This document shows positions 1-64,000 of a stretch of 64,000 bases of DNA, one piece after another. Under the pieces are notes generated by a model that saw nothing but the letters and a program-made list of their open reading frames with translations, searched no databases and was not told the origin of the DNA. The position numbers were made by a program, and so were the translations under genes. How positions within the stretch are numbered: position 1 is the stretch's first letter; each line of letters begins with the position of its first letter. The DNA is from Fistulifera solaris (taxonomy: Eukaryota), in assembly GCA_030295235.1 (NCBI GenBank), contig AP026140.1, forward strand, positions 496,001-560,000, read 5' to 3'.

Positions 1-922
1 ACAGTTGAGGGAGATTTATCGGATTTTCTGGGAGTTAATATCAACAGGATCGGTGAATCAACAATTGAATTGAAACAGCCACAACTCATCGACTCGATAA
101 TCAAAGACATGAAATTCGACCAGAAGGAAGTTAAAACAAAGGATATTCCAATGGCATCATCGAAGCTACTTTCGCAGCATCCCAAATCGCCGCCATTTGA
201 CAAAAGTTTTCATTACACTTCAGTCATCGGAAAAATGAACTACCTGACGGCGAGGATCCAGGCCAGACATCGCCTATGCGGTACATCAATCGCCACGCTT
301 TGCATCAAACCCAAGGAAAGAACATGGAGATGCAATGAGATGGCTTACAAAGTATCTGATAGGGACAAGGGACAAAGGAATGATTCTGCACCCAGACGTC
401 TCTAGAAGCTTGGAAGTTCATGTCGGCCGATTTAGCAGGCAATTGGGATCCAGAGATCGCTTTTGAGGACCGAAACACAGCTCGCTCCAGACACGGATTT
501 TTCATCACCTATGCCGGAGTATTGTTGCATCACAAGAGTCAACTTCAGACAGAGATTGCATTGAGTTCCACCGAGAGCGAATTCACCGGATTGAGCTACG
601 CACTCAGAGATGCAATTCCTATCATGAACACTTTGAAGGAGATGCAATCACTTTCGGATTTGATGTGAAAGAGTGGAGGCCAAAAGTCCATTGCAAAGTA
701 TTTGAGGACAACTCGGGAGCTCTGGAAATCGCAAAAGTTCCGAAGGCTCGACCAAGGACGAAGCATTTGAATGTCAAACTGCACCATTTTCGGTCATACG
801 TTGACAGCGGAGATATAACAATCCACAAAATCGATACTCTCGAACAAGTTGCGGATATTCTAACGAAACCACTCACATTTGATCTCTTTGCCAAACATCG
901 GAAGGCAATTCTCGGATGGTGA
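1..922 (+). CDS. Copia pol C-terminus (reverse transcriptase end plus RNase H); frame broken, either decayed or an assembly indel
   Basis: ORFs 70-405, 420-668 and 665-922 each carry consecutive copia RT/RNase H motifs. Confidence 0.85.
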
Positions 923-942
923 GATCGCAGTTCGAGAGGGAG

Positions 943-1222
943 TGTTGAATAACCAGTCACGCACGTGTCTACAATAAACGGAAAGACATGTGCACTACAT
1001 ATTACATGATACTGAAAACGAGAAGCGAACAGCAATCTACCTAATCCCGAATCCTCGTTATTCAAAGAACTAACAGCTGCCGAAGGAACCTAAACTATTA
1101 CTGACAAAGAACAATGCCAGCAGCTTCTGCATATTCTACATGAATCAAATGAGAACAATGAAGAGACAAACAAGAATTCAAATCAATAGGATAACTTCAT
1201 TTACTAGCTCATAATTTTAACA
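943..1222 (+). repeat. Putative 3' LTR (~280 bp)
   Basis: Starts TGTTGAA immediately after the PPT and ends TTTAACA, matching the TG...CA short terminal inverted repeat. The 5' LTR is outside the window, so the right edge is inferred. Confidence 0.7.
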
Positions 1223-1250
1223 AGCAATCCGTTTGCAGCAATCCGTTTGC
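1223..1250. repeat. Perfect 2 x 14-bp tandem duplication AGCAATCCGTTTGC at the LTR border
   Basis: Identical copies at 1223-1236 and 1237-1250. Confidence 0.9.
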
Positions 1251-1421
1251 ACCAAGTTAATTTTGTCAAGCCCAATCCATAGACGGCTCCGGCACCTGTG
1301 GATTTCAAGATATGCGCATGAACATATGATAGGCAGCTACTGGCAAATAATACTTGTATCCGTACTTTTAGATAATCCTTTCCTTTTCATTTAAAACGGC
1401 CTATTTCCTTTCCGTATTTCG

Positions 1422-2523
1422 ATGGATCTCAGAATGACGAGCGAAGAGGACCAGGAAAACGCACGCGTCCTCCCGGAAAACTCAAAAGTCGTTGCATTTC
1501 GGGAAGAATACGAAGATCGATTGCGCACCTTTACCGTGGCCAATTATTTCGGTATACCACACTCTCTGTCTCCGATCGTTTGTGCGAGATTAGGGTACGT
1601 GTCCTACAAATGCTTTGTGAGGCTGTTATTTATTATGTGCACCATCTCATTTGGCCTGTATAGCTTTCGAAATAAAGGTCAGAATCAATTGCAATGTGTC
1701 GGTTGTCACGAGCCACTGTTGGTGCAATTTCCCGCCTGTCTTTTCCGCCACGGCGCGGTCAAAGTTAACCTCGCTCTATGAACAGCAACTCTGCGAATTG
1801 CACCGTGACAGTTGCCCGTTTCGTCGGGATGCCCAGAATTACAGGCTACTACTTGGCAACCAATCCGATCGGATCCCCGCCCTGTGGACCCAAGTATGGA
1901 GACCAAAGGAAGTATTGGAACTCTTGGATCCGTTACGACCCAGTGCCGTCGTGCGGGAACGGTGGGAAAAGGTGATACCTTGGCTGGAGTCGGCGGCGAT
2001 GGACTGCACATCCTGGAAATTACCACCAATTGATGCCACCGTGTTTCAACAATATGCCACCACTGAGGATGAATTATTGGAGAAATGCTGGAAACTGATT
2101 TGCGGAGAGACTCAAGATGGTGAGGAAATTCCAACGAGATCTCACGAATTGGAGTTGGGTGCGTTATTGGTGGTCCTTATGGGTTGGACTCCGGATACCG
2201 CGTCGGGCATGCACTGCAGCATATGCTTTGCCAAATGGACGAATTTAGGCTCTGTGTCAAGAGACGGTGAACCGCAGCCGAAGCGTGTTTGTTTGCGCAT
2301 GAACGCGCCCGTCGATTCGCACCGATATTATTGTCCATTTGTGCGTGGACTCCCTCACGCTGGGATGCGATTTTGCGATAGAATCATACTGCGTTTATTG
2401 AATGAAACAAACAACAAACAAGATAAAGATTCACCGCTGGTCGCCACGGAGTTTCGATTGGAGATACGAAAATTGTTGAAAGACGCTTTGTCCCCATCGA
2501 AACTTTCCGTTGTGAGCAAATAA
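1422..2523 (+). CDS. ZC3HC1: C3HC zinc-finger protein (NIPA/ZC3HC1/Rsm1-like)
   Basis: DRLRTF..YF..P.SLSPIVCARLG, C..C, H...CPF, and a second module with CSIC...HRYYCPF. Intron about 1595-1663 (GTACGT...TAG); frame break near the T-run at about 1741. Confidence 0.75.
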
Positions 2524-2662
2524 TTGAGTTTGTTCTATAATCCCTATTTTTATTGCTGCTACAATCTCGTTTTGAAATATGCATCCCTAGTAGATGGTAC
2601 AGAAGCAATCGTTAAATGGACTTGTGCCTCATTTGCGCGGTAAAAGTTACTGCCACTATTAT

Positions 2663-4089
2663 TTAACCGCCACTGGATCGCAGCATCTTGAACAAAGCCG
2701 CAGCTTCCCGGATGCGGGAAAATTCAATGCAAAAGGACTCCATCACCACATAGATATCTTCCACTTGAACAATTTGATTGCGTAACAGTGATTGCACAAA
2801 GACACAGACCAATCGTACCAAACGATTCTGCGCGTGCTGATCGGGTATATTTTCGCAACTCGCAATGCAAGATCCAATAAAGAGATGAATATATTCGGGA
2901 TGCAGCAAGCTGGATGAACCCGGATTGCTGTTGGCGTGCGTCGCCAATCGATTCACTACTTCCATGGTGTGAAGACTCATATCCATGCTCACCAAGCTAC
3001 TCAAATATTCGTTCTTGTCGTCTTCGGAATAAGAATCACTCGAGGGTCGTAAGATCCGCAACAAGCACTCGTGGGCGACCATGGGGTTGTTTTCCACCAG
3101 ACGGTGCAAATTTTGTGGATTGAGTCCGCATTCTCGCACCAAACGTTCCGAATCTACGGGAGGATCCTTCTTCGTGGAACCGTCTTCATTCAGAACTTCC
3201 ATAATCAAGCGTTGCTCATTGGGTGCGAGAGGCTTCAAGAATGCTTTGTTTCGCATCAAATCCAAAACTTGCTGAAATCGACTCTCCCTACTGGCATCGT
3301 GTGTGTCATCCAAGGGTAACAACATGAGGCGTAAATTCGACGGAGTGATCCATATCAGTTCGGCATGCAATTTTTCCTCGTCGTGATGATAAATCTCATC
3401 GTTAAAGCCACACACCGGTGGCAATGGTGGAGGTAATGGCCGAGCAAACGGAATTTCTAAAGACTTGAATGGCTGTAACAGGTCTGCTGCACGAACGGAA
3501 GGAGTAGTTTCTTCGTCTTTGGATTCGTCCGTGGAGAGAAGTTTGGCGAGTTCGGCGGCTTTGTTTTGTTCCGGGGAGAACAGTAAGAGCGGATTCACAT
3601 AACTATCGCGAGAAATAATAAAAGGCCGTAATGCCTCGTCCAGGAACTTTCGTATTTCCTCGGTCACAGCTTTCTGTTGCACTGCTGTTTGCAGAGCAGC
3701 AAATTGTTCGGGTTCGAGAATCTCCGGCAAGAAAGATTCAATGAGCTCGTACAAACACGAGATTACCCATTCATTTTCTTCTTCTATTGAGTCCTTCACT
3801 AATTGTTGTTGTAACAATTCGAGAGCATCGATGAGTAGCATTCGAAAAAGGGTGATTCACGGCGTTGCGGTGGACAACACGCCTCCAGAACCGCCAAACA
3901 GGCCAGTTTTTGCTTCACCGAAATTGTATAATTCGTCGACAGCAACATATGTGCGGCCCATGTGATGGGAAAGAGCGAATCGTGGGATCGAATGGCTTCC
4001 GTGGCACACTGCCGCAGAGCCGGAAACGTGGGTGGGGAACGATCGACCGCATTCCAATATTGCCGCCAGAACGGTTCGATGTCGGTCAT
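2663..4089 (-). CDS. CNOT11: CCR4-NOT transcription complex subunit 11 (DUF2363 C-terminus)
   Basis: LVENNPMVAHECL, YLSSLVSMDMSLHTMEVVNRL, QNRLVRLVCVFVQSLLRN, FCIEFSRIREAAALFK. The N-terminus is joined through a one-base break in a T5 run near 3845-3849. Confidence 0.92.
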
Positions 4090-4570
4090 TGTCGTCGCGC
4101 GATCACGGACGAGTAGGAAACAGATGAATGATAGGAGCTGATAGTTGAAAACTTGATTACAAGTAGCAATGAGCAATGGATTTTATTTCCGGCTACCTTT
4201 ATTCAAGCCTTCGTTGTTTTGTTATTATTGTCATGCAATAATAGCAAAAACTGCCGCCATGCGAGGGACGAAGGACAGAACTCAACCGAAAGCAAGACTC
4301 GAAGATCTAGCTAATCACGAAGGTTAACCCTGTTCTTAATTAATGCTTTTTAGAAGGACTAACTAACTTGTTTCCCGTACTATTATGTAGCGTTTTTGAC
4401 AAAGAGCACGTTCCACTCTTTCGTGCAGTCACAAAACCACGCACTCACGATTTCACCACATGACTCATTTTCTGCCTCATCGATCGCTTATTCCAACACT
4501 TTTTATTTAACCCATCATTCGCACCATCATGTCATTATTATTGTGAAAACTGTCATAACTTTCGTCTATC

Positions 4571-5620
4571 ATGGAACCCATTCAACCCAAGCCCCTCCCG
4601 GATATCCCTCCCTACGGAGAGAACGCCATTGATATTCAAAATCTCACATTCGCTTACAGTGCCGGATCCAATGGCAGCAGTCTCGACAAAATCGATCCCA
4701 ACAAATGCATTTTGCGTGATTTGAACCTCTCGTTGCGCAAGGGATCGCGTTGTTTACTTATTGGTGGAAACGGATCGGGAAAAAGTACTTTGCTCCGAAT
4801 CCTCGCCGGCCGACATTTGACCAAAAATCCCAATCCTCACTCGCACGTCAAAGTCCTCGGCTTGCACGCCTTTCACGATACGCGCCTCAATTTTCATCGC
4901 GCGTATCTCGATTGCGATTGGGGCATGCGCAACGTGGCCTTTGTCGGAGCCGCTGTCCCACTCATGGCCGATATTCCCGTCCATAAAATGATGGAACGCT
5001 TGCAAGCGTCGTATCCCGAACGACGTCAAGAGTTGTTGGAAATGTTGAACATTGATGTTAACTGGCGGATGCACCAGTTATCGGATGGACAACGCCGTCG
5101 TGTACAAATCTTCTTGGGGCTCATTCGTCCCTTTCAGATTTTGTTGTTGGATGAAATCACAACCAGTCTCGATGTGTGTGTCCGACAGGATCTCTTGCGT
5201 TGGTTGGTCCGCGAATCCGAGGAAAGGGGTGCCACCATCATTTATGCGACGCATATCTTTGATGGTCTCGATGATTGGGCGTCGCATCTGTTCTATTTGA
5301 CCAACAAAGGCCAGTGCGGTTGGCAGGGCCAGATGGAAGAACTGGAAGTCTATCACCAACTCAAGGCGGAGAATCATCCGTGCAAAATGTTGGCGATTGC
5401 GGATCACTGGTTGCGGGCCGAGTTGAACGAAAATCGTCGCTTGCGGCAATTCGAGCCCGCACAGGGCGCGGCGGTCCGTTTACCGGATCCTACCGACATC
5501 AGTCAAGGTGGGTACGCCAGTGGACGCTTGCAAACGGATGAAGAGATTGCGGCGAGAAAGCAACGTCACGAACGTGCCGCTGCGTTGCATGCTATTAAAA
5601 TGCAATCCATGGAGCAGTAA
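4571..5620 (+). CDS. CAF16: Soluble single-domain ABC ATPase, CAF16 / plant ABCI19-21 type
   Basis: Walker A GGNGSGKST, family motif WRMHQLSDGQRRRVQI, Walker B ILLLDE, YATHIFDGL; no transmembrane segments. Confidence 0.88.
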   Translation: MEPIQPKPLPDIPPYGENAIDIQNLTFAYSAGSNGSSLDKIDPNKCILRDLNLSLRKGSRCLLIGGNGSGKSTLLRILAGRHLTKNPNPHSHVKVLGLHAFHDTRLNFHRAYLDCDWGMRNVAFVGAAVPLMADIPVHKMMERLQASYPERRQELLEMLNIDVNWRMHQLSDGQRRRVQIFLGLIRPFQILLLDEITTSLDVCVRQDLLRWLVRESEERGATIIYATHIFDGLDDWASHLFYLTNKGQCGWQGQMEELEVYHQLKAENHPCKMLAIADHWLRAELNENRRLRQFEPAQGAAVRLPDPTDISQGGYASGRLQTDEEIAARKQRHERAAALHAIKMQSMEQ

Positions 5621-6268
5621 TTCCATAATGATATAGCCACTTCTCGATCTCGATTGTGTTTGTTATCGGCGCATTCATCGGTAGTATTAGCCTGAGCCAC
5701 CGGAAGGACGTTCAGTACTAGAGTTTCACCGAAGCTGCTGTTAGTGACGATGACTCATGAGAATAATATTGGATGATCAAGTGCGTATGTTACGTTGCAA
5801 CCGCTGCATCGCAGTAAACTATTTTTTATGAACCCTAGCCCAAAATAATCGCGACTCATTTCGATTCCAGTCCCGAATCCGTCGACTTTTCTGTTTTCTT
5901 CAATTATTGAACCAGTAGTCGACTTGTCAGCGATCATTATCAAGCCATCTGATTGATAGCACTCTTGGGTTTGTTTCTTGCTATTGCTTTTGTGGCTGAT
6001 AAATTTGATAATGAATGACGAGCCTCCCTTAGCATCGTTGAGGAATGACTATAGAACAAGAAGTAGACGACTTTTTCTTGAACGACTCGATCAAGATTCA
6101 GTCGCGGACAGCAACTCATTTTTTTCATCGTGTTGCAATCGAAAGTTGCCGAATTATTGACGATAAAGGAATTGCCGTTCTCTCTCTTTTGACTTTCTCG
6201 CAATAAAAACATCGATTCAAGTCAAATGATTCCCCATCTCGTTTATCGCTATCAAAGATAGACGGAGA

Positions 6269-7165
6269 ATGCTTAACATCAATCGTCTCAACCTTCTGAC
6301 ACCCTTTCGGCTGATAATACTGCTCAATTCCTTCGTCTGGGTTTGGGTGGTTGGTTACTTATCCACTTCAACGACTCGAATGAGGGACTTTCGAAATCAA
6401 TTCACAGCGATACGCAGCACGAATAGTCCCACGCATCTCGTGTTTCCAGGAGGCGGAATCCATTTCTACTGGCAGGCCGGGTTCATTTCATATTTGAGAG
6501 AAGTCGGTTACGATCCTTCCGCATGCACTGCTACTGGTGCTTCCGCGGGAGCCTTGGCCGCCACCTTGACCATAACGGGTGTGGATTTTTATGAGGCGAC
6601 AGATTTGGCGTTGCGTCTTGCGAAAGAGGCGGGTGTTTGGGATCGCAAGAACGGATTACAGGGAATTTGGGGTCCTATGATCCACGATTGGCTCGATGAA
6701 CTCCTTCCGGACGATGCCGTCGAAACGTTGTGTCGAAGCAAGGATCCACCCGAATCGAATCTCACGCTCCTGCTGACTCCAGCTCGCAATCTGTTGGGTC
6801 CGAAACGGCGTGTTTCCAGCTTTACCAGCAAGGAGGATTTGATTCAGTGCAACATGGCCAGTGTACATTTGCCATGGTTTCTCAATGGCAAGCTGACACG
6901 GAAATTTCGGAACCGGCGCCACATCGATGGTAGTTTTCTTTCCAAGTCGTCCGATTATCGATCTCATCAAGATGATGATGTTCGAGAAATCATCATTCAT
7001 CATTCTCTGGATCCAAAGTATCAAAAGAGGCGAATGTTCGATTTTGTGGATGCACTTTCACCCAGTGGGATTTATGATATGCTAGAAGATGGCAAGTGCT
7101 ATGCAAAATCGTTGCACGAAGCTGGTCTATTAGACGGCATTCCGAAACGCTGTGATACCAGGTAG
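6269..7165 (+). CDS. Patatin-like phospholipase
   Basis: FPGGG oxyanion motif, GASAG nucleophile elbow, ASVHLP, IDGS; hydrophobic N-terminus. Confidence 0.88.
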   Translation: MLNINRLNLLTPFRLIILLNSFVWVWVVGYLSTSTTRMRDFRNQFTAIRSTNSPTHLVFPGGGIHFYWQAGFISYLREVGYDPSACTATGASAGALAATLTITGVDFYEATDLALRLAKEAGVWDRKNGLQGIWGPMIHDWLDELLPDDAVETLCRSKDPPESNLTLLLTPARNLLGPKRRVSSFTSKEDLIQCNMASVHLPWFLNGKLTRKFRNRRHIDGSFLSKSSDYRSHQDDDVREIIIHHSLDPKYQKRRMFDFVDALSPSGIYDMLEDGKCYAKSLHEAGLLDGIPKRCDTR

Positions 7166-7262
7166 TAATAGTTATTTCTCATGGAGAGGTTGTGCATTGT
7201 TTGAAATAGTTCATAGTACAGCGTATAAAACGAATCCAATAGAATAAAAAAACATCATTAAT

Positions 7263-8975
7263 TTAAAAGACTTGAGCGTCGTCCGAGTCAGAATCATCGT
7301 CGCCGAAATCTCCTTCGCCGTCGTCTCCATCCTCATTGGCGGCGGCCTTTTCAGCCGTCGGACTTTCTTCATCAATGTCCATTTTGTCGGCACTCGACGG
7401 TGGCACAGTCTCTGTGTACCGCTTTCGTCCAACTTCGTGTTTCTTGGCCATTTCTTGATCGACTTCCGCCATTCGTACTTCCATTTCGTTGATTTCGGCG
7501 TCGGTCGCCTCCCTGCGCTCAACGCCATGTGCGAGGGGATTCACAACAGGGCGCCCCATCGACAACTGAATTCTTGACGAAAGAGGCAGATAAGTCGCCA
7601 CTCCTTTCTCTTTATCAACCCATAAACAAAAATTAACATGAGGAGAATCTTCGTCCTTGAGTGGCAGAATGTCCAGATCGTATGTTTGAATGGGAACCAA
7701 GTAGTCTGTGTCGCCATTGTCTTCGCTGCTCTTCTTCTCCGTAGCAAGTACTTGACACGCCATTCGATTGCTGTTGCCTTGCTTTTCCACGTTACCAATA
7801 AATGCACCATTTGCAAAATGATTGACAGAAAACCCCTTAGGTAGATTGGTTGGTACTTTGTCAATGACGACTTGCGTAAAAGCACGTCCCCAATTGGCCA
7901 CGTTCGGCAGAACATCCAACACGGCAACGGCTTTCAGCTTCTTATTGGTCGGGTGCTGAATTGTTTGTAGTGTTGTTTTGGTCGCGACGGGATCAAACGA
8001 CGTTTCAATCGCTTTCGAAGATCTGCTATGGGCCATGGCCTGTTGTTTGGCTTCTAATTCCGCGGCTAATTCCTGTTTTGTCTGGGCCAGCGACTTGAAG
8101 TCGTGTACCTTCCGCGAGTAATCATTCGACAAATAGGTTGTCTTTCTCATCCAAGTCTGCATTTCCTCATGCAGCACACGCGAAAACGCCTTCTTGCTCT
8201 GTTTCTTAGCACTCAACTTGCTTTGATTGCCCGGTACGGAATCTCCACTGCGCAACCATTGCTGTGCCGCCGCCCGCACTTGTTCCTGACGCTTGCTTCG
8301 CAAATCCGCCGCCGTATCTCCCATCGAACCCTGCCAATCCAAGAGAGCCTGATCATCGGCATGCAACGAACTGAGTGGTGGTAATGTATTTTTATCGGCC
8401 GTATTCTCCAGTGTATATGCTTTCAGGTCCATGGCCGACGATGCCATGGGCACTCCGAGATCCGGTTCACTGTGCAATTTCCAAGTATGATTCGCTTCTA
8501 CCGTATTCAACGGTTTGTACTGGCGACTTTGATTCAACAAAACCGCCTGGAGCGTGTCCCCCACAAAGCACGGCCCCACGGGTGGTCGAGGCGGAGCGTT
8601 GCGAAAGCGAAAGTCCACTTGAAATCCTTGCGCTCGTTGCGCGAAGAGTGACTGAAATGTCGATGGTTTCGGGGGACCAGGGGATTGACCTTTATGTCGT
8701 TTGCTCGCATCGGGAGCTCCTCCTTTCTGTTGTTGTTGCTGTAAAATCATTTGACGATATTCCTTTCCTTTTCGTTCTTTATCTATTTGTGCGCTCGATT
8801 TCGACATTTTGCTCGCCTGATGTTTGTGTGAGATATTATCTTGCGTTGATGCTAATAGTCTGTAAAACTCTCTTACCTTTCGCTTCGCGCGCCGTTCTTG
8901 CTCTTCGAGCCGATGGAGCTCATCGTTGGCTGGTGGTGCTGTTGCTGCTTCCGACATGTTTGTATTATCGTTCAA
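7263..8975 (-). CDS. PAF1: RNA polymerase II-associated factor 1
   Basis: FRFRNAPPRPP, SEPDLGVP, WMRKTTYLS, IETSF...HPT.KKLKAV.VLDVLP, YLPL, acidic tail. Confidence 0.85.
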   Translation of the reverse strand: MNDNTNMSEAATAPPANDELHRLEEQERRAKRKVREFYRLLASTQDNISHKHQASKMSKSSAQIDKERKGKEYRQMILQQQQQKGGAPDASKRHKGQSPGPPKPSTFQSLFAQRAQGFQVDFRFRNAPPRPPVGPCFVGDTLQAVLLNQSRQYKPLNTVEANHTWKLHSEPDLGVPMASSAMDLKAYTLENTADKNTLPPLSSLHADDQALLDWQGSMGDTAADLRSKRQEQVRAAAQQWLRSGDSVPGNQSKLSAKKQSKKAFSRVLHEEMQTWMRKTTYLSNDYSRKVHDFKSLAQTKQELAAELEAKQQAMAHSRSSKAIETSFDPVATKTTLQTIQHPTNKKLKAVAVLDVLPNVANWGRAFTQVVIDKVPTNLPKGFSVNHFANGAFIGNVEKQGNSNRMACQVLATEKKSSEDNGDTDYLVPIQTYDLDILPLKDEDSPHVNFCLWVDKEKGVATYLPLSSRIQLSMGRPVVNPLAHGVERREATDAEINEMEVRMAEVDQEMAKKHEVGRKRYTETVPPSSADKMDIDEESPTAEKAAANEDGDDGEGDFGDDDSDSDDAQVF

Positions 8976-10192
8976 GAAAGGACTGATGACTCGAAGAAAA
9001 AGATACCGGCGACTTTAACCACAACGCGACTAACGGCTGCGCTTCGACAATTGAAAAATAAAAAGATTATAACGTGAACGACCTTTAATAAACTCAAGGT
9101 CGTAACTATTCCCCATCAAAGCATTGAAATAATAATCATCGCTTTTTATCGCATCGCATCGACATGCCAAACGGCGGATCAACGACAAAGAGATGTTTGC
9201 AGCGCGACACCGACAACGGCAAGACGATGTGTGACATCATATTCATGTCTCACGACTAAATAATACTCCGTACAAGACTCCTCATCTATGGCGCCGTGCA
9301 AAGGTTAGCTGAAGCAAAAAAATACTCCGCGAATAAATAGATACACAAACCGCACACATGTGACACGTTGTAGTAAAAACAGTAGATAAGACATACATTT
9401 AAAGGCTATACTGAGGATTCTCAAACTGAGAAGGACTTAAGTGACACGAGGGAATGACGCATGACCCGACGCGCGCGCCGCAGTCGGTCTTCGGTCTTCA
9501 TCTTGAACATTGAAGAAGAAACGAAAACCTTAGTATCAAGTAAAGTGTAATTAGCCTACTCTTTGGAGTGTTTTCAAGAGTGATAAACACTTCTGGATGA
9601 TTTCTATGCGGTTATCTCTTTCGTTAAGTATCTTATGTGTTCTGTACGTGGAAGCTAAAAGAGCGATGACCCAATGAGCCGGAAAGAACAAAAGTGCTTC
9701 CTTACGGTCACTGAAGTATACGTATTCTCTACATTATGGCTTATTGAAAAATTTACTTCAAAAACCTTTCTCGTTAATGTTCGGCACTACATTTTATCCT
9801 TATACATAAGATTTAATATGGAAATGAAAGTTTCCAACTGAACAATGACGACAGCGGTGTCTACTGTTTAAGCCTTACAAGATAGACTATCATGTACGAT
9901 GTATTATCTAAGGATGTTCTTTCCTGCGCTCCACTGTCCTCTTCACAGTCCATTCTTAAAGTACTGTAGTCGAAAGTCGAATTGAGAACTGAAGAACTTG
10001 TTTGTTCTTTTCGGATGAGGCTGTTGGTTTGTTTGTACGACCGTGATACAGTAAGTGCTAGCTATCCTTCGCTTTCACGTTGATCGTTGCGCTGGTCGAA
10101 TAAATCTCTGGCAAATGAAATGAATGTTGCTTGGGCTTGAGCATTATTTGCTTCTCGCGTCCAGAATCTGTTGGCCTCATAAACAACCGAAG

Positions 10193-10962
10193 ATGAATTG
10201 CGTAACCGCGGCGGAGCTGAACAATTTAGGGGCTTTGCATTTGCAAGGCGGCCATCTACGGACGAGCCTTGATCTCTTTCGAGATGCTCTGAGCTTGACT
10301 TTGCTCGACCTTGAAGCAGAGCAACGCTCTTCTTGTTGCAATGATATAAGTGATGAATCAAGAACCGCTTCTCCGCAAACGAGTGATGAAGTAGCAGCTT
10401 GTAGCGCATCACCGAACCAAGCAGCATCCGCAAGTTCATGTACGGAAGAGGCAGATTGCCTGCAACCTTCGCCGTCCTCGACAGCATTCGTTCAGTCGCA
10501 AGCCATCAACGTCATTCCACTACCGAACGCTTACTCGCATGATCCGCTCGTGAATATGACGATCGTGAGTAGTATTGTGCTCTTTAATTTAGGAATTGTG
10601 TATCACCTCAAGGGTCTAGAAGGAACGAACGAAAGCTCGTCGTACCTCGTCAAGTCCTGCTCTCTTTACCAAAAGAGTCAAGTCCTTCTCGCGGACAGTG
10701 GCGTCCCGCTGAACTGCACCGGCAATCCAGTGATTGATATTCTATCCATGGCGATCAACAACAATTTGGCACAAGTCTTTTTGAATTGTCCATGTACGAT
10801 GATTCGCGACAGCACTTTGAGCAGCTAATTGCCTTTGCCGTGACCGTGGTACCAGCTCGATACGGTGACCTGGCCATTGGCAATCTGATAGATGAACAAA
10901 AATCCAAATTTCTTCTCAATGCTATGATCTTGCATGCGCCCAAACTGGCACCAGCGGCTTGA
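10193..10962 (+). CDS. Hypothetical TPR-like helical protein of a family I associate with diatoms
   Basis: AAELNNLGA, SIVLFNLGIVYHL, MAINNNLAQV. Restoring one T in the T5 run at about 10778-10782 continues the frame as FELSMYDDSRQHFEQL...KLAPAA*. Confidence 0.7.
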
Positions 10963-11209
10963 TCCATTAACGTTATATCTGCTTACATATTTTGTGCTAA
11001 CGGTGACAAACATCCGCTTTCTATTTCCTACTCTAAATACTAAACTTTTGATTAAAAACTTGCATCCTAGGCTATTAGACTCCTTTAATGTCGGAAGTTA
11101 CGAACAAGTAGTGATCACGGAGTAATAAGCAAAGTGCAAGTGCAGTTTACAAAGAATCCTATTAATATAGTTTGCTAAAACCAAAAGCAACAATCAAGCT
11201 GGATGACCT

Positions 11210-12862
11210 TTAGGCAGCCGCTGCGCTAGGGGCGCTGGACAGAGTCGAACTGACAGGCGCGGTGCTTCCTCCGGATGCACTCGAAGGAGATGTCGTGACC
11301 GTCGGTGCCGCCGTTCCAGCTGGAGCCGGAACCGTGCTACCCGATACAGGTGATGAAGTCACCGTCGGTGCCGCCGTTCCTGCGGGGGCCGGGACGGCGC
11401 TTACCGTCGCACTTGTAGGCACCGCCGTGACGGTTGGTGCAGTCGTTCCTGCTGGGGCTGGAACATCACTTCCTCCCGATGCACTTGAAGGCGAAGTTGT
11501 GACAGTGGGTGCCACAGTTCCTGCGGGGGCTGGAACGGTGCTTCCCATTGCACCTGAAGGAGACGTCGTGACAGTCGGCGCCACGGTTCCAGTTGGAGCT
11601 GGAACGGTACTGCCCGTAGCACCCGAGGGAGATGTCGTAACTGTCGGTGCGACCGTCCCTGTGGGAGCTGGAACGGTGCTGACCGTGGCACTCGAAGGAG
11701 ATGTCGTTACGGTTGGCGCAACCGTGACAGTCGGTGCCACCGTACCTGCTGGAGCCGGCACGTCGCTTACCGTCTCGCTTGAAGGCACCGCCGTGACGGT
11801 TGGTGCCTCTGTTCCGGTTGGGGCTGGTACAGTACTGCCTCCCACCACAGTTGGAGCAGGGCTGACGCTGGGTGAGGCGGTTACCGTCGGCGACGCAGAC
11901 ACTGTGGGTGCGCCCGTTGCATTAGTTCCAATGATGGTCGGTGCAAGTGTGCTCGAAATCGGCGAAGTCGTCACGGTGGGTGCGATTGTTCCTGCTCCAG
12001 TCGGAACCAACGATTCCGTAGGCGTGGTGATGGCCGGCTCTGTAGTGGGTGTAGCGGTACCACTTCTCGTCGGGCGAGCGCTTATACTGGGGGCAGGACT
12101 CACACTGGGCGAGGGACTTCCCGACGTGGTGTCACCGGCGGAAGGACCAATGGTAGGCGAATCCGTGGGGCTGCCTGGCAATACAGATGGCCCGGGAGAA
12201 CTCACGTCGGTTGTCGGGGAGGTCGGTGAAGCGGTTACGGAAGGCACAGTCGTGACAGGGGCAGCTGAGACTCGTCCCGACGTAGGCGCCCCAGTTTGGC
12301 CAACGAATGTGGGAGCGCTGGAAATTGTCGGTGCAAGCGAAGGAGTGGACGCTGGCGGCTCGCGAGGTGCGAAAACACTCAAAAATATAGACGAGTAGCT
12401 ACCTTCTGGCTTCGGCGTCCAATTGTCGGGGAACACCGAGAGAAAGTCTTTTACTGTGTCCGTGACCAATTTGGCGCTGACAGGCGAACGTGTGGGCGTA
12501 GTTTGCTGAGCTTGCGACTCGATCTCCGAATCAGGCTCGGGGTCGCGGTTGCCGCTGAAAATATTTGTAAAGATATTCAAATAAGTTCGAGTGCTCGTTT
12601 CTGGTACATCGGTATTCTTTTTAGTAGATACTGATGACTCTTCTTCACCAAAAACGGACCGAATATTGAGTACATTGAAGAGCCTACGCTCGTAAGACTC
12701 TGATTGCTGGGGTTGCGACGAGATAAGTGTCTTTCGACTTGATCGTACGCGGCCTTTCACGGCATCTTCCCGTTCGGGTCCTGTTTCTTGGCCGATGGCA
12801 ATTTGCGCCGCGACTCCAAACGTCGCGTGTAACGCGATGACCAGAATCGGCAGATTTCGCAT
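11210..12862 (-). CDS. Secreted mucin-like Pro/Thr/Ser/Ala repeat protein
   Basis: Signal peptide MRNLPILVIALHATFGVAA, RRL motif, and about 9 imperfect VPAP(A/T)GT.APTVT.SPS repeats. Confidence 0.85.
   Translation of the reverse strand: MRNLPILVIALHATFGVAAQIAIGQETGPEREDAVKGRVRSSRKTLISSQPQQSESYERRLFNVLNIRSVFGEEESSVSTKKNTDVPETSTRTYLNIFTNIFSGNRDPEPDSEIESQAQQTTPTRSPVSAKLVTDTVKDFLSVFPDNWTPKPEGSYSSIFLSVFAPREPPASTPSLAPTISSAPTFVGQTGAPTSGRVSAAPVTTVPSVTASPTSPTTDVSSPGPSVLPGSPTDSPTIGPSAGDTTSGSPSPSVSPAPSISARPTRSGTATPTTEPAITTPTESLVPTGAGTIAPTVTTSPISSTLAPTIIGTNATGAPTVSASPTVTASPSVSPAPTVVGGSTVPAPTGTEAPTVTAVPSSETVSDVPAPAGTVAPTVTVAPTVTTSPSSATVSTVPAPTGTVAPTVTTSPSGATGSTVPAPTGTVAPTVTTSPSGAMGSTVPAPAGTVAPTVTTSPSSASGGSDVPAPAGTTAPTVTAVPTSATVSAVPAPAGTAAPTVTSSPVSGSTVPAPAGTAAPTVTTSPSSASGGSTAPVSSTLSSAPSAAAA
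11262..11850. repeat. Coding minisatellite, ~60-85 bp imperfect tandem units
   Basis: Recurrent GT(C/T)GGTGC...GTTCC(A/T)G(C/T)...GG(A/G)GC(C/T)GG units with synonymous variation. Confidence 0.8.
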
Positions 12863-13900
12863 GGAATATCGCTTTTGATTAGAATAGCAGATATGAGGTC
12901 TATGTTTATTGATTAAGAGTAATGAATCTGCCCATCACAAAGGGACGAATGAACAACCGCTTCGTTTGGTGAACGAGATAAAAGAAAAAACTTCAGAAGG
13001 CAAGGTTATCTTGAGTATTTAGGAGATTTTATGGTGTTTTCGAGATCTTTCAAGATGAACGGAAAGATTTTTACGTAAATACTACTAATTTTTGCTGATG
13101 GTGATACTCCGATGTACTAATTGCAATCAACCTTTAAAACTTTTTGATACACCAGTGTACGCGTCACGGCTGCTGACAAATTTCAAAAACAATAAGTCCA
13201 TAACTTGATACCTGATGGGCTGATGGGGAAATCAATCACGAACTTGGTTAGTCCCGAGCTTGTGCTGGTCGGTCGTCGGTCGCTGTTCTCTCGCTGGTCG
13301 TGGCCTCGGGAATCCGGAGATGATGAGTCATGAGTCTAGTGTCATTGTGGCACAATTCACCGGTACTGTACCTGGAACAGTAGTCTGACTCAGAGCTCAG
13401 AGCTCGGAGCTTCCGAAACTTACGGACGTTCCAGTTTTAGCACAGAAATAAAGTTCTACAATCTACTATAAAACAATAAAACACGTAGTAGGGATATTTA
13501 CTACTCTTAAAAAAAAAATAAAATAAAAATAAAACAGTGTTATTTCCTTGCTATAAAAGACACAAAGTCCAGTCACTTTTATTACTCAAATGTCTCCAGC
13601 CAATAAGTACAAATTACAAATTACTGGATCTGTAACCTATAAGGCCGTTTCTAACACGTAATAGTGACTGTGTGGACGGTGGACGCGGAATAATTTTAGG
13701 CCTCAGCAAAAGACAAAAGACCGTCATCGAACGACGATGGACGAATGGCTTCTGCCTTCTAAAGTTTAGAGTGTTTAGAAGATAGCCGTCGCAGCCTTCT
13801 GCATCCTGCATTCCGGCACGCGGTGGAAAAAATTACTCCGTGCTTCGCATGAAGCTGAGATTCGCCTGGTGAGCTTTCATTACTTTGCAACTAACCGACG

Positions 13901-15538
13901 ATGTCTGCATTGGTAGCTTTACCGGATGATGCGCTGCAGCAAATTGCGGCGTTTTTGCCACCCAAGGCTATTGCTCATTTTCTTTGCTGCAGCCGAAGCT
14001 TGCACAGCAAGTTCGATACTTCTGATCTTTTCTGGACTCGTCTTCTCCGTGAGCAATTTCCCCAAACAAACCTCGAAAAAATATGTTCTGTGACGAAAGA
14101 TCCGAAAGAGGCATTTTTGGTACAAGTGGGTGCACGTGATCTGAACGCGGTCAAATGGATTCGCCTGGAGCAAGGAGATACGTGGCCGTCTGATCGAGAA
14201 GGACACCTGTGTGCGAGAATGGGAAACTCCATTGTTATGACAGGTGGTTTTACAGACGATGATGATGTCTATGTCTTTGACTTATCGGCAGGTAATACGA
14301 GCAAGACCTTTGCTCGAATTAGACCTACCGTGGAGGCGCATCAAGTACAAGAATCAGCCGATCCTACTAGCAGCCCTCAACTAGCCGCTTCTCAATTAGC
14401 AATTCTCCGGCCTCTGTTTGTCTATGGGGCGTCTTTCACGGCTCTCGACTCAAATAGAGCAGTACGTTTCGGGGGTTTCTGTTCCGGTGGCTATTCCTCA
14501 GAGACCAGTCAGGTTGTGTTGCTCACGTTAAATGGTACAACCGCGTCGTGGCGAGTCGTTTCCTGTAAGCGGCAATCGGGTGGTGACCCGATGAGCCAAG
14601 ACTGGTCGCTTCGGTTGAGTCGAGCGTATCATACTGCGACTTTGCTATTTGATCGGTATTTGTTAATTCTTGGAGGTATGCAGAGAGGTGAATCCACTTG
14701 GGAACCGGCCATTCTCGACACACTGACATGGACCTGGCTAGATCAAGATATTTCTCCATCTGCAGCAACAGCTGTGCATCCATCGAATCGACATGGACAT
14801 TCGGTAGTTGTCGACCCGGTCCGTAATAGATTAGTGCTGTTCGGAGGTGGCAATGGGTCGGATTTGCTACGATCCGGTAGAGATAACACCGAAGTTTGGG
14901 AATGCCCACTGCCTTCGCTGCATGATGACCTCGGTATTTTTCTCAGCACAATGTGGAATTGCCTTCAAGAAGATCAGATAGCGACCATCCTTGGTCATGC
15001 AAATGGGGGAAATGGTGAGATGATGACTGGAGATGACGGTAAAGACTCCCGGCGTCTTACCGCTGTAGAAGCACTCTGTCTTGGTAGATGTCATTCCGCT
15101 TTTCGTGTGAGTCACGACAAGGTGATATTAACATTTGGATCAGGTCGACCATCTACCAATGGGATTCTGGGGTATGACTTGGCTGAGAATGTCTTTTGGA
15201 GGCCCAAGATATTGGGGAAACCTCCACTACCTCGGTTTACTTTCGCGTCGGTTTTTTTGGAAGAATACGGGTACGTCTTCATTCATGGTGGCTTCTCTAG
15301 TCAGTACGGATCTAGTATCGCGGATGGTTGCTTTCTTGACCTTGCTGGAAGTATTGATCGCGCTTGTTCACTAATGGGAGAAAACACTGATGCTCTACCA
15401 CATCCGACTCCAACGAATGCAACGGCGCTGCAGGAGCTAGAGTTTCTCTATTCTGATTCTCGGATCGGTGATCGGTCAAGATCACTGCTTCAATACCTTC
15501 AGGCGCTGGCTCAGGGGGGAATTTGTGGGCAGCGATAA
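13901..15538 (+). CDS. F-box / Kelch-repeat protein
   Basis: N-terminal F-box (LVALPDDALQQIAAFL) and Kelch motifs (PSDREGH...TGG, RAYHTA...LGG, RHGHS...FGG, PRFTF...HGG). The true stop may be 15572 if the G6 run near 15514 has an extra G. Confidence 0.85.
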   Translation: MSALVALPDDALQQIAAFLPPKAIAHFLCCSRSLHSKFDTSDLFWTRLLREQFPQTNLEKICSVTKDPKEAFLVQVGARDLNAVKWIRLEQGDTWPSDREGHLCARMGNSIVMTGGFTDDDDVYVFDLSAGNTSKTFARIRPTVEAHQVQESADPTSSPQLAASQLAILRPLFVYGASFTALDSNRAVRFGGFCSGGYSSETSQVVLLTLNGTTASWRVVSCKRQSGGDPMSQDWSLRLSRAYHTATLLFDRYLLILGGMQRGESTWEPAILDTLTWTWLDQDISPSAATAVHPSNRHGHSVVVDPVRNRLVLFGGGNGSDLLRSGRDNTEVWECPLPSLHDDLGIFLSTMWNCLQEDQIATILGHANGGNGEMMTGDDGKDSRRLTAVEALCLGRCHSAFRVSHDKVILTFGSGRPSTNGILGYDLAENVFWRPKILGKPPLPRFTFASVFLEEYGYVFIHGGFSSQYGSSIADGCFLDLAGSIDRACSLMGENTDALPHPTPTNATALQELEFLYSDSRIGDRSRSLLQYLQALAQGGICGQR

Positions 15539-15673
15539 TGAGAGTGAAGGCAGTGGTGACGTACCCCCATGATAAGTGACAAGCTATTGATTAGTCTAGA
15601 CAAATTTTTTAAAAAAATTACTTTTAGATAATTGTTAATTTTGAATGATAGCCTCCTGTTGCTGTAGCCACAT

Positions 15674-18600
15674 TTACGAGTTCGTGTTACTGTAGTCTTT
15701 CAAAAAGAATCTGCGGCTCTTAAGATCGTAAGGCCGTCTTGCTGGTGGGTCTGAACCACTTACGAAACCAACGAGATTGAGGGAATTGAACTTCCAAATG
15801 CTACCTTGTCGTCCAGAGGAACCACTGTCATCCCAAAGCTTCTGCATCTGCGTGCTCTCCTTGCACCACTCGCGTGGAACGCATCGCATAACGTCAACTT
15901 TCGGCTGTTGATCGGTCTTCGATCCGATAAAGCCTAAAGCGACAAACTCTTCTCCTGGTGGAACTGGTTCCCAAGCATAGAAATGGTTGTTACCGTGTGT
16001 CAGACTCCAGGCCAGGCGGAACCTGGCAGGATGGGGCAGATACTTGTTCAAAACATGCGGTAACCAGCTACTACCCCCAACCCAGCCGCTCGAAGTATCC
16101 GTAATCTCGAGACAGAGGCGTTCATTGCCGTCACGAAGCGGATTATCATACCCGTATCCAGCGAAGTGTCCTAGGCAAATTGCGGCTTTGTTTTGCTTGA
16201 AGCCGCCAGCTTGAATGGAAGGATTCCAAATTGAAATCTTGTCTCTGCTCATGCTTCCCTGGCTATTCCAAATCAAGTTGAATTTCGTAATCTTCTTCAC
16301 TTTTACTTTGATAGAGGCCAAAACAGGTTCTGGGATCACAACTTTCAGCGTGCCTGAATCCTCGGAAGGCATCGGTGGAAGAGGAACCCCTGCGTTGAAT
16401 GACATAGATGGGGCCATATCACTCTCGTCTTCGAAGCCAACGGCGGCCTTGAACTCCTCCAGATTGATGAATCCATCGCTGTCTTTGTCAAGTTCTTTCA
16501 TAAATCCGGCGACAAGCGCCGGGTCAAGTTTAAGACCCAGCCAATCCATACCTTTTCTCAAGTCTTCTTGGTTCAACAGACCATCCCGGTCTCGATCAAT
16601 TGCTGCAAACGCATCCCGCGGATACATTCCCCTCGATTTCAGCAAAGCAGTTATTCGCCCTGCAGCAATCTTGTAGTTAAGTAGATGGTGCTCATCGGCT
16701 GTGATGAAGACCTTCGACAGCGATGTGGTTTCTGGGGCAATTTCCTTGCGCCTTCTATTACTTCGTACTTCGCAGAAAAAGTTGTACCGTCTTTCTAAAT
16801 CGTTGTTCTGCAATGACCTGAGCAGAAGCGTCAATTCTCTTGGCCGGTAGTTGACTTGGCTATCAATAAAGCGGTAACAAGCCTGTGCCGTAGAATCCTG
16901 GAAGCTCTGTGCTGCTTCGTAACCATGTGTGGAATCTAGCGTCGTGCGTTCAGTTCGAAGAGATACGGCGGTGTCTCTTCCTGGGATAAGGGGAAGCATA
17001 GACTGCTGGTGAATAGCAGCTCTCATACACTCAGCTTCAAAAAGAGATAGCGCAACATAGAAGCGGCCTGCTTGCACTCTGTAGAACATCCGCTGTGTTA
17101 GGTAATGCTTGAGCTCGTCAAAAGTGATCGTGCGAGATTGCAAATCAGGTAGGTTTCCAAAAATTTGTCTCCGTCGTCACCGTCGACATCAACGTCGACA
17201 GCTCGAAGCACCTCCCGCAGCTCAGCTACTGAGATTGTCGCAGACGTTTCTAATTTGTCACCAGCTGACCCTAAAAAGGCTGTTTTCAACATCTTCTCCT
17301 GTTCGCGAGTGAGCGGTTTACCGACTGACGCAATTTCTTGCAGTGCACTTTTGGATGGGTAAAAATCCATTGTAACAATGACATTCTTGAGCCTTCGATG
17401 AGTTTTCGTACTCCACTGTTTGTTGTAGTAGTTGCGTGAAATCAGCATGTAGTCAGGGAACTCAAGGGAGACGCCTTTAGAAAATATGTAGTTTTTGACG
17501 GAAAATTCGGAAGCGGGGTAGAAGTACTTTTGAAAAGGCTTGACTTCATTACCGTCTGTCTTGGAGTTCACGTCTGCATTGTGAGCTAGCGACTCGATTT
17601 GCCAAGGAGTAGGCATTTCGTCATCTCTGGAGTATTTCTTCTTTTCGCCGATTCATTTACCACTTCTTCTTCCTCTTCTTCCTCTTCCTCTTCTTCTTCC
17701 TCCTCCTCTTCTTCTTCCTGTTCACATAGAGCATACAACAATGAGTTACATCTAGAGAAATTGATTCTTGGCACGTAATAATACAAACCTGTTCTTTCAA
17801 GACTTCTTCTTCCGCGACTTGTTCTTTCTGAAGCTCGGCGTCCTGATCTTCCTCTGCTGCTTCTGCCACAGAGGGCTCACCAAATTTTTGCTTCGCAAGC
17901 CCTTCCGAATTGACAAGAACCATCAAAATCTTATCAATGACAGCTTTGTCATAGTCAGACTTGATGAACTCCTTTCTTCGTAGAACAGTGTTACGCAGTT
18001 TTTCCGACAGGGGGGTTGGTATAGGAATACTGTTAGGAACGAGGAAGTCAAGTCTTTCGGTGAGAACATCCAAACACTTCTGGATACTGTCGATTCCAAT
18101 CAGTTTGGTTGCTGTCGATGATCCAACTGTTCCAGCTTGGACTACCGCTAAGATCGCGTCGAAATCTTCAGAAGAAAAGTTCGTTGTTTGAAGATCAAGT
18201 TCGAGATCTCCGTCAATGTCGTTTCCGGATTTGTTTGGTCCCCTATTGGCCAGAGCGGCAAACTCTTTGACGCGATGTGCGAATGCAAGCTGTGTCAATT
18301 CGCGGTAGCTAGTTGTCAACAAGCTATAACAACGCTTTCTCGAGACGTTGTCGATACTCTGGTGGCATAACATGCGAAACTGCATGTTTTCGCTTTTCAT
18401 TCCATTAACAGTTAACCACGCGGCGACATTAACGAGAAGCTGTTTGTTGCTAGTCTGAGAGACTAGCGCGTTGCTAGTTGGCCCAGTCGGTAATGGAGAA
18501 GCAATACCAAAGGGGTCGGAGGTTGCATTTGGGTAAGAGTGGACTCCATGGTTTCCGTGGACAACATTACTGCTGAGACGACGATACTGGTCGTCCACTA

Positions 18601-21600
18601 ATCTCATTACCTCAGGAATAATGAAAAGTTCAATGGTCTGACCTTTGCCGATACCGCGCATACGGAAAGCACCTTGAGCATAATCGCGGAAAGTCATATC
18701 TTTTCCAAGAGTGAGAGCGGCTCGCGCATCGATCGCTTGGTGAATATCCATTCCCGTTGTGTGAATTTGGTCGTAAAATGAAAATCGGCGGTGGGGAGGG
18801 ATTCCAGATTGGTTTAGTCTGACCACATTCATGCCGTTTCTCATCAAAATCATTTTGCGATCTTTGTGGTCGAGGAAAACAACACCATCGAATTCTGTTG
18901 GAAGCCCATTATTAAGCAAAAACTTCGCGACGTCGAAATTGCTCATGCCAGTCACGAGTGCTCCGCAGTCAAGCAGAACATGGAATGGAGGCCGTGCGGT
19001 TGCGATGTCAGTTAACAACTTTGCGACAGACCAGTTAGCGTCGAGCAAGCGGCTGCTCACGATTGATTCAGATGTAAGATAATCAATTATCTGACCATCA
19101 ACACCCTCATCATACTCGCATTGACCAAGTTCTTCTGGAAGTAAATCACTCGGTGTCCCGCTAAAGCCAACACGTTTGCCAAACAACATGTCGCCGCCCA
19201 GGTCCTGTCCAGATGCACTTATCTTGTCGTGATGATGTTCCATCGTCAGCGGGAACACAAAGGTGTGCAAATAATACTGGAGAACGCTTGGGATATTTTG
19301 AAGAAGTTTGTAAGTGACACTCATGTGCTGGTCGTCTTTTACGTCAAGAAGATGCAAAGGCCAAATATCATCGGCGCCTCTAGCGCCAATCCGTCCAACT
19401 GGCGCCTTGAAAAAATCTGCCTCTGGATCATCTTTGTTGCCGCTTTCGCCTTCACCTTCCCTGGGGCCCCGCACTTTCCCACCAGCCTCCTCGACCCAGG
19501 CCTTGTACTTGAGGGCTGCCGGTCGCTTGTGAAAAGGACCAAATTCAGAATCAAGCTGTTCTCGAAGAACTCCGATTACGTTTTCGAAATCAGAAAAACG
19601 CAAGCCTTCGTAGCGGTATGCCAAAATCGTCAATCCAATGACAATATCAGGGTGGGAAAATTGGCTTGCTCTGCTGGGGATGTCCTTTCCAACAAAGGGA
19701 ACAGCAGCGAGACGTCGCGCTAAGGAAACACTGGATTCCGTTTCTAGGGTCAATTTTAGATCGAGCTTTGACAGCAGCCCATAACTTACGCGGTTGATCT
19801 TGCTTAGAACGTGAGGCAGAAAGTTCCTCAGCAAGTCGTGGCTTAAATTCAACATTTTCATGTAGTCATCGTCGAGAGCAACATGAACAGCAGATGCGGC
19901 TTGGCGATCCTTTAACGGTCCGTTAACCATGTATGATATCAGATGTCTATCCTCGACCGTCGGAAGACGCTTGTGTCTGAGATAGAGAAGCTGCCACCTC
20001 GCCATGAGAGGTTTCAGTTCTCTATGATAAAAGGCCTTGTTCAACAAAACGAGGTGCGGAGTGTGCTGAAGATGCTTTTCAACAATTCCTTTCCGAATAA
20101 CAGCGGCAATTTCTTGCAAAATAGTTATGGCCTCTCTGCTGTCCTTGAAATCGACTGACATCTTTCCAACTGACGCATAAAATACCCCATCAATAAGATG
20201 CCAGAACAGGTCCCAACGAATTCCGATGCCCAGCTTCCCGCGCGAGTAATCGATAGGATCTTTGTGACCGATTGGCCAATTTAGTTCCGATTTCAAGGGG
20301 TGCAAGATCAAGTCCACTTCGTCTAAAAGTAAACAGCCACTTTTGAAAAGCTTCAGAATCTCGGTGCAATAATAAACATCCTGGGGCTCAACGTCGAATT
20401 CCACAGTCTCGACTTGATCACGGAAACGTCTGGCAATCGCCGAAAGAGAAAACGCCCCGAAGATTCCATTGTTTCGGGCTGCCCTTCTAGCAGCGCCAAA
20501 CTTCTTCTCCTCCAAAATCTTCATCATTTCGACAAACTTCAGCATAAAGGATTTAATACTAGTAGGTGTAGCACAGATGACAGCTTTGCTGTCTCGTGCT
20601 TTGCATAGCTTGAGGTAAAGGTCCCTTGTAATTTTCGTCCCGCGGCTGAAGCTGAAAGTGAATATGGGCTTCCTCACAACCGCTGCAGAATTTTTCTCGC
20701 ATCACACCCCGTGAAAAGTCAAGGAGTGCATGCGGAACAACCTGGGTGACCAAAGATTTACCATCAGCCAGAATGAGAGCCAGAAGCGGAGTAACAACGG
20801 TGGTCTTTCCAGCTCCCATGATCATTTGGTTGCACATCGATCGGCCGCTTTTCATTGCACCGATGAGTTTGTTTACCAGCAGAACTTGACTTTTTCGTAG
20901 CATTAACGAGTAAGTGAATTCAAATACAAGGTATCTTGGATCAAACTCGATAAAATTGCCATCGGGTGTAGGAGTCATAAAATACCTCTCATTCGAAATA
21001 TCAGCGGCTACTTTAGAGGATTGCAACTTGATTTCCTGGCTCATTCGTGATTTGGCGTTAGCATCTTTAGTGCCATTTATGCTGGAGAGAAGTTTATACA
21101 GCTTCGACAAACTGAGGCAAAGCAGATGGTGAGACAAAAAACTTGATAGGTTGAAAATCGGACTGTAATTCATACCTTGAAAGTGCACGGTGCGTTTGGG
21201 ATATTCTGATTGAGGTTAGCATCGCGACAACTGTCAAACTGGTGACTGTTTTGTAAGCGACAGGCGACATGTGCGGATTAAGTGATCGGATGTCATATTC
21301 AGAGTTTGTCGATAAGATTGAAGCAACCAGCAGTTCAAACCAGGGCACTGGTTCACGTTCGCCAACTTGTCCCAGACGAAATCTCAAGAAGTTAATTTCA
21401 TTGTGCACGTTGTCTGGCGAGGGCGTGTCGCTTCTTTCATCACTGGCGGCGATGGCGAGAGCGCGCTTCATCAGATTCCATAACGATTTCCTATCAAAGT
21501 GCATCGCTTGATTCAAAGATTTGATAAGCTTATTCAGCTGTTCCAAGGCCTTAGCCAGCCCAGCTGGGTTAGTGTGAAATGCGTCCACTTCAGCGGGCGT

Positions 21601-24600
21601 GAAGCCAATGAGCATAGGTGTCATTTCTGAGTTTGCTTTTTGTGCATATTTGAAAACGTCTGTCTGAACTCGTTGCATTGTAGCCTGAGAACAGTGCGTT
21701 TGCGATGCCCTCTCAGAGGATACGTCAAACGAGAGAGTGGACGACACCGGAGGCATACCGACTTGCATTCTCGACAGATAACAAACAAATTTTTCCAGTT
21801 GAATTGGTGCCAGCGGTTTCGATGCAAATGCTTGGAGTTGCTTGAACGGAATATTAACCGCAGCGCAGTTCTGAACATCCAAGTAAAACTTTTCTTGCGA
21901 ATAGTCAGATATGCGCGGTACAACCCACAACCGGTGTGAAGAAAATGATTCAGGTCGACTTAATATCATAGCGGAACGAGGTAATGATTCCGGGTAGACA
22001 CTTGTGTTCTTTATCATAGCCCGAACACCTTCCTGGTTTAGAAAAGTGTGCAATTCCCCAATCAGCCTGGTGACTGAGTCCTTGCCGGCAAACATCCCTT
22101 TCAGTTTACTCATTCCACTATCAGGCTGAAACTTTGGAATCGATGGATGCGATGCTACCGGCGGATTTTCGGCAAGAATTCTTAGAATTGACATCTCAGC
22201 GGAAAGCGTTTTGTAATCCGACGGCGGGATGAGTCTAAAAAGCATTCGGCCCCAATTATGTGGTCTATCAGCGGGATGAAGCTTGAACTTCACAGTGTTC
22301 GTAAGCAGGTCATAAAGGAGAGGAAAGCCATATCTAGATGATGCCATTTCCACCCCAGACGATACGGCATTATTTATGAACTCAAGAGCCTTTAGCCCTC
22401 CGTATGCTACATCGTCCTGAAGTCAACAAAGAAGGTCAACATTGGCAAAACATTGCAGCAGAATACTCTGTTCCAACAGACTTACCTCCTCTGGTCTACT
22501 ATACGCTGCCCCAAATAGCTTCGCCGATACCATTGTCTTCTTCGGATTTTCGATGATTGTAAAGTCCGCACCAAAGTCAAAATTTTCTACCAGCGGTGGC
22601 TTTTCTTTGCCCAATTGTACGGTGAGCGTCTTGTCTTTAGGCAATGACGAGAGGCTGGAAACCGCTCCCACAAAAGCCTTCCGATTAAGAAGCGTAAGCG
22701 AAAGTCGATCCTTACTTTCGGGTGTACAAAGCTGAAGAAGAAGCAACTCCTCTTCGGTTGTCAATCTACACGCCGAAGATACATATCCGTGTTTCTTCAC
22801 ATATGCCTCCATTTCCTCCGAGATGCTCCATGGACACTTCATTGTCGATTCCGAACCCAATCCTACCGTCACAACCGACAACTTTAACCTACAAGCATGA
22901 GCATCTGGGTGAAAGTCATTGCCAAGAAATTCAAGCTGGTTAAAGATTTGTTGCTAAAATCCTTAAAGCGTGAGCTGCATTTAGCCGTAAAGATTCAAGC
23001 AAGCAATTGATTAGGGACTCACCTCTTCTGCGTTCAGCTCTTCACTAACACATGACTCGACCATTTTGAACACCTCCGCATACGAACCGGTGATAAAGTA
23101 CATAAGCATCAAATAAAGAGAGGACGCCAGAGAAGGGGTGACAAGGAAAGACTGCGAATTGTGAATTGGATAAAGGTAGGACCGTACTTCCCCAATGTTG
23201 TTGTTCCAGTCTTTGTTGCGCCTGTCAAGAATGACTTGCACAGAAAGATGAGAGCCGTCTACATGGAGGCGCCGCGGTAAAGCACAGCTTGGCATCAAAA
23301 CGAAAAGATCATTGTCCGAATTTTGAAGAACGATATAATGAGCAATCGTACCAAGCAAACGCTCCGAGATTTCACGTGCTTCGGTCGATGTGGCTATGAA
23401 CAGACCGTCATAATCATTGCTGTAAATACGCTGCTCTACTTGCCCGTCAACCACTTCTTCAGTCTTGGCTTTGAATGAGAGATTTACTCGAGGTAGCTCA
23501 ATCAAATCGATGGAACCAGGATCGTGAGGGGTCTTTAATTCTTCTTTACTCCAAACAAGGACATGAGCAAGATTATCGAGTCGCGAGAGAAGCATGCCGA
23601 CTCGTTTCAACAATGAAGAAGGAGGCGCGGTAAGGATATTCAGTAGCGTGTGAGATGCTCGATTATTATCGAGTTGCTGAATTGAATGATCATATCCGAG
23701 CACAGGAATACGCTGGATGAGAGCTTCTGCGGCTGAATTACAGTAGCCAGTCTCGTCAAATTCGGAGCCCTTGGAAAGGATAATGCGTAATCTAGTCGAC
23801 GGCGTGTTTTCATCTATTGGTGGCTTTTCTACGTCATCCTCACTTCTTGTAGGCTCTTTCTCGTAGCCGATTATGTTGTCGTCTTCGCTTTGCCAAAAGT
23901 GATACTTCGCGACAAGTGCCGAAGGAAGTAAACCCGCTAGAAACCTGGGAGGAACGTAAGTCTGCAACCCCAACTCAGAATTCAATGCTCGAGTTACAAG
24001 TAGAGATGGTCCGGGGTCGACTGTAGTCATCGGAACACCCGCGGATAGGGATAAAATCCCGCCTACTCGGTCAGGATATGGCTCTCCCTTTACTTCATGC
24101 AGACACATAGAGATATTGGATGAGTATTCAAGGACACGCATGTGCCTCCTTCCATGCTCAACAACATTGAAAACAGCCAAGACAGGAGGATGCTGCCAAA
24201 CAACAACTTCCTTCAAAGTGTGACTACCTGGCGCCCCGTCAGTTGCTTTGTTGTTTTTCATCCAACCACTCAATACAACGAATGCTTCATCGGCTTGATT
24301 TTTCGGGCTCATGTACAAAGTCGTTTCCGGTAGAATTAGCGCCAACTTGTCCTTGAGTATATCAGCTATCCACATTTCATCCCTGTGAAGGTTATTTGGA
24401 AATTTCCGGGAGAGACGAGGGTCCAAAAATCCCTTTATGTCGTAGTAGTTTCGGCTATCAGGGCCCCAGGACAAAACGTCGTATCTTCGTCCCACAAGTC
24501 GCCACCAGTACCGATTGGTCGTGTGGACAACCTCAGCACATGCAACGTCCGAAGCATCTTTCAGAGCTGTGCTCCTTGTGGCTCTGAAGTCACGGTTTTC

Positions 24601-27600
24601 AATGATATGGGGATCAAGAAGTGACATTTTATGATTTTGCAAAGTGAAGTCACTGAGTTGGACATTCACTTCGATACCTACAGCCTTCGTCGTGACGTAG
24701 AGCATCCATTCTTCGTATGTTTGACCTTCTTTTGGGATACGGTAACTACCATCTCGTAAATTTTTATCTTCGGTGTCTGGGACAAAGCGACCATAACAAG
24801 TTTGGTGCTGAATACTCTGCCAATGGCGATTCTCCTCAGTGCTTTCTTCTCGTGTACCGGTACCTGTTGCAATGCGCACAACCGCTTCCATAGCTCGGTC
24901 ACCTTCTTTAGGATGCTCTCGAATGAAGCGTAGAATGTTGTATCGATGGGACTGGATACAATCGAAAATTTCTGATTGAGCTATCTGAATTGAAGGAGGT
25001 GGCTGTGTTGGGTTCGCTGTATCTTGCAAATCATCATAGACTTTACTGCTGAAGCGATGATTGATGGTAAGATAAACTTGCGACGACATGATGATCGACA
25101 CGGCTCTGTAGTCGAGATCCTCATAATCATAATTCTTGAAGAGGTACAATAGATGAGCGTGAGTGAGACATCCGGTGGTTACGTCTTTAGACCGTGATGG
25201 ATCAATCCAATACTCGAGAGTCGGAATAGCCTGAGCATCAAGAACGCCACGCAACTTCTTCAAAGCATTCTCCACCTTGATGTTGTCCAAGGATTCCAAC
25301 CCACGAGGCCGCGGCTGGCCGGGGATGCACTTTTTCAGAGCATACTTCAAGTACCCCTCGAGTCGAACAGCCAGTCGAATCGCATACAAAATCAATGGTC
25401 CACTTGCGCTCTTCTTAGTGTAACGTCCCACATCCATATCTAGCGCTCGTTCTAATATTTTGATGACACAACTTATCAGAACGTCAGGCGACTTGGCTAT
25501 TTCATTGAACAAAGTACCATGAGGTGTCGCAAGAAGAGCCTCAAGACGATCGATATCAATGACAGGAACCTCATTGATGAAGTCAGCGAAGTCTGCTGGT
25601 TTCCATCGTCCAGGTTCGAACAGTGCTGCATCCACAATGAGCTGCAGCGACTTAGTCTTCAAGGCCGACAATCTTGACGGATCTCCGTTCGCAAAAAAAT
25701 CTAAAATCAAAGGAATGCGTATGTACGGTACAGTTAAGAATTGCACGAACCGTTCAGAGTCAGACGGTGTTAGGACGTTGCCAAAAGTGGGAAGCTCTTT
25801 CGTTTCAAGATGTAACACATCATCCTCCGTAACCACTGAAACGGGCTTTGACCTGGACGAGTAGGATAAGATGGTGAGAACATTGTTAACAGCCCAATGA
25901 GCCAAATGCGACGCTCGACGCGTGCTTACCGCTTGGCCAAAAACTTCTCGCCGCAAGAATTAACAACTGTCGTGGCATCGGCGGATGATAATCGCGATCG
26001 TTCGATCTTCGACTTTGCTGAGAAAAGGGCGAGAAATCCTTTGAAGGCCGAAGATTTTTTCGTAGGCTCTTGTTGCGCAATTCGCTCAACGAACTGCTGG
26101 TCGTGACCTCGAAAAGCAGTGACATGGTAGGAGAACAACGGGTTTTCTTTCTCTTTCTCATTTCTCTTTACTTGCCAATGAAGAGTAGCATCAGATGGAA
26201 GCCATGTGTGTGTTTCCGGAACGTCCGGAGTCTGATCTTTGCCTGATACAGCGTGCTTGAAATGGAAAACTATATCCCGGAAATACTCGAACTCGGGCAG
26301 GACCTCGATCAGCGACCCATTTGAACCCCCAATCAGTCGAGCAGCATGGTTTGTCATTTCTTCGTCAGTGCGTGGATGAGGGCGCTGCATCGCCAACTGA
26401 ATAGACAGCTGATCTATCAAAGCCACATCACCCTTCATGGGGGAAAGGCTTTTGTCAAAATTAAAAATAGTATTACGGAAGGTACCATCGCGTCTCATAC
26501 TCAAGTTCCTCAGATAATCTAAACACTGGTATCGAAGCGAACAAACATTCGGATCGTAAATGGGAAGATTTGATCCCAGTGTATCGTACGCTCCAGCTTC
26601 AATTGCAAAGGGCTCGGTAGGACCCTCACATAGACCCGAATAATGCAAGGCAAAAGTACTGGGATCGTCCACAGCCACTGCCCGGCAGATGGCGTCGGCG
26701 ACACAAGCGGCTGCAGCAAAAGCGGTGGAACGGATGGCGATCAATCCTCTGGATTGCTGGACGCATGCGGTGGCCGCCGAATATATTCTGCAAAGTCTTC
26801 GGATGAGAAAAAGCAAATTTAACTGAGTTTCTCGGCGCATTTCACTTTTTCGCCAGAAGCAAAACTTAGGATCCAAGTTGGGCATGGGCAACACCGTGGT
26901 CAGCGCATGCTGAGCAGCCGACGCTGCGAAGGCGGGAGCATTTTTATCAGGCTTCGTTGCTGAAGAAGCAAACTACATGCGTCTGCAACACGTTGCAAGT
27001 AGGAACCAGCAGTTGCATAATCTTTGGCTACAGGGGGAAGGTGCTCATCCGTCAATACTGCTGGAATCAAGATAGGATCAGGTCGAGGGTCTCCCATCAA
27101 ACGCTTGACAACTTCCTCATAATTGTCCCTTCGTAAACGACCAAAGAGCGGAAATGCAGCAGAGCCAGCTCCAGTGCGCATCGAGACAATTTTGCCCTTA
27201 GAGAAGTCGTCGGTCATGGCAGCCGCAGTCAACCCGTGACTGTACTGATCCATTGGTTTTGCAGACGAAAAGTTAATCTTTTTCAACAGCTTGTCTAAAA
27301 GATCCCACGTATCAGACAGCGACGCACCAAGACTTCCGTCTCCAACAGTATTGGGATGAATTGTCGATGCAAAGTTTGCGATGTTTCTTCCTGCCAGCTT
27401 CAAGATTCGGGTATCTTCTGGATCCATGGAAGAGGGAGGAGCATGCTCAATTTCACCATAGGCAAGTTGAACGGCAGCGTTCATCAAAAGCAGGGTAGCA
27501 TATTTGGAGCTGCTAGTACCGGTTGCGGGAGAGCTCGTCAACGCTAGTCTCGCCAACGGATGGTACGACTGCGCCGATATTTCGTCCGGAACTTCCAAGT

Positions 27601-29402
27601 ATTCCGAGGGACCCTGATCCAAGTTGGAGAGTAGAGGACGCGAGTTCAAGGCCGGCAAAAGCTTGGTGTACAAGAAAGCCGCGTTGTTCTTATGACTCGG
27701 ATAAACTTGCATGCGAAACAATAGAGTCCAGAAAGTAGAATCCATAATACGAACACTCGGGATGTCCCAAATGGTCATGGCAAGCTGTTTCAATTCACGA
27801 CCAGTCTCGGGATCAAAGCTAGCTGGATGGTATTGCAGACCATCACGACCCGTGTTGCAAACGGTGAAACTCCAGCGGTTGTTTCCGCAGTTTCGAATGA
27901 TGTAAAGACACAAGTACGTGTAATCGGGCTGCTGCCAACCACCCGGTAACACGAGCTGTTGGTTGTCTTGGACCTGCTCCAAAAACGGCACAAAGACGTT
28001 GATGAAATTCATAAAAAGCCCGTCCAAAGCAGCCCCGGAAGCACCCGCCGAGTGCGGAAGAAGACTGATCAGCTTAATACACGCTTCACAAGCCATGTGG
28101 TTGTTGTGTAAGAATGCGATCGGATTCTTCCCCGCCCGCTTCTGAGCGGTCATGGCACACACATGACTGACAAAACTCAAAGCCTTGGAAAGTTGCTGAT
28201 AATTCGCGGATCGGTCCGCCAATTTTTCTTTCGGTACCGGCTTTTGCTGAATGTACGTGTTCAGATTCATCAAGGCCCAGAACGGTGGAACACGAAAGAT
28301 CGGAGCGAAGGTGCGTTCCGGCAACTTGTTGCTTCCCACCAAGTATTCGTACGGATTGAACGAAGCCATCGTCATATCGACTTCTCCGCTCGTCGTTGAC
28401 GACGACAAATGAAAACCACTCGTCCCCAAACCCGCCGTCGTGTCCGACACACGCGCCTTGCGCGATTCTTCTCGTTCTTTGCGCATTTGTTCCTTTTGAC
28501 GAGCTTCTTCTTGTTCGCGCAAGCGTCGTGCCTTGGCTTCAGCGTCCGGTGCGATCGCCAAAGACTGTCCGGTGCCCGCAAAGCTACTGACACTCGACAC
28601 GGCCGTCGCCGCGGGAGTCCGGGGGAGCGGATACTTGGTCGTATCTTCCGTCGGTGCTTTCGCCGGCGTCGTCATGCTCGGTGTTTTGGCGACAACGGGG
28701 GTACCCGTCGACTTGATCGACGACGTCAAAGGCGAACTGGCTCGACTCCCCGCCGGTGTCGTCGTTTTGCTACTACTCGGCGATGCAATGCCCAGGCGTG
28801 CCAAAGCCGCCTCCGCCGAAGATGGAGCCGCCGGTGAGTTTGACTTGGGGGTATGGCTGACGGGGGTGGCGACCGAGTTCTGCGAACCACTGAACGTACT
28901 AGAAGGAGTCGTCATCGCGGTAGGGGTAGACACTTGTGGTGGACCGGGAAAGGACATTCCGGACGTGGTGGTGGGTGCCGGCATACTCGACAAACCGAGG
29001 TTCGTCGAGCCAGACAAGTTGTTCGAAGGAGCATTCAATCCTTCCAAACCAGCAAAAGGGTCTTCTGGTTCGTAGCGAGGTTGCGGCATGGTAAAGGATC
29101 CTGTAGGAGCAAAGGATACCGGCGGCTGCTGCTGAGCTCGTTGCGGATGTACTTGCGGCACTGCGGAGGGGAACGAAGCTTGCTGCATACGCTGCTGCAT
29201 GTTGGGAGGCACAAAAGCCGGTGTCACCGGAGTCACGTAGGTCGGAGGAAACCATCCTTCCTTGTTGTTGTAGGATCCCCACCACCAGGCCCCCCTCCTG
29301 ATTAGGCTTGGCAAGAATGGTAGCACCCGGCGGGAAGGAGAGTTGCGACTGGCGCGGATCACCTTGAAACAGGTGTTTGGAGACGTAGTGCGCGGGCTGC
29401 AT
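15674..29402 (-). CDS. Giant (~4,400 aa) multi-exon protein: SH3, Pro-rich linker, unknown region, DUF3638/DUF3645 P-loop (SF2-like) region, poly-Glu, 2 EF-hands, Vps62-like C-terminus
   Basis: Abutting same-strand ORFs joined by GT-AG introns (e.g. 17718-17788) or single-base breaks. Motifs: SH3 (LSFPPG...WWWGSYNNKEGWFPPTYV), QMIMGAGKT, LLLDEVD, AVPFVGKDIPSRASQFSHPDI..GLTILAYRYEGL, EF loops DRDRDGLLNQED and DKDSDGFINLEE, W.PVPP...FVALG....CVP. Confidence 0.82.
17664..17717 (-). repeat. GAR trinucleotide tract encoding 18 consecutive Glu inside the giant gene
   Basis: Pure (GAA/GAG)n directly after the AG acceptor at 17718-17719. Confidence 0.88.
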
Positions 29403-30054
29403 TTTGGATCTTTGACGGACCCGATCTTTGTTGCTCAAGTTTTAAAGGCAAAATGCACGGCAATTTACAGTGCTTCAAGGAATAGAGAAAGTTTTTCAAT
29501 AACCGTTCACTTTCTTCGAATAGGAGGATGAGGAAAGCACCTTTGACCCAGGAAGCAAGAATGAAGATCAACGTTAACGGACCGCGAAAGGGGCATCATC
29601 GGTGGGAGGATCGTTTGTCGTTTGTCGTCCTCCTTGTTCACTCCACGCTCACAGTGAGCCAATGCCAGTTGACCGTCACTATATGTGTTAAAAGTGGGGG
29701 ACGTACGTCCTTCGTCTCGCCACGCAATTTAAAACATCAACGGCATTAAGGCGATCGATCGGCGACGAAACTCTAAGCAGAAAACCTGCTTACAAAATAA
29801 AAGTACTATCACCAGTGCCGCTCCAACGGTACTATACGCTTCTATGTAGACGACCTTTTGCAGAGCAATCATTCATCCCTCCATCACCCAAACCGTATTC
29901 CGAAAAAACGTGCTTCACGATCCAAGACAACGGACCGATTTCAACGCCAACAACAACAAACCAACAACCGCAACAAACCTGCCGCCAAACATGGCTTCGG
30001 AATAAGTGCATTATCTTCTTCTGTGACGTTTCCGGCTCACAATTGGTCTTCATC

Positions 30055-32468
30055 ATGCAAACAACACTCCAACCCATCGAAGATGAAGTATTAGTGCCGT
30101 TACAGCCGGATGAAGAAACGGAAGATGGAAGGGTCCGCAACCGGGAAGCGATTGCGAAAATACGGGATATTTGGATTTACAGTAAAGTGCGGGCCCGACA
30201 AGAGGAATTTACGCAATATCGTAAGGTGCGTGTGCGTATTATAGGAACGCGAACAATGAAAAATGGCTACCTCGTAGTTGTGTGATATCTTCTTTCCTAC
30301 AATCCTTTACACTCTTTATACTCAATCGCTTTTCACTACACACAGGCACTTGTTTTTACCGGCACCTGGAATGTCAATGCCAAAGGCAAAGAAGAACCCC
30401 TCGATGAATGGTTGTGCGCCGATTGGGCCACGCAGGGATTGCCGGACTTGGTCGCCGTCGGTTTTCAAGAAATTGTCGATCTCAATGCCGTCAATGTCGC
30501 CGTCGATAACAAAACCCAACAACGTTCACAAGTTTGGACGGAACGTTTGAATGCCACGCTGAATCAACACGCGAATCAACCGGAGCGTCGGTATGTACTT
30601 GTGGCACAAAAAAGTATGGTCGGATTGTTGATTTGTGTCTTTGTGCGATTTCCGCATTACCCCAAAGTCCAGTACGTTCAAACGAGTCAAGTGGGAGTCG
30701 GTGTCATGGGTATGATGGGCAACAAGGGAGGTGTCAGTGTCCGGTTGCAATTTTACGATTCGTCCTTGTGCTTTGTGTGCAGTCATTTGGCCGCCCATCG
30801 TGAAAATGTCACCGGTCGGAATGCCGATTTTGCCAATGTCTTTTCCAAAACGGTCTTCGATGTCGGCGAAGCCGCCATTCGCGAAGTCATTCGGTCCGGA
30901 TCGTTGTCGCACTTTGCCAGTCAATCCACGACAGTCGGCTTGGCCGATCATGATCATACATTCTGGTTGGGTGATCTCAATTATCGAATTGATGAATCCA
31001 TGCCCACGGAACAAATATTAAAATTGTCGGAAACGTGTCAAAGTTCGCGCCATGTACCACCCGAGTTGCGTCAATTGGATCAATTGAATATGGAACGGTC
31101 CGCCGGTCGGGTCTTTGCCGGATTTCAAGAAGGGGTCTTGCACTTTGCTCCGACGTACAAGTATCAACCGGGCACCGATATGTACGAACAACGTCCCGAA
31201 AAGAAATTACGAGCGCCAGCCTGGTGTGATCGCATTTTGTGGATGTCGCAACAAGCCGAACACGTCCAGCAGTTGACCTATTCCAGAAGTGAACGACCCA
31301 ATTGTTCCGATCATAAACCCGTGTACAGTTCCCTGCAATTGACCGTCAAAGATGTTATTCAAGAAAAACGGGAAGCCATTTATGCCGAATTGAATGCCTT
31401 ATTGAGTCGGTATGAGAATCCGCAAACACTTCCGGTCATTGAATTGGATCAAGTGGCGTTGGACTTTGGACCCATTCGTTACCAGGAACGCAAAACGTTG
31501 TCAATTCGTATCACAAACATTGGGAGTGTCGTGGCCATTTTTCGGTTCGTTCCCAAAACTGATGAGGTACGTCAGTCATTCTTGCTTTGTAGCCGGTGGA
31601 TGCCGCATTTCTGACCTCTCGGTGACAGGTCGGTATCTGCAAACGGTGGCTTTCGGTCAAACCCGCATTTGGTATGTTGGTGCCCGGTGATCCACCTTTG
31701 ACGGTGAATTTCACCATTACGATTGACAGCTACACCGCCCAATTACTCAATTCGGGACGCGAAGTTCTGGATGATATCGTGATTTTGCGTTTGGAAGATG
31801 GTCGTGATTATTATATCACGATCAAAGCATCGTTTGCGCGATCGTGTTTTGGCATGGCAGCCGATGAGCTCGTCATGTATTCCGATCCGATCCGTAGTAT
31901 TCCCATTGATCCCCTGGAACGGGCCAAAAGATTGACCCGACCAACACGAGTACCGCGTTATGTATTCCCAAAGAACTTTGGCGCTGCATTGATGCCATTT
32001 ACCAAAAAGGTTTGGCGGAACCTCATCTCTTTGTCGAATCGGGCATCCCCGAAGAAACGGCCGCTATTCGCGAATGTCTCGACACCGGAACGGCCTTTGG
32101 GCGTTATTCCATCCACTCCTATGCCGACACGTTGGTATCATTCCTTTCCAGTCTTTTCTTCTCCGGTCGTACCGACCAAATTATTTCCGACGGTCGAAAT
32201 TGATTCGCAAACGATCCAATCGAGTGCCCGACGACTGATTGAAGATCTTCCTCCGATTCATTACAATATCTTTGTGTACGTGATTTCCTTTTTCCGTCAC
32301 GTGTTGGCGTTTCGGGATCGCAACTTGTTGACGGCCGCCAAGGTGGCGCGGGTGTGCGTGAACAGTTTGGCGCCCGGTCGGGATTTGGATAATACCGCGG
32401 CGTCCTTACAAAAACGCACGGGCATGCAGTTGATTGTCTTGCATCTGTTGGAGACGAGTAGTATTTGA
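30055..32468 (+). CDS. OCRL: OCRL/INPP5B-type inositol polyphosphate 5-phosphatase with ASH and RhoGAP-like domains
   Basis: GTWNVN, GFQEIV, GNKGGV, CSHLAAH, FWLGDLNYRI, PTYKY, PAWCDRILW, SDHKPV, then LDFG..RY, DIVILRLEDGRDYYI, SCFG and a RhoGAP-like tail. Introns about 30226-30345 and 31567-31628. Confidence 0.92.
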
Positions 32469-32549
32469 TGAATCTACTACTACTCAGTAAACGTCAAATT
32501 TTATGAATTCTGATATTTACTGTTCGTGTGTTATGCATTTCGATGGCTT

Positions 32550-33029
32550 CTATTCTTCCGCATCTTCATGAAAGGCCTCCAACGCCGCTACAAAATCCGG
32601 TTGCGACCGCAGGTGGGCGGACAGCTTTCGACAAAATTGTACAAAGGCCGGATCGTGCAACAATCGAAACAAATACTGCTGCACCACCGGTTCTTCCAAC
32701 GCTTGGGGTTCGAATGACGTTACAGAAGAAGGATTGAGACTCCACCATTCATCGGTAAATTGCAAACACTGCGGTAGGTCTTTGAATTGCAACACCAACA
32801 CCCGTACCCGCTGTTGTTGGGAATAAATTAAAAGACAGCGTCGACGACGGAGGACCGTCGTATGAGCAGGATCAATTTGGATGCGAATGTGCAACCGCGG
32901 CAAGACCAAACCACCGGCGCGGGGAATCGCTCGTATTTGAATGTTGCGCTGCACGCGCAATCGTTCGTAACCGCCTTCGGGCGTTTGACGAAAGACACGG
33001 ACGGGCCATTCGCGTTCTCGGGAGGCCAT
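32550..33029 (-). CDS. REC114: REC114/PHS1-like meiotic double-strand-break factor (putative)
   Basis: N-terminal WP.RVF, RVLVLQF....QC.QF (end of the PH-like domain) and C-terminal YLFRLLHDPAFVQFCRKL resemble the REC114 signature motifs. Confidence 0.6.
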   Translation of the reverse strand: MASREREWPVRVFRQTPEGGYERLRVQRNIQIRAIPRAGGLVLPRLHIRIQIDPAHTTVLRRRRCLLIYSQQQRVRVLVLQFKDLPQCLQFTDEWWSLNPSSVTSFEPQALEEPVVQQYLFRLLHDPAFVQFCRKLSAHLRSQPDFVAALEAFHEDAEE

Positions 33030-33579
33030 GGTTGATTTAGAAGAGTGTGTGCGTAATACTACTTTTTCTTTACTCGATTGAATAGCAGTAGCTTGGGGAA
33101 CAACGAGGATAACACGACATTCGTGATTGTTCTTTCCTGAATAAATCAAGCTATATTTTCTTTGTTAGAGGGATTGTTGCTGAACGAATGAATGAATGAA
33201 GGAAGAGTGATCGTGATATCGTAATAGTCGTGTCCCTTTTCCACAGTGTCAAAGAAAAACGGACGAAAATCATCGCGCCCATTTTGGATGAGAAATAGCT
33301 CGGTACTATCTTGTATCGAGATACTCTCTAAGTGACCACCTCCACGTAGGATTCGTACCAGCCATTATGCTAATGATGAAACGTCTTTCACGCCCGTCAC
33401 TCCTTTCTCGATTGTGTCTCCCCTTCTTCACTGTTCACCTCGTTCGAAGATGATTTCGACGTTTGAATGAAGCAATAAGTGATGATCAGAGCAAGGGACG
33501 ACATTCAACTTGATAACTCCGTTTTTATTGACTCTGTAGTCGTCTCGAAGTTGAATTATTATTTCAAAAAACAACAGAA

Positions 33580-34408
33580 ATGACATCGTGTATTATAAAG
33601 GAGAAGAAAGACACGCAACTGTCCATCTGCCACTATTTCGGCGTCCGCCCGTCTCAGCCAGTCCAGAAAACCGCTCCGAAGAAGAAGAAACGCAAATTCG
33701 AACAATTGTATTTGGATTTGGGACAACGCGATTTTGGAAAGCCTGTTCATTGTCATACGTGCGGAATGATGTACGTGCCGGGTGTCAAAGAAGATGGCAT
33801 GACGCACGCGCAACGGTGTCACGTGTTTCAACACGGTGTGCGATGGACACCGACACCCGCGATGCGCCTGGTCAACAAGGTATCGGCCGACGAATGTATT
33901 CTCGAAGTACGTATTTTATTACTTGTGTTGTCGTGATAATGGCGCGCGAAACTCACATCTGGCACTTTCCAAGATACGGCACACCGATCCCCGGATTCTT
34001 CGCAACAAACTAGCCGCAGTATTGGATGTGGTCCAACGAGAATTGAGTTTTGTGACGGATACCGATGGCCTCACGCCACAACAAACGGCCTATCTGTATA
34101 TCGTCCAGAACCGTGTCGTGGGACTCATCGTGGCCGAAACCATTGCTGAAGCTTTCACCGTCCATTCATCCGAGCGCCGTGACGCGCTTATGGGTATCTT
34201 TCAACTGTGGGTGCACGCCAATCATCGACGAAAGGGCATCGCGTCGCGATTGGTGACGGCCGCCCGCGAGCACAAAGTCTTTGGTATGGTCGTACCTTTC
34301 CACCAGACGGCATTTTCCAGTCCGACCCAATCGGGCCTGGAGTTTGCCAAGCAATATGCCAATGGTCCTGTTTTGGTTTACAACTGTGCGTCTCTTGAAT
34401 TGAAATAA
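33580..34408 (+). CDS. ECO1: Cohesin acetyltransferase ECO1/CTF7/ESCO
   Basis: PIP-like QLSICHYF, QLYLDLGQ, zinc finger C..CGMMY.PG..ED...H, GNAT motifs GIFQLWVH..HRRKGIASRLV and AFSSPT.SG..FA. Intron 33907-33973. Confidence 0.93.
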
Positions 34409-35252
34409 TTGATCATGCTGATATCCCGGATGTGGCGCCAAACGTGTGCAACTGAAGAATTCAAGACAGCGAACTACTAAAAGTGCACGAGGCGGTGGCT
34501 ATCTTCACTCAGGTGAAAAGAGCTATCTTTGTTCTTCATTGTTAGCTGAGGTAACATTAGGTAGACGAATTGATAGGTTATTGCATAAATAATAAGGAGT
34601 TAATGATTGTGCACCCTAGTTTTTGCGGCGGATGACAGACGACCGCACAGCATGTCGAGCTCACGTGTTCTGCGGTACGTTTCGTACACGTTCATTACTT
34701 TGTCAATCAACTGCAATGAAACCCCGACTTCAAGTTGGAGAAGCGTGAAGAACAGTTATTATCATAGCCCTTATGATTATTCAGTAATTGTCCAGTCCTA
34801 GTGATAGCTAAATAATTCTTTAACTGGCAGAATTACAATGATTTGTTATGTACTTGAGGGAGAATACCAGTACCGGCAAAGGAAAAGAACATGGAATTGC
34901 GAAGAAGGTCGAGCAGCGAACAGAGAACAAGAAATTATTGGCCAGAATGGATTTCAATCGTATGCCGTTCGTATCGTTCACGTGGCTCCCAGTACAAAAA
35001 TTGTGTAGGCCATAGAATATTCTTTATCGGTGTTCTCTCGTGTTCGCATTAGCGCCGTCGAAAGTTGAAACGCCGCATTGCGAAGGAACTTCGGATGGTC
35101 GTCTAATAAAATCAATCTTATCTTTGGCAACGTTTGCATTCCTTTGTTCTACAATCTCCTAATCCCTCCACTTTCAAACTCACTTATCAACATCCTCTTC
35201 ATTGCATCTATTGCATTCCCGTGTTCCTCAATACGTACTAACATCAATTTGA

Positions 35253-36244
35253 ATGACGATGCAAGAATCCTTTTTCTCGATGGATGGCAACAATGGCAAC
35301 GGTTTCGTTGGTTTCGATCGTATGAACAACCAGAATAATTCATTTCGGCCTCCGTCAAGTCAGGCCGGACCGCCGCTGGACGCCAATGCGATCGCTTCCA
35401 TGCTCCAGCAACAACAACTGCAAATGCAAATGAACAATTCCCAGTCACAAATGATGCCGACACAGGGGAATCAAAGTGAGCAGCAATCGAGTTTAAACAT
35501 TTCGAACGAAATCAAACGTTTACAGCAATTACATCAGATGAACTCGACCGGTGTTGCTGGAAATGCTCTGCTGATGCAGGGAAGTCAACGCAATACCAAC
35601 GATGCGTCGTTGTTGCAGTCCATGTTCGAACAGAAAACGCCAAACCCTCGTTTCGACACGTCTTTATCGCAAGGTATGGTCAATGGGGGTGTCAATCAGA
35701 TGCTGCAGCCTGGTTTCTTTCAAGATTCTCGTCTTTTCATGAACCCGATGAGCCAATCGAACGGTATGAATTCGAACTTTTGCCGCAGTCCGACAATTCG
35801 CACGCACTCTTTCATCGCGATGCCAATCGCCGCATGCGCGGCGGTGTCATTGAGCCATTTCCGGAGAAATTACACCGCTTACTGCGGGAAGTGGAAGCGG
35901 CCGGTCGATCCGATGTGATTTCGTTCATTGCCGGTGGCCGCGCGTTTGCCATTCACAACTCCGATAGCTTCTTCAAGGATATTGTGCCGCTCTATTTTCG
36001 TCAGAGTCGATTGAGCTCCTTCAAACGGCAGCTCAATTTGTACGGATTCGAATTGATCAATGCCGGTCCGGCTCGCGGCGGTTATTTTCATGAACTGTTT
36101 GTCAAGGATCGTCCGGAACTGTGCCGGCGGATGAGACGAGTGGCGGTTAAGGTTTCATCGAAACAAGATCGGGGAGATGATTCGGAGAATTCTCCCGAGG
36201 AGGCTCATCGCCGCAGCAAAGATGATGGCGAACCTTTGATGTAA
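35253..36244 (+). CDS. Heat-shock-factor-type transcription factor (Q/N-rich N-terminus, C-terminal HSF DNA-binding domain)
   Basis: PFPEKLHRLL, GRAFAIH, YFRQSRLSSFKRQLNLYGF, YFHELF. One-base break in the T4 run at about 35778-35781. Confidence 0.9.
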
Positions 36245-36613
36245 TCACTATGTGCTTGAATCTCCGTAATTAACTACTTGTTTGTGTATTATAAATGTTT
36301 TCTGTAATCGAAAATTGCATCTGTAATGACTTTCCTTGATCCGTCTCGAGGCAACTACTTTTGCCGGAATGATTATTTGAAAACATTAGTCCGTATTGGA
36401 CTCTCTAGTATAGTGTTTAGTCTGCTCCGGGTGATAAATAAAAGCGTCATAGCTGGATGCCCACTCGTGACTAAAACTCGTGACACGCAATGAGCAAGAA
36501 CAACGACAAAACGAAAAAATGATGCGAGGAGTCGTCTTCGATATAACCACTTCTATGAAACAAGCAATGCATTTATGCATTCATCCATCCATCCATTCAT
36601 TAATAATAAACAA

Positions 36614-37621
36614 ATGCCGACATTCCAATCCATTCGCTTTCATCCGCAATTACGTCTCGTATCGGGCGACAATCACGTCCTAGAAACACCGCAAGCGTTG
36701 TTGTCGCGGCATCCCGCGCAGTTGCAATTGCGTCAACCCGACGGTACTTTACAAGACGTCGCGTGGCCCGTGATACAAAAATTGCGGTACGATGTTGCAC
36801 AGGCGCTCCTCGAGCAGTCTGCAACCGGACAGAAGGTCCGCGACATTGACGAACGCATCCAAGGAACCGATGACAATGACAAGATTCGCTTTCCCGGCAC
36901 GGTGTCGCTGCACCAATTACTCCAATACGAGGCCTCGATACGACCACCGCATCCTCTCACGACGGGATGTCCTACGTCGGATACTTGGTTGGATTGGGGT
37001 CTCGTCGTACAAATTGCGGGTCCATCGGCGGCGGGGAAAACGCAACTGATGTTACAAGTCTTGGCCCAAAATGGAGGTCACTATTGGTCCAGTGATCCGG
37101 CCTTACGATCTATCGCAAAACGATGGCACGAGTTCGGTTCCTCCCGTGAAGTGTCCTTTTTCTACATCCAAAATGAATACGATTTGTTGCGACAATTACA
37201 AGAAATCACGTACGACAATGCCCCACCCATCCTCGTCATCGACTCCTTTTCGACATGTTTGACGAATGTCGAATATTCCGATACTCCGATACGGCAACAC
37301 ATCACCCATGCGGTGCGATCGGTCGCGCAACAGTACCAAATCACAATATTTCTGGTCCACGGGACCGTCGGGGCGGCCAAACATGAGTCTTCGTCCATGG
37401 TCGACGATGATGAAAACGACCTTCCGAGCGTCCCTCGTTCTTCTTCGGCATACAAACCGGCCCTTTCGTGGTGGAAGGTCGACGATATTCGGATCTGGAT
37501 GGAGGCAGGTACCGTTCGATTGGATCGACATCCCACGCGAGCGCCGCAGTATGACACGTTTCCGGTGCGGATCGATAGTGCCGGAGTGACGGAGTTAGGA
37601 ACGAACGATCGTGCCATGTGA
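36614..37621 (+). CDS. RAD51 paralogue (RAD51D-like, divergent)
   Basis: Walker A GPSAAGKTQL, Walker B ILVIDS, LTTGC...D.WL, and KPAL.W as in RAD51D. Confidence 0.72.
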   Translation: MPTFQSIRFHPQLRLVSGDNHVLETPQALLSRHPAQLQLRQPDGTLQDVAWPVIQKLRYDVAQALLEQSATGQKVRDIDERIQGTDDNDKIRFPGTVSLHQLLQYEASIRPPHPLTTGCPTSDTWLDWGLVVQIAGPSAAGKTQLMLQVLAQNGGHYWSSDPALRSIAKRWHEFGSSREVSFFYIQNEYDLLRQLQEITYDNAPPILVIDSFSTCLTNVEYSDTPIRQHITHAVRSVAQQYQITIFLVHGTVGAAKHESSSMVDDDENDLPSVPRSSSAYKPALSWWKVDDIRIWMEAGTVRLDRHPTRAPQYDTFPVRIDSAGVTELGTNDRAM

Positions 37622-37879
37622 GAGGCGGTATTTGAAAACGAAAAAGGCTGTCATAGAAGCACTTTTCTCTCCCGATTCTAATCTTTTTATCATTTTGTAA
37701 ATAAGCTATAATGCTATTCCGATGCACCGTAATCTCTTTTCACCGTCAAAAGCATTACTCCAGTATTCTCTGTTTATTGACAAAGAATAGAGAAAATCAA
37801 CATGATCCACTCCTCCGAGGGCCGTGCTCGACAAGGACCCTCTTCACAATCTTAAAATATACCCACATCTTGTTGACCT

Positions 37880-38200
37880 TTACTTCTTAATCCGCCCAAA
37901 CGGATTCTTCAAATTCAGTTTCTTTTTGTTATCATCCTCTTTCAAACGCGCCATGACACCTTGCATCCGCACATTCGTCGTGTCACTGCCACTCGACACC
38001 GACTGCCGCGCCATTTGTAATTCGGCCAGGCGTTCTTGTCGGTCTTTGGACTTTTCGACCAATTCCTTTTCCCGGGCCCGGGTGCGTTGGTTCAGCTGAA
38101 AGTTGCGTTTCGTCTTTTGCCCTTCGCGGACGGCTTCTTCTCCGGCTCGGTACGTTCCGTATCCCACGGCACCGAGTGCGGCGGCGGCCAATAGAACCAT
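37880..38200 (-). CDS. Hypothetical small protein with N-terminal hydrophobic anchor and coiled coil
   Basis: 106-aa ORF with a good ATG context (ACAAACGATG) and coding-like composition. Confidence 0.6.
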   Translation of the reverse strand: MVLLAAAALGAVGYGTYRAGEEAVREGQKTKRNFQLNQRTRAREKELVEKSKDRQERLAELQMARQSVSSGSDTTNVRMQGVMARLKEDDNKKKLNLKNPFGRIKK

Positions 38201-38274
38201 CGTTTGTTGTTAATTGAAGGGATAGGAAAGAAGAAGAGAGAGAACGTTTATGAAATCAAAACACTAAACCGTCC

Positions 38275-38373
38275 AAAAGTGACTCTTGTTTGCGTTTCGC
38301 AGAATGTCCAGTTTTTCCGAAAACGATGAGCAGCGCCGTGACACGCGCGCCGCGCCGTGCACGAGTCACTTTT
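38275..38373. repeat. 11-bp perfect inverted repeat (AAAAGTGACTC / GAGTCACTTTT) enclosing a GC-rich core
   Basis: Arms at 38275-38285 and 38363-38373. Confidence 0.6.
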
Positions 38374-39632
38374 ACTTAGCAATGAAACAAGTTTCTGGTA
38401 CCGGTACGATGACAGCTGTTTTCTCGTCCGCCGTTAACATGGCTCATTTTCTACGTGAGGCTTTCCCTGTCAGTCGACCGTAAAAATGCTCCAAAACACT
38501 CGTTTCTGAAATGTTTTCCACCTGCGGGACAGAAAAAAGCACGCACATTACCGTGCAAAAAAGATGTTGTAATTGGTAGACCATATCATTTGAAAGCTCA
38601 GTCCTCATGCTACTTCACTTCGTAGAAGTCACAAACACAGCATGACAAGGCAATTTGCGAAGCAGGGTAGATCCATGTTGCCGGCATCGTCAGTTGTGCG
38701 AGCCCTTTAGTGCAACATTCTTTCGACCAAAATGTGCCATCATTGGCACCGTAGTGCCACCCGTTGTCGACTTCCTCGCGAATCAATCATGCTTTTTGAT
38801 TGTTATCGAAAAGGATCATACTTCTGTAGCATCAGAGTAAGATTTGTCAAAGATATGACGAAGTTATCTACTTTCTCGTTGCTCATCGAAGAAAAAATGC
38901 GTTTAAACTGAAAAATCAAACTTAAAACTCTAATTATTTAATAGTTCTACAATTCTGTATAACGTGTCTCTTATGTAAATGAGCAGATAGGCGCAACCGC
39001 AGCAGTGGTTTGCGATCTTTGATTAGAATATTGCATTCTTTCCGACCGACGACGAAAAGGTTGATTTTCCTATGAGCCCAAAGTACCGGTTGATTGTTGC
39101 ATTTTCGCTGATTGCGACCGAAAAATAGCAAGTCTTTTGCTTTTAGTGGCACTGTAAGCTGTCAGCAGTCCCCTACGTCCCTTATTGGAGCAGCGAAACG
39201 TCAGAACGATTCCGCGAGTCTTTCACGACAAATAAAGTGCACGATAAGTTCAATTCAGCCGATGAAATCGCGCCCGCGCATCACCAATCGCATCTGCTTT
39301 AATATTAGAAGATTCAAACGTCGTACTTTTTATGAATGAAGGTAAAGAAAGACACGAAATTGTGCTGCGTAGCACTTTTGTGATGCTCATCGTCAACGAC
39401 GAAAAAAATTGCGAGGAAAAAAGCATGCTCAAACCTTTCTACTTATTTTATTATAGTAAAAGTCACGTAGTAGGAAAATAGCGTAGAAAAATGCGTATGT
39501 AGAAATTTCCCCCCTTTTGTACGAAGGCTGAGCCATGCGTATAGTTATTGTTTCTTATTGAGAAAGAAGAAACACGCAAACAAAATAGACCTACAACGTG
39601 CAATAAACAAAAGAAAGCGAGGTAACGAATGA

Positions 39633-40289
39633 ATGATACCCCGGAGTAACAGGGACCATCCTGCGCCCATGCTCAGAATGATGTGTTTAACGGATTTCGA
39701 GCACGGCGCTCAAACATTATGTCAAGTATTACAAGAAGAAAGCGGAGGTGGTGCGTTACTGCAGTGGTCGATCGAGCCATCGTCGGTCGATGAAAGCATC
39801 TATTTGCAACATCCACCGGTATATTCTTCGCAGAAAGCGGATGCGACAATACACGACTCTGCAGCAATGGAAGAATCGCTCGTCGAAGATCCGGATGTGA
39901 TTTACGAACATTTACCCGATTGGGAATGGAGATTTACCATAGTCTACAGTGAAACATGGAATGTTCCGGTGCTCTATTTTCAAGTCTTTCAAAACAAGAT
40001 GCTTTGTTCACGAGATCATGTTTTGACAGTCCTGAAAGAAAATGTACATGATACGTGGGAATTTGTATCGTATGAAGAACATCCCGCCACCGGAGTTCCT
40101 TCGTTGTTTTTGCATCCGTGTCGAACGCAAGAACGAATGAAGTGCTTATTCAACGAAAGCGACTCTTCTCCCGCAAAACAGCTCTGGAGCTGGATGTCTT
40201 TGATTCTACCCACGGTCGGCTTTTCTATACCGTCTCCCATCTATCAACGCGTATGGCAGAGGTTACAACAACAAGTAGAATTTGCGTGA
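39633..40289 (+). CDS. ATG10: Autophagy E2-like conjugating enzyme ATG10
   Basis: IVYSETWNVPVLYF, SYEEHP..G.P..FLHPC.T (catalytic Cys), WMSLI.P.VG. Confidence 0.88.
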   Translation: MIPRSNRDHPAPMLRMMCLTDFEHGAQTLCQVLQEESGGGALLQWSIEPSSVDESIYLQHPPVYSSQKADATIHDSAAMEESLVEDPDVIYEHLPDWEWRFTIVYSETWNVPVLYFQVFQNKMLCSRDHVLTVLKENVHDTWEFVSYEEHPATGVPSLFLHPCRTQERMKCLFNESDSSPAKQLWSWMSLILPTVGFSIPSPIYQRVWQRLQQQVEFA

Positions 40290-41809
40290 CGAGTGATTCG
40301 CCTATTCTTTTGCAGTTGCAACTCTTCCGGTAACTCTTGCTCATCCAGCCAGTTGCCGAATTCTTCGAGTCTCTGTTCCGTCTCGACTTGTTCTTTCTCT
40401 TCATCACGCACCGTAAAATCCGTCACTCCATCCCAATACATGGCTTCGACGCGACGTCCGTTCCAAAGCTTCCCGTCCCAGTCCTTCACCACGGCGCTCG
40501 CGGCCGACGGTTGCGTAAATTTCACAACGACCACGGCACGTTGCGAAAACACGGTAATTTTCTCCACCACACCCAACACTTCGAGTTCCGCTCGTAAGGA
40601 ACGTTCCAATTCCGCAAAGAAAACATCTTCTTGTACTTCATCCTTCCACACGTTCGGTTCAAACAAATGCTTCAATACAATAATCCGCAGACCCTTCCGT
40701 CCACCCACCAGTCGACTATTCGAATCATCCCAATCCCGGGCTTGCAAGGCCGCCAATTTGGCCACTTTGCGTTGCGCATTTGAAATGCGATTCCGGCTGT
40801 GGAGTTCTCCCTTTGTTCAAATTGCGCGGGTTGCACTTTCATGCGGTGACCGGGACTGTACTCGGTTTCGTCCAGTAACGTCAGGGCCAGGGCGACCGAC
40901 TCGGGACGGGCGTAACACAAACTCGCGTCACCCTTGCACTGTCCGGCGAAGGGGTGATCTTCTTTGTGGCGATACACTTTGATTTTGGGGCGTTGCGTCG
41001 TCGGATCGAGATCCAAGATACCGGCTTTGACAAAGATTTGTGCCAACTGTTCTTCGGTGGTATCAAGGGGAAGTCCAGTAATGTAGATCCAACACCGAGC
41101 ATTGCGGGCGGCGAATTGGGCCTTTTTCTGTTTTTTTCTTTTTCGGTTGTGTAGTCGCTTCTACTTCTTCAGCGCATTGTTCTTCCTTTTCTTTTCGTGT
41201 CGGCATCAATGCTTCATGAATCCATTTTCCCGTTCGATAATCTTTCACATAACGAGTACCGTGATCGCTTTCGTACGACGCATCGTCGTCTTGATTCGTG
41301 GACGATCCCATTCGCTCTGTCGGCGAAAGAAATGCTTCCAGCTCCTTTTGTGCTTCGGTAGGAGGATCGACTGGATGCATTCGTTCTGGATAAAAGACTT
41401 CCAATGCCATTTGTAGTTCCGCATCGCCTTGAATGCATTTCCATGTGTTGGTGAGTTGCGAGTAGACACGGGTCGTGGGCACTATTACCGATGCTTCTTG
41501 ATAAAACAATTCCGCGAGCTGTGCACACGAAATGGGTCCCTGGGTCGTGCTGGAAGATGATTCGTAATACCATGGCTCGACGATGCATCGTACAATCGAC
41601 ACGGATCGTGCGATTCGCCACTCGGAAGCATACGTTTGATCTGGTAATACTTGCAGTAATTGCGTTTCCGGTGTCAAAACGGTCTTGCTCAATAGTAAAC
41701 AAATTTGTCGGGTCGTGAGAGGATGTTGCGAGGGTTGCCCGGTCGTCGGATTTTGGTAGAGCCAATGCGTGTCTAAGTTAACCTCGTTATCTCTTTCTCT
41801 GCGTTCCAT
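40244..41809 (-). CDS. HTATSF1: HTATSF1/Cus2-like splicing factor (GYF-like N-terminus, RRM plus UHM)
   Basis: WIYITGLP, GI..DP.T.RPKIKVY, KGDASLCY.RPESV.LAL, IIVLKHLF, ERLEEFGNWL. At least two frame breaks; the true stop may lie near 40301. Confidence 0.85.
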
Positions 41810-42233
41810 TTTCTCCAAAGACTGTATGTGAATTGATAAATTTTATTTCTTAGTTGATAAGATCAATACAATGTTCCATGTTATCCGTATTTAGTTGATA
41901 TTGTTACACTCATTCGCCGTATTTCGTTTTTGTTTTGTGGTTGTTCTACCAGGTATTTTTTTCGAAACGACCCGGAGATCAATTTTCGCGTCGCACCGAC
42001 GTTCCAGAAAATCAGGAAACTGGGTTTATTAGACTAATCCGACACATATAATCTGTAAATATTAATTCCAGAAAATCTGGAGACGTTGGTTTTTCAATCA
42101 TACAGGAAATCTGTGTAAGTCTAAGCCTGTCTGTATATTTTCCAGAATTTCTGGAAGTGGTGTTATAAACGGCCAACATCGCGTTCGTTATACCCTTCCA
42201 TTCCATTCTTCCTATTATTTTAAAAATACTACA

Positions 42234-42692
42234 ATGACAGAAGCACGCAATAAACCTCCTCCCAAAATTGATGGCATGGTACATCTCGCCAACAATCGAC
42301 CTTCGTTTACGGACGAAGAACGACAACGCATGCTGCAATCGGTCGAAGGACAATGGTTGGCCCGGGCCATGAAACGGTGTGAAGGACACGAACGGGCGAT
42401 TCGAGAAGCACGTGCGGAATGGCTAAAACAGCGAGACAATTCACAAAAGCGCACGCAGCTCGAAGAGGAACGTCACAAATATATTGAATGTTTGACCTAT
42501 GTCACGTGTCCGGAAGGTTGGCGACAGTATTCGCAATGTTGGAGTCAATCGTTAACTTATCCTTCGACACTGCCACCCGAAGCTGTGTGTCAGTACGAAC
42601 GACTATCGTTGGAATTGTGTGTGGGAAATGTGGTGTCCGGTGCGGTGCGAGCGGCCGTGCCTGCAGGAAATGACGAAGAAATGGTTCTGTGA
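42234..42692 (+). CDS. Twin-CX9C (CHCH-like) protein, putatively in the mitochondrial intermembrane space
   Basis: C-PEGWRQYSQ-C and C-QYERLSLEL-C, each with exactly 9 residues between the cysteines. Confidence 0.6.
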   Translation: MTEARNKPPPKIDGMVHLANNRPSFTDEERQRMLQSVEGQWLARAMKRCEGHERAIREARAEWLKQRDNSQKRTQLEEERHKYIECLTYVTCPEGWRQYSQCWSQSLTYPSTLPPEAVCQYERLSLELCVGNVVSGAVRAAVPAGNDEEMVL

Positions 42693-42750
42693 TACTTGAC
42701 GTATCGTTGAATTGCCTCTATTTTGAACTTAAATAATGTGCAATGTATCA

Positions 42751-43811
42751 TTAGTTCATGCTACTAGACAAACTCAATCCCGACTTTTCTAAATCTTTCT
42801 GGCATACTTCCGCCAATCGCGGCTCGATCACCAGTGCCTCCTCGGGGGACAGCAATTCAAAGCGATTCTCGACGTCGTCTTGAATGTAGCGACCCACAAT
42901 CACATAAGGTCTCAGAAGTTGCACCAATGTGTACGATTTACCGCCCGGTATTATGTATCCCACCAGTTTCAACGTTTCTTCACCCTCGACCTTTCCAAAT
43001 TTTTCCAATTCCTTGAATTGCTCGTCGGGATCTTCGTCCAACATCGATTTCATCAACTCTTCCAAACCTTCTTCATCATTCTTATTCAATCCCGGGATAT
43101 CAAAAAGTGCCATCATTTCATCATCGACATCCTCGTCATCTCCATTCATTGTCTTTTGAAATTCCTCTTCGCCCAATTCCTCCCTCATGACCTTCAAAAA
43201 ATACTCGACCGTATCTTGTTCATCGTCGCGTTCCAGAAGTTCCTTGGCAGTAAACGGCCGCGGCAATATTTGATTCTCCCAATTCCTTGTATAATTGTTC
43301 AAAGGCCCATCGACGGTCAACACCCGTGGCGTCCGTTTGAGTTGCAAGTCTTTGCCCAAATGCTCGTGCAATTGCGCTGCCATGAGTTGCATCAATTCTT
43401 CATTTTCGTCATCGTCCGGTGACAGAAATTGGGCCGCGCTGTCCTGGCTTTCAATGACGACCGCCACGGAGGGATCAAGGGCACACCGATGCCGTACGTG
43501 ACACCATCGAGTTCGGCCATGAAGGCGAGTTTGACGTCAATGTAATTTTCGTTTTCAAAGAAAGGTATGCGGGCATTCATAATTTCGGGATCGGCTTCGA
43601 GTGAAAGATCCATCAGTGACTTGTATTGTTCTCGCCAAGAATCGACTGGTTCTTCATCAATTTCTTCTTCTTTTTGAGTTTCTTGGACGCGTTCAAATTC
43701 GGCGTCGACATATTTCGTCATCCTGTTCGGCGTCGAAACAAACGGTAGAGTTGGCTGTATCCATGCTCGACAGGATACTACGACAAGAAGTAATATACAA
43801 GTGCTTAGCAT
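42751..43811 (-). CDS. Plastid-targeted DUF3727-like protein
   Basis: Signal peptide followed by CRA-W (ASAF-type bipartite presequence); LQLKRTPRVLTVDG, YTLVQLL.PYVIVGR, LLSPEE..IEP. Frame break near 43478. Confidence 0.68.
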
Positions 43812-44145
43812 GTTGCAAAATATGTTTATCTAATCATAAACGGAAAGTATGAAGTCAAAAATTGGAATGCTGAGTTTTTTCTTCTTATTGCGAAAGAAAA
43901 GTATGCGGTTATTGCACTTTTTTCGATGGTCCGACGTCCGACGCGGTCCGACATTTTGTTTGTGCGGATCGTATTGACGAACAGACGTCTCGGGACTCGC
44001 GCAACTCAACACGCAACAGGCCAATAAGAAAACCAAGGCAGTCACGCGGTCATTTTCGAGTACTAAGTCTTCGTAAAAACTTTATTTACGTCTCATTATT
44101 TCATAATCTATCCATAACCAGCCATTAGAATCACTATTTAATGAA

Positions 44146-45773
44146 TTACATATCCACGTGTTCATGCCATTCTTGAACAAGTTCATGATCTTTCGTGTTG
44201 TCTTCCATTCCTTGCCACTTGAGTAGTTGCTGTCCTTCCGCTTTTCGTTTTATTCGGTACAGGACAGCCGCCATGACGAGGCACAGCCCGAAAAAGCCGG
44301 TGGCGGAAACTTTGTGTCCATAGAGTATGCACGAGAGAGCGATACTGAGGAGAATGCGCGTCGTCATGATGAGTGTGAACACGACGGCCCCAAAGTTTTT
44401 GATCGTGTAATAGATAAACAGCTGTCCGATGGTGGAGCAAATGGAAAATAGTAGGAAATGAACATGAATCTCGGAATGATCCCGCACAAATTTCAAGGCT
44501 GGATACAATTCCTTCGTGTGAATCAACGTCACCAGCGACAAGACGGTCGAAAACGCGGATGTCGCAAACATGAGTTCTACCATACTCAAATCGCGATGTC
44601 GTTGAAACATTCGACTTTGAAACTGGCTGGTGAAGCTATCAAAGAACAGAAACAGGAAGAGGAGCATAATACCCGTCCAGGTGGTGTTTGTTTCGTATCC
44701 GAAACTGTTGGTACCGAATTGAAGATCATCCGTGGACGTCATGAACATGGTTATACCGACTCCGATCATCAGTGCTACGAGATAATCATACTGAGGATCT
44801 GTAAATGACAAATAGTATTAGTTCCGAAACGGCGAAGGTTGACGTTTTCTTTTTTTCAATCAACTTACAAGACTTGTTCCCCAAAATCTTCCCCATGGCC
44901 ATGACCGGCGCCAATTTGAATGATTTGAACAAAGTTGTCGCCGGAAAGGATACGTAATGCAACGACTCGTATTGACACCAACTGCTCAACATGTTGGAAA
45001 TCGCGGGAAACGAATACTCGTAAATGACCGTCGTCCGACTGCTCCGTGGTTTCAAATACAACATGAGCATCCCCGACATGACCAACGTCCAAAAACGGTT
45101 GGTAAAGACGAGGGCGTACGAGTACGTAAAGTATTCTCCAACATAACGCGGATAACGTCGCGTGAGCATGCGTTCCTGTTCCGAGAAAGATACGGGAGTG
45201 AGTGACCAAAGCAAAAAGACAACTCTTTCCTCAATGTATGAAAGTACTCACTTGAATCAAACCCCACAAAACAAAAGTCGCATTGAGCATGAGAGAACAA
45301 AAGACCAATCGACGGAGTACTTGCATTTTCGATAAACTTTCGTTCGGTTCCATGAAATCGTAAACACGACGATCCCGTTCGGAATCACTCTGCAACAATT
45401 CCTTCTCATCTTCTGTCTCATCGTCCGAAAAGTTGTTTTCACTTTCTTGTGTCGCGACGCGGTATTTGAAACTGCGGGGCGTCAATGCGGACGTATCGCG
45501 TTCCAGCCATTCGGGGAAATAGATTTTCGCCACTAATATGGTGATAATGACCAAGGCCACGTACAGCAAAAAATTGGTGGCCAGTAAATACAGTTCCGCT
45601 TCGGCGGTTTTCGACATGAGCGGCGCTCGAACATCTTCCTGCTGTAGAGACGAATAAATGGTCGAAGTGACATCGCCGTTTTGCGTCGGATCGTCATCGT
45701 CATTCCAAACTTGATCGAGTTTTCGCAAAATGTGACGCGGATTGGTTTGTGTGGCGAGTGTTATAAAATCCAT
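44146..45773 (-). CDS. SLC35B2: UAA-family nucleotide-sugar/PAPS transporter (SLC35B2/PAPST1-like)
   Basis: WGLIQ|ERMLT, LVFTNR, SNMLSSWCQYESL.YVSFP, DSFTSQFQ, GQLFIYYTIKNFGAVVFTLIMTTR; two introns. Confidence 0.85.
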
Positions 45774-46114
45774 TCTTTTTTCTTATTTGCAATTGATTAA
45801 TGTAGAATGAATAATGTTGTGTTGCAACTTCTTGCAACGCAATAGTCTAATAATTTGTCATTGCGAACAAAAACACGCGAGCGAGAGCTCGCAACAAGGA
45901 TGACGGATGGACGCTACAAGCATTTCACCGTCGCCGCGACGCACCGGTATTGACATTTCTCTCTTCGATCATTTTTTTTGCGACAAAAATAACATCGACC
46001 ATGGACGACGCGACGCGCCGCCAATAAAGCGCGACAATTATACAGCATTTGCATCCAACCAAACACTCGACCACAGAAGAACAATACTACTTTGATTCCA
46101 TAAAATACAACAAA

Positions 46115-47370
46115 ATGGACTTATCGAAACTCTCAAATGACGGAAAACCCAATTTACTGACCCTCCCCCGCGCCGACTTGCAAGGGAACACGGCTTCATC
46201 GTTTCGCATGATGCAACTGCCCATCGGATGGAAAGCTGAAGATCTTGCCGATTCGCAATTCATTTCGAAACCGCAACAACAAGTGGCTCTCGTTTCCGAA
46301 GCGAAAGAAATGAGTTTTCTGGTATCGAATGTCCAGTCATCCAATTGTTTTGTCTTAATACCTCCGCCTGACGAAACCGACGAGGAGCCTGTCGCGAAAA
46401 AAAGCCAAATCGTCTTCCTTACGAACGATTCCGACGCGTTTATTAAAACCGGGTGGATCCGGAGCCACTTTTCTGGAATTGCGCGTCAAAGTACTCAAAG
46501 TCACTGATTTGCAATCCGCACTCGCTCACGCGATCTTGGATCGGGACGAAGAGAATCACGCTTCACCGATGACCATCGATGCATTGGCAAAAGAATTGCA
46601 ACACAGTAAGATGGAAATTCGAAAGGGTTTGTTGGCCATGGAACGGGCCTTTGTCACTTCAAACGAGAGCGTCTACTTATTGTCGGAAGAAATTCAAATG
46701 ATTGTCCAACACGCCATTGTTTCGACCTTGGCGGAAGATTGTGAGGATTATGCGGGTCGTGGGGTTCACGTGGAAAGCTGTGTCCAGGCGATTGTGGAAC
46801 GAATGAGTCCCGAAGAACGATTTCGTCACGACCAGGATGTGATTCATTACTGTTTACGGCGTCTCGCGCACCCAAAGAGTGATGCGAACGCCGAAATCAT
46901 TCAGTTGGATGTTCCCAAGGTAAGTTGTTTCTAGTTGGGTGGCGAATGTCAGTGTTTTTCTCAACCATTCTTTGCAGGTCGCGCAATGGGTCGCCCGTCA
47001 TTTGTTTTCGTTGCAATCGACTCCCTGGGACGAATCGCTCTTTTTGACACGGTGGCAATCCCAAACCCCGGGGGTCGGTGACGCGTATCGCGTGTCGTTC
47101 GACATGCTCCGGGGACTCGCGGTGCACCGCGGTACGCTCTGGAAGTATTTACCGGCCGATCAAATCATGACGACCGGTGGTTCCGTCGAAGATGCCTTTA
47201 CGTTATTGTTTGAATGGAAAGACTGTTGGGAATTGGACGAATTGCAACCGTATTTGGATGCCATGGTTGACGCTACGGCCATATCGCAAGGCGATCTAGT
47301 GTTGCAGTATTTAAAAGTGACGACCGAAACGATCAACGGTAGTTCGTTGAAGATGTGCCGAAAGCGATGA
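46115..47370 (+). CDS. DCC1: Sister chromatid cohesion protein DCC1
   Basis: ALVSE...F.V.NVQSSN..VLIP, FL.RWQS.TP, F..LF..K..W.LDELQPYL. Intron 46920-46977; frame break in the A7 run near 46397. Confidence 0.82.
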
Positions 47371-47800
47371 CTTTTTGATACTCTTACATCGAGTTTACGG
47401 TTCTACGAGATCATAGTCTATTGTGAAGGTGAACATTGGCTAGACGTGACTAGACTAGACTAATATTATTCGTTATATTTGTTTGTTCTCATGTTACCTA
47501 GTTTCTGCTTTCTACAGCTCTGAATCAGAAAGTACTTCGTTCACTTTGTTTTCAACAATAACAACGGATACCGGATGATCCTATAACGTTAATATCTACA
47601 TAGATTGGTGTTTCCGTTGTAGTGTCCGTTGAAAAATAGCTCGGACCTGGACATTGGAGACGAGAATAAAAAGCAATGAATAATTTGCACTCGGGTTGCT
47701 GTCGTTTCCATCACTCCCTATTGCTTATTGTCATTAAGCTATTGGTTGCTTTGATCATCGCTCCTACCAATTACACGAGTACAGCGGCACACGTATAGCA

Positions 47801-49732
47801 ATGGAGCAGTCGAAAATGAGTTCGAAGCGAAAGGTGCGTTTTTCTACCGACTTCGGAACGTGTTGTGTCGACATGTCTCGAGACAAATAACTTACCCTCC
47901 TCCTTCTTAGTCCATCGTCCCTAAAAAGGACCAGACATGTCTGCGAATTGAAAAGATGAACGCAGAACGCGAAGAACGCCGTCGCACGATGCTGGAGGTA
48001 GGTTGTTCGCGCTGTAACAACCATCGAAACGCACGTTTTCTCACTCACTCTTTTGGCAGCGCAAAAAGCCCGAGCACAAGAAGAGCAACGGAATATTGCG
48101 GCTGGCAATCCCGGAGATGTTGACTTTATCGGCATGGTCCGTGAATGGCGGGCCGCCCATGCGGATCAGGCTCAACCGTTGGATGCTGGTCCAACGGCAC
48201 CCCCTAAAATCTGCATCTGTGTCCGGAAACGACCCATCAGTGACAAAGAACGGAACAAGAACGATCACGATTCGGTGACCTGTCTCAATCCCGAAGTCTG
48301 GATCCATAGCGCTAAGCTCCGTGTTGATGGAATTACGAAATATCTGGATCATACGTCGTTCCAGTTTGATTACACCTTCCATGAAGACAATACGACGGAA
48401 GATGTGTACAATACCACGACACTGCCGCTCATTGACTTTGTTTGTAGCGGACACGGAGGACGGGCCACCGTCTTTGCGTACGGTCAAACGGGCAGTGGGA
48501 AGACCTATACCATGAGCGGTATCCAAAACATGATGTGTGAAGATTTGTATTTTTTGTTGAACTCTGCCGACAGCGCCTGCACGAAAGAGAATACGAATGT
48601 CATGGTGTCATTCTTCGAACTGTACGGTGGTTACGTGCAAGACTTACTGAACGATCGCAATCGCGTCAAAGTTCTGGAAGACGGGAAAGGAGAAGTCGTC
48701 ATTGCCGGATTGACGGAAGTGGAGAGCTATGGACCCGAGACATTCTTGGAAATTCTGCGCCAAGGGAACAGTGCCCGCACCACACACATGACCGAAGCGA
48801 ACGACGCATCATCACGTTCACACGCCATATGCCAGATTATGTTGCGCGATGCCAAGACCAATAAATTGAAGGGAAAGTTATCGTTGGTCGACTTGGCCGG
48901 AAGTGAGCGCGGATCCGATACCAAATCACACAACTCCCAACGACGCGCCGAAAGTTCCGACATTAATACGTCTCTTCTTTCACTGAAAGAGTGCATCCGT
49001 GCTCTGGATCGTGATGCATCCAAACATGTACCTTATCGTGGATCCAAGCTGACTTTGATTTTGAAAGACTGCTTTACATCCGATCGGGCCATGACGACCA
49101 TGATTGCCACTGTTTCTCCGGGGGCGTCGGCTGCGGACCACTCGCTCAACACCTTACGTTACGCGGACCGCATCAAAGAAAAACGATCTACCGCGCCAAC
49201 GCTTTCTCCTCGACCCCTGGCGACAACACGAAGGCGAAGACCCTCGGCGATGACCAACGTGACAAAGGCGAAAGCTGAAAGTCCGGTCAATGAAATGAGA
49301 ACTAGTCAATCTCGATCGATGGCAGTGTCACGCGTTGAGGTACCGGAGACTACCATGGCCAATGACGACTTGGATTTGGCCGAAGAGAATCAATCTCGTC
49401 CAGAGTCAGAAACAGCAGATGACGATTTGCTGTTTTCTGAAGACGAAAAGGAGGAACCCGCCAAAGACGAGGAATTGAATCAGACTGTACGTGAGTTATT
49501 TGAAGAAGAAGAGGGTGTTTTGAACATGCACATGACTTTTATTGCGGAAAATGCGAAACTTCTTTCCAAAGAAGGAGCCCTATTGCAAGATGTGCAACGA
49601 CCCAACGTTTCGGATGAAGAAATTGAGCGCTATGCCAGTATGCTGGAAGAAATACTCGATCGGAAGGAAGATATGATTGCTGCTTTGCAGCGAAAGCTCG
49701 CCGTGTTTGAATCTCATTTAGAGGCAAAGTAG
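47801..49732 (+). CDS. Kinesin-13 (KIF2/MCAK-like microtubule depolymerase)
   Basis: ICVRKRP, K.(R)VD finger, FAYGQTGSGKT, SSRSHAI, DLAGSER, KEC motif (LKECIRAL), HVPYRGSKLT; two short 5' exons. Confidence 0.93.
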
Positions 49733-50003
49733 ATGAAGTTTGACTTGTTATCGTTTATGTCAGTCATGAGTACTGAGTACTGTGGATTGAAGTTTCACGA
49801 CTGACAGTCATTCACGCGTCCACGAAAATCATTTGACACCTTTTTGTCACGCCTTATTTTTGCGAAGCCAGCATGTGGATTTGTTCTTCGTGTTCGGTTC
49901 CGTGTATTCAAACATGATAAAACAATAGCAATGTGATTAGCGTTTCATTGACCCATTGCGTTATCAGCTTATTTGAAATCATTATTTTATTCATATTACA
50001 ATC

Positions 50004-50351
50004 ATGCGCAACCTTCTTCAACTGATTCTATTCATGCGAGTACCAGCAGGCCTTTGTTTACTATCTCCACAGCACACAATCAGTCGCCGTTTCTCGCAGA
50101 TGCGTCTCTCCATGGGCTTAGAAACCGAAAACCCGCACTGGCAGGAGCTTTACGACGATGAGACGTTAATGGAAACGATTGTGGCGGCCTCGTTCATTCC
50201 GGGCGATTGGATCCAAAGTTTGCCCGACATTGACGATAATACCAAAACGGAGCTTCCTGCGGATCTCAATCTTCCCGAAATTCGTCCCGAAGCGGATATC
50301 GATCATCCCGATTTGATGGATTTCATTCATTCTCATCAGCATCCGAAATAA
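50004..50351 (+). CDS. Hypothetical small protein with a signal/transit-like N-terminus
   Basis: 115-aa ORF with a hydrophobic then Ser/Arg-rich N-terminus and an acidic mature part. Confidence 0.5.
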   Translation: MRNLLQLILFMRVPAGLCLLSPQHTISRRFSQMRLSMGLETENPHWQELYDDETLMETIVAASFIPGDWIQSLPDIDDNTKTELPADLNLPEIRPEADIDHPDLMDFIHSHQHPK

Positions 50352-50622
50352 TTATTTCAGCACATTTTTGTAGAAAGAGCAGCAAGTTCGTTCGTGAATG
50401 TGTTGCAAATGAAGAATCGAACGAAATATACTTGGCTAACTTCTTTGCAGCATCTATATCATAGACAATATCAATATGCTATATGATGATTTCATTATAA
50501 ACTTAATCTGCACTACAAGAACTTTATGAAATATTTTTGAATAGACCATTCCGAGACTGAAAAGGAACTTCCTTTTCACATCCTCAAGAACGGATCTGGA
50601 CACAAAATCAAACAGACAATCC

Positions 50623-51444
50623 TTAGCCCAACATATCGATTGTGAATTCTCGTTTGAACATGGATCGTAACTTCTTGCGCGATCGCGCAGAAAGACGCAT
50701 GGTCTTGCTGTGCGAGCGTTTCAAGCCCATCTTCTTGTCCCAGTCATGAATGGACTGTTGCGTGTACTGACTGCGTTCCATGGCCGCGCGGAAGGCTTGT
50801 ACAATATTCTGGACTTGAGTGGGATCGACCGTAGCGGACTCGACAGTGGCGGGATCGACAGTGGCGTCGACGGGATCGACGGGAGAGTCAACGGCCGGAG
50901 CGTCGTCGACCGCGACCTCGTCGTCGACCTCGTCATCCGTCTCGGCTTCCGTGACCAAGGTCGATTCGGTCTTCTTTTCGAGTTGTTGATCGGTCTTTTC
51001 TTTCTCATCAATCAAACTACTCGCGTCATCAAAATCGAGCAATTCGAAATCGAGTTCGAAGGATCGTTCACTCGATTCACTGAAATCGGGTTTCAGGTCG
51101 TCGTAAAGACTCGACTTGCACGGGGTCACGATTGTTTTTCGTTTCTTGGGATCCTGTTTCGTAAAGGATTTCATCTTCATGTCCAGATGATCCAAGCTGG
51201 GCAGTTCGTAATTCGTCGAATTGGTCGCGTGCGACGGAAACATCTTGTCAATGCTCGATCGACGATTGAAGACGAGTTTCTCAAAGCCACAGTCATTTGA
51301 AGAAGTGTTGGGTGTGTTGGCAGTATTCCATTTCAAAGATGGAGTAGTACCGTACTTCATTTGACTCAACAATTCCCTTTGAGACTGAAGGAGAGCTTCA
51401 AAGGCGTGGTCGTTGGTCGTGTCGTTTCTCGATGCAATTTGCAT
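50623..51444 (-). CDS. Hypothetical protein with basic C-terminal motif (QQSIHDWDKKMGLKRSHSKTMRLS.RSRKKL)
   Basis: 273-aa ORF with a disordered acidic middle. I recall the C-terminal motif from diatom hypothetical proteins; this is not verified. Confidence 0.7.
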   Translation of the reverse strand: MQIASRNDTTNDHAFEALLQSQRELLSQMKYGTTPSLKWNTANTPNTSSNDCGFEKLVFNRRSSIDKMFPSHATNSTNYELPSLDHLDMKMKSFTKQDPKKRKTIVTPCKSSLYDDLKPDFSESSERSFELDFELLDFDDASSLIDEKEKTDQQLEKKTESTLVTEAETDDEVDDEVAVDDAPAVDSPVDPVDATVDPATVESATVDPTQVQNIVQAFRAAMERSQYTQQSIHDWDKKMGLKRSHSKTMRLSARSRKKLRSMFKREFTIDMLG

Positions 51445-52359
51445 GGTCGGAATATATCTAGAATAAAAGAGGGCGAAAGTTGTGCGACGGCGTGATATTC
51501 CAAGCTGGGTTGTTGCTGGAAAGACGACGGATTGAATGGTTTGCTGGGTAGCAAATCACAATCGAAGGAATGAAAGGAAAGAAAGGAAAATGAACCTCCG
51601 ATGTCGTGTCGTCGCAATGGAGGGAGGAAAAAACCTCCATTTCCCGCACGCCAAAGAAAAATTATTTCACCCTTGAACCAAGGGCATCAGGGGCTTTAAT
51701 AAACCTCTCGTAGTAACTGAGGTCATGGGCATTGTGGAAGACATTATTTTGAGACGCCAAGTATTGCCCTAAGTCATAAACATATTGCAGCTAGATTATA
51801 TTACGGAGTATATAACAATAAGCGGCCCAATCTTGTTTTGTGAAATGGAACTACAGTCGTTTCAATATGTAGCGGCGGTTTCGAGTCTTTTCAATACACA
51901 AGAAAACATAAGCCCAAATTGGTCGTGTGTCTTGCTTCGTACTGCAAGGTAGAGTCATATTTCGCAATTATGGAATTTCCGCGTTGAAGATGATACCACA
52001 ACAAGAACCTACCATAAGATGTTTCATGTTTAACATAAACATCTGGTACGACAGCTTGTCACTAAGTGGAAAACAGAATATGTTTGTCGCATAATGTCAT
52101 GCATCATGTGGACGAGACGTGTTGGGTGGATTTCACGAATACAGGAAACCAGTTCCCACTTTGCTTCCCACATCGTTGCATCGAGGCTTAACGAGACAGA
52201 GTCTTGCCACGAGTATACAGTGACAGAAACAGCTAGGAAAACGACAAACGTGCAAGAACGCGATGTCACACAATAAACACATTATGATAGATCTCGCGTG
52301 GGAAAACCGACAATCATTCTTTGCAGAGCACGTTTCTCGCTCCAAAAATCGAACCTTGT

Positions 52360-53522
52360 TCACTTAAAAACATTCGTTTTGCCTCTCGTTATAATTTCCC
52401 CCGTTGGCAGCATGAAACGAGTCGGTAATTGCCAGCCGATGATAGAAATGTCACCTTGCGCATCCTCTAATGCATCCAATGGGGCGTGGCCGAACCAATA
52501 TAGGACAAGTCCGGGACCAAAGCGATGAATATAAGATTCCGCCTGCGCCAAGACCGAAACACGATGCGTATCCACGTCACCAAATAGCGCCTGAATAGCC
52601 GAATGAGCAACAATGGCAAATGTCAACCACCCACAACAATACACTTACCTTGGAATCGATCCAATAAACCACTTTCCACTCGGTGCCATGTTTGGTAGAG
52701 ACCTCGACGGACAGAGGGTAGGACAAGAGAATATCGGGCGTTCGAGAAGTACCGCGATGTCGTAGCTCGGTCTCTGTTTCAAAGGGAATATCTGAAAAAC
52801 AACAGGGTCAGAGGGTCGCGAATTGCATCACACAACCAATCGTTGGCGTCTTACTTAATTCTTTGAGCTGATATTCGAGAAGCACTTCGTATTCGACGCC
52901 GATAAGATGGCGCTGTCGGTCGTGCGAAGGCCCGTACATCGGATCGCAGTCAATGGCTCGGAGTACTTCGGCCGCTAATCTCGTACCATCTTCCGTATTC
53001 GAACCCACTTCTTCACTGTACGCGTATTGCTGTTTCAAGTCCTCTTTGGTTTTCAAAACCGCAGCAGGATGTTTCATCGTGGCCGACAAGGATTTTTTAT
53101 TGCTTCCGTGTCGCGAGATTTCTTCCACCAAAAAACGACTCAATAGGTACGGCGGATAATTGACTTGCCCGGCGAGAGCCACAATCGACTGACCGTCACA
53201 ATAGCGCTGAAGAATGCCCTTGAGTGTTGATTTGACGCGCGGAGCTGCTTTTTGACGTGATGCAAATGAAGATTTCGCAAAAACGACACGAGAGACTGGA
53301 ATGGTACAACGAGCTTCTTTGAGATTACATACATACAACTATACCAAGAAACAACTCTTTCTAACGTACATCGTACGGAAAGCCGTATTTTGTTTCCAAA
53401 TTCAAGAGTTCTTCGTTGAATTTGACACTGTCAAATAGGAAATCCTGGCCCTCCGAGACACTTTTTCGAAGCAGTTTATCGACAGTTCCATAATGTCTAT
53501 GCTCCGGTGGGAGAGAATCCAT
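52360..53522 (-). CDS. CDIN1: CDAN1-interacting nuclease 1 (C15orf41/TPD domain, PD-(D/E)XK fold)
   Basis: GVEYEVLLE, FETE.ELR.RG..RTPDILL, WIDSK|ALFGD...H, Y..RFGPGLVLYWFG; about 3 introns. Confidence 0.87.
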
Positions 53523-53806
53523 AACAGCGTATTTATTATTTTTTCGGTGTTTTGTGTCAAACAGTTCGTTCGCTACAGGATTGCAGGATGGTGATATTGG
53601 ATGAATAACAAGCACGATGATGGTCGCAAGTGTCGAAGCAACAGAAAAAGTAAAAGGTGCAAAACGCTCCATAAAACAATAAGCACATTAGCGATAGTGT
53701 TAGAAGATACTTCCCCGTTCCCCCCTTCATTTTTGATTTTCACTTAGCAAATTATTAGTCGTACTGGTAGCGGTTATAGATTGTTTCGCGGCGAGGATTT
53801 TATTCC

Positions 53807-53887
53807 GGAAACGACGTTAAAATTCTGCCTCGCCGTAGGGTCTACGTAGAAAATTGTACCTAGAGGCAGAATTTTAACGTCCTTTCC
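53807..53887. repeat. 25-bp inverted repeat (24/25 match) with a 31-nt spacer, in a divergent promoter
   Basis: GGAAACGACGTTAAAATTCTGCCTC (53807-53831) pairs with GAGGCAGAATTTTAACGTCCTTTCC (53863-53887). Confidence 0.9.
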
Positions 53888-54048
53888 CCGTTCGAAAGAC
53901 CGCGAACACGAGACGACGAAGTACCTTTTAATCGCTTGCTGGAGCGATTGTTATTTATTTTGTTTCGTTCTCAAAACATCTCCTCGAACACACTATTCAT
54001 GTCTCAACCCTTTCATATTGACAATACACCACGGACATAGTTGGAAAG

Positions 54049-54678
54049 ATGTCGGTTGGCAAACACATCCCAACTCTTTTCTTTTTCACGGCGGCCTTGG
54101 TGTTTGCGTTATTTCGATGCAAAGACATGATACTAGCCAGCAACAATGAATCGACTACTGTTCCAACTGTGCCATTGAGAGTTGTTACGCCGGAAGAATT
54201 GGCTACCAAGACCGCAGAGCACGGCGATGTCTTATGGCTCTCGGTCATGGGAGAAGTCTTTGATGTCTCGAAAGGGCGGGAATTCTATGCCGAAGGTGGA
54301 TATTCCGTCTTTGCGGGTCGAGACGGCAGCGTCCCATTTGTAACGGGAAAGTTCACTCCCGAAGAAGCCGAGAAATCCATCGAAATTTTGGAACCCGCAC
54401 AGCTCAAAGCATTGGATGACTGGCGGGCATTTTATGTGAAAGAGGAAAAGTACCCACAAATCGGTTGGCTGGAAGGTTATTTGTATGACAAGGAAGGCAA
54501 TCCCTCCGAATTGCTGCAAAAAGTACGAAAAATAGTAGAAGAACAAAAGTTGATCGCCAAAGATAAAGAAGCGGAACGACAAGAGAAAATTAAGGCCCGG
54601 AAAGAAAGAAAAGAAAAGGAAAAAGCCGAAAAGGCACGGAAACAGAAGTGGCAGCAGGAACAAGCACAAAAAAGCTAG
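54049..54678 (+). CDS. Cytochrome b5-like heme/steroid-binding (MAPR, neuferricin-like) protein
   Basis: N-terminal TM segment, LWLSVMGEVFDVS.G..FY..GGY..FAGRD.S..F.TG, W..FY, Y..IG.L.G..YD..G. Confidence 0.88.
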   Translation: MSVGKHIPTLFFFTAALVFALFRCKDMILASNNESTTVPTVPLRVVTPEELATKTAEHGDVLWLSVMGEVFDVSKGREFYAEGGYSVFAGRDGSVPFVTGKFTPEEAEKSIEILEPAQLKALDDWRAFYVKEEKYPQIGWLEGYLYDKEGNPSELLQKVRKIVEEQKLIAKDKEAERQEKIKARKERKEKEKAEKARKQKWQQEQAQKS

Positions 54679-55354
54679 AGGTGGCCAAACAGACACGGAG
54701 CTTTGACCTCGCTAGTTGACTAGAGAACCAAACATGGAAGTTGTGATGTGGAAAGCCAGCCAAAGACTTGTCTTAAAAAAATTATCACTTTTCGATGATT
54801 CATCGCCCTTCATCCATTAGCTGCTCAGAAGCATATTGTTAGATTTATCTAGACACATTAAAGAGTGCTCCTTCACCTATCTCTTTAGTTCCCTGCGTGA
54901 GAGCTCGGGAAGCGACATCGACATCATGGGTGGATGGATGAAGTTGCATGACGTCATTATGACGGAGGATCAAAATGTTTACGTAGAGACGGAGTACTCC
55001 GCATTTTGTATGGTATTTATCGCACCGATACTAACTAGTAGGAACGTGCACAGCCCACTGGCTTTCTTAAAGTACGATCGGCGAGGCGAATACAAAATGC
55101 TATGCTGGGCTGACGCGAACCCTTGATAAAAATAGCCATCAACACGTTCCTCGCACCTCTCTTTCGACATATGGTTGATGGTCCTGGTGAAAGAGATTCG
55201 TTGTGTGATGAATTATCACGGAAGTGCTCCTTAGAATCTTATTATCCAGTTAGCGCTACAAGAATCTTGTTGAAACAAAGGAAATCCGGAAGGCCCGCTA
55301 ACAAAACATAGAGTGGCGTTCGATACCTTTCCAATTTACGATCCAACGAAAACA

Positions 55355-56761
55355 ATGACTACCTCCGACCCTTTCGGATTGGCTTCCGATGATTGCTGTT
55401 CACCAATGCATCGGATACTGTGGACGTATGTGAAAGAATATTTCTACTCGGTCTGTGCCATCGCGCTGACATCGGTTGTCGTGGGTGGTTTTCTTTACGT
55501 CAGCAATTCGAGGAGGAGGAAATCTCTCGCTCGCGAGCTCGAAGATGCACGAGCGAAACTTCATTACTTGCAAGAGAAGTTGCTGCGAGAAGAAGAGGAC
55601 TCAACGAACAAGGAAAAGAAGAAGAAAAAAGAAATTAGAATATTCATCGATGGGGCGTTTGACATGCTTCATTTTGGCCACATGAATGCGTTCCGATTGG
55701 CTCGATCGCTCGGCACGAAACTCATCGTAGGTGTCAACTCCGATGACTCTATTACTCAGTGCAAGGGTTCACCTTTGATGAGTGAAGAGGATCGAATTGT
55801 TATGGTATCTGCCTGTAAATTCGTTGACGAAGTTGTTCCGAACTGCCCTTACATTATGAATGAACAATATCTCGACTGGGTCATCAAAACCTACAACATT
55901 GATTATGTCGTCCACGGATCGGACCCATGCATTGTGGATGGAAAGGATGTTTATAAGGCTGCGAAAAGACCGGAAAATATCGCAGCATACCTCGAACGGA
56001 AGGCGTTTCGACGACGGATATCGTTGGACGTATGCTGCTGTTGACGAAGCAACATCATTACCAAAACGTCGACGACGAAGCAGGCGATAGTTGTAAGCAA
56101 GAATCTGCTAGTCGTCAATCCAAGTTTCTGACGACCAGTCGTATGTTGCAGCTGTTTAGCGCTGGTGTTCATGCACCAAAACCTGGTCAAAGGGTAGTGT
56201 ATGTGGATGGAGCATGGGACCTGTTCCATCCGGGTCACGTTTCCTTTTTGAAAGAAGCGAAAAAGGTGAGTTAAGACCGTTCCTCATTCAAAGCTTGTAA
56301 GCAAAGAATTTGCTCTAACAACTTTTCATCGCACACAGAGGGGTGATTATTTACTAGTGGGAGTTCATGGTGATAACGCAGTCAATCGACAACGAGGAGG
56401 AAACCTGCCGCTTATGAATCTTCACGAAAGAGTTTTGGCTGTTTTAGGGTGCAGATATGTGAACGACGTCGTAATTGATGCACCATACAATATTACACAA
56501 GAAATGATTCAAAGCCTAAACATATCCGAGGTGGTAAGAGGCTCGTGCAGTGACGATTTATCTCTCGCCAAAGACGACGCGATGCGTTATGAGGTGCCCA
56601 TAAAATTGAACATGTTCACAGTCATCACGAGTTCCAACTCTTTCAGCATTCACAACATTATTCGGCGGATACAGAAGAACCACGACTCTTTTCAAAAGCG
56701 GTTTGAGTGCAAGCAAGAAGCAGAGAACGAGTTCTACCGTAGCCAAGTTTCTTCCCGCTGA
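55355..56761 (+). CDS. PCYT2: Ethanolamine-phosphate cytidylyltransferase
   Basis: Two cytidylyltransferase domains (DGAFDMLHFGH and DGAWDLFHPGH), PRTEGVSTTDIVGRML, PLMNLHERVLAVLGCRYV. Intron about 56266-56339; one-base break in an A4 run near 55965. Confidence 0.93.
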
Positions 56762-57064
56762 TCAAGGTCGTGACCTACAGTGCTTTGTATCAAAGCGTGC
56801 GCCTGGACTGAACTTCGTTTGATCAATATTTTTTATTGTTGTACTTAATATGCATGGTGAGGAGTTTAAATCTTAATTAGTATTTAGATTATTATGGATA
56901 GGTCAAGGGGTAGTTTAATGTGGCAGTTTTAATATCTAGCCTGCCAGGTCGGTTGTGACAGCTTTATAATCAACAAGAATTGAACATGTATCACGTTTGT
57001 GTGGTACCAATCTGCATACTCGTGTTATTGTTGGCTGCTATTGACAATGTTGAGCCAAACGCCT

Positions 57065-58954
57065 TCAGTCTCTTCGCGTTTGCTGTTTTTGTTTGTGGCG
57101 CTTTCTCGGTGGTCCCTTGCTGGAACTTCCGGCTCTTCGCTTTTCATCAACCGCGTCACTTCGTCTGTGTGGATTCCAATCCACTTCTTCAGTAGAGCTG
57201 CCGTGTTGCGAAACCGAAGACGTATCCGTGACAGTTGGAACTCGAGTAGCAGTTTGTCCCAAAGTAACCCGCGGGTCTTTTCCAGCTTGTTCTTCATCTT
57301 GTGATTGCAGAGCCTTTAAGTAAGACTCTTTCAACGAAGACAAAAAACCGACTAATATGGAACCATCGGTCTGGCTCTCGTCGTTTCTCTCTTGCCATGA
57401 AGGTCGTTCTGGGAGTGATGACGACATCGGTTTCTGAACGGGAAGCGATGAAACAGACGCGTTTGCAGCTGGTAGTTTTGACGCGATTGTCATCGGTTGG
57501 TTAATGCGCTGCCCATGCGTTGACGAAGGCGCCACAGGCTGCCCAAGTGATGACACGTGCATGTCATAAACGTTCTTCAGTTGACTGATAAATGGATTTG
57601 TCACGTTTGGGTTCTTGCCCTGTGAATTTGTATCTATAAAAGTAGGCGCCAAACCTTGGGTGCTGTGCGACGTTGTATGGGCGTACGCCGGCGGATTAGG
57701 CATTTGCGGTAGCGAGATGGAAGTGGATGGCATTTGTGAAGATGGCGCCATTTGGGTAGAAAGAGGTGGGGCTGCTTGAGGTTGTGGAGTAGCAGAAGCA
57801 GCGCCAAGAAGACCGGCAAGAAGCGGTAAAAGCGCGGCAGAAGCATTGGTGTTGCTTGGTTGATAGGAAGCAGTACCAGCAGGCGCAACTGGGGCACTGG
57901 CTGTGGCTAGTAGTTGTGCCAAAATCGGAAGGAGGTAGGAAGTATTCTGATTTTGAGCAAAAGAAGTTTCGCAAGTTCGAGCGCATTTGATTGCTGCTGC
58001 GGCCTGGAAAGAGAAATTAACGTGAGTATCACCATGATTCAACTCTACGAACGTCTGCGCGATAACTCACATCGAAGGTGCGGTTTGGTTTTGGTACATG
58101 GTTGCTACATTCGAATGATTCCATGATGGGGGAGTTGGGATTTGATTGTGAGTTTCAGAGGGCGGCCGGCTGGTGCTTGCGAGACTGTTGAAAGCATTTT
58201 GCAACCCCATTACTGAATTCATTTGATCAAGCATTTGCGTCACATTTGAATGCGTCGTTAAAGGAACTGCATCATCTTGGACACTGGTGGAAGCAAATGG
58301 GAGACCCGAGTAACCCTCCTCGACTCTCATTCGGAATCGATGCTCCAAGTCGTCTAGCTGAGTTCTCGCAAGCTGGATTTCTCCTATTGTCGGCGGAGCA
58401 TGCTCACGGTATTGGTAGGCTCGTCTTCCGAGACAAGCCGCTCCAGCGTATTTTTGGTGATCCTCATGGGATCACAGTTAAGCTTTTCCGCCAGATAAGA
58501 GCGCAGGGTGTATCCTTCAGGTAGGATCAGCAAACCAGTACTAAAATAATGGATGATGCGGGACGTATATTCCTCTTCCTCCGGCTACAGACGAGCATAT
58601 TAGCTACTGTTTATGCAACGATGAAGCATCCTGGCGCTGACAACTTACCGTCCATTTTCCTTTACGAAGCATCGATCTTTCTTTCGCACTGATTCCTTTC
58701 TTCTTCTTTGGCAATTTTAATGTAGAAGAACCTTCTTTGCCCACACTAGCCTCCTCCTCGTCCCCCGATATATCCGAAGTCTGTGACGAGCTCGCAATCG
58801 GAGGGCCATCCTCTGAATGTGTTCTTGTCATTCCTTGAAATTCCACTGTCCTCGAGACCACCGGATTCGATGGCCCACCCTTCCGTTGCAAAGGCTCTGC
58901 TGCTGATCCTGATTCCTCTTCAGACACTTGAGCCGTCTCATTTAAATCGGACAT
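57065..58954 (-). CDS. Myb-like/helix-turn-helix putative transcription factor of a stramenopile-type family
   Basis: The spliced product reads LRKGKWT|PEEEEYTSRIIHYFSTGLL.LPEG.TLRSYLAEKLNCDPMRITKKYAG, followed by a long S/P/Q-rich region; two introns. Confidence 0.75.
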
Positions 58955-59532
58955 GGTGTGGTGGTGGATAATGGATTGGTTTTTTTTGGAAGGGTTTGTA
59001 TTTGTTACCCTTGATTCCAGGCATTTCTTCAACTCCAATGTGGTTGCACACGGTAATTTCCAACATAACGTGTTTCCATCTTGCACACAAAACACACCGC
59101 ACTCGCCGTCCTCAAAGTAACGAACGAACGAAAGTTTGCAGTTTCAAACTGTCAAACAGAATGTACCCCAATTCTTACATCAGAAAGAACAAAGAGTACT
59201 CACTACGTACGTCATTTTGAATGTTTCTTATTTTGAATTGAAATTTCTACAGAAAGACAGAAATAACGAAGGTTTCTGAATGAAGTAAGTACGCACAACG
59301 ATGAGGTAGGAAACTCAGATCTGACGTATGAGAGTGAATGCTTGTCCGAGTGCCGGTTGAAAGCCGTCAAGCAGGAATGTAAAAAAAAGTGTACGATTTG
59401 ATGGTAGTGATACACGTCGGACAGTGTGCGTTGTCCGTTTCCCGAAACGTGGTGATAAAGGCAAGGGAGCCGAAAACAGTTAAGGTTAGTGTTTTAGTTG
59501 TAAAACCGGGTCCTGCTTCCTGCCACCTTCGT

Positions 59533-59582
59533 ACGTCCAACGTTCGTCTGGAAACGAACGTCCAACGTTCGTCTGGAAACGA
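59533..59582. repeat. Perfect 2 x 25-bp tandem repeat upstream of NOG1
   Basis: ACGTCCAACGTTCGTCTGGAAACGA at 59533-59557 and 59558-59582. Confidence 0.9.
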
Positions 59583-59732
59583 AAAAAAGAAATGCAAGCC
59601 AACCAAAAATATCGTCCGCGACGACGAAACCCGAGAACATTGCAAAACCAAAGTTTTTCTTTCTCCCAATTCAATTCAAAAGAAGCAGTTGTTTTCAATT
59701 TCTTGTTGCTATTCTTTCTTGATCAGTCAAAC

Positions 59733-61895
59733 ATGCCCGTCTACAATTTCAAGTCGATGAATCCAGTGCCGACGGCATCGGAGTTGATCGACATTGTCCT
59801 CATGAGGACTCAACGAAGGACCCCCACCGTGATTCACCCTGGATACAAGATCACACGTATTCGATCATTTTAGTAAGTTTGTCTATGAGTGAAGGCGTTT
59901 CTGTGATTTGTATTTCTAACAGAGACTTTTATCGATCCCTACAGTATGAGAAAAATCAAGTTTACGCAACAGACCATTTCGGAGCGTCTGAGCAACATTC
60001 TGATGGACTTTCCTCGCCTGAACGACATTCACCCGTTTTATGCCGATCTCTGCAATACGCTCTATGATCGCGATCACTACAAATTGGCCCTCGGTCAGAT
60101 TAACACGGCTCGCTCACTGGTGGACTCGATTGCGCGGGACATGCTCCGCATGGTCAAATATGGAGACTCGCTCTACCGGTGCAAATGTCTGAAGCGTGCG
60201 GCGTTGGGACGCATGTGCACTGTTCTCAAGCGTCAAAAGGCTTCTTTGGCATATTTGGAAGAAGTTCGAAAGCATTTGTCGCGTTTGCCCGCGATTGATC
60301 CCAATACGCGAACCTTGCTCATGTGCGGGTTGCCCAACGTGGGCAAGTCGAGTTTCATGAACAAGATCACGCGGGGCAATGTCGATGTTCAGCCGTATGC
60401 TTTTACCACAAAGTCTCTCTTTGTAGGTCACTGCGATTACAAATACTTGCGTTGGCAAGTCATCGACACTCCTGGTATTCTGGACCATCCCTTGGAGGAG
60501 CGCAATACCATTGAAATGCAGGCTATTATTGCTCTCGCACATTTGACATGCAGTGTATTGTACTTTGTTGACATTTCGGAACAGTGCGGATACACCATTG
60601 AGCAGCAATGCTCCTTATTCCGCAGTATCAAGCCGTTGTTTGCGAACAAGCAGCTCATTGTGGTGGTCAATAAGGTTGACCAGCAACCCTGGGAAACGCT
60701 CGACCCGGTCAAGAAAGACATGGTCGAAGACCTGGTCAAAGAATCCAACTGCTCCTTGATGACAATGTCCAATATTTCGGAGCATGGCGTTTCGGAGGTC
60801 AAGATGGCAGCCTGCGACAAATTGTTGGAATCTCGAGTCGACTCTCGTATTGCGGGCAAGAAGATTGATGGCGTCATGAATCGCTTGCAAGTCTTTTATC
60901 CGAAACCTCGTGACCATGTCAAGAGAGAAGCCTATGTCCCGGATTCCGTCTTGAATGACAAGTCGAGCGTCCCGCAGCGTTCGCGTGTCGGATATGCTCC
61001 GACCGTCAACGATGACGATGACGATGTGGACATGCACGACACGCCGAAATTGGCCCGCGAACTCATGTGGGAAAACGGTGGCCCCGGTGTGTGGGCACCG
61101 GATTACCGCGATATTTACGATCTCAAGGACGATTCGTGGAAGTACGACGCCATTCCCGAGATTATTGACGGCAAGAATATTGCCGACTTTGTCGATCCGG
61201 ATATTTTGCGCAAATTGGAAGAGTTGGAACGAGAAGAAGAGCAGATTGTGTCCGAATTGGAAGCGGCCAAGATGGGCGAGGACCCTGAGTCCGATTTGGA
61301 CAGTGAAGAAGAAGCGGCAGTAGAAGCGATCCGCGAGCGCAAGAAGACCATCAAGATGATGAAGTTAGCCAACAATAGCCGCAATAAGCCCGTTGTGCCG
61401 CTGGAAATTCGCGGAAAAGCCAAAGACAAACACGATAAGGGAGCCCTTGACGGCCAGGAAATCAAGAAGAAGCTCGATAGTTTGGGCATCGAATCTGAAA
61501 AGATTGTCGAGAGAGGACGCAAAATGGCGGTAGAGCGCGGCCGCAAGAGAGAAAGATCCGTAAGCCGTCTGCGTGGAGCACAAGACGATGCCGAGATGGA
61601 AGATGTTGTTGACACGGAAGGTATGAGCAACAAACAACTCAAGAAAGTGAAGAAAGACCAACAGAATGCCAAGAAGGACGAATTGAGTCGGGCACGCAGC
61701 CATTCTCGTCCCCGAGAACCCTCTCAAATGGGTTTGAAGGACGAAAAATCGGTGAACATTGCGTTAAAGTTGGAGCGTGAAGGTCGAAAGGCGTGGGTGG
61801 GAGGCGCCGGAGAAGGAGATCAACGCAAGGCGGTCCATCTTGTGAAATGGTGTAACACGGGCAAGAAAAGAAACGGAACCCATTACCAGAGATAA
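59733..61895 (+). CDS. NOG1: Nucleolar GTP-binding protein 1
   Basis: [71 protein letters not shown]. Intron 59873-59944. Confidence 0.97.
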
Positions 61896-62292
61896 GTTGA
61901 ATGGTTTGAAAGTTTAATAAGCTGTTATATTTTAATTAGACGAAGTTCGATCCCAATCATGCATGTCGACTTATCTATTACTTCGTTCCTCGATCGTTTG
62001 CTCTAGCTAGGTACCGCATTATTTCTTACAGTAGTACTCCGTACTTCTTTTCCTAAGAGTGCATGTAACCGTTCGGACATTGTAGTCGTATACGATCGCC
62101 AACCGCCGCGTCAGCACGTCGTCACGTCTCCTCAGACGATCGAGAGATTCACCACCCGAAGTAGTTTGCGCGATAACAAAAAAGATAATTATATTATTGT
62201 CTGTTTCCGGTGCATAGAGTTCCTTTCTTATTACGATACAATGCTGATTTGAATTTCAATTACACAAATTAATTAATAAAACACATTTGACT

Positions 62293-64000
62293 ATGTTACG
62301 CGCGGCTGCGAAGATCCCTCGTCGTTGTTGCCGTTACAAATCGAGCGTTGCGACGATCGAAGACCCGGCGTCCGCTCTGAGTGCCGAAATCAAACGATTG
62401 CGTCACATTCGCAATGTCGGAGTCTTTGCTCACGTCGATGCGGGAAAAACGACGGTAACAGAACGCATGTTGGCGTTGGCGGGGATTGTGCATCGCGCCG
62501 GTTCGGTCGATGAAGGAAATACGGTTACGGATTGGTACGTTGGAGTGACCATACGTTTCCTTCTCTGGGAGATTTTTCGAATGCTAACATACTATGTTTT
62601 CGTACTTTAAGGCTTCCCGCCGAACGAGAACGCGGAATTACCATTCAAAGTGCCGCAATCTCATTTCAGTGGGATTGGCACAACAATCGGAAAGGAGATG
62701 ATTACGAAGCGAATGATAGCGTATCCATTTCGTTAATTGATAATCCGGGACATGTGGATTTTAGCGTCGAAGTGAATCGTACGGTGGCCGTCTTGGATGG
62801 TGCGGTGTTGGTGGTCGATGCAGTGGCGGGTGTCCAAGCGCAAACGGAGACCGTGTGGCGTGCCATGACCCGGCCATCCCTCAACAATCACAATCCGGTC
62901 GAACATAAAGTCGAACGACAAGATCATGCCCATGAGCCATTGCCGTGTTTGGCAATGGTGAACAAAATGGACAAGGAGGGATGTCATTTTGGCAACGCGA
63001 TCGCGTCGTTACGGCAAAAACTTCCGGGGGCCAATCCCATTCCCATTCAAATACCATTGTTTCGTTCGTCGTCGACCCAGGCCGGAATATTCCCTTATGG
63101 CGTCGTCGCGGCATCGGCGAATGATGATGGTGGAGGTTTGAGTGGCGAATTTGTCGGTTTGGTCGATTTAGTGCACATGCGGGCCGTCTTGTGGCCCGAA
63201 GGAAACAATGTGGTCGAAAATTGCGTACCGCAAACCATCCAGCTACTCCAACCGGTCACTCACGAAGCGGTCGATCCGAATTGTTCCGTCACACAGCAAG
63301 CATTGCGTGCACGTTCGAATTTAATAGAACTGCTGGCCGATTGTGACGAAGAAATTGCCGAATTGTTCTTGGCGGAAGAGGAACCCGATAATGCCACGTT
63401 GCGAATGGCGTTGCGGAGAGCGACGTTGTCTCGGAAAGCGTTACCAGTAGTAACAGGTGCTGCGTTGCGTGGAAAAGGCATTGAGCCGCTGTTAGACGCC
63501 ATTGCTGATTTGTTACCGAGTCCACTCGATCGCCTACCACCCGCGCTGGTGTCCTTGGAGCAAGGCCATAATGAAAAGCCCGGAAGTATCACCGTAGGCC
63601 ATCCGTTGCATTCCCAGGTTCTCGCGTTCGCATTCAAGGTCGTGCATATGAAAGGACGGGGAGGTAGTGGCGATGGACGCGTGGTGTTTGCTCGAGTCTA
63701 TTCCGGAGAACTCCGAGAAAGGGATTGTCTTCGCGTACTGAGTCCTCCATCGCCGGGGGGAACGTACGGTTGTCCCCCGCATCGAGCGTATCGGATCCAT
63801 GCTGGAATTGGCCGGCGGTCGTTTTGATCGTCTGGAATCCGGCGTTTGCCGGAGTGGCGAAGTCTGCGCATTGGTCGGACTCAAGTCTGTCGTCACAGGT
63901 GATACGATTTTGATGGGACCTGAGAAAGGAAACAAGAAACAACAAAAGAAGAATAATCCCTTGGTCTGTCTTGCAGGAGTGGCAGCACCCAAGCCAGTTT
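62293..64000 (+). CDS. GFM2: EF-G family GTPase, probably mitochondrial EF-G2 / ribosome-releasing factor 2; partial
   Basis: Basic presequence, [35 protein letters not shown]...[25 protein letters not shown]. Intron 62535-62611; frame break in the G6 run near 63757. Confidence 0.82.

Follow-up and report, generated by a model that had tools for sequence, protein, structure and literature searches.

SecA is a well-studied SF2 motor that moves protein instead of nucleic acid. According to the available part of PMC9926265, two strands connect its insert to NBD1, and the accessible text of PMC5603524 gives its scaffold domain as residues 611-670 and 755-835. Helical inserts in RecA1 are likewise carried by XPD and DinG, and nucleic-acid binding in helicases is the task of motifs Ia, Ib, IV and V, as described in the available text of PMC3378879. 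SecA-like domains have also been reported in bacterial effectors and toxins, without DUF3638 or DUF3645 in the accessible portions of PMC3482391 and PMC8195603. DUF3638 is undefined according to the available part of PMC12615304, and the accessible text of PMC5423893, PMC12615304, PMC6237848 and bioRxiv 10.64898/2026.10.14.759018 assigns no mechanism to it. A link between DUF3638/DUF3645 and SecA was not found in the literature searched, and an earlier annotation may sit in subscription journals or supplements. Here we analyzed a stretch of 64,000 nucleotides from Fistulifera solaris (contig AP026140.1, positions 496,001 to 560,000; hereafter the window), which carries a giant DUF3638/DUF3645 gene. 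Positions are those of the window, and the gene and all of its features given below lie on the reverse strand.

Through tblastn tiling by intact homologues, which covers 15677-29402, Pfam matches and read-through, the whole gene was placed at 15674..29402, encoding about 4,450 aa. The read-through with X at the breaks gave 4,456 aa; this length is approximate, and the read-through has a one-base error at the last intron, which lies downstream of the motor. The encoded protein is composed of an SH3 domain, a low-complexity linker, a protease-like head, about 2,000 aa without a domain assignment, the SF2 motor, an acidic tract, EF-hands and a Vps62-like domain, in this order. In the assembly, the frame of Walker A differs from that of the remaining motifs, a frame change on which the sequence-only reading was silent. 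An extra base at 20688, present in both assembled copies of the gene, changes the reading frame after motif Ia, so that the downstream part of the motor is out of frame with it. Since this base was missing at full depth in the contigs of all four runs, from two studies, and the intact homologue P0001 is uninterrupted across the matching position, the frameshift is an assembly error. We also weighed programmed frameshifting and a tiny intron as explanations for 20688 and rejected both, as the run contigs are without the extra base. The second copy, on contig C20, is 96% identical and has the same break at 20688, and the two copies differ by additional single-base indels, mainly in homopolymers; a PF12340 profile search of the genome matched just these two copies.

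Five introns with GT..AG ends were found at 25853-25929, 22954-23022, 22417-22485, 21112-21175 and about 17718-17788, the boundary of the last being inferred from the ends listed. Their joints were spliced in contigs of the runs X3 and/or X4 and unspliced in X1 and X2; these joints are the evidence for spliced transcripts of the gene, none of the listed runs being recorded as RNA and the RNA status of X3 and X4 being a guess. The several frameshifts in both assembled copies, together with a break near 17161 that was filled in three of the four runs and was unfilled in X1 among the matches listed, could be read as signs of a decaying pseudogene, in which case the diatom would not make the motor intact. 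We consider this highly improbable: none of the four runs contains the break within the motor, most of the gene is covered by spliced contigs, and homologues share 73-82% identity with it across the motor. The diatom gene is thus a real, spliced and ordinary member of a catalogued large family. A hydropathy scan of the protein found no 19-residue window above the threshold set.

The sequence-only reading had named five motifs in this region, and all of them were located within a few bases of the positions it gave and were nearly invariant in 120 homologues, which are the listed ones out of 257 found and on which the counts per motif are based; such conservation is not a chance result. Motif I (Walker A), NQMIMGAGKT, lies at 20802..20831, and its Lys is kept in 115 of the 115 homologues that have the residue and in 177 of 177 protist-type rows. 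Motif II (Walker B), LLLDEVDLIL, lies at 20303..20332, with the D and E of DEVD kept in 119/119, and motif III, GFSGT, at 19154..19168, with S-G-T kept in 119/119. Motifs V/Va, FYDQIHTTGMDI (18743..18778), contain HTTGMDI at 18763-18743 and have an Asp where DEAD-box proteins and SecA have Thr. Motif VI, QGAFRMRGIG (18647..18676), keeps its Q in 110/110 and both of its R in 109/109, with R-x-R spacing. Three further motifs, which the sequence-only reading did not mention, were the Q motif LRKSQ at 20886..20900 (Q kept in 112/112), motif Ia VVPHAL at 20724..20741, which is without the Arg of the DEAD-box PTREL, and motif Ic 'ATPT' within 20546-20581. Motif IV, LLDCGAL, which that reading did not mention either, is located at 18956..18976, with Asp in 177/177 and 62/62 rows and Ala where helicases have Thr.

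The 62 rows belong to a second, distant group of homologues, which comprises 118 metagenome loci and which we take to be fungal-type; 62 of these loci were long enough to be aligned and compared with the 177 protist-type rows. The fungal-type loci were picked by motif Va, so any identity of this motif with SecA among these loci follows from the selection, and their homology was established independently, 110/118 matching the family HMM at E<1e-5. The results showed that 63 positions are conserved at a level of at least 85% in both groups, including the Walker A Gly-Lys, D-E-x-D, GFSGT, the motif IV Asp, the Gly and Asp of motif Va and the motif VI Gln. The catalytic residues of SF2 ATPases in motifs Q, I, II, III, Va and VI are therefore conserved as a set, with the second Arg of motif VI displaced by one residue, and the protein almost certainly has an SF2 fold with intact catalytic residues. 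The motifs had been presented as standing in the order of SecA; that order is indeed present, and it is generic to SF2 enzymes, so that it carries less weight as an argument for SecA.

We predicted the structure of the motor with AlphaFold from residues 428-1465 of P0001, using 74 sequences and no templates; P0001 is 82% identical over the motor, and it is this homologue, rather than the protein encoded in the window, that was modelled. The model (pLDDT 87, pTM 0.88) contains tandem RecA domains, a two-strand stem bearing an insert, and a 46-residue helix after RecA2. The outgoing stem strand after motif II (20255..20284; residues 240-249 of the model and 3-12 of the insert model) corresponds in position to the first of SecA's connecting strands, and the returning strand before motif III lies at 19214..19240 (585-593 of the model and 351-359 of the insert model). 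The 46-residue helix (about 18308-18445; model helix 850-895) is conserved and is followed by less conserved helices, and the C-terminal helical region at 17950..18445 aligns with the scaffold domain of SecA. Compared with the descriptions in the available parts of PMC9926265 and PMC5603524, the predicted layout of the motor is that of SecA. The proposal that the two DUFs form an intact two-RecA-domain motor is thus borne out by the predicted fold and by motif conservation.

SecA came out on top of three fold searches with the motor model. With Foldseek, ranks 1-7 were SecA or SecA2 (best E 8.4e-6), followed by MDA5 (2.7e-4) and DinG (5.5e-4). A search of 48,161 chains by another method placed SecA 2fsf first at Z 18.2 (452 residues aligned, rmsd 5.6), with SecA2 4uaq at Z 17.7 (446 aligned, rmsd 4.9), the isolated SecA motor 3bxz at 14.3 (335 aligned), DinG at 13.5 (338 aligned, rmsd 4.4), Hel308 at 13.1 (390 aligned) and the RecA1 of DDX20 at 13.0 over 188 residues; 192 chains reached a Z of at least 8, and the best 50 were all SF2-type. 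Because the isolated SecA motor (14.3) ties with DinG (13.5), the RecA core alone fails to single out SecA. The alignments with SecA extend to residue 1011 of the model, corresponding to 816-817 of E. coli SecA, whereas those with DinG end near model residue 860, and in the predicted structure the lead of SecA stems from about 110 extra residues, the scaffold helices. Helices matching the two-helix finger region of SecA, which has a conserved Tyr in SecA, are within the aligned range and are barely conserved in the family. The suggested structural comparison with SecA and other SF2 families therefore gave SecA as the closest solved fold, with tandem RecA domains present and the motifs conserved, and the link to SecA rests on this fold, chiefly on C-terminal scaffold helices beyond the region that the sequence-only reading had covered, and not on the letters of the motifs. 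The model is best read as a variant SF2 motor whose nearest structural match is SecA, and SecA is probably the closest known lineage.

Comparison of sequence profiles gave a different picture. The profile-level check against SecA that had been proposed was not significant, and motifs Q, Ia and Ic are nearer to DEAD-box proteins than to SecA. No SecA Pfam domain was matched by the window protein at E<=0.1 or by six homologues at E<=1, and a PF07517 search of the genome did not list the locus among its matches, the true SecA genes lying elsewhere in the same genome. The whole-motor profile reached a probability of 2.3-2.4% against SecA, which is not significant, and the RecA1 profile gave 76% for the DEAD-box (E 2.2e-5; 53% in another comparison) vs 11.5% for SecA. 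The SecA profile used here was built from 30 rows (Neff about 3), most of them from a single bacterial phylum and one being a plastid copy, with one locus of an unpublished genome left out; such shallow profiles limit the SecA profile-profile test, which was not significant in any cut. A phmmer search of P0121 against PDB sequences gave no match at E<=10, and a profile of A4 gave a single match among PDB sequences, Mot1 at E 1.7, which was out of register. In the ESM Atlas, the motor had no match at 0.9 outside the family, and the feature leads were clusters of ResIII, DEAD and pPIWI_RE_Z, whose values of 0.77-0.80 fall short of the range considered reliable. Judged by these profiles and by the R-x-R spacing of motif VI, the motor protein is not a member of the SecA family.

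The preference of RecA1 for the DEAD-box profile (76%) and the ESM leads at 0.77-0.80, which are below the reliable range, are what would be expected of a nucleic-acid translocase or sensor of the DinG/XPD, RIG-I or DEAD type, with the insert acting as an Arch domain such as XPD has in RecA1 (PMC3378879, available text). DinG, Hel308, ALC1 and MDA5 are also close behind SecA in the fold searches, and the motif Ic Thr is retained in 90/138 protist rows. Set against this, DinG aligns over about 340 residues without the scaffold region, and the residues by which helicases hold the nucleic-acid backbone appear to be replaced: the motif Ia Arg is retained in 2/112 matched rows, the motif IV Thr has become Ala in 161/173 and the motif V Thr has become Asp in 163/168, with an invariant Asp at or beside these sites, the register of motifs Ia, IV and V being taken from motif patterns and not from superposition. 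These replacements disfavour a canonical nucleic-acid track, as far as sequence can tell, and we regard a nucleic-acid motor as rather unlikely. SecA itself retains the hydroxyls of motifs IV and V, so their loss separates the DUF3638/DUF3645 family from SecA too.

The insert between motifs II and III had been said to occupy the position of the SecA PPXD with DUF3645 within it, and in the model this placement holds: a mainly helical insert of 361 aa (19208..20290), against 142 aa for the SecA segment (a ratio of about 2.5), leaves and re-enters RecA1 via two strands. DUF3638 (PF12340) was matched over Walker A with E 1.9e-15 (57.3 bits, cut-off 31), and the DUF3645 motif VPFVGKD..S...HPD (PF12359) at 19628..19720 with E 2.2e-13 (49.7 bits, cut-off 25). 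The latter is the most conserved part of the insert, with R, A, P, P, H, P and D common to protist and fungal-type members. The window's own insert is predicted to fold alone (pLDDT 89). In the search of 48,161 chains, the best Z for the isolated insert was 5.2, and 123 of its residues 13-226 were aligned with the MBP-PPXD chimera 5k94 at rank 6, with a noise-level Z of 4.8 tied with unrelated helical bundles. The aligned range of 5k94, 229-363, fits E. coli PPXD numbering, and the residue numbering of this entry is unconfirmed, so part of the range may be MBP. A second search gave a best Z of 4.2, and Foldseek with the isolated insert gave no match at E<=0.001. The Arch domain of XPD/DinG was not among the best 50 for the isolated insert, which is uninformative at a best Z of 5.2.

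The length of the alignments with different states of SecA provided further evidence. SecA engaged with SecY was aligned over 565 (6itc), 567 (3din) and 538 (5eul) residues, and free SecA over 430-453 in six B. subtilis structures and 438 in T. maritima 3jux; 1m6n and 4ys0 were aligned over 469 and 485 residues at an rmsd above 12, and the Z of 6itc and 3din was lower (14.8 and 14.2) despite the longer alignments. The gain from free to engaged SecA is about 120 residues, approximately one PPXD in size. The aligned ranges suggest that the insert is placed in the model as in a closed clamp. Insert residue 226 ends the helix after the DUF3645 motif, so that DUF3645 would fall near the clamp loops of SecA. 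A match by eye of DUF3645 to the C loop, the PP loop and the next helix of SecA was not recovered by hhalign and stands as a hypothesis; the insert scored 11.4 against PPXD, which 57/60 shuffles equalled or beat, and another cut gave 0.2%. On the model, we lean towards the insert being the equivalent of PPXD, and DUF3645 is a candidate clamp loop whose equivalence to those of SecA we infer from its placement, the profiles giving no support.

The remaining domains of the protein were also analyzed. The N-terminal SH3 domain (29230..29402) was matched by Pfam SH3_2 with E 4.7e-4 on the piece and 2.8e-5 on P0009, and a one-base break near 29290 splits it, the extra base being missing from the second copy. 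An EF-hand pair lies at 16442..16618 (Pfam E 3.8e-13) and a Vps62-like domain at 15791..16312 (Pfam E 7.3e-10), and homologues bear UBA, thioredoxin, EF-hand and RanBP zinc-finger domains by Pfam. In the protease-like head (27302..28114), Asn is kept and the His and the Q-x-x-G-(S/T)-C of some homologues are absent. His and Q..C occur together in 8/42 homologues, all eight with the Cys carrying the His, and 34/42 have a head without His or Cys. In the ESM Atlas, the head gave a lead of 0.79 to YopJ-like proteins, its matches being unnamed clusters with low recognition. Of the catalytic His/Asn/Cys set of an active cysteine protease or ubiquitinyl hydrolase, Asn alone is present here; judging from these residues, the head of the diatom copy has lost His and Cys and probably has a binding role only.

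A head without His or Cys in 34/42 homologues, the highly variable accessory domains and the non-canonical spacing of motif VI would also suit an ATP-gated switch or scaffold, for example an immunity or trafficking sensor of protists or fungi, in which ATP hydrolysis would alter the shape of the protein and expose the head without processive pulling. In the accessible text of PMC5423893, DUF3638 marks an expanded microsporidian family, and in that of bioRxiv 10.64898/2026.10.14.759018 it occurs in a polymorphic candidate effector of Plasmodiophora. The joint conservation of the motifs from Q to VI, the stem, the insert loop and the scaffold helix would exceed the needs of a simple switch, however, and the genome has just two gene copies. 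We consider a switch unlikely.

The DUF3638/DUF3645 family is large, with 7,726 representatives at 50% identity (E<=0.001). Its named homologues include proteins of diatoms, haptophytes, oomycetes and kinetoplastids, the closest named ones being from diatoms, and Klosneuvirinae-type or giant-virus models of BFVD match at E 1e-32 to 7e-16. Scans of viral contigs with tight patterns found no relatives, though BFVD holds viral members. A pattern scan of genome contigs gave one locus (L013) among 41 pattern matches, the patterns being too tight to judge bacterial members; this locus, the sole GTDB match, appears to be a eukaryotic contig that was binned with bacterial sequence.

Taken together, our main reading is that the region encodes a SecA-like polypeptide motor acting on protein rather than on DNA or RNA, to which we give a probability of roughly 0.5; the UBA domains or His/Asn/Q..C heads of some homologues and the replaced contact residues point to a protein substrate, for which we see the odds as about even. 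DUF3638 and DUF3645 would then be two fragments of one SF2 motor built on the SecA plan, comprising RecA1, a helical insert on a two-strand stem, RecA2 and a long scaffold helix. ATP binding would close the two RecA domains, the scaffold helix would relay the movement, and an extended polypeptide may be clamped against the stem by the insert, whose DUF3645 loop is conserved. Working in the cytosol or on the surface of a membrane, the motor could in this way pull on, unfold or extract proteins, with no SecY partner implied. In relatives whose head has an intact His/Asn/Cys set, the motor may feed or position substrates for the head, and in the diatom copy the SH3 domain, EF-hands and Vps62-like domain could supply targeting and Ca2+ control.

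A broader proposal, which we advance tentatively as possible rather than probable, is that eukaryotes and giant viruses possess, in the DUF3638/DUF3645 proteins, a sister lineage of SecA that has not been described before: a polypeptide motor with two RecA domains that works without a channel, has DUF3645 as the clamp loop of an enlarged PPXD and was ancestrally fused to a cysteine-protease head, which would make a single-chain unfold-and-cut machine. If true, this would be the first such SF2 protein-remodelling motor outside Sec export, and it would do work otherwise ascribed to AAA+ rings. A family of thousands of clusters with the stem, insert position and scaffold helix of SecA would provide SecA with a sister lineage, which would allow the origin of the switch from nucleic-acid to protein substrates to be tested. 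The motor reading also replaces two DUF labels and a 'ubiquitinyl hydrolase' label with a testable hypothesis. The interest thus lies in the family, of which the diatom gene is an ordinary member.

Among described proteins, the DUF3638/DUF3645 giants of Ditylum brightwellii (P0021) and Pseudictyota dubia (P0020) belong to the same family at 67-68% identity, and P0021 likewise carries EF-hands and Vps62. Their UniRef label is 'ubiquitinyl hydrolase 1', and for DUF3638/DUF3645 proteins this label is automatic and unsupported. Compared with other giants of the family, the copy analyzed here starts with SH3 and has a head without His or Cys. In sequence profile, motifs I to Ic match DEAD-box proteins best, but the family has DEVD and SGT where these proteins have DEAD and SAT, carries a large insert and C-terminal helices, and is missing Arg and Thr residues present in 13-14 of 14 control DEAD-box rows. 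DinG and XPD (6fwr, 9ii8, 8e2w) resemble the motor in an SF2 core that ties in Z with the isolated SecA motor; they differ in that they offer no match to the scaffold helix and that their backbone-contact residues are replaced in the family, and no Cys corresponding to the Fe-S cysteines of XPD/DinG was found among the 63 common positions or the near-invariant columns. SecA and SecA2 (2fsf, 1tf5, 5eul, 6itc, 3din, 4uaq) differ from the family in a structural identity of about 12%, the lack of a significant profile match, an insert of 142 aa instead of 361, the Asp of motifs IV and V in the family, the location of the motor within a protein of 4,450 aa, and the spacing of motif VI, which is R-x-R in 162 matched rows of 177 in the family and R-x-x-R in 30/30 SecA and 14/14 DEAD-box rows. 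They share with it the tandem RecA domains, DEVD, G-x-x-G-T and G-x-D, and GEGK occurs in 14/27 rows of fungal-type members at a variable position. In predicted fold, SecA is the best match: in both, an insert hangs between motifs II and III on a stem of two strands, and RecA2 is followed by a long helix.

Comparing the two copies of the DUF3638/DUF3645 gene in Fistulifera solaris, we found several single-base indels in each (window 15500-29600, and 474000-492900 on the second contig, G000:C20), one of which, at position 20688 inside the motor, was common to both copies. Fragmented gene calls are to be expected on this assembly. Read by eye, the divergent neighbour (30286-32468, + strand) is presumably an inositol 5-phosphatase of the OCRL/INPP5B type that ends in a RhoGAP-like tail, and the convergent neighbour (13895-15538, + strand) we take to be an F-box and kelch-repeat protein. 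The protein encoded at 11210-12934 (- strand) has a start that is signal-like and carries Thr/Pro/Ala-rich repeats of the PAPAGTVAPTVTTSPS type in tandem.

Among the matches listed for homologues P0027-P0120, many different accessory domains surrounded the motor, exchanged from one family member to another. The named ones were UBA, thioredoxin and EF-hands, and we presume that the further domain accessions include WW, FYVE, RING, ankyrin, WWE and MIB/HERC2. A family member was also found in a bacterial bin labelled Anaerolineaceae, as an open frame of 3,315 aa spanning an entire contig (L013:1-9947, G001:C101). Its protein is similar to protist members, and the contig is probably eukaryotic contamination of the bin.

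SecA matches were found elsewhere in the Fistulifera solaris genome on contigs C60 (two), C11 and C12. Another, at G000:C61:93283-97002, is interrupted by many in-frame stops, reflecting either a broken copy or assembly errors.

To compare the protease-like head (27302-28114, - strand), we used 42 homologues, and found that His and Q..C were both kept in eight heads and both lost in those of the diatoms. In the ESM Atlas, the head matched, with a score of 0.95, a group of 486 short proteins (239 aa) that form an unnamed cluster; of those with a record, 54% are bacterial. These proteins may be stand-alone forms of the head.
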